Part shown: piece by piece, positions 1 to 34,463 of the stretch | How the letters are laid out: each line of letters opens with the position of its first letter | How positions within the stretch are numbered: the first letter of the stretch is position 1 | DNA from: an uncultured Mycoplasmatota bacterium | Lineage (GTDB): Bacteria; Bacillota_I; Bacilli_A; RF39; UBA660 | Assembly: GCA_948472605.1 (NCBI GenBank) | Contig: CAOKUH010000001.1 | Location: 1 to 34,463, forward strand | Reading direction: 5' to 3' | DNA: 34,463 bases | The notes under the pieces: model-generated | Database searches by the model: none | What the model was told of the DNA's origin: nothing | What the model saw: only the letters and a program-made list of their open reading frames with translations | Made by a program: the position numbers and the translations under genes

Positions 1-55
1 ATGCTCTCTTTACAATTTTTGCTTAGATATTTAGTTTCGCAAGATGTCTATTAAA
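1..55. repeat. Left arm of a perfect 55-bp terminal inverted repeat (partner 34409-34463)
   Basis: Reverse complement of 34409-34463 equals 1-55 exactly (ATGCTCTCTTTACAATTTTTGCTTAGATATTTAGTTTCGCAAGATGTCTATTAAA). Identity falls to about 11/15 over the next 15 nt inward. Confidence 0.95.
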
Positions 56-62
56 AGAATTT

Positions 63-470
63 TTGATAAATAGAATTGGAAATAATTGGCAAAGCGAATA
101 CAATTATCAAGCGTATAGAGAAATTGTAAATATTTTAAACAATTATTGTGTTGATTTAGGATATGTAAGTGGTGTTAAAGGAATATCTTATTTATTAGAT
201 TTATTTTTGGGATCAAGTTATAAAGCTAATAAGACTTATTTCTTTAATGCCAAGAATAATGAATTCATTGAAGTATATTCAGCAACACATAATGGTAATC
301 CTTGTTATTTTTCTTATCATAAAATGGCTAGTGGTAGATATGAACTTCAAGAAGTTCCTGCGATATATATAGAAAGTTTAAAAAGTATATACACAGCAAA
401 ATATTTAGAAAATTTAGTATTACAAGATGCTGATGATGCTTATAAAGGCGAATCTAAGATCAAAAAGTAA
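63..470 (+). CDS. Hypothetical protein (135 aa), TTG start, no recognisable motif
   Basis: Only long ORF here. Same strand as the downstream genes. There is no in-frame ATG near the 5' end, the frame is open from 27, and the SD is weak. Confidence 0.4.
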   Translation: MINRIGNNWQSEYNYQAYREIVNILNNYCVDLGYVSGVKGISYLLDLFLGSSYKANKTYFFNAKNNEFIEVYSATHNGNPCYFSYHKMASGRYELQEVPAIYIESLKSIYTAKYLENLVLQDADDAYKGESKIKK

Positions 471-502
471 AAGCTAAAATGTGTCAAAAAGGGCACTTTT
501 TT

Positions 503-531
503 TTGCAAATAAATGTTCTTCTTGTTATAAT
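503..531 (+). promoter_or_regulatory. Sigma-A-type promoter TTGCAA-N17-TATAAT with TG at -15/-14, upstream of ftsK
   Basis: TTGCAA at 503-508, 17-nt spacer ending TGT, TATAAT at 526-531. A weak hairpin plus T8 (about 483-503) precedes it. Confidence 0.5.
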
Positions 532-547
532 TATTATGGTGATAGTA

Positions 548-2788
548 ATGGCAAAAAAGAAAAAATCTAAAGAAGATAATACTAATAAATTTGAATATAG
601 TGTTGAACTAACTGGCTTAATATTAATATTAATTGGTTTAATTGGTTTTGGCTTTGGTCCAGTTGGAGCAATATTAAAAGAGTTTGCCATGTTTTTACTA
701 GGAGAAGTATGGTATTGTGTTTTAATATTAGTTTTAGTATTAGGGTGTCACATGCTGATAAAACGAAAGCTTCCTAAATTTTTATCTGCTAAATTAATTG
801 GTGTTTATATACTTATTGCGGTATTTTTAATATTGCTTCACATGACATTTGTAAAAACTGTTGATGCTCCAACCAACATTTTTAGTGCTACATTTGATAA
901 TTTTATGGCAAGAGTAGGGTCTATAAATAAGGCCGATATCTTAACATCAACGGGGCAAACAACTTATGTTATTGGAGGAGGAATTATAGGAGCAGCTTTA
1001 TCTTTTGTAGTTTCTGCTTTATTTGGAATTACTGGAACTTATATAGTAATTACTATACTTGCTATTTTTGGACTTATAATGTCATGTAATTTAAATATTG
1101 GTAATATGTTTGGCAAAATATTTAAAAAGCGTGAAAAAACTAAAAATGAAAACAATGATGATAAAAATGATATAGTTCCAATTACTGGAGTTCCAACTGA
1201 TGAAAAAGATGATAAGATTGTTATTACTAGTGTTGAGGAGTTAAAAAATTATAATATGGAATCTAAAGAAGAACCAAAAATGCTTGAACATAATGAATCA
1301 ATAGAAACGCCAACTAATAATGTTGTAAATAATAGTTATAAATTGCCACCACTTACGCTATTAGATAATCCATCAAAAAATAAAAAAGTAAATAGTACTG
1401 AAGATATAAGGAGAAATAAAGAAGCCTTAGAAAGAGTTTTAAACGATTTTCAAATAGCAGGTAAGGTTGTAGAAATTCATGTAGGACCAGCTGTAACTCA
1501 ATATGAAGTAGTAGTACCAACTGGAACAAAATTAAGTCGGGTAAGTAGTATTAATAAAGAAATGGCTTTAGCTTTGGCCGCCAAAGATGTTAGAATAGAA
1601 GCTCCAATTCCTGGTAAAAGTACTATTGGTATTGAAATACCTAATAAAGAAGTTAGTCCTGTTAAAATAAAAGAAGTAATAGGGGATGCTGATCCAGAAA
1701 AAATCAAAAAAGGTTTATTAGTTACTTTAGGAAAAGATATAGCTGGTCGTACTATCAATGCTGACTTATCAAAAATGCCCCACCTATTAGTTGCAGGATC
1801 AACTGGTAGTGGTAAATCTGTTTGTATAAATAGTATTATAATTTCTCTACTTATGCATTATCGTCCTGATGAAGTAAAATTAGTTTTAGTAGACCCTAAA
1901 CAAGTTGAACTATCAAACTATAATGGTGTTCCTCATTTATTAGCGCCAGTTGTAACAGATCCTAAAAAAGCTTCATTAGTTTTACAAAAAGTAGTAGTAG
2001 AAATGGACAAACGTTATCGTGTTTTAGCAGAAAAAGGAGTAAAGAACATCGGCGATTATAATAAAAAAATTGAAGAAGAAAATAAAAAAAATCCTGACCA
2101 TCCTTCACCTAAAATGAACTATTTAGTCGTTATTGTTGATGAAATGGCAGACTTAATGATAGTTGCTAAAAAAGAAGTAGAAGATTCAATCATGCGAATC
2201 ACTCAACTTGCAAGAGCAGCAGGAATTCATTTAATAGTGGCGACCCAAAGACCATCTACCGATATAATTACAGGAGTTATTAAAACTAACATTCCTTCTC
2301 GTATTGCCTTTTCTGTTGCAAGTTATATAGATTCTCGAACAATTTTAGATGCACCTGGAGCGGAGAAGCTACTTGGAAAAGGAGATATGCTCTATTTACC
2401 AATGGGCGATCCATTCCCAACTCGTATTCAAGGATGTTATATTTCAGATGATGAAATAAATAAAATTATTAAATTCGTCAGTACCCAACAAGAACCTAAT
2501 TATGACGAATCTTTAAATATTGGTCCTTCTCATAGTAATAGTTCAGTTGATGCAGCACCTATAAATGATGATATTGATGACCCAATATATGATGAAGTAG
2601 TGAAATTTGCTATAGAAACTGGCAAAGTAAGTGCCTCATTACTTCAAAGAAGATTTCGTCTTGGCTATAATAGAGCAGCAAGAATTGTTGATTTATTAGA
2701 AGAAAGAGGAATAATAGGACCACAAAATGGTTCTAAACCACGAGAAGTTTTAGTTAAGTTAAAAGAGGAAAATACAACAGAAGAGTAG
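548..2788 (+). CDS. ftsK: DNA translocase, FtsK/SpoIIIE family
   Basis: N-terminal TM helices. Walker A GSTGSGKS, Walker B VVIVDEMADL, and a C-terminal gamma winged helix (LLQRRFRLGYNRAARIVDLLEERGIIGP). Start moved to ATG 548 (MAKKKKSK), which has GGTGA 6 nt upstream. The 479 start would overlap the promoter. Confidence 0.9.
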   Translation: MAKKKKSKEDNTNKFEYSVELTGLILILIGLIGFGFGPVGAILKEFAMFLLGEVWYCVLILVLVLGCHMLIKRKLPKFLSAKLIGVYILIAVFLILLHMTFVKTVDAPTNIFSATFDNFMARVGSINKADILTSTGQTTYVIGGGIIGAALSFVVSALFGITGTYIVITILAIFGLIMSCNLNIGNMFGKIFKKREKTKNENNDDKNDIVPITGVPTDEKDDKIVITSVEELKNYNMESKEEPKMLEHNESIETPTNNVVNNSYKLPPLTLLDNPSKNKKVNSTEDIRRNKEALERVLNDFQIAGKVVEIHVGPAVTQYEVVVPTGTKLSRVSSINKEMALALAAKDVRIEAPIPGKSTIGIEIPNKEVSPVKIKEVIGDADPEKIKKGLLVTLGKDIAGRTINADLSKMPHLLVAGSTGSGKSVCINSIIISLLMHYRPDEVKLVLVDPKQVELSNYNGVPHLLAPVVTDPKKASLVLQKVVVEMDKRYRVLAEKGVKNIGDYNKKIEEENKKNPDHPSPKMNYLVVIVDEMADLMIVAKKEVEDSIMRITQLARAAGIHLIVATQRPSTDIITGVIKTNIPSRIAFSVASYIDSRTILDAPGAEKLLGKGDMLYLPMGDPFPTRIQGCYISDDEINKIIKFVSTQQEPNYDESLNIGPSHSNSSVDAAPINDDIDDPIYDEVVKFAIETGKVSASLLQRRFRLGYNRAARIVDLLEERGIIGPQNGSKPREVLVKLKEENTTEE

Positions 2789-2798
2789 GGAGGTGTTA

Positions 2799-3899
2799 AT
2801 GTTGTTAAGTAAATATGCTTGTCAAAATGAAGAGGCTATGCGTTTTAAAGAAGAAAAAGAAGATAAATATCGTACACCATTCTTTCGTGATATTGATAGA
2901 ATTATTTATTCTCTAAGTTATACAAGATATGCTGATAAAACTCAAGTATTTAGTTTTAATGAAAATGACCATATAACAAAGCGAATGGTTCATGTGCAAC
3001 TAGTTAGTAAAATAGCAAGAACTATTGGTAGAAATTTAGGGTTAAATGAAGATTTAATCGAAGCAGCGTCTCTTGGCCATGATCTTGGCCATGTTCCATT
3101 TGGACATGTAGGAGAAAGAATTTTAAATAAAATAAGCTTAGAAAATAATGAAGGATATTTTAATCATAATATTGAAAGCGTAAGAGTTTTAATGAATTTA
3201 GAGCAAAAAGGAGAAGGAAGAAATATTACCATCCAAGTTTTAGATGCTATTATGTGCCATAATGGTGAACTTCCTTTAAATGAATATTATCCTACTTCTA
3301 AAACTAAGGATGTATTTTTAAAAGAATATGAATTATCTTACAAAGAGGAAAGTGCAATTAAAAACTTAAAACCTATGACATTAGAAGGTTGTGTTGTAAG
3401 AGTAAGTGATATTATTGCATATATTGGAAAAGATATCGAAGATGCTATTAGACTAGGAATAATAAAAAAAGCGGATATTCCTAAAAATATTACAAATGTT
3501 TTAGGAGTTGATAATCGTAGTATAATTAATACAATAGTTAGTGATATTATTGAAAATAGTAAAAATAAGCCATATATTAAAATGAGTGAAAATATATATG
3601 AAGCACTTATAACCTTAAAAGAATTTAATACCAAAAACATTTATGCTATAGCAAACACAAAAGAACAAATTAATGAATATGAAAAAATGTTTAGAAGTTT
3701 ATTTAATAAATACAAAAAAGATATTCAAAAAAACAATCTTAATTCGGAAATATGGAATGTTTTCTTATATGATATGAATGAAGATTATTTAAAAAATACG
3801 ACAATAAATCGCAAAGTGATTGATTTTATAGCAGGAATGACTGATGATTATATGAGAAATTGTTATATTAATTTAAATAAGGAGGAAAAAAATGTCTGA
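2799..3899 (+). CDS. HD-domain dNTP triphosphohydrolase-like protein (dGTPase family)
   Basis: HD motif SLGHDLGHVPFGHVGE and family-typical N-terminus (RTPFFRDIDRIIYS). GGGAGG sits 5 nt before ATG 2799. Confidence 0.8.
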   Translation: MLLSKYACQNEEAMRFKEEKEDKYRTPFFRDIDRIIYSLSYTRYADKTQVFSFNENDHITKRMVHVQLVSKIARTIGRNLGLNEDLIEAASLGHDLGHVPFGHVGERILNKISLENNEGYFNHNIESVRVLMNLEQKGEGRNITIQVLDAIMCHNGELPLNEYYPTSKTKDVFLKEYELSYKEESAIKNLKPMTLEGCVVRVSDIIAYIGKDIEDAIRLGIIKKADIPKNITNVLGVDNRSIINTIVSDIIENSKNKPYIKMSENIYEALITLKEFNTKNIYAIANTKEQINEYEKMFRSLFNKYKKDIQKNNLNSEIWNVFLYDMNEDYLKNTTINRKVIDFIAGMTDDYMRNCYINLNKEEKNV

Positions 3900-4128
3900 A
3901 TTAAAAATTAAAGGAATTTACAAACATTATAAAGGAGACTTATATCTAGTTGAAGATATAATTTATCATAGCGAAACAAGTGAGAAAATGATTGCTTATC
4001 GAGCTTTATATGGAGATAATAGACTATGGTGTAGACCATACGACTTGTTTTTTGATGAAGTAAATAAGAATGGTCAAAAATATAGATTTGAATTACAAGA
4101 TATAAAAAGTTTACGAGAAGAAGAATAA
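3892..4128 (+). CDS. DUF1653-family small protein
   Basis: YKHYKGDLY...HSETSEKMIAYRALYGD...WCRPYDLF pattern. AAGGAGG SD. 8-nt overlap with the upstream gene. Confidence 0.65.
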   Translation: MSELKIKGIYKHYKGDLYLVEDIIYHSETSEKMIAYRALYGDNRLWCRPYDLFFDEVNKNGQKYRFELQDIKSLREEE

Positions 4129-4176
4129 AGAAATTATAAAAAGTACTTAAAAGTATTTTTTTAATTTTTATAGAAA

Positions 4177-4205
4177 TTGACAACATATAAATTTAGTTAT
4201 AAAAT
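4177..4205 (+). promoter_or_regulatory. Near-consensus sigma-A promoter TTGACA-N17-TAAAAT
   Basis: TTGACA at 4177-4182, 17-nt spacer, TAAAAT at 4200-4205, about 25 nt before the 4229 start. Confidence 0.6.
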
Positions 4206-4228
4206 AACACATGCTAAAGAAGGAGATT

Positions 4229-5188
4229 ATGATGAAATTATTAAATGAACAAGAATTTATGACTAACGAAACATTAAAAGAAATATTTTCAAGTAAAAGT
4301 AATGATAGTCAAAAAAGAAATAATGTATATGATTTACTTTTGAAAAATAGAATACTTTATAATAAAGAGTTAGAAAGGCAAAAAAATAAACGTCAAAATA
4401 TAAAGTTAGATACTTCTAAAATTGTTATAAAAAGTAATAATAATGATAATAATACTCAAGAGCAAGAGATAATAGATGTATCGTATTATTTAAATCAGTT
4501 AGAAGCTTCTTCGGATTTTGATAATTTAGGAACAATTCTGCCTCATCGCAATAATGTAATGTATTATAATATTATTAATACAATAATAGTTTATTATTTA
4601 AAAGAATGTAATGAATATGAAGAAATTTTGGCTAATGAGAACTTAAGTTTAGAAGAAAAAGATTGTTTTAAAAAAGAAATACAAATATATCGCCATAAAA
4701 TTAATAAAATAATTAATTATCGTGATAGTAAAGATTTAAAGGTGAATGATATTAGAATAATTAATAATTTAATTTATCTTCCGACTATTTTGGGTAACTA
4801 TTACATATTAAATGATATAAAAAGTATTGACTATGAATATTATGCATCTTTTTTAGAACTTTTAAATTCAATTATTGATGGAACTTTTAAAAATGTAAAA
4901 TCTATTATAAACACGTATAATAAAAATAATTATATATGTGAAGTAAAGGATTTTAAAACTAGAGTTTTTTTCAGCAAAATTAATTTTAATACATATTTGA
5001 TTTTAGGATGTATGGTTAAAAAAGTAGATACGAATTCTTATTATAATAGCTATTTAGAAAATAGAAGCATAAGATTAGCGCAATTTTTAGCTCAAGAACA
5101 GGTTTTAACGGATACATATTTAGAAGCACAAAATGAAATAACTAAAGAGTTAATTTATAAACTAGAAGTCGAAAGTAGGAAAAGATAA
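4229..5188 (+). CDS. Hypothetical protein. The C-terminal ~60 aa resemble the RelE/HigB/Gp49-type toxin core.
   Basis: GGAG at 4222-4225 favours ATG 4229 or 4232. C-terminal ICEVKDFKTRVFFSKINFNTYLILGCMVKKVD follows the E-[LV]-[RK]...R-[IV]-F-F...hhLLxGFxKK pattern. By-eye similarity only. Confidence 0.5.
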   Translation: MMKLLNEQEFMTNETLKEIFSSKSNDSQKRNNVYDLLLKNRILYNKELERQKNKRQNIKLDTSKIVIKSNNNDNNTQEQEIIDVSYYLNQLEASSDFDNLGTILPHRNNVMYYNIINTIIVYYLKECNEYEEILANENLSLEEKDCFKKEIQIYRHKINKIINYRDSKDLKVNDIRIINNLIYLPTILGNYYILNDIKSIDYEYYASFLELLNSIIDGTFKNVKSIINTYNKNNYICEVKDFKTRVFFSKINFNTYLILGCMVKKVDTNSYYNSYLENRSIRLAQFLAQEQVLTDTYLEAQNEITKELIYKLEVESRKR

Positions 5189-6961
5189 ATGACTAAAGTT
5201 ACAGATATAATAGATATTCATTTAAAAAGTATTTTAGTAAATGATAAAACTTTTTTGAAAAAGGAAATATTAGATTTTTTGAATAAAAAAGAAACAAGTT
5301 TTGATGAATTATTATTAATTTTATTTAGTTTAGAATATGATGATATAGAGATTGTTAAAGAAAAATTAAAAATAGTTGAGGAATATGAAGAACTAAAATT
5401 AGATTATGAAAAAAAATTGGATTATATTGATAAATGTTTTAATGTGATAGATTTGCGCTATAAAGATATCGAGGATTTTAATGAAGCTTATTTAAGCGAT
5501 AAAGATAAAAAATATTTAAAACCTTTAATTAATGGCACTATAAATGCGGCGAGTCGTAGCTTTAAAAGAGAATATGGTTTTAAATGTGATTTTAAAGAAA
5601 TATTAACTTTATTTGGTGTTTACCAAAAATATAAAAAAGATTTTTATTATAACTTAATAGCAATTTTAAATTATTATGAATATTTAAATGCTAGAATAAG
5701 TGAACTAAAATTAAACAAAAAAAGTTTTTTAAAAAACAACAAAATTACTCCTGAAATACTTGATAAAGTTTTTAAAAAAATTGAAGAGATAGAAAATTAC
5801 TCTCAAGAACAATCAAGAAATAAAGAACAATGTAAATTGCGAGAAGATTTAATAAAACTGAAAAATTATTTTACTGATTGTAAAGATAATAGCTATTTAG
5901 AACTTCCTAAAGAGTATATTGATAAATTACCTTTAGAGATACTTAAGGAAATATGTGAATGTGTCAATGCTCATAATTATGATTTGTATATGAAATTAAT
6001 AGATAAAAATGTTTCAAAAATAGAAGCTATTTTACTTAAATATGATCTGCTTAATAAATTTAGTAAAGAAGAATTAAAAGAATTAGAAACAATTGATGCT
6101 AATAAAATAGAAAGCATTTTAAATATTTTTGATGGTGTCTCATATAATTTTTGTTTCTCTAATCAAGATTGGCTAAATATATTTAGTAACTCAAATAAAC
6201 AAAATATAAAAACTATTTTAAAGGCTTTAAATCTTAAATATATTGATTTAGATTTTATAAATAACCATTTATATATATTTTATGAACCATATTTTCAAAT
6301 TTTTAAAAATAATTTAGATAGTTTAATAAATAATAATATTAAAGTTAATTGGTTAAATGAATTAATGTTAGTTGATAATTTAGAAAATTATATAAATTTA
6401 GTTAAACATTATACACTTGATTTAAATAATATATTTGTCTTGAAAAATATGATTAAACCATATTTTTTCGATTATTTAGATTTATTTATTGAACAAGGTT
6501 TATATGATATTTTAAAAAATGATCTTACCATTTTAAATGAAGATTTAAATGTATTAATTAAAAGATTAATTATTGCAAGGAGTATTAAAATACCTCTTTT
6601 AAATAGTGAAGGTAAAATTAATTATTTTATTAGAAATCAATTTTTTATTCCTGATAGTTTACTAGATAATTATATTTTTAATAGTACAACATTAAAAATA
6701 GATGAAACTAATTTGAATGAGCCATTTAAGTTAGAGATTTCTTTAGAAGATAATGAATTTGAAAACTTTTCAGATGGAGATTTAATTTATAATTTTAATG
6801 GCATCATTATATCTCGTTTGAAGTATTTAAGAAATAGAAAGATATTAAATGACGATGAGTATATGTTGGAATGCTTAGTGAAAAATTCGATATTAAATTT
6901 AGAACAATTTGAAGAACTTCAAATGATAACATTAGAAAAAAAATTGAAACTTCAAAAATAA
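5189..6961 (+). CDS. Hypothetical 590-aa protein, predicted largely alpha-helical, Asn/Lys/Ile/Leu-rich
   Basis: Starts 1 nt after the stop of the upstream gene (TAAATG), so probably translationally coupled. I recognise no catalytic motif. Extremely AT-rich (8 G+C in 6241-6300). Confidence 0.5.
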   Translation: MTKVTDIIDIHLKSILVNDKTFLKKEILDFLNKKETSFDELLLILFSLEYDDIEIVKEKLKIVEEYEELKLDYEKKLDYIDKCFNVIDLRYKDIEDFNEAYLSDKDKKYLKPLINGTINAASRSFKREYGFKCDFKEILTLFGVYQKYKKDFYYNLIAILNYYEYLNARISELKLNKKSFLKNNKITPEILDKVFKKIEEIENYSQEQSRNKEQCKLREDLIKLKNYFTDCKDNSYLELPKEYIDKLPLEILKEICECVNAHNYDLYMKLIDKNVSKIEAILLKYDLLNKFSKEELKELETIDANKIESILNIFDGVSYNFCFSNQDWLNIFSNSNKQNIKTILKALNLKYIDLDFINNHLYIFYEPYFQIFKNNLDSLINNNIKVNWLNELMLVDNLENYINLVKHYTLDLNNIFVLKNMIKPYFFDYLDLFIEQGLYDILKNDLTILNEDLNVLIKRLIIARSIKIPLLNSEGKINYFIRNQFFIPDSLLDNYIFNSTTLKIDETNLNEPFKLEISLEDNEFENFSDGDLIYNFNGIIISRLKYLRNRKILNDDEYMLECLVKNSILNLEQFEELQMITLEKKLKLQK

Positions 6962-7000
6962 TATTGATTATTAGTAAAAGACATGATAGTATTAAAACAC

Positions 7001-7031
7001 TTTTATTGTTCTTTGATAATTAGATAACTAA
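7001..7031. repeat. Left arm of a 31-bp inverted repeat (29/31 match) bounding a ~590-bp non-coding element
   Basis: TTTTATTGTTCTTTGATAATTAGATAACTAA. Its reverse complement matches 7560-7590 except for 2 central positions. Confidence 0.9.
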
Positions 7032-7032
7032 A

Positions 7033-7074
7033 CCATATGAAAGACAAAGGAAGCAACTTTGTATGGGTTTTTTC
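7033..7074 (+). terminator. Probable intrinsic terminator of the 4229-6961 operon
   Basis: Stem ACAAAG/CTTTGT (7044-7049/7057-7062) extended by CCAT/ATGG, followed by GTTTTTT. Confidence 0.45.
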
Positions 7075-7076
7075 TT

Positions 7077-7559
7077 GGTCTTATTACTTTAAAAAGCGAT
7101 TTTTAAAGGGATTGAGTTAGAAAATTTTGCAAATTATTTTCTTGGAGTTACAAAGTAATGAAAAAGAAAAAAGCAGTTTTATATTTTGGGCTTATAAGGT
7201 ACAGGACTAATCGTGATCATCATAAACTTTTTTGGTAGAAAACAAAAAGATTAACTTTTTTTCTTAATAGCTTCGCAACTATAGAGAGAAAAAGAAGGCG
7301 AAATAAGTCATCTGCAGTTGAAACGTAGTGATACGTTATAAGATTAGAAACTGGTTAAAGTAGCATAAATCTGCATAGAAGGGTTCGATTCCCTTAGAGA
7401 AGGTTAAAAAAATCCTAAAGCGTGTGAAATTTGGAAGTGCAAGTCTTCTTTAGTACAAAATGGTAAATGAAGAATAAGAGTCGCTCTCTTATGAGGGCAT
7501 TTACTAACTAGTGACTGAAATGAAAAATAAGTTTGAGTATAAAATGAATGAGAAAATCA
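7077..7559 (+). ncRNA. Candidate structured non-coding RNA, family unassigned
   Basis: No ORF above 60 aa on the + strand. T-arm-like AAGGG-TTCGATT-CCCTT (7379-7395). GNRA hairpin AACGTA-GTGA-TACGTT (7322-7337). Nested long hairpin 7463-7504 (GTAAATG...ATAAGAG-TCGCT-CTCTTAT...CATTTAC). Strand and ends are not established. Confidence 0.25.
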
Positions 7560-7590
7560 TTAGTTATCTAATTTTTAAAGAACAATAAAA
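7560..7590. repeat. Right arm of the 31-bp inverted repeat (partner 7001-7031)
   Basis: TTAGTTATCTAATTTTTAAAGAACAATAAAA. Confidence 0.9.
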
Positions 7591-7625
7591 TGAAAATTTT
7601 GCTGATATTGGTAAGATTTTTTTTC

Positions 7626-7653
7626 TTGACTTGACAAAAAAACTATATATAAT
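7626..7653 (+). promoter_or_regulatory. Sigma-A promoter TTGACT-N16-TATAAT for the lipoprotein gene
   Basis: TTGACT at 7626-7631, TATAAT at 7648-7653. Confidence 0.55.
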
Positions 7654-7682
7654 AAATGTGAAATTAGTTAAGGAAGTGTTGC

Positions 7683-8390
7683 ATGTCAAAAATAAAAGAT
7701 TGTAAAAATAGTAATAAAAGGGAAAATATGCGTTTAAAATTTGCCAAAACATGTTTAATGTTAGGGATGAGTTTTATTTTAACTGGTTGTGTAAAAGAAC
7801 CTGAAGAAATAATAGAAAAAATGAAAAATAGTTTTAAGAAACAAAATGTTGGAATTATCAAAAATGGTGATGAACTTACTTTGGTTTATGAATATTTAGG
7901 AAAATTTTATCAGTTTGATGATGGTGAATATATAGGACAGATATTTAAATCAAATAATAATAGCGAAAATATTGCTTATAATTATAATGATCATGAATTT
8001 TTATATGCTGAGCCTCAATTGTTTTTTCTTAATGATACTTATCCTAACGTAGTTTTAGATTATGAAACATTAGCTGACTTTGATGAAAATGTTTATAAAA
8101 AATATGAAGAAAGATATTTAGAAAAAGTGGAGTTTTGTAAAGATTGTGTTAATATTTATGAAATAGAAAATATGAAAACTAGTGAAGTAACAATAGTTAT
8201 AGGATATAAACTTAATGAAGCTAAAATATTTAATTATGAAACTTATATGCTAGAAGACTATACAGGGTATAATGTGAATACTATTTTATTTGGAGAAGAT
8301 TTAGAACAAAAATACTATCATTATGATGAAATTATAAATTTAATAACAGAGTATCGTGAAGATACTATGTCTTTGGAATTAAAACAATAG
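7683..8390 (+). CDS. Putative lipoprotein
   Basis: Signal peptide with lipobox (MRLKFAKTCLMLGMSFILTG-C). The alternative start ATG 7728 (MRLKF) also has an SD (AAGGGA). Confidence 0.7.
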   Translation: MSKIKDCKNSNKRENMRLKFAKTCLMLGMSFILTGCVKEPEEIIEKMKNSFKKQNVGIIKNGDELTLVYEYLGKFYQFDDGEYIGQIFKSNNNSENIAYNYNDHEFLYAEPQLFFLNDTYPNVVLDYETLADFDENVYKKYEERYLEKVEFCKDCVNIYEIENMKTSEVTIVIGYKLNEAKIFNYETYMLEDYTGYNVNTILFGEDLEQKYYHYDEIINLITEYREDTMSLELKQ

Positions 8391-8410
8391 CGCATTACAC
8401 ATTTAAGATA

Positions 8411-8459
8411 AAAAGTCAATGAAAACAAGCAAATTTGTCATTGACTTTTCATTTTTTTT
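8411..8459 (+). terminator. Strong intrinsic terminator
   Basis: Perfect 12-bp stem AAAAGTCAATGA/TCATTGACTTTT (8411-8422/8438-8449) followed by a T-rich run. Confidence 0.8.
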
Positions 8460-8469
8460 CTCTTATAAT
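8441..8469 (+). promoter_or_regulatory. Sigma-A promoter TTGACT-N17-TATAAT for the methyltransferase gene
   Basis: The -35 (8441-8446) lies within the descending terminator arm. TATAAT at 8464-8469. Confidence 0.6.
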
Positions 8470-8507
8470 TTTGTTTATAATTAGTCTTTAGATGGAATGG
8501 TGATTTT

Positions 8508-9107
8508 TTGGAACATTATTTTACAAATAACACAGAATTAAAAAGCGAATTACGAATTATCGATTATAAATGCCAAAATTACTCATTTCATTTTAATAGT
8601 GACAACGGAGTATTTGCTAAAAATAAAATCGATTATGGAAGTAAATTGCTTGTTGAAACAATAATAAAAAATACAAATCGGCAGAGTTTAAAAATCTTAG
8701 ATGTTGGCTCAGGCTATGGTTTTATGGGCATTGTCCTTGCTAAAGTTTTAAATAGCGAAGTAACACTCATAGATGTAAACAAACGAGCGGTGCATCTAAC
8801 TAATATGAATATTAAAGAAAATAAAGTTCTTGCGAAATCGTTTATTAGTGATATATATGAAAATGTTTCTAATAAATATGATTTTATTATAACTAATCCT
8901 CCAATTAGAGCAGGGAAGAAAGTAGTTTTAAAAATTCTTTTAGAAGCTAGTGATTATTTAGTTGATGAGGGAATACTTTGGTTTGTTATGAGAAAAGATC
9001 AAGGACTTAAAAGTACTTTAAAAGAATTAGATATTAAATATAATTATGAAATTATAGAAAAAAGTAAAGGTTTTTATATAATAAAATGTAAAAAGAAGTT
9101 GACATAA
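8508..9107 (+). CDS. Class I SAM-dependent methyltransferase, RsmC/YbxB-like (small MTase domain)
   Basis: Motif I LDVGSGYGFMG and motif IV TNPPIRAGK. Its position directly upstream of rpoB matches B. subtilis ybxB. TTG start with GGTGA SD. Confidence 0.8.
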   Translation: MEHYFTNNTELKSELRIIDYKCQNYSFHFNSDNGVFAKNKIDYGSKLLVETIIKNTNRQSLKILDVGSGYGFMGIVLAKVLNSEVTLIDVNKRAVHLTNMNIKENKVLAKSFISDIYENVSNKYDFIITNPPIRAGKKVVLKILLEASDYLVDEGILWFVMRKDQGLKSTLKELDIKYNYEIIEKSKGFYIIKCKKKLT

Positions 9108-9127
9108 AAATCTAATACTGCTAAAAT
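9099..9127 (+). promoter_or_regulatory. Sigma-A promoter TTGACA-N17-TAAAAT upstream of rpoB
   Basis: TTGACA at 9099-9104 abuts the stop codon (9105-9107) of the preceding gene. TAAAAT at 9122-9127. Confidence 0.55.
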
Positions 9128-9198
9128 TATAAATTGGTGACGTGTTAATTTTTTTGTGAAATTAGGTTATTTGAAAAATTATTAGATGGGGTGAAATC

Positions 9199-12100
9199 GT
9201 GGCATTTAAATTAAAAAAATTCGGAGATTATTCCGAAAGAAGAAGCTTTTCAAAATCAAAAAACACTATGGAACTTGCGGATTTATTGGAAATCCAAAAA
9301 AAATCTTATGATTGGTTCTTACAAGAAGGAATCAAGGAGACATTTGAAGAATTATTTCCTGTTGAAAGTTTTACAGGGAATTTGACCATTGACTTTGGTG
9401 ATTATTCTTTTGATATGCCTAGATATTCTGTAAAAGAATCAAAAGAAAGAATGGTAAACTATGCAGCACCATTAAAGGTACAAGCACGTGTTTTTATCCA
9501 TGAAACAGGTGAAGTAAAAGAACAAGAAATATTCTTAGGCGATATGCCTTTAATGACTGATGCAGGGACATTCATTATTAATGGAGCAGAACGTGTAATT
9601 GTCTCACAATTAGTAAGAAGTCCAAGTATTTATTTTAAACGTGAAATAGATAAAAATGGTCGTCGTGTAATTACAGGAGAAGTAATACCTAATCGTGGAA
9701 CATGGTTAGAATATGAATTAGATGCAAGAGATGTAATGTATGTAAGAATTGATCGTACAAGAAAAGTACCAATTACAACATTCTTAAGAGCACTTGGACT
9801 ATCAAATGATGAGGATATTACCAGTGTATTTGGTGAAAATCAATATTTAGAAAATACTATCCTTAAAGATAGTACTAAAAATACAGATGAAGCACTTATT
9901 GAAATATATGAAAAATTACGTCCAGGAGAACCAGCTACTTTAGATTCAGCTAAAAACCAATTAGTAACTAGATTCTTCGATCATTTTCGTTATGATTTAG
10001 CTAAGGTGGGACGTTATAAATTTAATAAAAAATTAAATGTAGCAGATCGATTACTAAATGCAACACTTGCTACTGATATTAAAGATGGTAAAGAAGTAGT
10101 AGCTAAAAAAGGTGAAATAGTTACAAAAGAATTATTAGAAAAAATTAAACCAGCTTTACAAAATGGTTTTGGTATGAAAAAAGTTACTATAAATGAAGAA
10201 TTAGATGAATATAACGAAATTCAAGAAATTCTTGTTTGTGACAAACAAAATCCAGAAAAAACAATAAAAATAATTGGTAATGATCAATCACTTGATATTA
10301 AAAGATTAACTATCTCTGATATCTATGCTTCAATATCATATTATTTAAACTTACATGATGGTTTTGGAAATGATGATGAAATAGATAATTTAGGAAATCG
10401 TCGTGTCCGTCAAGTTGGAGAACTAATTCAAAATCAATTTAAAACAGGTATGTCTAGAATGGAAAGAGTTATACGTGAACGTATGACTACCCAAGAACTA
10501 GAAAATGTTACTCCAAAATCTTTAATAAATATTCGCCCAGTAACAGCAATATTAAAAGAATTCTTTGGGTCATCACAACTTTCTAAATTCATGGATCAAA
10601 TTAACCCAATTGCTGAATTAACTGATAAAAGACGTTTATCTTCTCTTGGTCCTGGAGGATTATCAAGAGATCGTGCTGGAATGGATGTACGTGATGTTAA
10701 TGCCAGTCACTATGGACGTATTTGCCCTGTAGAATCACCAGAAGGTCAAAATATCGGACTTATTACATCTCTAGCAGGATACGCTAAAATTAACGAATAT
10801 GGTTTTATTACAACCCCATATCGTAAAGTTTTAGATGGCGTGGTAGAAATGGATAACATTGTATATATGACAGCTGATGAAGAGGCAGATTATTATATTT
10901 CTCAAGCAACAGTTAAATTAGATGATAATAATCGTATTTTAGATGACGAGGTTTTAGTTCGTATCAACGGCGATAATGTTATGTGTAAAAGAGAACAAGT
11001 AAACTTTGTCGATGTTGCTCCAAGTCAATTAGTAGCTATTACAACAAGTTGTATTCCATTCCTTGACTACGATGATGCTAATCGTACTTTAATGGGTGCC
11101 AACATGCAACGTCAAGCAGTTCCACTACTTACTAGTGATTCTCCAATTGTTGGAACAGGTGTTGAACATGTTGCAGCTAAATACTCAGGAAGTACAGTTG
11201 TATCTAAAACTGATGGAGTAGTAGAATATGCTGATTCATTAAAAATAATTATTAAAAACGTAAAGAGTAAAGAAACATACTATTTAGCAAATTTTGAAAG
11301 AACAAATGCCTCAAGTAGCTTAAACCATCGTCCTTTAGTTAAAGTTGGAGATAAAGTTCATGCTGGTCAAGTTATAGCAGATGGACCAAGTACTCAAAAT
11401 GGCGAATTAGCACTAGGTAAAAATATGACAGTTGCATTCATGACTTATAATGGATATAACTATGAAGATGCTGTAATATTAAATGAAAGATTAGTAAAAG
11501 AAGACGTTTATACTTCTCTACATATTGAACGTTATGAAATTCAATGCCGCGATACAAAATTAGGACCTGAGGAAATAACAAGAGATATTCCAAATGTTGG
11601 AGAAGAGGCAAGACGTAACTTAGATGCCGAAGGTATTGTAAGAATCGGAACAGAAGTTAAAGAAGGAGATATTTTAGTAGGTAAAGTAACACCTAAAGGA
11701 ATGCAAGAATTAACTAGTGAAGAAAAATTGTTACATGCTATATTTGGTGAAAAAACTCGTGAAGTTCGTGATACTTCATTAAAAGTAGAACATGGAGCAG
11801 ATGGTATCGTTCACGATGTAAAAGTTTATACCAAAGAAAATAGTGATGATATGCCAGCAGGTGTATTCAAAATTATTCGTGTTTATATAATTCAAAAACG
11901 TAAAATTCAAGTTGGAGATAAGATGAGTGGACGTCATGGTAACAAGGGTGTTATATCACTTGTTCTACCAGAAGAGGATATGCCATATTTACCAGATGGT
12001 ACACCAGTTGATATCATGTTAAATCCATTAGGAGTTCCATCACGTATGAATATTGGACAAATTCTAGAAGTTCATTTAGGAATGGCTGGAAAACGTCTAG

Positions 12101-12843
12101 GAGTTAAATATGCTACCCCTGTATTTGATGGAGCAAACCTAGATGATATTCATGAAGAAATGAAAGAAGCTGGAATGAGCGAAGATGGAAAAGTAGAGCT
12201 TATTAATGGTCGTACAGGAGAACCATTTGAAAACCGCATTAATGTTGGTGTCATGTATATGGTTAAACTTCACCATATGGTTGATGATAAACTTCATGCA
12301 AGAGCAACAGGACCATATTCATTAGTAACTCAACAACCACTTGGTGGTAAAGCTCAATTTGGTGGACAAAGATTTGGAGAAATGGAAGTTTGGGCATTAT
12401 ATGCTTATGGAGCTGCTCATGTTCTTCAAGAAATCTTAACTATAAAATCTGATGATGTTGTTGGACGTGTTAAAGTTTATGAATCTTTAGTAAAAGGTAA
12501 AACTGTCAATCAAGCAGGAGTACCAGAATCATTTAGAGTTTTAATAAAAGAATTCCAAGCTCTAGGATTAAATATTCAAATACTTGATAATGAAGATAAC
12601 TTATTAGATTTAAAAGACATTGAAGATGATGAAGAAAAAGAAGATACAATTCGTATTGATGAAATAGATGTAAATAATCCTTTAGCAGAACAAGGAACAC
12701 CAGTTTTAGTAGAAGAACCAACTGATACTAATGATGATTATGAAGATGCCGATGAAGATGAATTCGAAGAAAATACTTTAGATGATTTGGAGTTCCCTGG
12801 GGACATAGATGTTAAAGATTTGGAAGGTGGTGATATCCTATGA
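9199..12843 (+). CDS. rpoB: DNA-directed RNA polymerase subunit beta
   Basis: Full-length match to the RpoB pattern ([33 protein letters not shown]). GTG start with GGGGTGA SD. Acidic C-terminal tail. Confidence 0.98.
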
Positions 12844-15800
12844 TAGAAGTTAATAAATTTAAAGGTATAAAAATAGGTATTGCCAGTCCTGAAATAATTC
12901 GTAAATGGTCTCATGGAGAAGTAAAAAAACCAGAAACTATTAATTATCGTACTTTAAAACCTGAACGTGATGGTTTATTTTGCGAAAAGATTTTTGGACC
13001 TAACAAAGATTACGAATGTAGTTGTGGTAAATATAAAAGATTAAGATATAAAAATGTTGTATGTGATCGTTGTGGCGTTGAAGTAACTAAATCTAAAGTT
13101 CGTCGTGAAAGAATGGGACATATAGAATTAGCTAGCCCTTGTAGTCATATATGGTTCTTTAAAGGTGTACCTTCTAAAATGGGCTTAGTTTTAGATATGT
13201 CACCAAGAGACTTAGAAGAGGTATTATATTTTGTAAGTTATGTAGTTTTAGATCCAGGTAGTGCCCCATTAGAAAAAAAGCAAACTCTATCTGATAAAGA
13301 ATATCGTGCTTATTATGAAAAATATGGTTCATCTTTTAAAGTAGGTATGGGTGCTGAAGCTATTCAAGTCTTATTAAAAGAAGTTGACGTTGATAAAGAA
13401 GTTGAAGAGTTAAGAAAAGAATTAGAAACAGCTACTGGTCAAAAACGTATTCGTTTAGTAAAACGTTTAGATTGTCTAGTATCATTCCAAGAATCTGAAA
13501 ATAAACCAGAATGGATGATTTTAACTGTTTTACCAGTTATTCCACCAGAGCTTCGTCCAATGATTCAATTAGATGGTGGAAGATTTGCTACATCTGATTT
13601 AAATGACTTATATCGTCGTATAATCAATCGTAATAATCGTCTAAAGAAATTGCTTGAACTTGGAGCACCAACAATCATTGTTCAAAATGAAAAAAGAATG
13701 CTTCAAGAAGCTGTTGATTCATTATTTGATAATGGTCGTCGTGGTAGAAGTGTAACAGCTGCAGGTAATAGACCACTTAAATCTTTAGCAAGTATGTTAA
13801 AAGGTAAACAAGGACGTTTCCGTCAAAACTTACTTGGTAAACGTGTTGACTATTCAGGACGTAGTGTTATCGTAGTTGGACCAAACTTAAAAATGTATCA
13901 ATGTGGTATTCCAAAAGAAATGGCCCTAGAACTATTTAAACCTCATGTAATTCATGGTTTGGTAGATAGAGGACTGGCTCATAACATAAAAGGGGCTAAA
14001 AAATTAATCGAAACAAGAGATGACTCTGTTTGGGATGTAGTGGAAGACGTTATAACAGAACATCCAGTAATGTTAAATAGAGCTCCAACACTACATAGAC
14101 TTGGTATTCAAGCATTCGAACCTAAGCTTGTAGGTGGTAAAGCAATTCGTTTACACCCATTAGTTTGTACTGCATTTAATGCTGATTTCGATGGAGACCA
14201 AATGGCAGTGCATGTTCCACTTTCTGAAGAGGCAAAAGCCGAAGCTAGAATATTAATGCTTGGTGCTAACAATATCTTAAATCCAAAAGATGGAAAACCA
14301 ATCGTTACACCATCTCAAGATATGGTATTAGGAAATTGTTATTTAACTATTGAAAAATCTGGACTTCCAAATGAAGGTAAAGTATATAAAAATAGTAATG
14401 AAGCATTAATGGCTTATGAAAGAAAAGAAATAACACTACATACAAGAATAGTTTTACCTGTAAAATCATTTAAACATAAATTATTTACAGATGATCAAAA
14501 AGATAAATATTTAATTACAACTTGTGGAAAAATAATATTTAATGAAATATTACCAGATACTTTCCCATATATTAATGAACCTACTAAAGAAAATATTGAA
14601 GGAATTACTCCAAGTAAATATTTCTTAAGTATGGGAACAAATATTAAAGAGGAGATTACTAATCGTGAATTAGTAAAACCATTTGTTAAAAAGACATTAC
14701 AAAATATTATTGCCCAAGTATTTAAAAGATATAAAACAACTGAAACTTCTATTATGCTTGATAGATTAAAAGATTTAGGATTTAAATATTCAACAGTAGC
14801 TGGTATTACTGTATCTGCTGCTGACATTAAACTAAGTCAAAATAAACATGATATTATTGATGAAGGTAAAGAAATAGTTGATAAAATTAATAAACAATTT
14901 AAACGTGGTTTAATAACAGAAGAGGAACGTTATAATAATGTAATTAATACATGGAATAGTCAACAAGATAAAATTAAAGCCGAATTACAAGAAATGGCTG
15001 ATGGTGACTTTGAAAATCCATTATTTATGATGATGAACTCAGGAGCTCGTGGATCTATTTCTAACTTCGTACAACTTTCTGGTATGCGTGGTTTAATGGC
15101 TAAACCAGATGGTTCAACAGTTGAAATTCCAATAACTTCTAACTTTATGGAAGGTCTTAAAGTTAGTGAGTTCTTCTTATCAAGTCATGGTTCTCGTAAA
15201 GGCTCTGCGGACACTGCTTTACGTACAGCAGATTCTGGTTATTTAACTAGACGTTTAGTTGATGTTGTTCAAGACATTATTGTTCGTGAATTTGATTGTG
15301 GTTCAATTAATGGTGTAGAAGTTTATGATTTAATTAACGATAAAGATGGTTCTGTAATAGAGCCACTAGCTGAACGTATTTTAGGACGTTATTCTGCTCA
15401 AAAAATCATTAATCCTGAAACTAAAGAAGTTATTTTAGATAAAGGAGAAATGATTACTGAAAATATTGTTTCTAAAATTGAAAAAGCTGGTATCAAAAAT
15501 GTAGAAATCAGAAGTATCTTAACTTGTAAATCAGAACAAGGCGTATGTCAAAAATGTTATGGACGTAACCTTGCCACTGGTAACTTAGTAGAAACTGGAG
15601 AAGCTGTTGGTATAATGGCAGCCCAATCTATTGGAGAACCAGGAACCCAACTTACTATGCGTACATTCCACTCAGGTGGAGTTGCCCATGGTGGAGATGC
15701 GGATATTACACAAGGTTTACCAAGAGTTGAAGAATTATTTGAAGCTCGTAACCCTAAAGCTAAAGCAACAATTGCTGAAATTAGTGGTAAAATCGAATCA

Positions 15801-16559
15801 ATAGAAGAACAAAATGGTAAACATAAAATTGTTATTGCTAGCGATGTCGAAGTTAGAGACCATATTACAAATTACAACATGAAAGTTCGCGTTAATGTTG
15901 GAGATATTGTAAATGCTGGAGATAAACTAACTGAAGGTGCCGTTAGTCCTAAAGAATTACTTGCGGTAACAGATCCTATTTCTGCTCAAGAATATATCTT
16001 AAAAGAAATCCAAATGGTATATAAATTACAAGGTGTTGATATTTCCGATAAACATATCGAAATAATTGTTTCTCGTATGATTAATAAAGTTCGTATCGTT
16101 GATGCAGGAGACACAGATTTTGTTGAAGGATTAACTGTATCAATGAGAGAATTTACAAATGGCAACAAACCAGTAATTTTAAAAGGCGGAGTTCCAGCAA
16201 AAGGAAGACCTATTATGTTAGGTATAACTAAAAGTTCATTAGAAACTGATTCTTTCTTATCTGCTGCATCATTCCAAGAAACTACTCGTGTTCTAACAGA
16301 TGCTGCAATAAAAGGAAAAGTAGACAATTTAAAAGGACTTAAAGAAAATGTTATTATTGGTAAATTAATACCAGCTGGTACTGGTGCTAAACAATATAGT
16401 GACATAGAAATTCTTTTACAAAAAGAATTTATGGATGATGATGCTAGTGAATTCTTTGAAGAAAAGTTAATGGATGACATTACAGATGAAACAGTAGAAG
16501 ACATAGATTTAGATGATTTAAATGAAATTGTAGAAGAAACTAATGAAGATAATGAATAG
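12840..16559 (+). CDS. rpoC: DNA-directed RNA polymerase subunit beta'
   Basis: Zn finger CSCGKYK...CDRCGVEV and catalytic [18 protein letters not shown] overlap with the rpoB stop. Confidence 0.98.
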
Positions 16560-16580
16560 GAAGAGAAATCTTCCTTTTTC
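16558..16580 (+). terminator. Intrinsic terminator of rpoBC
   Basis: AGGAAGA-GAAA-TCTTCCT followed by TTTTC, overlapping the TAG stop. Confidence 0.8.
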
Positions 16581-16582
16581 TA

Positions 16583-16611
16583 TTGACAAAACGTTCGGGG
16601 GGGGGTATAAT
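16583..16611 (+). promoter_or_regulatory. Perfect consensus sigma-A promoter TTGACA-N17-TATAAT whose spacer ends in G9
   Basis: TTGACA at 16583-16588, spacer AAACGTTCGGGGGGGGG (17 nt), TATAAT at 16606-16611. AGGAAGG SD and ATG 16645 lie downstream. Confidence 0.75.
16597..16605. repeat. G9 homopolymer tract
   Basis: Nine consecutive G counted directly. It is the longest G/C run I noticed in this AT-rich window. Confidence 0.95.
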
Positions 16612-16644
16612 TGGGTTATAATAGGATAGAGAGTAGGAAGGTTT

Positions 16645-17919
16645 ATGTTAAAGGATAATAAATTAGAGAAATTTACAAAGAATAAAAATAAGAAAAAAAT
16701 TATAACGATATCAGTAATTGCATTTGTTCTTTTAATTGGAGTAATAACACTTTATAGAACATTTGCATTATATGAAGAAAAGTTAGAGTTTAATTTAATC
16801 CAAGGTAAAGTACCAGAATATACAAGTGGAGATGTAAGTATCGCAGCTATAGTTGATGGGGTAAAATCTAGTACCATCCCTAGTAAAGGAAATGGCTATG
16901 TATTTGAAAGTGCAGTTTGTGATAATGGAGCTACTGGAGAATGGGATAATAATAGATGGGCATTCATTATTCTAGGATTAAATAAAACTAAAACAACCTG
17001 TACTTTAACATTTGTTCCTGGTTCTTCTAAAGGAACTGATTATATAACTGATTTAGTTGAAACAAATCCAGATATGTTAGCCTATGATGGAACAGAAGAT
17101 AATAATTTAAGATATATAGGAAAAAATCCAAATAACTATGTTAAGTTTAATAATGAGATATGGCGAATCATCGGAGTCATGAATAACATCACCGATAGTG
17201 AAGGAAATGTTGGAAGTCATATTAAAATAATAAGAAATGAAAGTATAGGTAGTTATTCATGGGATAATAAAGCCAGTGGAACAGGTTCATCAACAAGTAG
17301 TAATGGAAGTAATGATTGGACAGATAGTGCCCTTATGAATGTGTTAAATAATGGAGCATATTATAATCGAACAAGTGGTAATTGTCCAAAAGGACAAAAT
17401 GGAGCAACAACAGCATGTGATTTTAGTAGTAATGGATTAACTGAAGAAACAAAGAGAATGATAGCAAATGTAGTATGGAAACTAGGAGGGCATACCACAT
17501 CAAGAGCTACAGCAAGTGCGATGTATGGATATGAAAGAGGAACAAGTGTATCTAGTGGACGTCCAACAGAATGGACAGGACGTATAGGATTAATGTATCC
17601 AAGTGATTATGGATATGCAGTTGGTGGTAGTGTTAGAGAAACATGTTTAGGAAAAAATTTATATGATTACAATACCAATAATTGTCATACCAATGATTGG
17701 TTATATAAAAGTGGCACAAATCAATGGTCATTGATGCCTGAAAGTAGTGATGGTAATGGCCATCGTGTGTTTATTGCGAATGGTAATGGTAATGGCAATA
17801 GCCATCCTGCGAATAGTACCGATGCTATCCTTCCTGTCTTGTATCTAGCCTCTAATGTCGAAATAATAGAAGGTGATGGCACAAGCACTAATCCATACCA
17901 ACTTGGTGTTGCAAGTTAA
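16645..17919 (+). CDS. Membrane-anchored or secreted surface protein (424 aa), function unknown
   Basis: Lys-rich N-terminus followed by one TM helix (IITISVIAFVLLIGVITL). Gly/Asn/Ser/Thr/Trp-rich ectodomain with several Cys. C-terminal GNGNGNGNS. Confidence 0.6.
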   Translation: MLKDNKLEKFTKNKNKKKIITISVIAFVLLIGVITLYRTFALYEEKLEFNLIQGKVPEYTSGDVSIAAIVDGVKSSTIPSKGNGYVFESAVCDNGATGEWDNNRWAFIILGLNKTKTTCTLTFVPGSSKGTDYITDLVETNPDMLAYDGTEDNNLRYIGKNPNNYVKFNNEIWRIIGVMNNITDSEGNVGSHIKIIRNESIGSYSWDNKASGTGSSTSSNGSNDWTDSALMNVLNNGAYYNRTSGNCPKGQNGATTACDFSSNGLTEETKRMIANVVWKLGGHTTSRATASAMYGYERGTSVSSGRPTEWTGRIGLMYPSDYGYAVGGSVRETCLGKNLYDYNTNNCHTNDWLYKSGTNQWSLMPESSDGNGHRVFIANGNGNGNSHPANSTDAILPVLYLASNVEIIEGDGTSTNPYQLGVAS

Positions 17920-18194
17920 ATATACTAACTATAAACTATTTGCTATATAATATCATTTTTAAATGGAGATTATTAATATGTCAAATATTTTAGAAACATT
18001 AAATAAACAATATAATTTATATAAATATGATAATTAAAGAATTGTTATTAAATAAATAAAATTGTTCATGTGATTTCTGTCGTAATTAATCTTTCGGAAA
18101 AAGAATTATGATTTAAAAAAAATTATTAATTATATAGGTAGGTTAGTAAGTATAACATTATGTAGAATTAGTTGATGATTATGTAATAATTTTC

Positions 18195-18227
18195 ATAAAA
18201 AAAGAAAACTCATGGTTTAGTTTTCTT
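18195..18227 (-). terminator. Intrinsic terminator of the ger operon, overlapping the stop codon
   Basis: On the minus strand: AAGAAAACT-AAACCATG-AGTTTTCTT followed by a T run. Confidence 0.7.
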
Positions 18228-19245
18228 TATGTCTTATTAAATAAATAAACAAGCTTGGAATAGTTAAGAAAAATACAATGGTTATAAATATTGGAAATAT
18301 ATAATAAATAATTAATTCATTAGTATAATATTTACCGATTATAAGAAAAGAAATTAGGAATGACGCAAACAAAATTACAATATGGACTAATTCTTTTCTT
18401 TTTTTAGGTAGTAATTCCTTAACCATTAAAGATGCCATAGCTAGATAAATAAATACATCAAATATCCAAGATAAAGCAACAATATTTTCAATTTTTTCAA
18501 TAAAATTTAGTATTTTAATCTCTTTTAATATTATATATTCAGGAAATCTATATATACTTGCTAGTAAAGGGCCCACAATAGCAATAATTAGAAACATTTT
18601 AGCTATTAAAGTAAAACTTCCAAATAAATATGCTAGAGTACTATTACTTTTTTTGGTAGTTAACATTAAGATGGATGGAGATACTGATAATGAAGTATAG
18701 TAAAAAACTGACTTTAAAAAATCCATACCATTTGTAATAAATAAGGGTTTTATATTAGATATATTCATATAGCCACATAAAGCAAATAATGATAGAATAG
18801 TTAATGCTACCGAGATTGGAAGTAAAGAAGTAGCAACTCTAAATGTAGTTTTAACACCATCTTTAGTAATTTTTATTAGCAAAATTATTAAAGGCAAAGA
18901 AATAAACCAAATAGGAGTTTTAATCAAAAAGAAAGAAGAAGCAAATAATTGAATAAAAGTTAAACCTTCACAAAGTAAAGCAAAACCATAAAGTATAAAA
19001 ACAAATCTTAAGAGAATTCCTCCAACTTTCATTTCTTTTAGGACTTCATTTAAAGTTCTATCTCCTTTATATTTTTGAATCTTATTAATAAAAAATATAA
19101 ATATAAGCCCAATAATTGTTCCAACTCCAAAAGAAAGGAAACTATCCTGTCTAGAAAGACCAATTATAACAGAAAAACCAATTCCTAAAAATAAAGCTCT
19201 TGTTAAAAAATAATTTACTGCAAAATTTTCTAGTTTGCTTGTCAT
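18217..19245 (-). CDS. Spore germination protein, GerxB type (APC-like integral membrane subunit)
   Basis: About 10 predicted TM helices. Third gene of the ger operon. 4-nt overlap with the upstream gene. Confidence 0.8.
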   Translation of the reverse strand: MTSKLENFAVNYFLTRALFLGIGFSVIIGLSRQDSFLSFGVGTIIGLIFIFFINKIQKYKGDRTLNEVLKEMKVGGILLRFVFILYGFALLCEGLTFIQLFASSFFLIKTPIWFISLPLIILLIKITKDGVKTTFRVATSLLPISVALTILSLFALCGYMNISNIKPLFITNGMDFLKSVFYYTSLSVSPSILMLTTKKSNSTLAYLFGSFTLIAKMFLIIAIVGPLLASIYRFPEYIILKEIKILNFIEKIENIVALSWIFDVFIYLAMASLMVKELLPKKRKELVHIVILFASFLISFLIIGKYYTNELIIYYIFPIFITIVFFLTIPSLFIYLIRHKEN

Positions 19246-20348
19246 TCTTTCACCTCGAATATTAAACCATTACGATTGATAATAGCTTTAGATTTATATT
19301 TATAATCTAATGTTGTAAAATCAATATCTTTTTTGTTTTTTTGATAATAAATTTCCTCTATCTTTAAAATATCACTTTCATATTTGATAGATTTTTCTAC
19401 TACTTTTTGCATTTCTTTTTTTAATTGTTCTTCAACATTTTTTTGAATATTTTCATAAGTTTTTACTTCTTTAAAATCCATTTTACAATGATTTTCTACA
19501 ATTCTTAATTCAACTTCTACATCTATAGTTGCTGTTGTATCTTTAATCTCTATACTTGTTTTTGGTTTATCAAAAGTAGTTAGAACAATAAAATTACTAT
19601 TACTGCTACTATTATTATTATCATCAGAAGATGGACATTCTACTTTTAAATGTATTTCATTTGAACTGCCATTCATCACATTAAAAATTGCTGATTCATC
19701 TTCTGATAAAAAAGTTTGCATATTATATTTTTTAAAAATAGCTAGCGGACCTAGTTTTAAAATTCCATTTTCTATTTCTACAGAAGAAACATAAGTATCT
19801 TTTCGAGGATCAATAATGTTCACTACAAATTTTTCAAAATTTAAATCTGCAGCAATATTATTAGTAAAAGTTGTACTATCAATTAAATTAGCAATAGCAG
19901 TACTAGCAACAGGATTATTAGTATCAGTATTATTTATAACTTCAAAAGCACTTGTATCTTTAGCAATAGCCAAATAAAATATATTTCTAATATGATTATC
20001 TCGTATTAAAAAATCAATTATTTCTTCTACATGTTCTTTTGCAACCTCTTCACTAATTACTAAAGTTTTTAAATGAGCAAGATAAGGCGATTTAGCAATT
20101 TCTAAAGAAGCATCTGCAAAAGCTTCACTTAAAGAAGAACCAACCCCCTTAGTAAGATATACTTTACTACTATCTTTACTATCATCTTTATTAGTTGTAT
20201 TCAAGATTTCAAAAGCAACATTAAATTTATCTTCTTCATAATCAACAGAAATACCAGAGACAATAGCCATTTCATTTAACTCTGTATAATCAAAACAACC
20301 AGTACCTAAAGTTAAAATGAAAATACCTAAAATAAGTAATTTTTTCAT
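19242..20348 (-). CDS. Spore germination lipoprotein, Ger(x)C family
   Basis: Lipobox LTLGTG-C followed by the typical FDYTELNEMAIVSGISVDYE start. Operon context. Confidence 0.85.
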   Translation of the reverse strand: MKKLLILGIFILTLGTGCFDYTELNEMAIVSGISVDYEEDKFNVAFEILNTTNKDDSKDSSKVYLTKGVGSSLSEAFADASLEIAKSPYLAHLKTLVISEEVAKEHVEEIIDFLIRDNHIRNIFYLAIAKDTSAFEVINNTDTNNPVASTAIANLIDSTTFTNNIAADLNFEKFVVNIIDPRKDTYVSSVEIENGILKLGPLAIFKKYNMQTFLSEDESAIFNVMNGSSNEIHLKVECPSSDDNNNSSSNSNFIVLTTFDKPKTSIEIKDTTATIDVEVELRIVENHCKMDFKEVKTYENIQKNVEEQLKKEMQKVVEKSIKYESDILKIEEIYYQKNKKDIDFTTLDYKYKSKAIINRNGLIFEVKE

Positions 20349-21781
20349 ATGTTGCCCACCTTTTCTTTAATTTGATTTTTTTTTGCCAATAATTTACTTC
20401 GCTTTGTATCATTAATATATTTAACTTTAAATAAAGTCTTTTTAATATAAGTAAAATCAAAAGGTACAATAGGGTAGTAATAAGGTTTTCCTGCTGATTT
20501 TATACTTGTTATATGTATTAAAAAGTAAATGCTTGCAATTGCTATTCCATATAATCCATACATCGCTGCTAGTATTAAAAATAAAAATCTAAAATAACGA
20601 ATAGCATTAATAACTTCTAATTCCGTAAATATAAGACTAGTTATAAAAGTAAAGGCAATTATAATAATCATAATTGGACTTACAATACCTGCTGATACTG
20701 CTGCTTCTCCTAATACTAAGGCTCCTAATATGGATATAGCACTTCCATAACTAGAAGGAAATCTTAAATCACTTTCTCGTAATATTTCACAAACAATAAC
20801 CATAACAATAGCCTCAATAATAGTTGGAAAAGGAACCCCATCATTTTGAGCTGCAAAGTTAACTAATAAACTTGTTGGTATTGTTTCCATATTATAATTA
20901 ACCAAGGCTATATAAAAACCTGGAATAATCATTGTAAAGAAAAAACTTAAAAAACGTAAAATTTTTAAAAAATTAACATTAATATTACGATTATAATTAT
21001 CAACTACAGGATTTATAAAATCTGCAAAAAAGGAAGGTAATATTAAAACAAATGGGCTAGTATCAACCATTATACAAACTTTTCCCTCTAATAAAGCTGT
21101 TGCAATAACATCTGGTCTTTCACTTTGAGAAATAGTTGGAAAAGGCGTATTTTGGTCTTCTGATAAAATATTAGCAATATTTCCAGCATCTATTATGCCA
21201 TCAACATCAATTTTATTTAACTTATTCTTTATATTATTTACAATATCGATATCTGTGATATCATCAAAGTATAAAATTTGAACTTTAGTATTTGTTTTAC
21301 GCCCCATATTTAAATCATCACTTTTTAAATGACTTGATTTAATTCTTCTTTTTAAAAGTCCTAAATTAATTTGAATATTTTCAGTAAAGGCATCACTTGG
21401 CCCATAGATTGATTTTTGGACTTCAGGTACACTTACACTTCTATTAATATCCGCCTTTGTTTCAAAGCCTAAAATTTCTGCATTAGTTAAAACAATTGTA
21501 AAACCATTAGTCAAATAAAACTCTATTTGATCAAGTTTGGTAATTTTAACTGTATTAGGACCAGGTATAATACTTTCAATATTATATTTTTTAACATTTT
21601 TTAAATTATTAATAAAAGTTAATTGTTTTAATATATAATCATTTACTTTATCACTACCTGTAACACTTTCTAAATATATAACATAAATATTTCCAAAATG
21701 TTTTGTTTCAATTTTTTTGACAATAAAATCAGTATTCTTTTCAAATTCTTTTTCTAAACGTTTTAAAATTTTTTCTTGCAT
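20345..21781 (-). CDS. Spore germination protein, GerA/GerKA (A subunit) family
   Basis: Family pattern (ERPDVIATALLEGKVCIMVDTSPFVLILPSFFADF) plus C-terminal TM helices. Confidence 0.9.
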   Translation of the reverse strand: MQEKILKRLEKEFEKNTDFIVKKIETKHFGNIYVIYLESVTGSDKVNDYILKQLTFINNLKNVKKYNIESIIPGPNTVKITKLDQIEFYLTNGFTIVLTNAEILGFETKADINRSVSVPEVQKSIYGPSDAFTENIQINLGLLKRRIKSSHLKSDDLNMGRKTNTKVQILYFDDITDIDIVNNIKNKLNKIDVDGIIDAGNIANILSEDQNTPFPTISQSERPDVIATALLEGKVCIMVDTSPFVLILPSFFADFINPVVDNYNRNINVNFLKILRFLSFFFTMIIPGFYIALVNYNMETIPTSLLVNFAAQNDGVPFPTIIEAIVMVIVCEILRESDLRFPSSYGSAISILGALVLGEAAVSAGIVSPIMIIIIAFTFITSLIFTELEVINAIRYFRFLFLILAAMYGLYGIAIASIYFLIHITSIKSAGKPYYYPIVPFDFTYIKKTLFKVKYINDTKRSKLLAKKNQIKEKVGNI

Positions 21782-21796
21782 TTACCTCACCATTTT

Positions 21797-21825
21797 TAGT
21801 ATTACCTAAAAAATAATTGGTATAC
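21797..21825 (-). promoter_or_regulatory. Forespore sigma-F/sigma-G-like promoter for the ger operon
   Basis: Minus strand GTATA-N14-GGTAATACTA resembles the GYATA...GGnnAnAHTR consensus. Ger receptor operons are classically forespore-expressed. Confidence 0.4.
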
Positions 21826-21845
21826 CTAAATTTCTATTGTATAAT
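21817..21845 (+). promoter_or_regulatory. Sigma-A promoter TTGGTA-N17-TATAAT (TG-extended) for rlmD
   Basis: TTGGTA at 21817-21822, spacer ends TTG, TATAAT at 21840-21845. Confidence 0.5.
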
Positions 21846-21862
21846 AATGTTGGTGTTTAAAG

Positions 21863-23062
21863 ATGGAAGATATAAAAATTGAAAAGTTAGATAATTTTGG
21901 TAGAGGAATATGTTACTTTAATAATAAAATAACATTTATTAAAAATGCTCTTCCTGATGAAATAATATCTTATAAAATTATTAAAGAAAATAAAAAATAC
22001 AATTTAGCAGAAGTAACTGAATATAAAAAATATTCAGAAAAAAGAACTAAACCATTTTGTCCCTATTATTTAAAATGTGGAGGATGTAATTTAGAACATC
22101 TTGATTATAAAAGTACATTGGAATTTAAATTAAATAAAGTAAAACAAATTTTAGATAAAGAAAAAATTATATATGATAATATTGAAATAGTTTCAAATGA
22201 AGTACCTAAAAATTATCGAAATAAGTTATCTTTAAAAGTAAAAGATTATCTAATTGGTTTTTATGAAGAGGGTACGCATAATATAATTGAAGTAAAAAAT
22301 TGTAGTATCGCTTATAATTCTATAAATGAAGTTTTAAAAAGAATAAAATATTTAAATATAAAAAATGGTAATGTAACTATACGAAGTAATTATAATGATG
22401 AAATATTATTGATAATTGATACTAATGATAAAATAAAATTTAATATTGCTCTTTTTAGCAACTTAAAAATAGTAGGAGTAATAGTTAACAAAAAAGTCAT
22501 TTATGGGCAAAACTTTTTTTATGAAAGCATTAATGGATATTTATTTAAAGTTAGTTTTGATGCATTTTTTCAAGTTAATCAATTTATAACTTCTAAATTA
22601 TTTAATATTATAGAAGAAAACATTGATGAATCTAATACAATACTTGATTTATATTCTGGGGTAGGAACGCTTGGAATAGTAGCAAGTAAAAAAGCTAAAA
22701 AAGTTTATAGTATTGAAATTGTAAAAAATGCTGTCTTAGATAATATTACAAATAAAAAATTAAACAAAAAAGATAATATTTATCCTATCTTGGGAGATGC
22801 CAAAAAAGTTATAACGAAAATAAAAGATAAGTTTGATACCATCTTAATAGATCCACCAAGAAAGGGATTGGATAGTTTATCCAAAAATTTAATTCTTAAT
22901 AATGATGTATCTAAAATTATTTATATTTCCTGTGATTTAATGACTCTTGTTAGAGATTTAAAAGAATTAACTAAGAAGTATAAAATAATTAAATATTATG
23001 TATTAGATATGTTTAGTTATACTTATCACGTTGAATGTGTATGCGTGATGACGAGGCGATAA
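21863..23062 (+). CDS. rlmD: 23S rRNA (uracil-C5)-methyltransferase RlmD/RumA family
   Basis: TRAM-like N-terminus, Fe-S cysteines (CPYYLKCGGCNLEH), SAM motif DLYSGVGTLG, DPPRKG, and the C-terminal ISCD...DMFSYTYHVECVCV typical of RumA. Confidence 0.9.
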   Translation: MEDIKIEKLDNFGRGICYFNNKITFIKNALPDEIISYKIIKENKKYNLAEVTEYKKYSEKRTKPFCPYYLKCGGCNLEHLDYKSTLEFKLNKVKQILDKEKIIYDNIEIVSNEVPKNYRNKLSLKVKDYLIGFYEEGTHNIIEVKNCSIAYNSINEVLKRIKYLNIKNGNVTIRSNYNDEILLIIDTNDKIKFNIALFSNLKIVGVIVNKKVIYGQNFFYESINGYLFKVSFDAFFQVNQFITSKLFNIIEENIDESNTILDLYSGVGTLGIVASKKAKKVYSIEIVKNAVLDNITNKKLNKKDNIYPILGDAKKVITKIKDKFDTILIDPPRKGLDSLSKNLILNNDVSKIIYISCDLMTLVRDLKELTKKYKIIKYYVLDMFSYTYHVECVCVMTRR

Positions 23063-23234
23063 ATCCTTTATAAATAAAGGAAAAATCAACTATTCAGTAG
23101 GGGTCAAAAAATGGTAAAAAACGAGTGAATTATTGATATTTTTACTAATTTTTGAAAAAAATACTATAGAGGTTGTCTGTGGAGAATATGTTTCATCATA
23201 CCACCCTAACTGGTATGTGCCTGAATAGTTGAAG
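23027..23234 (+). repeat. Module R1: last 36 nt of rlmD plus a ~170-nt conserved arm (first of three direct copies)
   Basis: Starts at CACGTTGAATGTGTATG. Aligns along its whole length with 24261-24467 and, more loosely, with 26421-26588. Confidence 0.9.
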
Positions 23235-23271
23235 TAAATAAAATATGTAAATAATGAGGTGAATAAAAATT

Positions 23272-24156
23272 ATGAATAATGATTTTAAAGTTGCAATTTT
23301 ACAATTAGATACAATTAACGATTCTGATAAGTCTTTGATTAAAGGAATAAAAGCATGTAAAAAAGCAAAAAAATTAGGCGCAGATATTGCTGTTTTTCCA
23401 GAAATGTGGAATATTGGTTATGAAATGCCAACTAACGAAAATCAAATAAATAAATGGATGTCAAAGGCAATAGCTGAAAATGAGAGTTATCTTTTATCTT
23501 TTAAAAATTTAGCATTAGAACTTAACATGGCTATTGGTATAACTTTCCTTGAGAGAACTGATGACTTACCAAAAAATTCTATTATTATATTTGATAGATT
23601 TGGAAATAAGATTCTAAAATATTCTAAAGTTCATACAGTAGATTTTAAAATGGAAAAGTTTACAAAGCCTGGTACTGAGTTTAATGTTAGCGAATTAGAT
23701 TATGAGAGAGGAAAAGTGAATATTGGAACAATGATATGTTTTGATAGAGATTTTCCAGAAAGTGCAAGAATTTTGATGCTAAAAGGTGCAGAAATTATAT
23801 TCGTTCCCAATGCGTGTTTTATGTCAAAAATACGTTTAGAGCAATTAAAGGTTAGGGCATATGAAAATATGGTGGGAATAGTTACAGTCAATTATTCTAC
23901 CAACGGTGGGAAGTCATCAGCATTTAGTCCAATTGTAAGAGATCAAAATAAGAATGAATTAGAAAGTAAACTTTTGATAATGGATGAAAAAGAAGATATT
24001 AAGATAATTAAATTTAATTTAGATGAAATAAGAAGTTATAGAAATAGAGAAACTTTGGGTGATGCTTATAGAAAGCCTTTATTGTATAGCTATATAAGTG
24101 AGGAACATATAAAAGAACCTTTTATAAGAAAGGATTCACGAAGAAACTTTAAATAG
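23272..24156 (+). CDS. Carbon-nitrogen hydrolase (nitrilase superfamily) protein
   Basis: Glu-Lys-Cys triad context: VFPEMWN, YSKVH, GTMICFDRDFPE. GAGGTG SD. Confidence 0.85.
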   Translation: MNNDFKVAILQLDTINDSDKSLIKGIKACKKAKKLGADIAVFPEMWNIGYEMPTNENQINKWMSKAIAENESYLLSFKNLALELNMAIGITFLERTDDLPKNSIIIFDRFGNKILKYSKVHTVDFKMEKFTKPGTEFNVSELDYERGKVNIGTMICFDRDFPESARILMLKGAEIIFVPNACFMSKIRLEQLKVRAYENMVGIVTVNYSTNGGKSSAFSPIVRDQNKNELESKLLIMDEKEDIKIIKFNLDEIRSYRNRETLGDAYRKPLLYSYISEEHIKEPFIRKDSRRNFK

Positions 24157-24260
24157 GATATATTCATAATTAACATTATACATATCTATTATGTATATTA
24201 TGACATAGTCAGTTATAACCAAACATATAAATTCTAACTCTTCATAATATACATTCTAGT

Positions 24261-24467
24261 CACGTTGAATGTGTATGTGTGTTAAATAGGCGATAAACCC
24301 TTATAAATAAAGGGAAAATCAACTATTCAGTAGGGGTCAAAAAAATGGTAAAAAAACGATAAAAAAATGATATTTTTACTAATTTTTGAAAAAAATATTG
24401 TGGAGGTTGTCTGTGGAGAATATGTTTAGTTATACTACCCTAACTGGTATGTGTTGACTAGTTGAAT
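24261..24467 (+). repeat. Module R2 (second copy of the rlmD 3' end plus arm)
   Basis: CACGTTGAATGTGTATGTGTGTTAAATAGGCGATAA encodes HVECVCVLNRR*. The arm is near-identical to R1. Confidence 0.9.
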
Positions 24468-24490
24468 TTATAATATAGGAGTAGATTATA

Positions 24491-25345
24491 ATGATAATTG
24501 ATAAAGGAATAATAGATGAAGCATTAAATTTTTATAATATAGATTTACAATATAAAGATAAATGTTATAATTGCATAGAAGAAATAAATAAAAAAGAGGA
24601 ATTAAATTTGGCTTTTCTAAATTTATATGAAAAATTATACATTGAAGAATTTACAAAAATAAAAGAATTATGGCATTATAGAGATGTAGATGATTTATTT
24701 GCACATAATACTAATTCTTTTGTTACTAATATAATGATTTTAATAGGTTATCATTATCATCAAGAAAATATGCAAAAACATAATTTTAATGATTTTCAAA
24801 TTAATATTCATAAAAAAAGAGTTAAGGAATGTTTTGAATATGACTTAAAAGTAAGAAAAAGAGATGGAGTTAGAGTATCACAAATGCTATGGGCTATTTA
24901 TTTTATTAGAACAAGAATCATTGAAATAGGTAGTCTACAGTTTGAATGTGATTCCGATTCAGTAATACAAATTCATATTCCTAAAAATACCGATTTAAAT
25001 ATTTTTAGTGTTAAAGAGTCGATTAAAAAAGCAACCATTGAAATGAAACAAATTTATTCAATGAATAATTTTAAGTATATATGTAATTCATGGCTATTAA
25101 GTAAACAAATATATGAAATTGCAGATAAAAATTCTAATATTTCAAAATTTTATGAATTGTTCAATGTAACTGAAGGAGAAGAATGTATTAATGATATATT
25201 AAATTTTGTATATGGAATAGACCAATGCGAAGATTATTCTTTATTACCTACAAATACTACATTACAAAGTAATATTAAAATTAAATTATTAGATGGTAGA
25301 AATTTTTACTCAGGTCTAGGTATTTTAAAAGAAAATGCTGTATAG
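24491..25345 (+). CDS. Acyltransferase-domain protein (N-acyltransferase N-terminal / GNAT-like C-terminal type)
   Basis: IGSLQFE...IHIPK and C-terminal CNSWLLS...NSNISKFYELF match my memory of this family. AGGAG SD. Confidence 0.5.
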   Translation: MIIDKGIIDEALNFYNIDLQYKDKCYNCIEEINKKEELNLAFLNLYEKLYIEEFTKIKELWHYRDVDDLFAHNTNSFVTNIMILIGYHYHQENMQKHNFNDFQINIHKKRVKECFEYDLKVRKRDGVRVSQMLWAIYFIRTRIIEIGSLQFECDSDSVIQIHIPKNTDLNIFSVKESIKKATIEMKQIYSMNNFKYICNSWLLSKQIYEIADKNSNISKFYELFNVTEGEECINDILNFVYGIDQCEDYSLLPTNTTLQSNIKIKLLDGRNFYSGLGILKENAV

Positions 25346-25370
25346 TGTTATTAGATTAGGAGGTACAATT

Positions 25371-26391
25371 TTGAAAAATGAAGTTATAGAAAATAATAAA
25401 ACAGAATTAATAATATATGAATCAAAAGATGGAAGCATCAAACCAGATGTCAATTTAGAAAATGAAACAGTTTGGTTAACTTTAGAACAAATGACAAAAT
25501 TATTCGGAAGAGATAAATCGGTAATTTCTAGGCATATAAAAAATATATTTGAAGAAGGTGAATTAGAAAAAAATGATTCAACTATTGCAAATTTTGCAAC
25601 AGTTCAAAAAGAAGGAACTAGAGTGGTTGAAAGAAATATAGATTATTATAATTTGGACGTAGTAATCAGTGTTGGTTATAGAGTTAAATCTTTAGAAGGG
25701 GTAAGATTTAGAAAATGGGCAACTGCAAGAATTAAGGAATATATTATTAAAGGATATACTATGGATGATGAACGCCTTAAAAATCTTGGTGGTGGTAAAT
25801 ATTTTTATGAACTTTTAAATCGTATTAAAGATATAAGATCAAGTGAAAAGGTTTTATATAGACAAGTTCTTGATTTATATGCTACTGATATTGATTATAA
25901 TCCTAAAGCTGAAGAAACAATAAAATTCTTTAAGATAGTCCAAAACAAGTTTCATTTCGCGGCACATGGCAATACTATAGCAGAAGTGATTTATAATCGT
26001 GCCGATTCAAATAGCCCTTTATGGGAATTACTAATTTTCAAGGAGAGTTGCCTAGTATAAGTGATATAGAAGTTCTAAAAATTATTTAACTGAAGAACTT
26101 TTGCTGCTTAATAACTTGGTTTCAGGTTATTTTGACTTTGCTGAATTTCAAGCAATGAAACATAAACCAATGAGAATGAAAGATTATATTAATCAACTAG
26201 ATAAAATACTTAATTCTTTAGATGCAAATATTTTAAATAATGCAGGCAGTATTAGTCATAAAAAAGCAAAAGAAAAAGTTAAATTAGAATATGAAAAGTA
26301 TAAGATAAAAGAGCTAAGTTCTATCGAAAAAGAATATTTAAATTCTATTAATAAAATTAATGAAATTGCTGATAAATTAAGAAAAAATTAA
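25371..26391 (+). pseudogene. rhuM: RhuM-family protein gene disrupted by two 1-nt frameshifts
   Basis: The N-terminal 230 aa (LTLEQMTKLFGRDKSVISRHIKNIF...GYRVKSLEGVRFRKWA) and the C-terminal part (NNLVSGYFDFAEFQAMKHKPMRM) lie in different frames. The connecting PFMGITNFQGELPSISDIEV is in the third frame. Shifts near 26013 and 26075. AGGAGG plus TTG start at 25371. Confidence 0.7.
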
Positions 26392-26420
26392 TGATATACA
26401 ATAGACATTGTATCCAAAGT

Positions 26421-26588
26421 CACGTTGAATGTGTATGTATGTTAAACAGAAGGTAAGTTTAGTTGGAGGCAAAAAATGTTGAAAAACGAGTAAATTGTTG
26501 ACTATTTGGTAGATTAGAAAAATTATAGGGGTATGTAGAGAATATGTTTCATAATACTCTCTAACTATTATGTATTGATTAATTGAAT
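26421..26588 (+). repeat. Module R3 (third, most diverged copy of the rlmD 3' end plus arm)
   Basis: CACGTTGAATGTGTATGTATGTTAAACAGAAGGTAA encodes HVECVCMLNRR*. The arm is homologous to R1/R2 but lacks the post-stop hairpin. Confidence 0.85.
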
Positions 26589-26595
26589 TTAATAT

Positions 26596-26850
26596 GGATG
26601 CGGACCAACCTCTATTGCAAACATTTTAGTTAATTTAGGTTTTGATATTGACCTTATATATGTGACCAAAAAAATAAAATTATAAATTTTCTTTAAACAA
26701 GGATGTATGGAAATTATTCATGTAGGTCCTTCAGAAAGAAGTTAGCTAACTTTTTCTAAAAATGGAGACTATTTAGTAATTAGTGTTATAAATAATAACG
26801 ATAATTTTTATGTAATTAATTCAAATAAATTGAAAATGAACAAGTAGGAA
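26596..26850 (+). pseudogene. Possible decayed fragments of a C39-like (papain-fold) peptidase gene
   Basis: Short frames read GCGPTSIANILVNLGF, then ...EIIHVGP..., then NGDYLVISVINNNDNFYVINSN, with stops between them. This resembles the CGPTS catalytic-Cys and GHY-VV-G-D...Y-NDP regions. Weak. Confidence 0.3.
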
Positions 26851-27002
26851 AAACATTTAAATATGATTAAATTATAAAAAATATTTATGGAAGAAAAGAT
26901 TTTTTTAATTTTCTTTTTATAGAAAAAGTACATAAATAGACAGCAATATATTAATTATAATTCGATAGTTACATTGAAGAAAATAAATGAAAGGAGTAAG
27001 AA

Positions 27003-27521
27003 ATGAAGATATATATAGTAAGACATGGCGAAGTTCCTCATAATGCTTTAGGACTATATAATAATGCTGATGAAGATTTAACAAAATTAGGAATAGTACA
27101 AGCAAAGGAATTAAGAGAAAAAATTAAAAATATAAATTTTGATATTGTGATATGTTCTCCATTAAATAGAGCTAAGCATACAGCAGAAATAATAACTAAT
27201 AATAAAATTATTTATGATGATAGAATAAAGGAAAGAAATTGTGGAAGTTTAAGTGGTAAGCCTTTAGAAGTTACAAATAGAGATGAATATTGGAATTACT
27301 ATAATGATATTAGTTATGGTACATCAGAAGATATAAAAATATTTTTTAAAAGAATTTATAATTTTTTAGATGAATTAAAAGCGAAGAAATATAAAAATGT
27401 TTTAATAATAGCTCATAGTGGAGTATCTAAAGCATTTAGTGGATATTTTGAAGGAATAAAGGATGGTAAATTTTTAAATAGAGGTCTTAAAAATTGTGAG
27501 ATAAAGGAATATCAATTATAG
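27003..27521 (+). CDS. Histidine phosphatase family protein (phosphoglycerate-mutase-like)
   Basis: N-terminal IYIVRHGE motif and a second catalytic His context (IIAHSGV). Confidence 0.8.
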   Translation: MKIYIVRHGEVPHNALGLYNNADEDLTKLGIVQAKELREKIKNINFDIVICSPLNRAKHTAEIITNNKIIYDDRIKERNCGSLSGKPLEVTNRDEYWNYYNDISYGTSEDIKIFFKRIYNFLDELKAKKYKNVLIIAHSGVSKAFSGYFEGIKDGKFLNRGLKNCEIKEYQL

Positions 27522-27567
27522 TGAATTATTTCTTTTTATTGTGTATAATATACTCAGGTGAAAAATT

Positions 27568-28494
27568 ATGAAAGATTTAAAAGTAATATTTATGGGAACA
27601 CCTGATTTTTCTGTTCCTGTTTTAGAAAATTTAATAAAAAATACAAATGTGGTCTTAGTTGTAACTCAACCTGATAAATTAGTAGGAAGAAAACAAATAT
27701 TAACACCTACACCAGTAAAAAAGCTTGCTCTACAACACAATATTCCTGTTTATCAACCTAATAAAATAAGAAAAGAATATGATGTTATTTTAAATACAGA
27801 GGCTGATATAATCATTACATGTGCATATGGTCAAATAATTCCTAAAATAATCCTAGATTATCCAAGACTTGGCTGTATTAATGTTCATGCATCTTTACTT
27901 CCCAAATATAGAGGAGGAGCTCCAATTCATCATGCTTTAATTAATGGCGATAAATTAACTGGAATAACTATAATGTATATGGAAGAGGCCATGGATAGTG
28001 GTGATATAATTACCCAAGAAGAAATGATAATTAAAGATGAAGATAATGTGGGAACTTTACATGATAAATTATCTCAAATTGGAGCAAATCTTTTAATTAA
28101 AACTTTACCTAATATAATAAACCAAACTAATGAAAGAATTAAACAAGAAGAAAACTTAGTAACTTATGCTTATAATATTAAAAGAGAAGACGAACATCTT
28201 GATTTTACTAAAAAAGGCCAGGAAATACTTAATCAAATCCGGGGCTTAAATCCATGGCCATTAGCAAATTTTTTCTTAGATAATGAAGAATATAAAGTAT
28301 TAGAAGCAAGATTTGAAGCTAGAAATAATTCTCTAAAAAAATTAGAAGTTACTAAAAATAGTTTAGGTATTCCTTGTCAAGATGGTATAATTTATCTAGA
28401 AAAAATAAAACCATTTGGCAAAAAAGAAATGAGCATTTTAGATTACTTAAATGGAATAGATAAAGAAATATTAAAAAATAAAAAAGTAGGTTAG
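27568..28494 (+). CDS. fmt: Methionyl-tRNA formyltransferase
   Basis: FMGTPDFSVPVLENL, HASLLPKYRGGAPI, and a C-terminal Fmt domain. Confidence 0.92.
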   Translation: MKDLKVIFMGTPDFSVPVLENLIKNTNVVLVVTQPDKLVGRKQILTPTPVKKLALQHNIPVYQPNKIRKEYDVILNTEADIIITCAYGQIIPKIILDYPRLGCINVHASLLPKYRGGAPIHHALINGDKLTGITIMYMEEAMDSGDIITQEEMIIKDEDNVGTLHDKLSQIGANLLIKTLPNIINQTNERIKQEENLVTYAYNIKREDEHLDFTKKGQEILNQIRGLNPWPLANFFLDNEEYKVLEARFEARNNSLKKLEVTKNSLGIPCQDGIIYLEKIKPFGKKEMSILDYLNGIDKEILKNKKVG

Positions 28495-28497
28495 AAA

Positions 28498-29115
28498 ATG
28501 AAGAAAGAATTTATAAAAAAAGCTTGGAAAAATCCCAGATGGCACTCTCTCATAGTGTTAATAATTTGGATAGTAGTCCTAACAATTCTCATGGGAATAA
28601 CTACATTAATTCAAAAATTTAGTTCTCCTAATACTCTAAACTCTAGTGAAGTATCTAAAAACTCATATGATGAAAAATTTCAAAGATTAATTAAATCAGA
28701 CTATGCCTTTACATATGAAATAAATCTAAATAATGAAATTATCAAATATGATGGAATAAAATATGAAAACGTAATAAATGGCTATCGAGAAAGAAAAGAT
28801 GGAATTATTAAATATATAATTCAAGATGGAATAAGTTATAGTATCTTATTAAATGAAAAAAATATTATTACCAATTTATACGAAAATATTAATAGTAATC
28901 TTTTAGACTTAAACTATCTTTATAATTTAACTAAAAATATTGAAGAAGATGAATATAATTATACAGAAAATATTACTACAAACACCCATGAATATAATTT
29001 ATTTTTAGATAATGAAAATATTAAAATAACTATTATCGAAAATAAAAAAAATATTGAAAACATTATCATTTTAAAAGATCAGACAAAATATGATTTAAAA
29101 TATATTATAAGCTAA
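28498..29115 (+). CDS. Hypothetical membrane-anchored protein
   Basis: Single N-terminal TM helix (WHSLIVLIIWIVVLTILMGITTLI). Starts 3 nt after fmt. Confidence 0.5.
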   Translation: MKKEFIKKAWKNPRWHSLIVLIIWIVVLTILMGITTLIQKFSSPNTLNSSEVSKNSYDEKFQRLIKSDYAFTYEINLNNEIIKYDGIKYENVINGYRERKDGIIKYIIQDGISYSILLNEKNIITNLYENINSNLLDLNYLYNLTKNIEEDEYNYTENITTNTHEYNLFLDNENIKITIIENKKNIENIIILKDQTKYDLKYIIS

Positions 29116-29145
29116 TGGTGATTTATTCGTTAAGTAGGTGATATT

Positions 29146-30177
29146 ATGTTTAATGATAAAATAGGAATCTTTTTAAAAGAATTGAGATTAGAAAAAAAAT
29201 GGAGTCAGCATAAATTAGCTGAACAAACAAATATTGATGTAACTAAGATAAATCGTTATGAAAATGGTAAAAGATTTCCAACATTGGATGATTTAATTAT
29301 TTTCAGTACTATTTTTAATGTATCTTTAGATGAATTACTAAATGGTCAAAGACAAAAAAAGTCTAAAAATAACTCAGCTTTAATAAATTACCTAAAATTA
29401 CAAAATACCAAAATAAAAAAATTCAAATTATTTTCTATTTTATTAATAATTTTGTGTATAATCTTTTTTATAATTATAGCTTTTTTATATTTTTTTAATA
29501 ATTATAAAAGTATTCGAGTATATAGTTTTTTTGGTAATTCCGAAAATTATAAAATTGAGAACGGAATTTTGGTTTTATCAAGAGAGAAAATGTATTTTCA
29601 AATTGGGTCTATAAAACCAAATGTAGAGGAAATAGAAATTTATACTGAAAAAAATGATATTAGAACTTTAGTATATAAAGGAAATACAACTGAAACTATA
29701 AAAGATTATTATGGTTATAATTTTTTTATATCTTATAGTGATTTTATAAAATCTAAGCAAAATATAATTATAGTAATCAATGGCGAAGAAATTAAACTGA
29801 ATTTTAAAGAAGATTTTATAAATGATAATATTATCAATTCTAAAATTGAATCTATAGGTTCAAAAAATCAATCTATAAACGAAATTCCCATAAAAATAAA
29901 AAAATATTTTGAGTGTAATGATAATTTTTGTACTTTAAATAATAAAAATGAGTTAATAATTTATAATAACGGAATTTTTGATGTAAATTTAGAAAAAGTG
30001 TCTTATTCTTATGACATATCAAACTCAATTTTAAATTATACTCTTTTAGAATTAAATGAAACTTATTCACTAAAGATTGATAATGATAAGGTATTTTGTT
30101 TAGAAAATAGTTGTCCTGATTATGAAGTTTTATATGATAAATTTTATAAAAATTATTTAAAGAAATATTTATTTTAA
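29146..30177 (+). CDS. XRE-family HTH regulator with a central TM helix and extracytoplasmic C-terminal domain
   Basis: HTH: LKELRLEKKWSQHKLAEQTNIDVTKINRYENGKRFPTLDDLIIFSTIFNVSLDELL. TM: LFSILLIILCIIFFIIIAFLYFF. Confidence 0.75.
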   Translation: MFNDKIGIFLKELRLEKKWSQHKLAEQTNIDVTKINRYENGKRFPTLDDLIIFSTIFNVSLDELLNGQRQKKSKNNSALINYLKLQNTKIKKFKLFSILLIILCIIFFIIIAFLYFFNNYKSIRVYSFFGNSENYKIENGILVLSREKMYFQIGSIKPNVEEIEIYTEKNDIRTLVYKGNTTETIKDYYGYNFFISYSDFIKSKQNIIIVINGEEIKLNFKEDFINDNIINSKIESIGSKNQSINEIPIKIKKYFECNDNFCTLNNKNELIIYNNGIFDVNLEKVSYSYDISNSILNYTLLELNETYSLKIDNDKVFCLENSCPDYEVLYDKFYKNYLKKYLF

Positions 30178-30181
30178 AAAA

Positions 30182-30196
30182 TTGACAAATTGTCAA
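30182..30196. promoter_or_regulatory. Perfect 6-3-6 palindrome TTGACA-AAT-TGTCAA: operator candidate, -35, or short terminator hairpin
   Basis: Lies 5 nt after the XRE gene stop and is followed by TATTTTTTT and TACTATAAT, about 55 nt before the next gene. Confidence 0.4.
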
Positions 30197-30251
30197 TATT
30201 TTTTTTACTATAATTATCTTATAGTGTTTTTAGGAAAGGAGGAAAAAAACT

Positions 30252-30965
30252 ATGAAAAAAAGAATAATATTTCTAGCAGTATCATTTTTAGGTTTAATAC
30301 TAACTATTAAACAAGTTTATGCAAATACGATATTTTACGAAAATGATAATGGAGTAAAACTTACACAAAAAGAATATGATTATATTTCTAATTTATATTG
30401 GGATGGCTATCAGCAATATTTAACACCAAATGATTATGATGTATTTAAAGAAATGAATTTTTTTGATAAAAAAATTGAAAAGCAAACTATTAATTTACCT
30501 ATTTCTAGAAGCACATCGGTTACAAGTCATATGAGAACATTATCAATTGCTAAATCTTGTAATAGTAATTGTGTAGTTAGTTTAGTTGAAGCTTGGAATG
30601 GTACGCCTACTATAAAGAGTTATGATGTTATTGGAGCTAGAATTTCAGGAGGAGAAATAACAAATATAATTAAAACTATTGTTACTGGAAATAATTATAG
30701 TCAATCTTATAATGATTATCAAAAAAATGGTAACGGATTTGGTGTTTCTGTATTAGTTCCAAACGTTGATAATATTAAAACAATAGTTACATTTATGACA
30801 ACTACAAATGGCGAAATCTTTGGTAGTTATCAGCACACCATGAAAAATATTTCCAAAAGTGTTAGTGAACAATATATTATTGGAGCAGGTGGTTACGGAA
30901 ATGTTTTTAATTTTAGATTTGGGGCTAATGGGGTATATGATGGTGCTCCTGGAGTTTCAATATAA
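30252..30965 (+). CDS. Secreted hypothetical protein
   Basis: Signal peptide MKKRIIFLAVSFLGLILTIKQVYA. GGAGG SD. Confidence 0.6.
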   Translation: MKKRIIFLAVSFLGLILTIKQVYANTIFYENDNGVKLTQKEYDYISNLYWDGYQQYLTPNDYDVFKEMNFFDKKIEKQTINLPISRSTSVTSHMRTLSIAKSCNSNCVVSLVEAWNGTPTIKSYDVIGARISGGEITNIIKTIVTGNNYSQSYNDYQKNGNGFGVSVLVPNVDNIKTIVTFMTTTNGEIFGSYQHTMKNISKSVSEQYIIGAGGYGNVFNFRFGANGVYDGAPGVSI

Positions 30966-31006
30966 AATTTAAAATTAAAAAGTTTTAGAAAGATGGTAAA
31001 ATAAAA

Positions 31007-31630
31007 ATGAAAAAATTTAAAAATATAATATTTAGTATTTTTATAATAGGGTGTATTAGTATAGTACCAAAAGTTTCAGCTGCAACTATGCCTGCTTATG
31101 GCAACTATAAATTGACATGGAATATTGAAAGTATTTATTATTACATTGATGGATCTGCACCAGGTTATTCTGGTACGATTAAGGCGGCATCAAACAATTG
31201 GGTATATACTGGATGCGGATATAATAAATTATATCCTAATACTCAAACTACAAATAAAAAAGGTAGTGCTGTAGATATCTATGCAAGTTATTATGGGAAA
31301 TATACTTTTACAGCAGTTACTTACACATTTAAAAAGGTTGATGGAAATAATGTTATGGTAAACTGGGTTGGAGTTATACCTTATCGAGAAGGTACAGGAG
31401 TACCTAAAGAAAATTATACATTTGCTGAAATACATATTAATAATGATATTTTTGATGCTTATACTGACTTTAATGTTAGACAAGGAATTATAGCTCATGA
31501 ATTTGGTCATGCATGGGGTTTAGGGCATAATCCCGAAAATATGTCAAGTATAATGTATAATTATGATAATAGAGCAGTGTATACAATACAACAAGTAGAT
31601 AATGATGCATTTAATGCATTATATAAATAG
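31007..31630 (+). CDS. Secreted zinc metalloprotease, metzincin (matrixin/M10-like)
   Basis: Signal peptide. HEFGHAWGLGH (HExxHxxGxxH) followed by the Met-turn SIMY. Confidence 0.8.
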   Translation: MKKFKNIIFSIFIIGCISIVPKVSAATMPAYGNYKLTWNIESIYYYIDGSAPGYSGTIKAASNNWVYTGCGYNKLYPNTQTTNKKGSAVDIYASYYGKYTFTAVTYTFKKVDGNNVMVNWVGVIPYREGTGVPKENYTFAEIHINNDIFDAYTDFNVRQGIIAHEFGHAWGLGHNPENMSSIMYNYDNRAVYTIQQVDNDAFNALYK

Positions 31631-31645
31631 AGGAGTGATTTTGAA

Positions 31646-32311
31646 ATGAAAAAAAATAAAATTATAATTGCTAGTTCTATATTATTTTTAGCGTTAGCTG
31701 TTCCATTTTTTATAAATAAAAAGGATAACTCTTTTAGTAATACAAATAATGTACAACAAACAGAGGAACAAGAAGACAATAATGAAATACTTTTTGAAGT
31801 GACGTCTAGTGCTAGTTATCGAACTAATAATCCAAAAGAATTGTATGATATTGCAGATTTAGTTTTAATAGCAGAATATACAAATGATAAAGAGTCTTAT
31901 ATCGAAAAAAATGGAGTGGTATTTACTAATTCGGAATTTAAAGTTAAACAAGTTTTAAAAAACGAGAATGATTATAAGGTTGGTCAAAGCATAGTGGCTA
32001 GACATACTGGTGGAATTATATCATTTCAACAATTTTTAGAAAATAAAGATGATGCTTTTAAAGAAAAAGTAGGATTAAATTCTTTTACTGAAAAACAAAA
32101 AGCTAGTGGAAAAGTTCTTTTTAAAACGGAAAGTATTGGAGATAAAGATTTATTAGAAGAAAAAAATAGATTACTATTTTTAGGATATGATGAGACGAAA
32201 GAGTGTTTTGTAATTATTTATGATAACTTAGGAATGCCATCCATTTCTGAAAATAATAAAATTTTTAATGCTCAAACCAAGTCTTATACCAATTATGATT
32301 TTCTTAAATAG
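31646..32311 (+). CDS. Hypothetical secreted or membrane-anchored protein
   Basis: N-terminal hydrophobic segment IIIASSILFLALAVPFF. AGGAG SD. Starts 15 nt after the protease gene. Confidence 0.55.
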   Translation: MKKNKIIIASSILFLALAVPFFINKKDNSFSNTNNVQQTEEQEDNNEILFEVTSSASYRTNNPKELYDIADLVLIAEYTNDKESYIEKNGVVFTNSEFKVKQVLKNENDYKVGQSIVARHTGGIISFQQFLENKDDAFKEKVGLNSFTEKQKASGKVLFKTESIGDKDLLEEKNRLLFLGYDETKECFVIIYDNLGMPSISENNKIFNAQTKSYTNYDFLK

Positions 32312-32318
32312 GATGCTT

Positions 32319-32350
32319 AAAAAGAATGAATTAGGTTTCATTCTTTTTAT
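32319..32350 (+). terminator. Intrinsic terminator
   Basis: AAAAAGAATGAA-TTAGGT-TTCATTCTTTTT: 12-bp stem with T-rich tail. Confidence 0.75.
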
Positions 32351-32368
32351 TGCAATAAAGGATTATTA

Positions 32369-33352
32369 ATGAATAATCCTAAATTATACTTAAATATTAA
32401 TCTTTTGAAAATTATAGCTTGCTTTTTAGTAATTGTGAATCATACATATTCATGTATATTTGAGTTTTCTAATATAACATTTTTTGTTAAGATAGAATAT
32501 ATCATTTGTAGAATAGCTGTACCATTGTTTATAATGTGTTCAGGATATTTGTTAAATATAAAAGAATTTAATATCAAGTACTTATTAAAAAAAATTGTTA
32601 GAGTTGGAATTCCATTACTTATTTTTTCTTGTTTTATTTATTTTTTAAGAACAGAAAATTTAAATTTTGCTTTTTTTAGAGATTTTTTAAAAGAACCAAT
32701 AATTGAGCCATATTGGTATTTATATATGTTAATAGGTTTATATTTAATTATTCCATACATAAATAAGATGTTAAAAAATATAAATAACAATCAACTTTTA
32801 GTATTAATTATATTAATATTTTTCCCATCATTAATTAAATTTTTTCAATTAAACATTTCAAATTATTTATTAATGAACTCATTTTCATATATTATTGGTT
32901 ATTATTGTCTTGGTGCTTATTTTCAAAGAAATAATTTTTCTAAAATTCCATCAATAATATTAATGTTATTTTTAATTATATTTATTACTATGGGCTATTT
33001 AAATTATAGCATTTCATCTATTTTTTTTATCGATAGTATATTTATTATAATATTATCATCAATAGTATTTTTTCTTATTTTAAGAATTGATTGTTCAAAA
33101 AAATATGATTTGACATTTATTACTGATTTATTATTTATAGTATATCTTGTTCATCCGTTAATTCAAAATAAAATATTAAAATTAATAAAAATGACTGATA
33201 TTTTTTATGAAAATGTAAATTTGGGGTTGATAATTTACCAATTTTCACTTCTAATCATATCTCTTTTTATTTCATTTATAATAAATAGATTAATAATTTT
33301 ATTAAAAGAATTTATTAAAGATATAAACGAGAAAAAAGTTGTTAATAGTTAA
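32369..33352 (+). CDS. Acyltransferase family 3 integral membrane protein
   Basis: About 10 TM helices. N-terminal LLKIIACFLVIVNHT resembles the Acyl_transf_3 start. Confidence 0.6.
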   Translation: MNNPKLYLNINLLKIIACFLVIVNHTYSCIFEFSNITFFVKIEYIICRIAVPLFIMCSGYLLNIKEFNIKYLLKKIVRVGIPLLIFSCFIYFLRTENLNFAFFRDFLKEPIIEPYWYLYMLIGLYLIIPYINKMLKNINNNQLLVLIILIFFPSLIKFFQLNISNYLLMNSFSYIIGYYCLGAYFQRNNFSKIPSIILMLFLIIFITMGYLNYSISSIFFIDSIFIIILSSIVFFLILRIDCSKKYDLTFITDLLFIVYLVHPLIQNKILKLIKMTDIFYENVNLGLIIYQFSLLIISLFISFIINRLIILLKEFIKDINEKKVVNS

Positions 33353-33421
33353 TATATAATTAAATATTTATTACATTTTCATTAAAAAAGTAGCAATTGA
33401 AAATTATAAGAATTAAAAGCT

Positions 33422-33472
33422 AAAAAAGTAAGGTTTATTTAGAATGTTTATAATCTTACTTTTTTGTTTTTT
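33422..33472. terminator. Possible shared terminator between convergent genes
   Basis: AAAAAAGTAAG...CTTACTTTTTT: 11-bp AT-rich stem with a long (22-nt) loop, flanked by A and T runs. Confidence 0.35.
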
Positions 33473-33650
33473 ATAATTATATAGACTTTGTTTAAATTTT
33501 TTCTATTAAGTAGCTATATTCATCTTTATGACTTTTTGATTTGGCTGTATTAACTATAGCATCGTTTTTTACTTTATCAGTCATAAAGCTTAACACAACC
33601 TTTCAATAAAAAATTACTTCATATAAATGAGGTAAATTTAAAAAAATATT

Positions 33651-34355
33651 TTATAGTAAAGTAACTTGTCTGTCTTTTTTTATTAATCCAAATATTAAAG
33701 TTGTATTTTTAAGATATAATTGTATTCCATAAAGTCCATCATCATTTATATACTCCGAAATATCTTTTATAAGTTTTCCATTATATATAACATCATATAG
33801 TTCTTTATTTATAAGCTTATGATTTTTATTAACAATTGAATTGATATAACTAACTCCATCCATTACTTTAATATAATCTTCCTTTTTATCAAAATATTTG
33901 TATTTATAGATTTTCATATTTTTTATAGAGATGTTAATTTCTTTTTTTGCTAAAAATTCTTCTTTATGCATACATTCAAGGCAAGGGTAAACAGCGATAT
34001 CTAGTAAATATTTTTCAGCATTTATTGTTTGATTTAATTCTTCTTTTTGAGGAATTGAACTAAAATATTTTCTTTTATCTAGATATAAAACATAAGGAAA
34101 AATTGGAATAAGTTTATCTCTGTCAACACTAACTATAAATGGGCTATTATTTAATCTTATATCATAATATCTTTCATTTTGATTTTTAGTAGGTAAATAT
34201 AAATAATCTCCTATATGTTGAATAAATAAAATTAAAAGTAAATAAATAGTAATTATAATTAGTATAATTCTTTTTAATTTCTTTTTATTATTTTTATAAT
34301 ATTCTAAAGATGATTTTTGAAAGTCATAATAGGCTTTTCTTTGTTCTTCATTCAT
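33651..34355 (-). CDS. Hypothetical membrane-anchored protein
   Basis: GGTGGTG SD. TM helix RIILIIITIYLLLILFIQHI after a Lys-rich N-terminus. Confidence 0.55.
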   Translation of the reverse strand: MNEEQRKAYYDFQKSSLEYYKNNKKKLKRIILIIITIYLLLILFIQHIGDYLYLPTKNQNERYYDIRLNNSPFIVSVDRDKLIPIFPYVLYLDKRKYFSSIPQKEELNQTINAEKYLLDIAVYPCLECMHKEEFLAKKEINISIKNMKIYKYKYFDKKEDYIKVMDGVSYINSIVNKNHKLINKELYDVIYNGKLIKDISEYINDDGLYGIQLYLKNTTLIFGLIKKDRQVTLL

Positions 34356-34408
34356 ATATTCACCACCATAACAATTTATCTTTCTAGTTAAAGTTTATCA
34401 TGAATTTA

Positions 34409-34463
34409 TTTAATAGACATCTTGCGAAACTAAATATCTAAGCAAAAATTGTAAAGAGAGCAT
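34409..34463. repeat. Right arm of the perfect 55-bp terminal inverted repeat
   Basis: Exact reverse complement of 1-55. Confidence 0.95.

Follow-up and report, generated by a model that had tools for sequence, protein, structure and literature searches.

The locus downstream of rpoC and its product

The stretch of DNA analysed here (the window) is one entire MAG contig of 34,463 nt, deposited at NCBI and ENA. It carries ftsK, genes for an HD hydrolase and a ybxB-like methyltransferase, rpoB, rpoC and the gene of interest, which encodes a protein of 424 aa. The minus strand bears a gerA-type operon for spore germination, and rlmD, a nitrilase gene, fmt and others are present too. This chromosomal gene set, including the gerA-type operon, indicates that the contig belongs to an AT-rich, spore-forming Firmicute. 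The stop codon of rpoC was located at 16559 and a terminator-like hairpin at 16558-16575, followed by a T run, and the promoter of the 424-aa gene sits immediately past both. The features of the locus, together with those of related loci discussed below, are collected in Table 1. The original prediction had pointed to an absent synteny after rpoC, and this was borne out: rpsL, rpsG and fusA do not follow it, and the gerA-type operon comes next on the minus strand.

Table 1. Positions of features in the window and in related loci (L numbers)
Feature	Position	Strand	Basis or remark
rpoC, upstream, separate transcription unit	12840-16559	+	five RNA_pol_Rpb1 Pfam domains, lowest E 9e-90
rpoC intrinsic terminator, AGGAAGA-GAAA-TCTTCCT hairpin + TTTTT	16558-16580	+	terminator scan, sequence reading
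-35 hexamer TTGACA	16583-16588	+	sequence reading, promoter scan
17-nt spacer AAACGTTCGGGGGGGGG	16589-16605	+	3′ nine bases are G9
G9 homopolymer, proposed hypermutable tract	16597-16605	+	run count, Markov expectation, homologous loci
Imperfect 10-nt tandem duplication GGGTATAATT/GGGTTATAAT	16603-16622	+	read from sequence
Proximal -10 hexamer TATAAT, 17 nt from -35	16606-16611	+	sequence reading, promoter scan
Shine-Dalgarno-like AGGAAGG	16635-16641	+	read from sequence
424-aa gene, predicted signal-anchored surface protein	16645-17919	+	ORF, homologues, AlphaFold model
Predicted transmembrane/signal-anchor helix, residues 14-40	16684-16764	+	DSSP on AlphaFold model
Hypervariable C-terminal patch, DGR variable-region pattern	17725-17830	+	protein/DNA alignments; residues ~361-395
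DGR cassettes directly downstream of family genes	L133 1549-2991; L122 2027-3373; L100, L126, L004, L036, L061, L085, L107, L114, L131, L158		
TR/VR pairs	L004 1093-1194/1416-1517; L061 5059-5162/7305-7408; L036 1136-1189/1714-1767		

Several repeats were observed elsewhere in the window. Its two ends (1-70 and 34394-34463) are inverted repeats of each other, 94% complementary, so that copies of a repeated element appear to flank the contig. A repeat of ~200 nt is present in three copies (23019-23219, 24253-24453 and 26418-26501); it includes the last rlmD codons and downstream sequence and brackets two cassettes (nitrilase; GNAT_C and RhuM), an arrangement that looks like serial insertions at the rlmD 3′ end. 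The RhuM-family gene (25335-26391) is split in two ORFs (25335-26060 and 26101-26391) and is probably disrupted.

On re-reading, all coordinates of the promoter agreed with the original prediction, which had placed a G run within the spacer of a perfect consensus promoter: TTGACA is separated by 17 nt from TATAAT, and the G9 abuts the latter. In a count of both G and C runs, what had been called a striking homopolymer proved to be the window's sole stretch of at least 6. The expectation under a first-order Markov model, at a GC content of 26.1%, is 0.004 runs of at least nine Gs. When both strands were scanned for consensus promoters matching at 12 of 12 positions with a spacer of 16-18 nt, this one alone was recovered, against a chance expectation of ~0.17 in the window as estimated from hexamer counts. 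The consensus promoter by itself is therefore unremarkable; the G9 inside it is remarkable. It sits between recognisable -35 and -10 elements, and its length is within the range in which G/C runs are hypermutable (~8 or more).

The tandem duplication, which the original prediction had missed, generates a second TATAAT at 16617-16622. This distal box lies 11 nt downstream of the proximal one and would be 28 nt from TTGACA. Between the proximal box and the ATG (16645) there are 33 nt, while the distal box lies 22 nt from the ATG, as do the -10 elements of the paralogues L167, L018, L055 and L068. The promoter/leader region had no Rfam match, and the predicted leader was without significant RNA structure (fold z-score -1.1). 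A known RNA element or leader structure was ruled out as an explanation on these grounds.

At its N-terminus the protein has a tail rich in Lys (MLKDNKLEKFTKNKNKKK), which leads into a hydrophobic helix. In the AlphaFold model, whose mean pLDDT is 64, the helix is succeeded by a beta-sandwich and a larger mixed domain, and Gly, Asn, Ser and Thr together make up 42% of the ectodomain. The predicted helix and this composition support the original description of the product as a membrane-anchored, Gly/Asn/Ser/Thr-rich extracytoplasmic protein. No significant Pfam or NCBIfam match was obtained for the 424-aa protein, and a sequence search against solved structures gave no match. With Foldseek, the top structure was PDB 9qa6, the Thomasclavelia ramosa IgA peptidase (E 4e-6, 312 columns, 17% identity), and weak matches to C-type-lectin structures ranked after it. 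Residues 31-322 of this peptidase, its N-terminal domain, are labelled DUF6273 (PMC12402451). The structural match to a DUF6273-containing protein suggests that the window protein is a divergent DUF6273 relative. The corresponding HMM (PF19789) did not match the window protein even at E ≤ 1 and matched 17 of 30 close relatives weakly (best E 7e-6). No other structure matched the predicted ectodomain as well as the N-terminal DUF6273 domain of the T. ramosa peptidase, in a model of medium confidence (pLDDT 64); in contrast to the peptidase, the window protein has no M64 peptidase domain. The product is predicted to be a type-II membrane-anchored protein with a DUF6273-like, C-type-lectin-like ectodomain, and from the model we infer that it is exposed at the surface.

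The protein collection contained more than 7000 homologues, none of them named, from uncultured gut Bacilli or 'Tenericutes' MAGs. The gene had originally been taken as lineage-specific; it belongs instead to this very large family. Among the IMG/VR viral contigs no relatives of the family were detected; all the members found came from cellular contigs, and a phage origin was ruled out on this account.

G runs at the 5′ ends of related genes

A family-alignment scan with one genome per GTDB species yielded 79 loci, and a metagenome scan yielded 80 further loci. The 79 loci were all from uncultured Bacilli, 'Tenericutes' or Firmicutes MAGs, except one labelled Muribaculaceae, and the hosts of these MAGs were chicken (Candidatus Ventrenecus), rabbit, mouse and human guts. 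NCBI places Candidatus Ventrenecus under Bacteria incertae sedis. The cluster members P0124 and P0126 were unrelated 34-aa peptides, and locus L165 was irrelevant. G runs were counted in a set of 167 sequences comprising 857 kb with 28.6% GC. In total, 55 runs of at least 7 were present, with lengths of 7 (4 runs), 8 (7), 9 (10), 10 (29), 11 (3) and 12 (2). Runs of G9 or longer numbered 44, compared with ~0.3 expected in 857 kb. The original prediction had proposed a search for G tracts upstream of paralogous surface-protein genes, and the outcome was positive: G7-G12 tracts occur at 5′ ends in many independent MAGs. A run within -160 to +200 of the start was present in 21 of the 59 5′-complete family genes, the other 38 having none. 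Several MAGs carried five to seven or more family loci. Paralogues of one genome can have their own runs, as in CANPJT (7 loci, several with G8-G10), and the related MAGs CANQYR, CANQIN, CANRKL and CALVWG have several family loci each.

All 55 runs, those in promoters included, read as G in the sense direction of the family gene; the sole C run is an artefactual 50-nt contig end. The bias for G over C holds even in promoters, where coding constraint does not apply, and our model leaves it unaccounted for.

The runs fell mainly into two classes. In the promoter class (~20 runs, G9-G12), TTGAC[ATG] is found 1-8 nt upstream of the run and a TATAAT-like box, often with an upstream TGn, 0-10 nt downstream, with the ATG ~22 nt after the box. 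The runs of the paralogues usually abut the -35; in their typical pattern 1-3 nt separate TTGAC[ATG] from the run and 6-10 nt separate the run from the box. At the assembled lengths their spacers measure 19-22 nt, which exceeds the optimum. The window alone in this class has a 17-nt spacer, and none of the other members is at 17-18 nt. The N-terminus of L167 is near-identical to that of the window protein, and its promoter, TTGACA-ccgatat-G10-tgc-TATAAT, has a spacer of 20 nt with the run in the 3′ half, as in the window.

In a subfamily of loci (L008 ~2233-2290, L032 ~3893-3950, L076 ~1446-1500 and L090 ~1321-1360), the stretch from the poly-G promoter to the start codon contains a short hairpin with a T run (e.g. 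CTATAGCgaaGCTATGG followed by T9). This leader hairpin looks like a terminator or attenuator.

In the coding class (~26 runs), the run is in the 5′ coding region, after the ATG or within the TM segment, with one mid-gene case (L044). It is located just past the start codon in L002, L040, L051, L052, L066, L074 and L166, and inside the signal/TM segment, where it encodes Gly-Gly-Gly, in L012, L049, L050, L053, L060, L067, L079, L036, L038, L062, L094, L032 and L041. Reading frames were tested by a script varying the run length. In most cases 9 or 12 Gs kept the frame and the assembled run had 10, indicating that almost all coding-class genes are frameshifted. L041 (G9) was in frame, and L012, L049, L079 and L035 were out of frame at the assembled length. 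G9 restored exact colinearity with tract-less paralogues. The coding-class genes were almost all ON+1, not spread over the three frames.

Unequal runs were observed on near-identical flanks: G9 in L046 versus G11 and G9 in L047, G8 in L032 versus G9 in L041, and G10 in L050 and L060 versus G8 in L053. In different samples, near-identical flanks enclosed an out-of-frame G8 in L100 and an in-frame G9 in L133. The window (G9) and L167 (G10) share the same promoter type with unequal runs. Interrupted, 'locked' runs were also found at the same position, namely GGGAGGGGGG in L085 and L080, GGGGAGGGGG in L080 and GGGGTGGTGG in L083. L166 (1-120) and L167 (1-110) share the upstream sequence tttaagcttaccactaca and then diverge, L166 into a leader ORF with G10 in its coding region and L167 into a promoter with G10 in the spacer, suggesting recombinational exchange of 5′ switch modules between loci.

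The run lengths peak at 10 and 9, resembling the distribution in Campylobacter, where poly-G/C tract lengths peak at 9 (53%) and 10 (26%) and variability has been reported for all such G/C tracts of C. jejuni NCTC 11168 (PMC6321876). G10 is dominant even among paralogues with diverged flanks, a distribution more uniform than naive random drift predicts, and this uniformity could indicate a conserved length instead of free variation, although the Campylobacter tracts peak in a similar way.

Two contigs that share the 5′ UTR of the window, L001 and L082, both break at the position of the run. L001 starts 16 nt downstream of it, and L082 (1-50, shown reversed) ends in a C50 homopolymer artefact exactly at the G9 site. 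The run appears to break assemblies, as would fit a difficulty with the reads at the tract. No same-species contig that spans the run came out of exact look-ups of the window protein and of RpoC, or out of a gapped-pattern search for the promoter in the metagenome collection. Because the window is itself a MAG contig and a related contig ends in an artefact at this very site, we considered whether the G9 is a spurious product of sequencing or assembly, for instance a poly-G of two-colour chemistry joining two contigs. The homopolymer of L082, however, is on the opposite strand (C50 in gene orientation), and the two flanks of the run in the window combine into a coherent promoter at an intergenic site that makes sense. 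Moreover, dozens of MAGs, obtained in different studies and from different hosts, have equivalent runs of 7-12 nt, whose flanks are conserved on both sides and across which reading frames continue. An artefact is, on this evidence, very improbable.

A candidate promoter-spacing switch

Simple-sequence contingency loci are textbook biology for a few cultured pathogens (Neisseria, Haemophilus, Campylobacter, Helicobacter and Mycoplasma). In Neisseria meningitidis, porA (poly-G) and opc (poly-C) have a tract between the -35 and -10 of an outer-surface gene, and its length sets transcription with an optimum of ~17 bp. We consider it likely, judging from the promoter layout and the related loci, that the G9 is a tract of this kind, driven by slippage and setting the strength of a sigma-A-type promoter. 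Slipped-strand mispairing at replication would add or remove one G in the G9:C9 tract. The run makes up 9 of the 17 bp between the hexamers, so that each indel shifts both their spacing and their rotational phasing. G9 would give the optimal 17 bp and an ON or high state, G8 or G10 would give 16 or 18 bp and a reduced promoter, and G7 or fewer or G11 or more would bring the promoter close to OFF. Since the window alone has the optimal 17-nt spacing, its copy is predicted to be ON.

Individual copies in the family would be switched by a poly-G of their own, located in the promoter for transcriptional control or in the 5′ coding region for a frameshift, and most copies are predicted to be OFF or low in the assembled consensus sequences. 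With nearly all paralogues predicted OFF and the window gene ON, the picture fits a family with few members expressed at once. The parts of the original slipped-strand proposal that sequence can test hold, namely the position in the spacer, the predicted signal-anchored product, the G7-G12 runs at 5′ ends throughout the family, the unequal lengths and the on/off frames. The architecture, the sense-strand G runs at 5′ ends, the frame relationships and the length differences on near-identical flanks were read directly. The hypermutability of the tract at the window locus and its effect on transcription are what these features lead us to infer, and host IgA, phage or ligand availability would be the presumed selective agent.

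Like porA and opc, the window has its tract between the -35 and -10 of a predicted surface-protein gene. Unlike them, its host is a Gram-positive-type, spore-forming, uncultured gut bacterium of 26% GC, the tract abuts the -10, and the gene belongs to a large paralogous family whose protein is unrelated to porins. The vlp system of Mycoplasma hyorhinis is a multigene surface-protein family with a poly-A in the promoter spacer of each copy, most copies being OFF at a time. The present family resembles vlp and other variable surface-protein families of Mollicutes in being membrane-anchored and multigene and in occurring in AT-rich, reduced-genome relatives of Bacilli. It differs from vlp in that the tract is poly-G, not poly-A, that the proteins are signal-anchored with a lectin fold and are not repetitive lipoproteins, and that part of the family would be switched by tracts in the 5′ coding region. 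The Campylobacter phasome (PMC6321876) is similar in that an AT-rich genome has runs of ~8-12 G/C, peaking at 9-10, that occur only in contingency genes, some within coding sequence and others intergenic. On the other hand, the phylum and the gene families differ, all 55 runs here are G on the sense strand, and the OFF fraction in the coding class is much above the one third expected by neutral drift.

Some of the observations count against a switch. The other promoter-class spacers measure 19-22 nt, and either all those copies are OFF or the -10/-35 assignment and the spacing rule are incomplete. The distal TATAAT is the positional homologue of the -10 of the paralogues and, if it is used, the run is outside the spacer. 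The dominance of G10 among diverged paralogues and the 38 of 59 5′-complete genes without a run are further points of this sort. Possible reasons for the G10 dominance, the ON+1 excess, the spacer misfit, the bias for G over C and the position of the distal TATAAT are mutational equilibrium with selection against ON, leaky +1 slippage on GGG codons, or a promoter model that is not complete.

Two other readings were weighed against these observations. The promoter could be static, the G run having been inherited with a family-typical 5′ module as a spacer of fixed length, with constitutive expression and no relevant switching. The striking uniformity of G10 among diverged paralogues and the persistence of interrupted runs of the same total length agree with this. 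However, a static promoter leaves a G9 in a 26%-GC genome without explanation, near-identical flanks carry lengths of 7-12, and frameshifted coding runs make sense only if length changes restore the frame. To our knowledge, G/C runs of at least 8 are hypermutable in every species measured. A static promoter is therefore unlikely.

The run could also act otherwise than through the spacing of -35 and -10. In one version the distal TATAAT is used and the G run is an upstream protein-binding or structural element overlapping a weak -35; in another, the family-wide G10 is a site of programmed slippage, by RNA polymerase or by the ribosome, and not a switch in the DNA. The distance of the distal box from the ATG, exactly that of the four paralogues named above, is in line with the former, and the latter could draw on the coding runs, most of which are ON+1, a state that a ribosome slipping by +1 on GGG codons could rescue. 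Nor do the 19-22-nt spacers of the paralogues obey a simple 17-nt rule. Against this, the nearest -35 candidate for the distal box is TTCGGG, with 2 of 6 matches, and the perfect TTGACA is 28 nt off. The promoter-class runs, the window included, are upstream of the transcription start, and slippage at the RNA level cannot apply there. Furthermore, the spacer tract of N. meningitidis porA still obeys the 17-bp optimum with 11 G. We rate such roles as unlikely, somewhat more so than a static promoter, and a tract that tunes the spacing of the promoter remains the reading we prefer.

A poly-G promoter switch would be of a well-known kind, and a literature search found no published description of one for this lineage and protein family.

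DGR-like diversification of the family

The window protein and P0001 are 86% identical overall, and residues 361-395 are unrelated. This C-terminal patch has a GC content of 44%, versus 33% for the whole 424-aa gene. When it was aligned with the closest relatives, the codons were NNT and the invariant columns were non-A in 21 of 22; invariant A was common in the flanks of the patch in the same DNA alignment. NNT codons and a near-absence of invariant A are the pattern expected from an AAT-rich template repeat (TR), and the C-terminal binding patch of the window gene looks as though it had been diversified by a DGR. The window itself encodes no reverse transcriptase (RT) or Avd, and it has neither a TR nor a second copy of the variable patch. 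A local DGR within the window was ruled out on this account, and any DGR would act in trans, or else the patch is a relic.

DGR cassettes were found at related loci. Downstream of the family gene, at least 12 loci have a small ORF of MutS_I type, then a bAvd-like ORF (PF22296, E 7e-8) and a reverse transcriptase carrying the DGR-typical IGNLSSQ motif (Table 1). In L004, L061 and L036, where TR/VR pairs were identified, mismatches between the two repeats are almost only at TR adenines. The MutS_I-like ORF has its own 5′ poly-G run in L133 (1604-1612, G9), L122 (2068-2076, G9) and L100 (2503-2510, G8). With near-identical flanks in different samples, the ORF stays open across the run in L133 and L122 but is shifted out of frame in L100. 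These on and off frames suggest that hypermutation, i.e. DGR activity, may itself be phase-variable. No paper joining DGR with homopolymer phase variation was found in a literature search.

The family resembles DGR targets of the C-type-lectin fold (Bordetella phage Mtd, Treponema TvpA and the DUF6273-containing phage 'tentaclins', PMC10743442) in its C-terminal variable region, in the paralogous loci with adenine-specific TR/VR pairs near Avd and an RT (IGxxxSQ motif), and in the matching NNT-codon pattern of the window gene. Unlike Mtd, TvpA and the tentaclins, it is found in cellular contigs only, is anchored by an N-terminal helix and is apparently gated in its expression by poly-G, and the window itself is without RT, Avd and TR.

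Taken together, the assembled consensus sequences suggest that uncultured gut Bacilli have many poly-G-switched genes, and that this switching is superimposed on lectin-fold receptors diversified by DGR. As a tentative model, to which we give somewhat less than an even chance, uncultured, spore-forming, AT-rich gut Bacilli would possess a two-tier system. DGRs would rewrite the binding sites of dozens of membrane-anchored lectin-fold receptors, each receptor gene would have its own poly-G gate and nearly all would be silent, hypermutation would perhaps be phase-variable too, and the window gene would be the member that is currently ON. If this is true, uncultured commensal gut Bacilli with reduced genomes, in chicken, rabbit, mouse and human, use contingency switching on a large scale, and apply it to a family of surface lectins diversified by DGR. 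One and the same protein could then be subject to both on/off switching and targeted hypermutation, and there would be a testable handle on the surface variation of these Bacilli versus IgA, phage or changing ligands. The poly-G runs would also explain the fragmentation of MAG assemblies at family genes and the frequent mis-calling of these genes as truncated ORFs.

The family is also modular. A C-terminal lectin-like domain near-identical to that of the window protein occurs on different N-terminal domains or in tandem duplication (P0010, P0004 and P0008-P0014), indicating frequent recombination among the paralogues.

Follow-up and report, generated by a model that had tools for sequence, protein, structure and literature searches.

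The window analysed here is a stretch of 34,463 nucleotides from an uncultured Mycoplasmatota bacterium, in which rlmD, encoding a 23S rRNA m5U methyltransferase, is followed by an array of accessory genes. All of the features described are on the + strand. The native portion of rlmD is its body (21863..23026; Pfam TRAM and tRNA_U5-meth_tr), which precedes the exchange point. On the other side, the array is bordered by the histidine phosphatase gene of the native flank (27003..27521; Pfam), with fmt (27568-28494) 3′ of it and also outside the array.

Copies of the rlmD 3′ end

The core CACGTTGAATGTGTATG has exactly three matches in the whole window, each of them on the + strand: 23027 (R1), 24261 (R2) and 26421 (R3). 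The number expected by chance is 0.07 and none of 100 shuffles reached three, confirming the three same-orientation copies of the rlmD 3′ end that had been noticed in a sequence-only reading of this DNA. The first copy (junction 1, attL-like; 23027..23062) provides the last 12 codons of rlmD, HVECVCVMTRR-stop, which are supplied by the element. The second, HVECVCVLNRR-stop, is an internal, attP-like junction (junction 2; 24261..24296), and the third, HVECVCMLNRR-stop, is junction 3 (26421..26456).

The GC content is 20.3% in the rlmD body, compared with 47.2% in the last 36 nt. Compared with R1, relatives show 54-67% identity over the 150 nt preceding the core, 83-100% within the core and 81-92% across the module that follows it, at loci where the RlmD proteins are 41-48% identical. 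The copy at 23027..23062 is 100% identical to the first copy in locus L034, the RlmD proteins of this pair being 48% identical. Among 120 RlmD homologues, C-termini of the ECVCVLNRR type are scattered and the majority have HVESF-type ends.

Where arm and core meet, the sequence is quasi-palindromic, and the centre of symmetry is exactly the CA of the His codon. Summed matches in dyad symmetry reach 72 at the CA, against 19-54 at shifted centres, and at junction 2 the symmetry holds at 10 of 14 positions, with its maximum exactly on CA 24261-24262. At junction 1, we infer the exchange centre to be the CA at 23027-23028.

Arms and cargo of the cassettes

A non-coding module of about 170 nt lies 3′ of each core copy, bearing the marker GTCTGTGGAGAATATGTTTCAT (23175, 24409, and 26531). 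Module 1 (23063..23240), recognized by alignment, is the left (P′) arm of cassette 1 and contains a post-stop hairpin, a AACTATTCA motif, an A-rich stretch, and the conserved block GGTTGTCTGTGGAGAATATGTTTCATCATACC-loop-GGTATGTG; it is 81-92% identical to the modules of L029, L031, L032, and L034. Module 2 (24297..24475) is the left arm of cassette 2; the first 200 nt of the R2 left arm, counted from the CA, are 96% identical to the arms of L039 and L031, which carry different cargo. R1 and R2 share 87-88% identity over about 180-200 nt past the core. Module 3 (26457..26595) is diverged, R3 being 73% identical to R1 and missing a 29-nt hairpin segment directly after the stop codon. The earlier claim of a related non-coding arm behind each copy, with R3 the more diverged, therefore holds. 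It had also been proposed to check whether the module always lies behind rlmD; a module-only pattern scan of 241 million metagenome records returned four true loci (six copies), all with an rlmD-end core directly 5′ of the module, and this check was thus passed.

This constant position behind rlmD, and a conserved module hairpin that shows compensatory changes (CATACCA/TGGTATG, CATACTA/TAGTATG, CATAATA/TATTATG), would suit a native regulatory element or small RNA downstream of rlmD, copied by local tandem duplication. Evidence for RNA structure in the module is weak, however, as no Rfam family was matched, fold z-scores range from -2.2 to +0.2, and covariation contributes only -0.81 kcal/mol to the alignment fold. 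Duplication of a native element is also contradicted by the module-free empty sites of the closest relatives, by module-free distal native ends at four loci, and by cargo between the copies that is unrelated among genomes, and is therefore extremely improbable.

The reported similarity between the sequences left of R2 and R3 is real, and corresponds to the inner end of a ~100-nt right arm. With this arm preceding each of the internal copies, the repeat unit is larger than originally described. In cassette 1 the right (P) arm (24157..24260) is made up of an outer motif, TCATAATTAACATT, a central TATTATGACATAGTCAGTTATA, and an inner half-site, AACTCTTCATAATATACATTCTAGT, and it is conserved in the cassettes of other genomes, being kept in L031, L032, L034 (two copies), L039, L040, and L063. 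The centre, TATTATGACATAGTCAGTTATA, derives from an rlmD 3′ coding region; in L031, rlmD homology extends into the right arm by BLASTP. The right arm of cassette 2 (26392..26420) is truncated and degenerate, its alignment showing ATGATATACAATAGACATTGTATCCAAAGT and a 6-nt insertion, and only about 30 nt are left before R3. The inner half-site AACTCTTCATAATATACATTCTAGT resembles dif.

It is very improbable that host XerC/XerD move the cassettes through a dif-like right-arm site, in the manner of IMEX elements or dif modules. Read as its reverse complement, the inner arm is ACTAGAA-TGTATA-TTATGAATAGT, which by eye matches 19 of the 23 positions of the Bacillus subtilis dif, CCTAGAA-TATATA-TTATGTAAACT (PMC3025954), and this site is kept in most arms. 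However, the single-cassette loci L032, L039, and L040 have one dif-like site only, at the right end, there is no recognizable dif-like site in the rlmD target, and the identity step and dyad centre are displaced 17-22 nt rightward from the central region of the dif-like site. The resemblance may merely be that of an AT-rich palindrome.

Cassette 1 carries a carbon-nitrogen hydrolase gene (23272..24156; Pfam PF00795, CN_hydrolase, E = 7e-29). In cassette 2, a gene for a GNAT-like C-terminal domain protein (24491..25345; PF18164, GNAT_C, E = 5.5e-29) is accompanied by a frameshifted rhuM (25335..26391), with ORFs at 25335-26060 and 26101-26391 that both match PF13310. Pfam therefore bears out the cargo as first read, a C-N hydrolase, an acyltransferase-domain gene, and a frameshifted rhuM. 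The two rhuM pieces are 86-87% identical at the amino acid level to the intact 341-aa RhuM of L034, and RhuM matches the PADLOC defence candidate PDC-S05. Eight window ORFs have no Pfam match. No Pfam recombinase, relaxase, or transposase domains were found in window ORFs of at least 90 aa, confirming the reported absence of such mobility genes.

The non-coding stretch at 26596..27002 is a candidate scar of a third, cargo-less unit. It includes a vestigial arm (about 26678-26721) and a candidate remnant of a native rlmD end (CATGTAG...AGAAAGAAGTT; about 26722-26765), and its collinear alignment to the L039 arm plus the L005 native end has a score of 52.9, where the null is 39 +/- 6.8; 10 of 300 shuffles reached this score. 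The possible third cassette at 26589-27002 thus has a scar-like alignment in its favour, but a weak one (p about 0.03). In the strain variants L056, L057, and L059, junction 3 is gone, due to a deletion from the 3′ end of rhuM to the middle of the histidine phosphatase gene.

Empty sites and variable arrays in related genomes

The comparison covered about 15 related loci. Native rlmD ends (HHVESFVVLERKKE.., HIESFCVLKKK-stop) with neither core nor module are present in L005 to L007, which are empty sites. By GerAA (91% aa), the closest relatives are L005 and L008; the L008 contig stops inside rlmD and its end was not seen. A native flank of a response regulator and a histidine kinase, with an ABC transporter added wherever the contig reaches, is common to L005, L036, L039, L063, and L034. 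Beside this same flank there are no cassettes in L005, one in L039, two in L034, and three in L063; L036 has about 3.6 kb of extra genes, in which cassette ends were not found. Cargo differs among the arrays between rlmD and the native flank. The second copy in L010 is exactly CACGTGGAGTGCGTA. Relatives therefore show the empty sites, differing cassette numbers, and differing cargo between the same modules that the sequence-only reading had proposed to look for, and its central inference, that integrase-less islets were stacked at rlmD by repeated site-specific insertion, is supported.

A single complete cassette is present in each of L032, L039, and L040. In these, and at junction 4 of L063, the array finishes distally with a right arm, the CA, and the host's native rlmD end, and no module follows. 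Because the distal native ends in these four loci carry no module, the module is the left arm of the element. In the window and L034 it is a module, not a recognizable native end, that lies behind the last junction. The apparent exchange point falls at most 2 nt from the CA in L039 and at most 5 nt from it in L040, and there are shared tracts of 14-23 nt in L032 and L063.

Such a variable apparent exchange point might be expected of homologous recombination without a dedicated recombinase, through Campbell integration of circles with about 340 nt of rlmD-end homology or double crossovers in the arms that exchange cargo. The long repeat unit (a 100-nt arm, partly rlmD-derived, the 36-nt core, and the 170-nt module) and the occurrence of one arm with different cargo would also be in keeping with this. 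It is nevertheless improbable, since in the first insertions, in L039 and L040, the native ends have no more than 2-6 contiguous nt in common with the element, which is far too short for RecA-dependent recombination. In addition, the module-free distal native ends of L032, L039, L040, and L063 leave no homology on that side, and a palindrome exactly at the exchange point would not be expected.

It is possible, if doubtful, that the cassettes are dead remnants of full-size integrative mobilisable elements at rlmD, having lost their mobility genes by deletion, which is the standard route proposed for CIMEs (PMC5704250). The supposed backbone would be rhuM, kilA-N/ORF6N, a mobV relaxase, and an integrase, and arm conservation would reflect recent insertion only, with no present-day cassette movement. 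Consistent with such decay, RhuM occupies the right end of two L034 cassettes and of cassettes in the window, L039, L042, and L063, and is also present in the L031 cassette. A truncated rhuM in L042 is followed by the N-terminus of a MobV relaxase, L063 has an intact ORF6N gene, and the L009 module is followed by an ORF6N/KilA-N-like remnant, assigned by eye only. Pseudogenes and truncations include the rhuM of the window and, in L034, the second cassette, whose arm adjoins a truncated rhuM. However, all 10 delimited cassettes, from six genomes, are small and without an integrase, and independent decay should leave larger intermediates. Furthermore, arm identity is 75-96% across hosts whose RlmD proteins have an identity of 41-64%, and a given arm is combined with varied cargo, which suits maintained cis-acting sites more than neutral remnants.

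Probable cassette accretion and comparable systems

Based on these comparisons, the locus is a CIME-like mini-cassette array, and it is likely that small recombinase-less mobile cassettes were inserted in tandem and site-specifically at one point of rlmD. The insertion point would be the CA of the His codon within the catalytic HVE motif, 36 nt upstream of the stop codon. Each cassette, of 1.2-2.2 kb, consists of a left arm of ~210 nt, made up of the 170-nt module and the 12 replacement rlmD codons ahead of it, between one and three cargo genes in the same orientation as rlmD, and a right arm of ~100 nt. Insertion would join the rlmD body to the left arm and move the former end downstream, behind the right arm, so the gene would retain an HVE..stop end and the junction would still be target-like. 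Repeated insertion beside rlmD would then stack the cassettes; the most distal unit of the window (R3) is the most decayed.

A recombinase encoded elsewhere, by a visiting ICE, IME, or phage or by the chromosome, may act in trans on the cassettes, a mode of action known for CIMEs (cis-mobilisable elements). No recombinase was found beside a cassette in about 15 loci, and nothing was found in phage, plasmid, and viral collections. The search for a recombinase beside the core or module is thus negative so far, and the third of the objections that the sequence-only reading raised against itself, the lack of any recombinase linked to the core, therefore stands; as a whole, its interpretation is partly supported.

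The streptococcal core CACGTGGAGTGCGTA that it cited is real, starting the attL of ICESluvan in rumA, where it encodes HVECV and the CA dinucleotide is the proposed exchange point (PMC4735348), but the serine integrase and altered RumA of those elements are not seen here. Streptococcal rumA ICEs and IMEs have a single serine integrase, with the att site within its own gene (PMC4701971; PMC5704250), and serine-integrase elements in rumA have direct repeats of 2-21 bp and alter both the reading frame of the RumA C-terminus and its length (PMC4701971). Compared with ICESluvan, IME_SpnAP200_rumA, and CTn5 of C. difficile 630 delta-erm, the rlmD cassettes have the identical target gene and target codons, and the CA proposed for ICESluvan is their dyad-symmetry centre. 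They differ in having no integrase, in repeats of 36 nt plus a 170-nt arm, and in regenerating an in-frame HVE..stop end. Islands of tyrosine integrases at tRNA, tmRNA, and protein-gene 3′ ends, such as the tandem ssrA islands of Dehalococcoides (PMC3146451), are also similar. In such islands, the element brings a replacement target 3′ end, copies of which mark successive islands, and has long attP arms with repeated motifs; the rlmD cassettes differ in that no integrase adjoins the att site and native-target identity is down to 2-6 contiguous nt (L039, L040). A large serine recombinase is favoured by the rumA precedent and the 2-nt identity in L039, and a tyrosine recombinase by the long arms and regenerated gene end. 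Since the apparent exchange point is not constant (the L032 and L063 tracts), later gene conversion or a longer identity core is needed.

CIMEs and tandem accretion of ICEs and IMEs, known from the ICESt1/ICESt3 family (Pavlovic 2004; Bellanger 2011; reviewed in PMC5704250), are att-flanked units without recombination and transfer genes, stacked at the 3′ end of a conserved gene with attP/attI-like internal junctions, as here. The rlmD units are far smaller (one to three genes) and all co-oriented with the target gene, their long conserved arms pair with many cargos across distant hosts, no cognate integrase-bearing ICE or IME was identified, and the hosts are uncultured spore-forming Bacilli rather than streptococci. 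Like integrons, the array has short recombinase-less cassettes in a single orientation, and it may be extended at a single fixed site that each insertion regenerates. The suggested integron-like reading, with the long arm as a cassette site, may hold. Unlike integrons, there is no intI, no attI beside an integrase gene, and no demonstrated attC-type single-stranded hairpin site, and the array is anchored at the end of a housekeeping gene's coding sequence.

Insertion-by-insertion accretion is a known route of island building, here in an unusually miniature and modular form in an uncultured gut bacterium. Every insertion would rebuild the rlmD end, allowing blocks of accessory genes to stack at a single point.

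Copies of the rlmD end and their variation between genomes

The 17-mer CACGTTGAATGTGTATG at the rlmD end matched the window three times, always on the + strand (23027, 24261, and 26421; R1, R2, and R3), against a chance expectation of 0.07; three matches were reached in none of 100 shuffles, bearing out the three rlmD-end copies claimed from the sequence alone. The first copy is the true end of rlmD (21863–23062; TRAM and U5-methyltransferase domains), and behind each copy is a non-coding module with the marker GTCTGTGGAGAATATGTTTCAT (23175, 24409, and 26531). The window repeats comprise 36 nt plus about 170 nt. R1 and R2 are 87–88 % identical over about 200 nt. R3 has 73 % identity to R1, and the 29-nt hairpin segment that follows the stop codon is missing from it. 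All junctions, including the three in the window, begin at the CA of a His codon and are in direct orientation, and the regenerated rlmD ends stay in frame, e.g. HVECVCVMTRR* and HVECVCVLNRR*. The module claimed as the repeat unit is real, but the unit is larger, with a right arm of about 100 nt preceding the internal copies. Cargo predicted between the copies, CN_hydrolase (23272–24156), GNAT_C (24491–25345), and a frameshifted rhuM (25335–26391), is borne out by Pfam. The host is a very AT-rich (26 % GC), spore-forming, uncultured member of the Bacilli, for which metagenomes are the only source. The window is free of tRNA and tmRNA genes. Elsewhere in the window, a full-length ROOL RNA (Rfam RF03087; 7009–7579, + strand, model positions 1–574) scores 147.7 bits (gathering score 99.1) and is located between an ORF without a Pfam match and another unknown ORF.

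Stacking of islets at rlmD, proposed in the sequence-only reading, is supported by related loci, in which there are empty sites and a varying number and content of cassettes. In L005, L006, and L007, rlmD has a native end (HHVESFVVLERKKE.., HIESFCVLKKK*), and both the core and the module are absent. The closest relatives are L005 and L008 (GerAA 91 % amino acid identity); the L008 contig stops inside rlmD, before its end. The order in L032, L039, and L040 is rlmD body, ECV-type end with the module, cargo, right arm, and lastly a native rlmD end (HVECVTILHRKK.., HEESVVVLERG*, and HVESFCVLEKKEQ*), each of these loci holding one complete cassette. L063 contains three cassettes before a native HVESFCVLKLQ* end. 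Because the native distal ends of L032, L039, and L040 have no module behind them, the module is part of the element, forming its left (P′) arm, and not of the chromosome. A native flank of response regulator and histidine kinase genes, with an ABC transporter gene where the contig reaches, is common to L005, L036, L039, L063, and L034, and is preceded by no cassettes in L005, one in L039, two in L034, and three in L063. In L036 there are approximately 3.6 kb of extra genes, in which cassette ends were looked for and not found.

Compared with R1 of the window, identity is 54–67 % in the last 150 nt of rlmD, 83–100 % in the 36-nt end, and 81–92 % in the module, for RlmD proteins that are only 41–48 % identical. 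There is a GC step from 20.3 % in the rlmD body to 47.2 % in the last 36 nt. Among the C-termini of 120 RlmD homologues, HVESF-type ends are the majority and ECVCVLNRR-type ends are scattered. L039 and L031 have left arms 96 % identical to that of R2, although the cargo differs, being methyltransferase and RhuM in these loci and GNAT_C in the second cassette of the window. As to whether the module always follows rlmD, a module-only pattern searched in 241 million metagenome records identified four real loci (six copies), all directly behind an rlmD-end core, as well as three GC-rich chance matches.

Variation is also seen within the species. The variants L056, L057, and L059 have lost R3 to a deletion that runs from the 3′ end of rhuM into the gene for histidine phosphatase, and therefore the array is not fixed. 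Since these deletions run into the middle of the histidine phosphatase gene (His_Phos_1), it is native flank, and its candidacy as a third cassette is ruled out. Another strain, L003, has an RlmD protein identical to that of the window and a 29-nt deletion between the first module and the CN_hydrolase start codon (L003 1740–1760 versus window 23240–23275). A gerA-type spore germination operon (GerAA, GerAC, spore permease; 18217–21781, − strand) is immediately upstream of rlmD and divergent from it; this is kept in every relative examined, while synteny downstream of rlmD is not.

The arms and the exchange point

The right arm of about 100 nt, for example 24157–24260, is present before each internal copy and recurs at 75–85 % identity in cassettes of other genomes (L031, L032, L034 twice, L039, L040, and L063). 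At R3 it is reduced to a degenerate stretch of about 30 nt. Its inner 25 nt (AACTATTCATAATATACATTCTAGT) form a half-site abutting the core. In L031, an rlmD-like ORF continues into the right arm, with the BLASTP alignment reaching DIVSYTQ against DMFPYTE; the central part of the right arm derives from an rlmD 3′ coding region. This ORF (L031 9–521) is 47 % identical to the RlmD of L029, and a 38-nt segment between it and the HVECV core shifts the frame, so that its C-terminus reads ...YKQRTLNVYAC*. The ORF is either a resident rlmD that has been disrupted or a long piece of rlmD on a cassette, and points to the origin of the right arm. A search with the peptide encoded across the right arm gave no candidate.

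Where the right arm, CA, and left arm join, the junctions are quasi-palindromes (ATATACATTC-TAGT-CA-CGTT-GAATGTGTAT), with dyad symmetry peaking exactly at the CA of the His codon. Four attP-like junctions have 8–11 of 14 matching positions, and the matches summed over ten junctions total 72 at the CA versus 19–54 for centres shifted by 1–6 nt. The sequence common to both junctions is only CA in L039, only TCATGT in L040, and 14–23 nt in L032 and L063. The bounds on the exchange point conflict, being within 2–5 nt of the CA in L039 and L040 and at least 14–21 nt away in L032 and L063, and the hybrid junctions of the native-end loci give no one fixed cleavage position; later gene conversion or a longer identity core can account for the spread.

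The inner right arm resembles the dif site of Firmicutes (window 24235–24262, L031 471–498, and L034 2553–2580). Compared by eye, its reverse complement, ACTAGAA-TGTATA-TTATGAATAGT, matches the Bacillus subtilis dif sequence CCTAGAA-TATATA-TTATGTAAACT (PMC3025954) at 19 of 23 positions. The motif AACTATTCA of this dif-like sequence recurs in the module, approximately 60 nt after the core.

The module itself has no match in Rfam, either at gathering thresholds or at E values up to 10. Folding of the sequences one by one gave unremarkable energies (z between −2.2 and +0.2) and the covariation term of the alignment fold is only −0.81 kcal/mol; there is no convincing thermodynamic or covariation signal. 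Compensatory pairs are confined to the terminal hairpin (CATACCA/TGGTATG, CATACTA/TAGTATG, and CATAATA/TATTATG), and a symmetric protein-binding site would give the same paired changes. The best-conserved block is AAAAAATATTATGGAGGTTGTCTGTGGAGAATATGTTTCATCATACC..GGTATGTG. Promoter and terminator scans showed no enrichment (32 promoter sites, against 35.1 ± 5.5 in shuffled sequence) and no consistent −35/−10 pair across the module copies. Each module of the window has a five-codon mini-ORF behind a Shine–Dalgarno-like AGGGG/GGAGG (23110–23127, MVKNE*; 24344–24361, MVKKR*; and 26475–26492, MLKNE*). Its candidacy as a conserved leader peptide is ruled out by its absence from L009, the third copy of L034, and L037. 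All cargo genes are behind the module, on the rlmD strand; it is therefore plausible that the module acts in expression of the cargo or binds accessory factors of recombination.

Cargo and the search for a recombinase

Ten cassettes in six genomes are delimited on both sides. Their cargoes are CN_hydrolase; GNAT_C and RhuM; a SAM-methyltransferase and RhuM; an EEP-family protein and truncated RhuM; two AAA_18 kinases and a HAD hydrolase; ThiI-like and 2-thiouridine-desulfurase-like proteins; ORF6N; ATP-grasp; and an Rce1-like protein and RhuM. AAA_14/DUF4143 (L009) and AbiEi/AbiEii (L037) also follow a module, the right cassette end not being found at these loci. PADLOC defence candidates are RhuM, which matches PDC-S05, and AAA_14/DUF4143, which matches PDC-S01.

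RhuM is recurrent at the right end of cassettes, and in L042 it is followed by a fragment of a MobV relaxase, in an element that is undelimited. Together these hint at possible descent from an integrative mobilisable element (IME); no cognate IME or integrative conjugative element (ICE) was found among the loci and collections searched. The lead from this MobV fragment ended at a different locus without core, arm, or module motifs. The fragment is a 52-aa N-terminal portion of MobV/Pre, and the best 120 of its 250 matches are all 46–91 aa in length and 75–96 % identical. The gene calls for mob in L045 to L050 divide it into a 90-aa and a 338-aa ORF with an overlap of a few nucleotides (L045 10001–11283), which suggests that mob either has a conserved site of frameshifting or is split systematically.

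The absence of an integrase, relaxase, or transposase from the window, as previously claimed, agrees with Pfam searches of ORFs of at least 90 aa, in which no such domain was found and eight ORFs had no Pfam match. The expectation that relatives would have a recombinase linked to a core copy is not supported: none is beside a cassette in approximately 15 loci. No Resolvase or Recombinase domain is present in the window or adjoining any cassette; no recombinase or relaxase is within the two-sided cassettes, based on Pfam for the cargo genes and precomputed Pfam for the loci; and there is no integrase beside the cassettes at the loci reached via ECVCV-type RlmD homologues and the cargo proteins of the window. 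When viral, phage, and plasmid collections were searched for the module, core, arm, or whole unit, there were no matches or chance matches only, and again no recombinase. Among the matches discarded as chance were L015, inside a phage ORF in another frame, and L106 and L107, which are GC-rich. A 558-aa large serine recombinase (Resolvase, Recombinase, Zn_ribbon_recom) is encoded at L045 18240–20271, in a sample from the same study series as the window, and ends inside the 3′ part of rhuM. It looks like an element inserted into rhuM, at a locus with no rlmD core, arm, or module motif.

As to the class of recombinase that would act on these sites, a serine recombinase would fit the dyad centred on CA and the identity of 2 nt in L039. 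More typical of tyrosine-integrase islands are the length of the arms, their repeated motifs (AACTATTCA to either side, TCATAATWWACATT in two or three copies), and the faithful regeneration of the gene end. Roughly, a serine recombinase might be given slightly under an even chance and a tyrosine recombinase a little less again, with any other class improbable. Insertion by Xer is unlikely, because single cassettes have only one dif-like site.

Relation to known elements and a possible gene-capture platform

The HVECV codons of rumA, as rlmD is known in streptococci, are the target of single large serine integrases of streptococcal ICEs and IMEs (PMC4735348, PMC4701971, PMC5704250), and for ICESluvan, with the attL CACGTGGAGTGCGTAGTGTT, exchange has been proposed to take place at a CA dinucleotide (PMC4735348). 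Insertion here is at the same codons. However, those elements have a single large serine integrase at one end, containing an att site, while in L031 the right-arm alignment is with an rlmD-like gene, at its 3′ end, and not with an integrase. They also alter the RumA C-terminus in frame and length, with direct repeats of 2–21 bp. As there is no att-bearing integrase gene and the gene end is regenerated rather than altered, the array does not belong to this family. In a more distant relative (L010 11195–12615), rlmD ends HVECVSVLSRKAQ*, and another copy, CACGTGGAGTGCGTATGCTTACTTAACTTGCATTAA (HVECVCLLNLH*), lies 1.3 kb downstream. The initial 15 nt of this downstream copy are the published ICESluvan attL, and its left-arm variant is fused to rlmD in L040.

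Nor does the array qualify as an integron, there being no intI tyrosine recombinase beside an attI with a Pc promoter. Integron attC sites fold as imperfect single-strand hairpins at every cassette boundary; the features seen here are junctions quasi-palindromic at the CA and a covarying module hairpin, with unremarkable fold energies and no attC-like architecture. Likewise, it does not qualify as an Xer-dependent dif module (IMEX), in which 28-bp dif-like sites are at both boundaries and the target is dif; here the dif-like site is in the right arm only, one per single cassette, and the target is the rlmD coding end.

The likeness is closest to cis-mobilisable elements (CIMEs). The junctions, the conserved left and right arms, and the complete single cassettes provide attL and attR flanks in direct orientation, and every two-sided cassette is without genes for integration, excision, or transfer. 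A CIME also descends from an ICE or IME and can be mobilised in cis by a relative with a common att site, and here the recurrent rhuM and the L042 MobV fragment hint at an IME ancestry. On its sequence, the array is best described as tandem accretion of att-flanked, recombinase-less, CIME-like elements at the known rumA/rlmD hotspot. What is distinctive is that the cassettes are miniature, uniform, and co-oriented, that insertion rebuilds a target-like junction, and that two long arms are common to hosts with RlmD proteins about 40–60 % identical and are recombined with different cargo.

A stronger interpretation, which is considered doubtful, is that rlmD in this clade anchors a dedicated gene-capture platform, integron-like but unrelated to integrons. 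Each miniature cassette would carry a split, CA-centred palindromic site made up of the right and left arms, and an unlinked recombinase would insert cassettes next to rlmD and excise them again. With a target-like junction rebuilt at each insertion, the array would extend outward from the gene, and signals for expression of the promoterless, co-oriented cargo, including candidate defence genes, would come from the conserved 170-nt left arm. The discovery of a trans-acting recombinase and of excised circles would make this interpretation considerably more interesting.

Should no recombinase come to light, the array is a clear, well-delimited case of accretion of the CIME type at the rumA hotspot, in hosts other than the streptococci for which this hotspot was described. 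A trans-acting recombinase would make it a compact, sequence-defined cassette system of Firmicutes with a ready-made attB/attP pair, and would provide a rule for finding islets in metagenomes: a foreign, GC-richer rlmD end, then the module. Small accessory and candidate defence genes (RhuM/PDC-S05, AAA_14-DUF4143/PDC-S01, AbiE, small kinases, hydrolases, and methyltransferases) appear to move among gut Bacilli that are distantly related, in 1–2 kb cassettes that all have the same two arms as boundaries and dock at one nucleotide position of a housekeeping gene.
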